From IMG/VR virus record IMGVR_UViG_2563366854_000005: 27,085 nucleotides of DNA. One strand, 5' to 3'. A program made the translations under genes and the position numbers. The DNA comes from a virus (Duplodnaviria > Heunggongvirae > Uroviricota > Caudoviricetes). Positions 1-27,085 of this stretch are shown here, piece after piece (position 1 is the first letter of the stretch; each line of letters starts with the position of its first letter). A model generated the notes under the pieces. The model was not told where the DNA came from and made no database searches. It worked only from the letters and a program-made list of their open reading frames with translations.

Positions 1-906
1 CTATATTTCCAGACATCTGTTATCACTTAACCCATTACAAGCCCGCTGCCGCAGATATTCCCGTGGCGAGCGATAACCCAGCGCACTATGCGGATGCCAT
101 TCGTTATAATGCTCGAACGCCTCTGCAAGGTTCTTTGCTGCCGTTAACCCGTCTGGTTTGGGCATGATACTGATGTAGTCACGCTTTATCGTTTTCACGA
201 AGCTCTCTGCTATTCCGTTACTCTCCGGACTCCGCACCGCCGTGTTCTTCGGTTCAAGTCCCAACATCCGGGCGAACTGGCGTGTTTCATTAGCCCGGTA
301 GCATGAACCATTATCCGTCAGCCACTCCACTGGAGACGACGGAAGATCGTTGCCGAAGCGGCGTTCCACCGCTCCCAGCATGACGTCCTGTACTGTTTCA
401 CTGTTGAAGCCGCCGGTAGTCACCGCCCAGTGCAGTGCCTCACGATCACAGCAGTCCAGCGCGAACGTGACACGCAGTCTCTCTCCGTTATCACAGCAGA
501 ACTCGAACCCGTCAGAGCACCATCGCTGATTGCTTTCTTTCACGGCCACTCTGCCTGTATGTGCCCGTTTCGATGGCGGTACAGCAGGTTTTCGCTCAAG
601 CAACAGCGCATTCTGGCGCATGATCCGGTAAACACGTTTGGCATTGATCGCAGGCATACCATCAAGTTCTGCCTGTCTGCGAAGCAGCGCCCATACCCGA
701 CGATAACCATACGTGGGCAGCTCTCCGATAACATGGTGTATACGGAGAAGCACATCCGTATCATCAGTGTGACGACTGCGGCGGCCATCCATCCAGTCAT
801 CGGTTCGTCTGAGAATGACGTGCAACTGCGCACGCGACACCCGGAGACAACGGCTGACTAAGCTTACTCCCCATCCCCGGGCAATAAGGGCGCGTGCGCT
901 ATCCAC
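1..906 (-). CDS. insD: IS2 transposase OrfB (InsD), 301 aa
   Basis: ORF-track protein has an rve/DDE integrase-core signature and reads as IS2 InsD. Stop codon (CTA on plus = TAG) is at 1-3; it overlaps insC as expected for the IS3-family frameshift arrangement. Confidence 0.88.
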
Positions 907-1229
907 TTTTTTGCCCGTCCATATTCAACGGCTTCTTTGAGGAGTTCATTTTCCATCGTTTTCTTGCCGAGCAGGCGCTGGAGTTCTTTAATCTGCTTCA
1001 TGGCGGCAGCAAGTTCAGAGGCAGGAACAACCTGTTCTCCGGCGGCGACAGCAGTAAGACTTCCTTCCTGGTATTGCTTACGCCAGAGAAATAACTGGCT
1101 GGCTGCTACACCATGTTGCCGGGCAACGAGGGAGACCGTCATCCCCGGTTCAAAGCTCTGCTGAACAATTGCGATCTTTTCCTGTGTGGTACGCCGTCTG
1201 CGTTTCTCCGGCCCTAAGACATCAATCAT
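864..1229 (-). CDS. insC: IS2 OrfA (InsC), 121 aa HTH protein
   Basis: ORF 864-1274; start placed at the internal Met ([13 protein letters not shown]...), giving 121 aa. Overlaps insD in the usual IS2 configuration. Confidence 0.85.
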
Positions 1230-1304
1230 CTGTTCTCCAATGACTAGTCTAAAAACTAGTATTAAGACTATCACTTATTTAAGTGATATTGGTTGTCTGG
1301 AGAT

Positions 1305-2285
1305 TCAGGGGGCCAGTCTAACCGCACAGTTATGAATCACAATCAGTGCAACCATAATGGTGCTCGGGGCATAGCTTTTATCTACAATGATAGAAAGCAT
1401 TGGCCATGCCAGCACAATCGCGGAGGTATTCATAATAATATACGGGATCCGGCGACCAATTTTATCGGATAACCAACCAAGGAACGGAATGGTCATAAAG
1501 CCGAGAATCGAACTGATCATCAATGCATCTGTTGGAATTGCTTTGTTAAACAATAACGTCTGCACTAAATAGCCTGCAAGGAAAGTCTGAATTAACCCGG
1601 AGTTACCCGCCTGACCAAAACGCAGCCCTGTTGCCAGCCAGAAGGATTTGCTCTGGAACATGCTACCAGCAGGTGCAGGTTTTGCTGTCGGTTGGTTACT
1701 GTCGTTAACCTTCTCAAAGACCGGGCTTTCTTTCAGATTCATACGCAACCAGATAGCAAAGACCATCACGACAACACTCGCCAGGAACGGTATACGCCAT
1801 CCCCACGCCAGCAGTTCCTCTTTACTGAGAATGAAGAACATAAAGGCCCAGATTGCCGTTGCGCTCAAGGTTCCGCAGTTAGTTCCCATAGCCACAAATG
1901 AGGAGATAATTCCGCGCTTACCTTTTGGCGCATATTCCGCCAGCATCGTACCGGCACCGGAAATTTCCGCACCTGCACCCAACCCCTGAATAATACGCAA
2001 CGTCACCAGCAAGATGGGTGCAAAAACACCAATCTGTGCATAGGTCGGTAACACACCAATTAAGGTGGTACAGATCCCCATCATGGTGATGGTAATAAAG
2101 AGCACTTTTTTACGCCCTATTCTGTCGCCCATTTTGCCGAAAATAAATGCTCCGACAATACGCGCCACATAACCTGCACCGTAGGTTCCCATTGCCAGAA
2201 TTAACGCCATTGCCGTTGATGATTCAGGAAAAAATATTTCATGAAACACTAACGCTGCGCCGAGCGAATATAACTGGAAATCCAT
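1305..2285 (-). pseudogene. ydfJ: MFS (metabolite:H+ symporter family) transporter, internal/3' fragment, truncated at both ends
   Basis: 326-aa ORF with the MFS signature G-x3-D-R-x-G-R-K just after the first helix. About 30 N-terminal codons are missing (in-frame TGA two codons upstream of the first Met); those codons are found at 26500-26610. The last 5 codons plus stop are read from IS2 sequence, so the C-terminus is cut by IS2. Confidence 0.75.
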
Positions 2286-2291
2286 AATTCA
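2277..2291. other. Prophage left attachment-site core (direct repeat GAAATCCATAATTCA)
   Basis: Near-identical copy GAAATCCATAAATTCA at 26518-26533; the two copies sit exactly where the split halves of the transporter gene would rejoin (codons ...LEFMDF / MDFQLY...). Confidence 0.6.
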
Positions 2292-2887
2292 CAGGTGTTT
2301 TTTCCCATCCTGTGGTTTCCTTGGCGTTTTCTAGGTTTTTTCAGATAGTTGCATTTTTTAAAAAGCATCCTAAGTTCGATCTCAGTGTCTATCTGGGGCC
2401 CATTTCTGTCCCATATATGCCCCAAAAAACTCCTCAACAGATAAGTAGTTTTTTCATGGAGTTACGCGTAAAATCAATAACGGCTGGAAATCATTCAATA
2501 CTCGCACTATCGAAAAATTTACCAGCCAACCGCAGCACGTTCTTGCATAAGGCGTGTCTGCGGTTTTTCAACTATTCAGATACATCACTCCCATCACATT
2601 CATTCCTCCACATCAAAGGCATATAGGCTATATCACCTTGATATTTTTCTTCTTCAGATAAAAACTGTTATCTATGTATACTTTTAAACCCAATCCGTGT
2701 AGAGTCTCTGCATAAGATAGTTTGCAGTTGCCACTTCAGCTTGCGCCATAAACCGCCTGATTTTTGCCGCCATCTGTTAGCATTCCTGTATACCTGAAAC
2801 GACAATGTTTATCTACGAACTTTAAGAACACCCAGGATAAAAATTGTCAACTATATCATATATAACACATTACTAATTCGAGGCTAT

Positions 2888-3001
2888 ATGAACAGCATAC
2901 TGATAATCACTTCGCTCCTTATCATATTCAGCATTTTTAGTCATGCTCTAATAAAATTAGGGATTGGCATATCCAATAACCCAGACAAAACCGATGTATA
3001 A
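2888..3001 (+). CDS. Candidate small hydrophobic protein, 37 aa ([37 protein letters not shown])
   Basis: ATG with a GAGG Shine-Dalgarno 5 nt upstream; predicted single transmembrane helix. Not in the ORF track because it is under 60 aa. Confidence 0.3.
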
Positions 3002-3069
3002 GTCAACATATCCTGAATCAGACATACAATATCGCAATGAAAATCAATAATATTTTAAGGAATATATTC

Positions 3070-3303
3070 ATGAAATCAAAAGACACCCTAAAGTGGTTCC
3101 CTGCGCAGCTTCCTGAAGTCAGAATTATCCTAGGGGATGCTGTAGTGGAAGTAGCAAAACAGGGAAGACCTATCAATACCAGAACATTGCTTGATTACAT
3201 TGAAGGAAACATAAAGAAAAAATCATGGCTGGATAACAAAGAATTATTACAAACAGCGATATCAGTTCTTAAAGACAACCAAAATTTAAATGGTAAAATG
3301 TAA
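3070..3303 (+). CDS. ydfK: YdfK/YnaE-family small prophage protein (cold-shock-associated), 77 aa
   Basis: ORF 3037-3303; start placed at the internal ATG at 3070, which has an AAGGA Shine-Dalgarno 9 nt upstream. Sequence (MKSKDTLKWFPAQLPEV...) matches the YdfK/YnaE family. Confidence 0.75.
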   Translation: MKSKDTLKWFPAQLPEVRIILGDAVVEVAKQGRPINTRTLLDYIEGNIKKKSWLDNKELLQTAISVLKDNQNLNGKM

Positions 3304-3619
3304 TATAATAAACTTACTTTTTTATCATTTTTCCACTTTAACAACATTTTGCTCCACTTTTCCACGACCAAACAACTTGAAATCTGGTTAAAATAACACG
3401 CAACACTATTCTTCTTCCTTGAGTCCGCCCGGAACTCGAAAAACAAACCGAGTTAAAGCCATTTTTCACAAAATCGATTTTGGGTCTCACCAAAGTTACG
3501 GGGTTGCATACGCATTCGTTTATTTTCGAACGTGTACATACAAATATGCACAAAAATAATCAAAATTATTTTCTGAGATGCATTATGATATGAACACCAA
3601 TTTCGTATAGAGTCTCACT

Positions 3620-4210
3620 ATGTCTCGAATTTTTGCTTACTGTCGGATATCAACGCTGGATCAGACCACCGAAAATCAACGCCGGGAAATCGAAAGTGCA
3701 GGTTTTAAAATCAAACCTCAGCAAATAATCGAAGAACACATTAGCGGCTCAGCAGCAACCAGTGAGCGTCCTGGTTTTAACCGGTTGCTTGCTCGCCTGA
3801 AATGTGGTGATCAATTGATTGTGACAAAACTGGATCGCCTTGGTTGTAATGCAATGGATATCAGGAAAACAGTGGAACAACTGACCGAAACAGGTATCAG
3901 AGTGCATTGCTTAGCATTGGGGGGCATTGACCTGACCAGTCCAACAGGAAAAATGATGATGCACGTAATTTCAGCAGTCGCTGAATTTGAACGAGACCTT
4001 TTACTTGAACGCACTCATTCCGGGATAGTAAGAGCCCGCGGCGCAGGGAAACGTTTTGGTCGACCACCTGTGTTAAATGAAGAACAGAAACAGGTGGTAT
4101 TCGAACGAATTAAGTCAGGTGTAAGTATAAGTGCCATTGCCCGGGAATTCAAAACCTCGCGGCAAACCATTTTAAGAGCCAAAGCAAAACTTCAGACACC
4201 TGACATATAA
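3620..4210 (+). CDS. pinQ: Serine recombinase / DNA invertase (Pin/Gin/Hin family), 196 aa
   Basis: N-terminal resolvase catalytic motif (YCRISTLDQ, catalytic Ser) and C-terminal HTH; placed next to the tail-fibre assembly gene as in Qin, Rac and e14. Confidence 0.9.
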
Positions 4211-4307
4211 AAAATAATCTCGGTGTGAGATGCTTTACGTCTTCCAAGCCCCCTTCCTTGCCGTAAATGGAGAGATACATCTAATTATAGAATTTATATG
4301 TTTTACC

Positions 4308-4883
4308 CTACGGCAGTGCTGGCCATTCAATATCCGGTGCAGTTGATGTATCAACACGGTTCAGCAACACCCGATACTTTTTCCAGGCTTCCAGCAACAA
4401 GGTTTCTTCCTCCGTTGCGATCTCCAGATCCACAGCATCCTGAAGCGGCGCTATATGCTCACTGGCTATCTGCATCAGGCTGTTTTTTGTTTCTTCCGCC
4501 TCCCGGATCCGGAACAGTTTTTCTGCTTCCGTATCCTTCACCCAGGCTGTGCCGTTCCACTTCTGATATTCCCCTCCCGGCGATAACCAGGTAACATTTT
4601 CCGGTAACGGACCGAGTTCAGAAATAAATAACGCGTCCCCTGATGCCACGTCATAAACCGTTTTACCCCGATGATCTTCAACGAGATGCCACGATGCCTC
4701 ATCACTGTTGAAAACAGCCACGAAGCCTGCCGGAATATCTGGCGGTGCAATATCGGTACTGTTTGCTGGCAGACCTGTATGAGGCGGAATATATGCGTCA
4801 CCTTCACCAATAAATTCATTAGTTCCGGCCAGCAGATTATAAATTTTTATGGTCCGTGGTTGTTCACTCATTCTGAATGCCAT
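4308..4883 (-). CDS. tfaQ: Tail fibre assembly protein (Tfa family), 191 aa
   Basis: 191-aa ORF with Tfa-like sequence. Its start codon overlaps the stop of the upstream tail-fibre fragment by 1 nt (TAATG), typical translational coupling. Confidence 0.85.
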
Positions 4884-5191
4884 TACGCAAGCCTCACAAT
4901 ATAGTTAAATGCGATGTTTTTGACGGTGTTTTCCGCGTTACCAGCAGCGTTAACGGTGATGGTATGTCCATGTGAACCAATCGCAACGGAGTGCGTATGA
5001 GCACCAATACCGACAGTATGTGCGTGTGCACCTGCGCTTGCAGCAGTACCCGATACAGAGTGCGTATGAGCGCCTGCAGAAGAAGTGTTAACACTGTATT
5101 TAGAATAATCAGGTGATCCACTTCCCGGAGCACCACTGGAACCACCTGAAACAAATGTCATCGAATGGGTATGTGCACCGGCTGTCCCCAT
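4883..5191 (-). pseudogene. stfQ: Side tail fibre C-terminal fragment with repeated His-box motifs
   Basis: 102-aa ORF containing GAHTHS-type repeats (four copies) typical of tail-fibre tips. It has no credible start and overlaps the J-like fragment in another frame. Confidence 0.6.
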
Positions 5192-5445
5192 GCATTTACC
5201 GCCCGGACTGTCAGCCTGTAATTTCCCAGCGCCAGCTGCGTGAAGCGATATGTGGTTTCCGTCGTCCGGGCCGTGCTGACCAACCGCTCACTGCCGTCGT
5301 CCGCTGCCACGGTCAGGCGAAGCATAAAGCTCACCCCCTTCACCACCTTCGGCGTGTCCCAGCGCGCCAGCACCTGGTATTCCCCGCTGTCTGCGGTGAC
5401 TTCTGCGGTCAGGTGCTGAACTGCTGGCGGCGTGACACCATTCAC
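5158..5445 (-). pseudogene. Internal fragment of a lambda J-like host-specificity (central tail fibre) protein
   Basis: 95-aa frame (…[23 protein letters not shown]…) resembling an internal J segment. It is out of frame with both the Nu1 remnant upstream and the stf fragment downstream, consistent with deletion scars. Confidence 0.5.
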
Positions 5446-5987
5446 CGTGCCGCTCTGGTCACCGTCAAAGTGCGCCCCGTTATCAGTTCATCCAGCGCGG
5501 CTGCTTTGTTCATGGCTTTGATGATATCCCGTTTCAGGAAATCAACATGTCGGTTTTCCAGTTCCGGAAAACGCCGCTGCACCGACAGGGGGATCCCGTC
5601 GAGAATACTGGCAATTTCACCTGCGATCCGCGACAGCACGAAAGTACAGAATGCGGTTTCCACCACTTCAGCGGAGTCTCTGGCATTTTTCAGCTCCTGT
5701 GCGTCGGCCTGCGCACGCGTAAGTCGATGGCGTTCGTACTCAATAGTCCCTGGCTGGAGATCTGTCTCGCTGGCCTGCCGCAGTTCTTCAACTTCCCGGC
5801 GCAGCTTTTCGTTCTCAATTTCAGCATCCCTTTCGGCATACCATTTTATGACGGCGGCAGAATCATAAAGCACCTCATTACCCTTGCCACCGCCTCGCAG
5901 AACGGGCATTCCCTGTTCCTGCCAGTTCTGAATGGTACGGATACTCGCACCGAAAATGTCAGCCAGCTGCTTTTTGTTGACTTCCAT
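5442..5987 (-). CDS. nohQ: Terminase small subunit Nu1 homologue, C-terminally replaced (deletion-fusion product), 181 aa
   Basis: N-terminal roughly 169 aa are near-identical to lambda Nu1 (MEVNKKQLADIFGASIRTIQNWQEQGMPVLRGGGKGNEV…). The last 12 residues (TGRTLTVTRAAR) are read from fused J-region DNA. No terminase large subunit gene follows. Confidence 0.85.
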   Translation of the reverse strand: MEVNKKQLADIFGASIRTIQNWQEQGMPVLRGGGKGNEVLYDSAAVIKWYAERDAEIENEKLRREVEELRQASETDLQPGTIEYERHRLTRAQADAQELKNARDSAEVVETAFCTFVLSRIAGEIASILDGIPLSVQRRFPELENRHVDFLKRDIIKAMNKAAALDELITGRTLTVTRAAR

Positions 5988-5999
5988 TGTTCATTCCAC

Positions 6000-6176
6000 G
6001 GACAAAAACAGAGAAAGGAAACGACAAAGGCCAAAAAGCCCGCTTTCAGCACCTGTCGTTTCCTTTCTTTTCAGGGGGTATTTTAAATAAAAACATTAAG
6101 TTACGACGAAGAAGAACGGAAACACCTTAAACCGGAAAATTTTCATAAATAGCGAAAACCCGCGAGGTCGCCGCCC
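6000..6176 (-). other. Lambda-type cos region (cosB with cosN; the 12-nt cohesive-end sequence is at 6165-6176)
   Basis: Sequence at 6165-6176 (AGGTCGCCGCCC) is the reverse complement of the lambda cohesive end GGGCGGCGACCT. The adjacent 160 bp toward nohQ is near-identical to the lambda cosB/Nu1 leader. Confidence 0.8.
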
Positions 6177-6375
6177 CGTAACCTGTCGGATCACCGGAAA
6201 GGACCCGTAAAGTGATAATGATTATCATCTACATATCACAACGTGCGTGGAGGCCATCAAACCACGTCAAATAATCAATTATGACGCAGGTATCGTATTA
6301 ATTGATCTGCATCAACTTAACGTAAAAACAACTTCAGACAATACAAATCAGCGACACTGAATACGGGGCAACCTC

Positions 6376-6609
6376 ATGTCAACGAAGAACAGAACCCGCA
6401 GAACAACAACCCGCAACATCCGCTTTCCTAACCAAATGATTGAACAAATTAACATCGCTCTTGAGCAAAAAGGGTCCGGGAATTTCTCAGCCTGGGTCAT
6501 TGAAGCCTGCCGCCGGAGACTGTGCTCAGAAAAAAGAGTTTCTTCTGAAGCAAACAAAGAAAAGAGTGACATTACTGAATTGCTCAGAAAACAGGTCAGA
6601 CCAGATTGA
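6376..6609 (+). CDS. ynfO: Small prophage protein YnfO, 77 aa
   Basis: ORF-track protein MSTKNRTRRTTTRNIRFPNQMIEQINIALEQKG…; position between cos and ydfO as in Qin. Confidence 0.7.
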   Translation: MSTKNRTRRTTTRNIRFPNQMIEQINIALEQKGSGNFSAWVIEACRRRLCSEKRVSSEANKEKSDITELLRKQVRPD

Positions 6610-6666
6610 AGCAATTTAGATAATCGTGCAGACTACGCCCCCTCATATCACATGGAAGGTTTATCT

Positions 6667-7077
6667 ATGGATCAGGTAGTCATTTTTAAACAAATATTTG
6701 ATAAAGTTCGAAACGATTTAAACTATCAATGGTTTTATTCTGAGCTAAAACGTCACAATGTCTCACATTACATTTACTATTTAGCCACAGAGAATGTTCA
6801 TATTGTATTAAAAAATGATAATACAGTGTTATTAAAGGGCCTAAAAAACATTGTGTCTGTCAAATTTTCAAAGGATAGGCATCTTATAGAAACGACCTCT
6901 AATAAGCTGAAATCCAGAGAGATCACATTTCAGGAATACAGAAGAAACCTTGCTAAAGCAGGAGTTTTTCGGTGGGTTACAAATATCCACGAACAAAAAA
7001 GATATTACTATACCTTTGATAATTCATTACTATTTACTGAAAGCATCCAGAAAACTACACAGATCTTACCACGCTAA
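6667..7077 (+). CDS. ydfO: YdfO (DUF1398 family) prophage protein, 136 aa
   Basis: ORF 6652-7077; start placed at the second ATG (6667), which has a GGAAGG Shine-Dalgarno 7 nt upstream. Confidence 0.7.
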
Positions 7078-7228
7078 ACCATAACGTCCGGCTTCTCTCA
7101 CTCCTGAGCCGGACTGCATTGGTTTAATAAAAACCATCAACAATTGTGATTTAGATATTCGGAACCATTCAAATATAACAAAACCCCGTAAAAACGAGGT
7201 TTATGGATAAATTTTATTATTGAATACA

Positions 7229-7402
7229 TCAGATTAAATTAATCTTGACATCATAGCTTTCAAGACCCGTCATTTTTTCCCGTGCGGTAAACTGAATACT
7301 GGTAACTTCTTTCCCGGTCTTTTTCTTAAGTTCAATAATTTTTTTTGTTATATATTCAGAAATATCTGCTTCTGCTTTTGTTTTTAAGTTTTCAATATTC
7401 AT
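7229..7402 (-). CDS. gnsB: GnsA/GnsB-family small protein, 57 aa
   Basis: Not in the ORF track (under 60 aa). Manual translation gives MNIENLKTKAEADISEYITKKIIELKKKTGKEVTSIQFTAREKMTGLESYDVKINLI, matching the GnsB family. Confidence 0.8.
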   Translation of the reverse strand: MNIENLKTKAEADISEYITKKIIELKKKTGKEVTSIQFTAREKMTGLESYDVKINLI

Positions 7403-7573
7403 CATTTCCTCTTTTAGTCTGTTATGACTTTCCAGTTACACAGTAAGTCGATTATATGGTGCAAACGTGTAAAAGATAAGATGAAACATCGCAATAATCA
7501 ACATACGATAGTCTAAATTTTACACAAACAGACAAAGAGAATTTTCCTGAATTATCAATGCAATAGCATCAAA

Positions 7574-7729
7574 TCAACTCAAGAGCCTTATTGCTGCTTC
7601 CAGAATTTCTTCTGAAGTAACATGTCGATCCGCGGCTACATAAATGACTTTATGATCTCCGGTCAGAGATGGAAACCCTGCGGCCATTACAGTAAGGTGT
7701 GTTTTTTCGCCATTTGGATATTCACGCAT
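7574..7729 (-). CDS. ynfN: Small prophage protein YnfN (start ambiguous: 51 aa from MREYP or 76 aa from MKKII at 7804)
   Basis: ORF 7574-7846. The 51-aa start has a GGAG Shine-Dalgarno about 12 nt upstream; the upstream alternative starts lack one. Confidence 0.55.
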   Translation of the reverse strand: MREYPNGEKTHLTVMAAGFPSLTGDHKVIYVAADRHVTSEEILEAAIRLLS

Positions 7730-8075
7730 GATGGTGTTAACTCCAGTCATCGCTGGCACTACCACTGCTGGTTCAGAGTTAAAAAAAACTATGATTTTTT
7801 TCATGATGTTACCGTAGTATGTGAGTATCCATCGAATAGACACCAAGCAAAAAAGCTCCCGAAGGAGCCTTCATTTTCACTTTTTTAAATCCAACGACAG
7901 ACGGCTGGCATTTAAGTATTGTGAAATATTATCAAATGTAATCATCATTGATTTACAAAAGATACATTTTGCCCCGAAAGGATTCATGTCAGAAACATCA
8001 AAAGATGATGTTCTATACTGGGAACCATGACAACACGGGCATCTAAAGTGAATATGGTTTGTAATATTGTCTACC

Positions 8076-8288
8076 TCAAAGCGCCACTACATGAACAGCG
8101 GCAGGACCTTTAGGTCCGTTCTCAATACCAAATTCAACTTCCTGATTCTCAGTTAATGTTTTGAAATCGTTGCTCTGAATTGCTGAGAAATGGACAAACA
8201 CATCTTTGCTGCCATCTTTCGGCGTGATGAAACCAAAACCTTTTTCAGGGTTAAACCATTTCACTAAACCAGTCATTTTGTTAGACAT
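8076..8288 (-). CDS. cspI: CspA-family cold-shock protein, 70 aa
   Basis: Cold-shock domain with RNP1/RNP2 motifs (KGFGFI, VFVHF). Order cspI-rzpQ-rrrQ as in Qin. Confidence 0.85.
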
Positions 8289-8650
8289 AATTATTACCTT
8301 TTGAAGAAATTAGCCCTTGGGCAGAATGGTCCGAAAAAAAATATCAGAGAGAAAAACCAACAAGGAAATCTCAAGAGGTACAAATAATAAAATTATAACA
8401 ATGACTGCTTCAGATAAATTTGTAACAAACCAGAACACCATTAACGCATGATTAACCACCCATAGCAAGGATTACTTTTGTAAAGAAAAACACAGCAATG
8501 AAAGAATAGCTTTATTTATTAATAAAACGTGTCATTCTGATTAAGACCTTTTATCTTACCCTTAAGATTTCAGGAATTTTGGCTCATGGAAGAGTCCTTT
8601 TTATTTAAATTTTACATTCCGCGATGTAAATGTTCCGATTTAATATTACC

Positions 8651-9674
<1,024 letters not shown>

Positions 9675-9678
<4 letters not shown>

Positions 9679-9986
9679 AGATATTTATGATGAGGACGCT
9701 CGTGCTTATTGGCAGGATTTTCAATCTTAAAGGAGTACTGATGCTGCAGATAAGACTCAACTTTTTCTGACAATTTTTCTGCTACTTCCAGGAAGACTTG
9801 CCGGACGCTCCTTCTGGCTGCTGCCTCATAAAACTCCAGCGCAGCTCCTTCAACACGGTCCATGGCGACATCCAGGTCAAAAATTTCACCGTCAAAGCGT
9901 TCTTTGTCCTGTAAGGCTACAGTTACCGTAACTTTATTCTCAAAATTACGGACTCCTTTCACAACCAGTTCATAGTCTTGAGTCAT
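9675..9986 (-). CDS. ydfR: YdfR (DUF1327) prophage protein, 103 aa
   Basis: 103-aa ORF between the holin and endolysin genes, overlapping rrrQ by 4 nt. Confidence 0.7.
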
Positions 9987-9990
9987 TGGA

Positions 9991-10206
9991 TTACTCTCCT
10001 CTCGCAGCCTTACGCCTGTCTTCTTTAATCTTGAAATAAAGATTTGTCAGATACGTCAGCAGGCCAAAAACCAGGCTACCCAGCACACCGATTGCAGCCC
10101 ACTGTGACGGAGTTACTTTATCGAGTAACTGCAATGCCCAGAAACCAGCATTACCCGCCGATGTGCCATAGGCAACACCTGTTGTTAACTTATCCATTGA
10201 TTTCAT
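9991..10206 (-). CDS. essQ: Class II holin, phage 21 S21-like pinholin, 71 aa
   Basis: ORF 9991-10281; start placed at MKSMDK (dual-start motif) with a GGTGAGG Shine-Dalgarno. Two transmembrane helices and a charged C-terminus; closely resembles S21. Confidence 0.85.
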
Positions 10207-10425
10207 ATCCTCACCCCGATGTACACGGATGGTGCAATATGTTTGAAAAGATCGGAGTCTACGGGGTAGTTTTGACAGCACACGTTGTTCTCAACGGCGC
10301 TAAAAAAACATACACATTAAAAATGTGGGTAATTATTTTGAAAGAAAGTCATATATAAAATAATAATACGAGAAATGTTTTCATATTTAGTGTACTGTAT
10401 ACGGCCATTTATACAGGAAAAGCCT

Positions 10426-10596
10426 ATGTCAGAACGTAAAAACTCAAAATCACGCCGTAATTATCTCGTTAAATGTTCCTGCCCAAACTGCACCCAAGAG
10501 TCAGAACACAGTTTTTCAAGAGTACAAAAAGGTGCCCTTTTGATCTGCCCTCATTGCAACAAAGTATTCCAGACAAATCTTAAAGCTGTAGCCTGA
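10426..10596 (+). CDS. ynfU: Small zinc-ribbon protein (C-x-C-x2-C … C-x2-C), 56 aa
   Basis: ORF 10375-10596; start placed at MSERK (10426) with an AGGAAA Shine-Dalgarno. Four-cysteine motif CSCPNC…CPHC. Confidence 0.65.
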   Translation: MSERKNSKSRRNYLVKCSCPNCTQESEHSFSRVQKGALLICPHCNKVFQTNLKAVA

Positions 10597-10654
10597 TTGA
10601 TTTTATTAGCAACAAGTATTTTTTATATTTTAATAATATATTTAAAGCAGATAA

Positions 10655-10680
10655 TAAAAAACCCGCCTGAGCGGGTTTGA
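10655..10680. terminator. Bidirectional rho-independent terminator between convergent ynfU and cspB
   Basis: AAAAAA-CCCGC-CTGA-GCGGG-TTT: GC stem flanked by an A-run and a T-run, so it can act on either strand. Confidence 0.7.
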
Positions 10681-10959
10681 GATTGTGGTGCTTTTTGTGG
10701 GAGTCATCCACTTACGCACTTTGTTTTGCCATGCCAGCAGTTAGCTTCTGCTGTAAAACTATTCATGCAGCAAACCTGCACTTCACCACAATGGTTAGCA
10801 TACTTTTCCTGATTAAGATTTTGCCAAATATGCTAGCCATTGTTTCATGTATTGGACCTCCTTACTTTTTATTAAAGAGATCCAATATTCACTACTCTGT
10901 CCGTATCTCTACTCAGGCATCAGCCTTCTTCGTTATCGTATACAGACGAGCGATGAATT

Positions 10960-27085: not shown

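Follow-up and report, generated by a model that had tools for sequence, protein, structure and literature searches.

In phage lambda, the IHF site I1 of cosB is placed between the R3 and R2 sites (PMC9026076, PMC4669245). R3 extends over bp 50-65, its segment in contact with the small terminase subunit (TerS) covers bp 55-63, and mutations at R3 bp 56, 58 and 59 are known to affect packaging (PMC9026076). The terminase remains on the cosB end and packaging proceeds in the cosB-to-Nu1 direction (PMC9026076); termination requires the cosQ and cosN of a second cos (PMC9026076, PMC4669245, PMC6687093). The large subunit (TerL) is bound by the C-terminal 30-40 residues of TerS, and a TerS deprived of its last 30 residues binds TerL poorly (PMC9026076).

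The cos of a resident prophage is also used in trans. Feiss et al. (2015) reported that an infecting phage initiates packaging at the cos of a resident prophage of the same specificity and, in their 'helper / passive prophage' system, tandem passive prophages gave 1-4 virions per cell (PMC4669245). From a lone prophage cos, packaging runs into bacterial DNA and the motor stalls, yielding a tailless and non-infectious particle; initiation at the resident cos cuts the yield of viable helper progeny, and a crossover downstream of the initiation at a lone prophage cos gives a recombinant phage (PMC4669245). In the sister cryptic prophage DLP12, which carries nohD, cos and nu1 are functional once recombined into lambda, with junctions that cluster at cos (De Paepe et al. 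2014, PMC3945230). Phages of the cos type do not perform lateral transduction (PMC12829572). The Gram-negative cos-type PICIs carry lambda-like cosQ and cosN sequences beside a winged-helix TerS-like gene, rpp, and have no packaging genes of their own; they are devoid of a phage-type cosB, they encode as Rpp a divergent protein (139-154 aa) by which TerS is retargeted, and induction of the helper triggers their excision and replication.

The Qin cryptic prophage of E. coli was first defined via lambda hybrids that had acquired its late region. Kaiser 1980 is said to describe lambda qin hybrids, and Kotani et al. 1992 reportedly deals with the cutting of the E. coli chromosome by the lambda terminase. 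Kaiser 1980 is cited for Qin in PMC6379469, and no paper on the Qin cos itself was found in the literature on nohA with cos, terminase or cryptic prophage.

The Qin element and its cos site

The window, that is the whole stretch of 27,085 nucleotides analysed here, contains the Qin cryptic prophage of E. coli, and the gene beside its cos is already named nohA in RefSeq and UniProt. A 2.9 kb query around the locus was 100% identical to many E. coli chromosomes, in which tfaQ, tail-fibre and J-related pseudogenes, nohA, ynfO and ydfO are annotated, and 522 of the 5426 complete E. coli genomes (about 1 in 10) cover at least 80% of this query. The element occupies positions 2277-26528 (24.25 kb), is bounded by 11-bp att repeats (at 2277 and 26518) and is 99.975% identical over 24 kb to the chromosome of strain FORC 064. 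As in K-12, it sits between ydfJ and rspB and has the late-region genes of Qin; ynfO, ydfO and tfaQ flank nohA in both, and the sequence right of cos is 99.9% identical to that of K-12 Qin. In this strain, neither int (a putative integrase of 431 aa that includes arm-binding and catalytic domains) nor xis is interrupted, whereas int/xis is IS-disrupted in K-12 and FORC 064. Unlike K-12 Qin, the element is also devoid of dicA, dicB and dicF, and dicC is missing as well. The early region is occupied by IS elements, and neither a replication module nor an immunity/regulatory region was found in the near-identical RefSeq annotation or by Pfam scans. At its left end, the window has an IS2/ydfJ junction that was not found in this form in any of the 5426 complete genomes. 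The complete phage PhiR42_1 has the same late-region gene order together with full Nu1 and A genes and illustrates the state of Qin before its decay.

A complete lambda-type cos (cosQ, cosN, R3, the I1 region, R2 and R1) was identified within positions 5442-6206 on the minus strand. On this strand, 5442-6430 as a whole corresponds to the two lambda ends placed end to end. The 12-nt cohesive-end sequence of cosN, GGGCGGCGACCT, located between both nick sites and corresponding to lambda nt 1-12, lies at 6165-6176 (minus strand); this exact match is the sole one in the window, for a chance expectation of 0.03. It is adjacent to the lambda right-end block (lambda 48249-48502; 6177-6430, minus strand), which is identical at 254 of 254 positions and reaches the start of ynfO on the other strand. 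Inside this block, the heptamer GGGTCCT at 6200-6206 (minus strand) is presumably cosQ (lambda 48473-48479), the subsite of packaging termination. In cosB, the critical TerS-binding site R3 (lambda bp 50-65) was found at 6112-6127 (minus strand), the R3-R2 spacer with I1 at 6069-6111 (minus strand), R2 (lambda bp 109-124) at 6053-6068 and R1 (lambda bp 151-166) at 6012-6027 (minus strand). R2 stands on the plus strand, inverted with respect to R3 and R1, shows an exact match to the R core and is identical to that of lambda. I1 was located from the published order as the region between R3 and R2. All three R cores were thus found, R3, R2 and R1 have the order and orientation of the lambda sites, and the spacing between cosN and R3, which is considered critical, is that of lambda with zero indels.

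The first-pass annotation had described cosN and the cosB leader as essentially identical to lambda, and this was borne out since cosN is identical and cosB is identical at 185 of 190 positions. Over lambda 1-190 (cosN and cosB), the five differences are C53T in R3 (window 6124), A73G (6104) and T102C (6075) in the R3-R2 spacer, a deletion of A137 between R2 and R1 (near window 6041) and C151T at the first base of R1 (window 6027). These five differences, together with the position of C53T within the CGTTTCC core common to the R sites and the 1-bp change of the R2-R1 spacing, could indicate that the likeness to cos is fortuitous or degraded and that the region is functionally dead. The variants were compared with three complete phage genomes, PhiR42_1, PhiR70_1 and 2H10. 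A73G, T102C and the A137 deletion are present in all three, and C53T and C151T also occur in 2H10 and PhiR70_1. The sequence of 2H10 is one base apart from the element over lambda 1-190, the element being identical to lambda at that base, so that relative to lambda and the three phages no base is private to the element. Furthermore, C53T falls inside R3 yet outside the contact segment (bp 55-63, unaltered here) and outside bp 56, 58 and 59, and cosQ, cosN and the cosN-to-R3 spacing are those of lambda. Mutations in cosN or the R sites had been named beforehand as a refutation; cosN is clean, and the R sites have C53T and C151T, both shared with complete phages. Because all five cosB differences occur in complete phage genomes, the cos is free of private damage and has a natural allele that such genomes share. 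The comparison phages are probably viable, having been deposited as complete genomes with a named host. With every variant base found in 2H10, PhiR70_1 or PhiR42_1, a dead cos is scarcely credible.

NohA and the deletion scars

The nohA gene (5442-5987, minus strand; 'noh' stands for Nu-one homologue) codes for a Nu1 (TerS) homologue of 181 aa, which covers the entire Phage_Nu1 profile of Pfam (PF07471, 1-164/164, E = 4e-101). The protein belongs to the same 90% cluster as UniProt NOHA_ECOLI, 'Prophage DNA-packing protein NohA', and its exact sequence is present on at least 1000 contigs. Residues 1-169 are identical to lambda Nu1 at 167 of 169 positions, the exceptions being A75T and L132I. 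The N-terminal winged-helix (residues 1-68, the solved DNA-binding domain 1j9i_A) is identical to that of lambda TerS, and a single difference, A75T, separates residues 1-98 from 6hn7_B, the lambda TerS chain in the crystal structure with RppC. These results are in agreement with the earlier proposal that the cosB-binding winged-helix domain has been kept.

After I169, NohA is wholly divergent and residues 170-181 read TGRTLTVTRAAR. Codons 1-169 (5481-5987) are derived from Nu1, and codons 170-181 with the stop codon are out-of-frame J DNA; the fusion, previously set at codon about 169, is exactly there, the lambda match stopping at residue 169. The loss of the C-terminal tail that interacts with terminase had also been claimed. 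Its kind is confirmed but not its extent, since 12 residues are replaced in a TerL-binding region of about 30-40, and NohA has thus lost just the last 12 residues of this region, not the whole tail. As residues 170-181 are replaced and similarity to gpA is absent from the window, NohA is, on sequence grounds, a TerS homologue and probably not a component of a working terminase. No sigma-70-type promoter was detected upstream of nohA in a promoter scan, and the one weak sigma-70-like candidate lies inside the gene. In a published boric-acid screen, a weak phenotype was attributed to a nohA deletion; it was uncomplemented and is judged uninformative.

The first scar is carried by the octamer GATAACGG (junction 1; 5478-5485, minus strand), which links Nu1 at lambda nt 697 to J at lambda nt 17306. 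The J' fragment that follows (5178-5480, minus strand) corresponds to lambda J nt 17306-17608, about codons 601-701, with approximately 92% identity over 303-307 nt; it is out of frame with nohA, and RefSeq lists it as a 'J-related' pseudogene. At a second junction, close to 5177/5178, it is joined to stf' (4884-5177, minus strand), a C-terminal side-tail-fibre fragment annotated in RefSeq as a tail-fibre pseudogene, of which about 230 nt are 90% identical to the 3' end of lambda stf and the first ~90 nt have no lambda match. The tail-fibre assembly gene tfaQ (4308-4883, minus strand; 191 aa; Pfam Caudo_TAP, E = 2e-43; tfaQ in RefSeq) is intact, with scattered substitutions only relative to lambda tfa, and pinQ lies beyond it. 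The search of the window by tblastn with gpA, gpW and gpB gave zero matches, and no head gene is present in the RefSeq annotation of the FORC 064 chromosome over the 24 kb at 99.975% identity. The fusion of Nu1 to J-region DNA, the second scar between the J fragment and a tail-fibre tip, and the loss of the terminase large subunit and head genes had all been read from the sequence at first pass, and each of them is confirmed by these data. The cos-Nu1 segment therefore has the subsites, order, orientation and spacing of lambda, with identical cosQ and cosN, but it differs from lambda in that no TerL gene (A) comes next, residues 170-181 of Nu1 are replaced and the site is isolated within a decayed prophage.

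Strain F829 has this Nu1 end (nt 697) fused to J nt 16727, and the window allele equals the F829 allele on both sides minus the 579 bp between two copies of GATAACGG. The window scar therefore arose in at least two steps, a join of Nu1 697 to J 16727 followed by the 579-bp loss between the repeats. In K-12 Qin, the homology of Nu1 to lambda extends to nt 719 and is immediately followed by stf, which results in a NohA of 189 aa and a StfQ starting on the gpA start codon, whereas in the window Nu1 stops at nt 697 and joins the J fragment. The scar of K-12 is a distinct event.

Expected outcome of packaging by a helper

As cosB lies at lower coordinates than cosN, packaging from this cos would run toward window coordinate 1. 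The path crosses a 3.9 kb remnant (nohA, J', stf', tfaQ, pinQ and ydfK), then attL at 2277 and then host DNA; the main body of Qin (20 kb) is situated on the opposite side of cos. A packageable unit consists of two cos in the same orientation, one head-full (roughly 38-51 kb) apart, and the window holds one cosN only, hence no cos-to-cos unit. The DNA beyond the window was judged from FORC 064, used as a stand-in for the source strain, in which no second cosN was found within 50 kb downstream in the packaging direction, a region that includes ydfJ, marRAB, the lsr operon and hipBA. Moreover, the element cannot make concatemers because it has no replication module and no immunity/regulatory region.

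From these data, we consider, with a probability of about 85%, that the locus is the packaging-initiation module of a decayed Qin prophage and that a helper starts abortive packaging there. Deletions would have removed the stretch that begins with the last 12 Nu1 codons and reaches the side-tail-fibre tip, leaving this module, whose cos would work in cis only. During lytic growth of a co-resident or infecting phage of lambda specificity, the TerS/TerL of this phage would bind R3-I1-R2-R1 and nick the chromosomal cosN, and packaging would proceed leftwards through nohA, tfaQ, pinQ, attL and host DNA. A downstream cos being missing, the motor would stall at a full head and give a tailless, non-infectious particle. 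The useful by-products would be a double-strand break and homologous DNA from the late region, both of which would favour recombination placing the Qin cos and late genes into the helper. NohA would be dispensable for packaging by the helper and is most likely a passenger whose expression would come solely from transcripts reading through from the Qin late operon. The steps carried out by the helper are drawn from published lambda biology, and the cutting of cos at this locus is predicted.

The first-pass annotation had gone further and proposed that cos is kept so that a lambdoid helper packages and transfers the element, in the manner of a satellite or PICI. The cos is intact, in this strain int and xis seem to be full-length ORFs, and with 11-bp att repeats bounding 24.25 kb a dimer equals one lambda genome. 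Separately, given that int and xis look full length, a rare excised dimer of this length would be packageable in principle. Helpers may often be present as well, since lambda-like cos/Nu1 sequences are frequent (the median E. coli genome matches them at 5 places), and chromosomal passive prophages really are packaged by a helper (PMC4669245). Like Qin, the passive prophages of Feiss et al. are repressed and non-excised, with a chromosomal cos used in trans by the helper terminase; theirs, unlike Qin, have two tandem cos one genome length apart. In the element there is one cos, none follows within 50 kb in FORC 064, packaging exits the prophage after 3.9 kb, and IS elements stand in place of the replication genes and of the immunity/regulatory region. 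The likeness to PICIs lies in cosQ and cosN beside a winged-helix TerS-like gene, in the want of packaging genes and in a putative integrase ORF of its own (431 aa). Unlike PICIs, the element has a phage-type R3/R2/R1, that is a cosB of the helper's own type, has no replication module or helper-responsive regulator, and its neighbouring protein is a near-identical TerS (167/169), not a redirecting Rpp. The sister alleles in K-12 and FORC 064 have an IS-disrupted int. The junction 1 sequence was found in IMG/VR in three contigs only, whose ids contain 10-digit IMG taxon numbers and which gave no evidence of encapsidation; from the id format alone, they are taken as prophage calls in isolate genomes, not as virus-particle samples. 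Satellite-like transfer is thus very unlikely.

Regarding packaging in trans, a helper of lambda specificity should indeed initiate at this cos, which it is expected to recognise and cut; such initiation has already been published (PMC4669245). Transducing particles carrying Qin, which the same claim implied, are not an expected outcome because packaging exits the prophage, the cos is single, replication is absent and the published expectation is a stalled particle; packaging from the element is expected to be abortive and its productive mobilisation is unlikely. As stated in the first-pass annotation, the finding adds nothing new, since Qin, nohA and the use of a resident prophage cos by a helper for packaging have all been described.

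Another proposal is that cos-nohA has been selected as a decoy harming lambda-type phages, the lone cos wasting terminase and proheads, and NohA binding cosB or TerS with an altered tail that recruits TerL poorly. Initiation at a resident cos reduces viable progeny (Feiss et al., PMC4669245), TerS without its last 30 residues is poor at binding TerL (PMC9026076), and the PICI Rpp offers the precedent of a TerS-like winged-helix protein encoded beside cos and able to block helper packaging. The presence of the exact NohA allele on at least 1000 contigs and the many independent remnants cut at one codon, 169/170, would also fit a selected function. However, one to few chromosomal cos copies would face many phage genomes, the scan gave nohA no promoter of its own, and many other remnants retain the full Nu1 with part of A, so that truncation at codon 169 is not required. 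Furthermore, lambda grows normally on K-12, a carrier of nohA and nohD. The decoy, including the part ascribed to NohA, is considered highly improbable, and the remnant of a packaging-initiation module remains the preferred reading.

A recurrent breakpoint in Nu1

Many independent lambdoid remnants were observed to be truncated at one Nu1 position, lambda nt 697-699. In a large protein collection, NohA-like proteins carry many different C-terminal tails, nearly all beginning right after ...DELI(169). In IMG/VR contigs, at least 12 different right-hand partners follow ...GATGAACTGATA or ...GATACC, including gene A at nt 2246 and 2489, J at 16140, ~16480, 17306 and 17971, and several tail-fibre sites; these contigs are prophages with different late regions. 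The protein tails and strain F829 add gpB, J 16727 and J near 17230 as further partners. The recurrence of one breakpoint in many independent remnants counts against the explanation given above, as simple random decay does not account for it.

In about 20 of 120 sampled loci, rearrangement has left a junction within nt 650-3700. Four of these ~20 junctions fall at nt 697-699, each with a different partner, which is about 200 times the density elsewhere in gene A. This sample, picked via an anchor upstream of the breakpoint, is modest and its strains are related, which makes the number of independent events uncertain; the junction counts from 181-nt queries are upper bounds, because separate pieces could be joined into one place. 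Many junctions show short or imperfect microhomology (GATA, TACC or GATAAC(C)GG), a feature that accounts for the partner chosen and not for the fixed position of the left end. Post hoc, the heptamer TAC[C/G]GGG was found only twice on the top strand of the 3.77 kb stretch from cos to B, at the cosN nick and at the hotspot. Nicking by terminase at this cosN-like heptamer is not favoured as the cause of the hotspot, since no deletion with its end at the true cosN nick was found in IMG/VR.

A tentative reading, which we regard as unlikely, is that the cos-nohA remnant is no chance leftover and that lambdoid prophages are repeatedly inactivated by deletions from nt 697-699. The cause would be either breakage or stalling specific to a site at the Nu1/A boundary or selective retention of a cos/TerS module without TerL, such as a decoy for packaging. 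Such deletions would start 12-14 nt before the TerL start codon and run rightwards over 1.5 to more than 20 kb. In every case TerL would be lost, and cos would be left in place with the part of TerS that binds DNA.

For the biology of these prophages, a cos such as that of Qin should be cuttable by any helper of lambda specificity, with a lower helper yield and hybrid phages as the expected consequences. The breakpoint hotspot is the only part that may repay more work: if it reflects a true site-specific event at the Nu1/A boundary, it would bear on how prophages become permanently defective.

Deletion joints in terminase and tail-fibre DNA

Many lambdoid prophage remnants carry deletions whose left ends coincide at lambda nt 697-699, at codon 169/170 of Nu1 and 12-14 nt ahead of the gpA start. 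This left end was found in Qin at window 5478-5485, at the comparison loci L012-L024, L034, L104 and L142-L146 and in the NohA-like proteins P0008-P0028. The right-hand partners of these deletions vary (12 to about 20) and lie within A, B, J and tail-fibre genes. Among the roughly 20 loci with a junction in an anchor-selected sample, 4 had it inside the 3-nt window of nt 697-699.

On the right side, one tail-fibre joint, (A)ACCGCG(C/T)TGACAGAC, was observed behind three unlike left partners, which are Nu1/A nt 719, the capsid gene E and A nt 880 (loci L008, the K-12 MG1655 Qin, L080 and L105). A second joint, CCGCGTTGCTTCATCC, follows both Nu1 nt 697 and A nt 2179 (loci L023 and L070). As the same right-side joints stand behind unlike left partners, recurrent joints are present on the right side too and not on the left only.

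In K-12 MG1655 (L008, about 9840-9848), the annotated StfQ has the GTG start of gpA as its first codon; three gpA codons (V-N-I) are followed, in the same reading frame, by the last 317 residues of a side tail fibre. The tail-fibre fragment has therefore been placed behind the terminase translation signals.

The cosN of phage PhiR70_1 (L006) reads GGGCGGAGACCT, in which the seventh base of the cohesive end is A instead of C, and its cos is otherwise Qin-like. This change is a natural polymorphism of the cohesive end.

Replaced immunity region and RNA family matches

The window Qin lacks the region for immunity and division inhibition that K-12 carries (dicC, dicA, ydfABC, dicF, dicB and ydfD); 16980-25320 is occupied instead by an ISNCY-family fragment, copies of IS600 and IS30, a methyltransferase gene, a DUF977 fragment and a gene whose 543-aa product has an Rv2179c-like 3'-5' exoribonuclease domain. 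An Rfam match to the sok antitoxin RNA was detected on the minus strand at 18182-18353 (104 bits vs a gathering score of 59), a stretch that the annotation of the near-identical RefSeq chromosome leaves without a gene. The match is probably a second locus of the hok/sok type, in addition to hokD. Further Rfam matches lie on the minus strand at 4342-4540, 8049-8434 and 10944-11336: tfaQ contains a match to the IS009 RNA family, and cspI and cspB are preceded by thermoregulator leaders of the cspA type.

Window boundary, integration genes and element size

Nucleotides 1-695 match IS2 (99.9% to K-12 IS2E), which appears to border the ydfJ remnant near 1320; the same form of this IS2/ydfJ junction (1-1320) was not found in any complete E. 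coli genome of the collection, which therefore does not include the source strain.

In the source strain, Qin xis (83 aa) and int (431 aa) are unbroken open reading frames (24914-26480), and the integrase has arm-binding and catalytic domains. The int gene is without the interruptions seen in K-12, where intQ carries IS2, and in E. coli FORC 064, where an IS66-family element lies in int. Between its att repeats (2277-26528), Qin measures 24.25 kb, almost exactly half of the 48.5-kb lambda genome, and a dimer would therefore equal one head-full.
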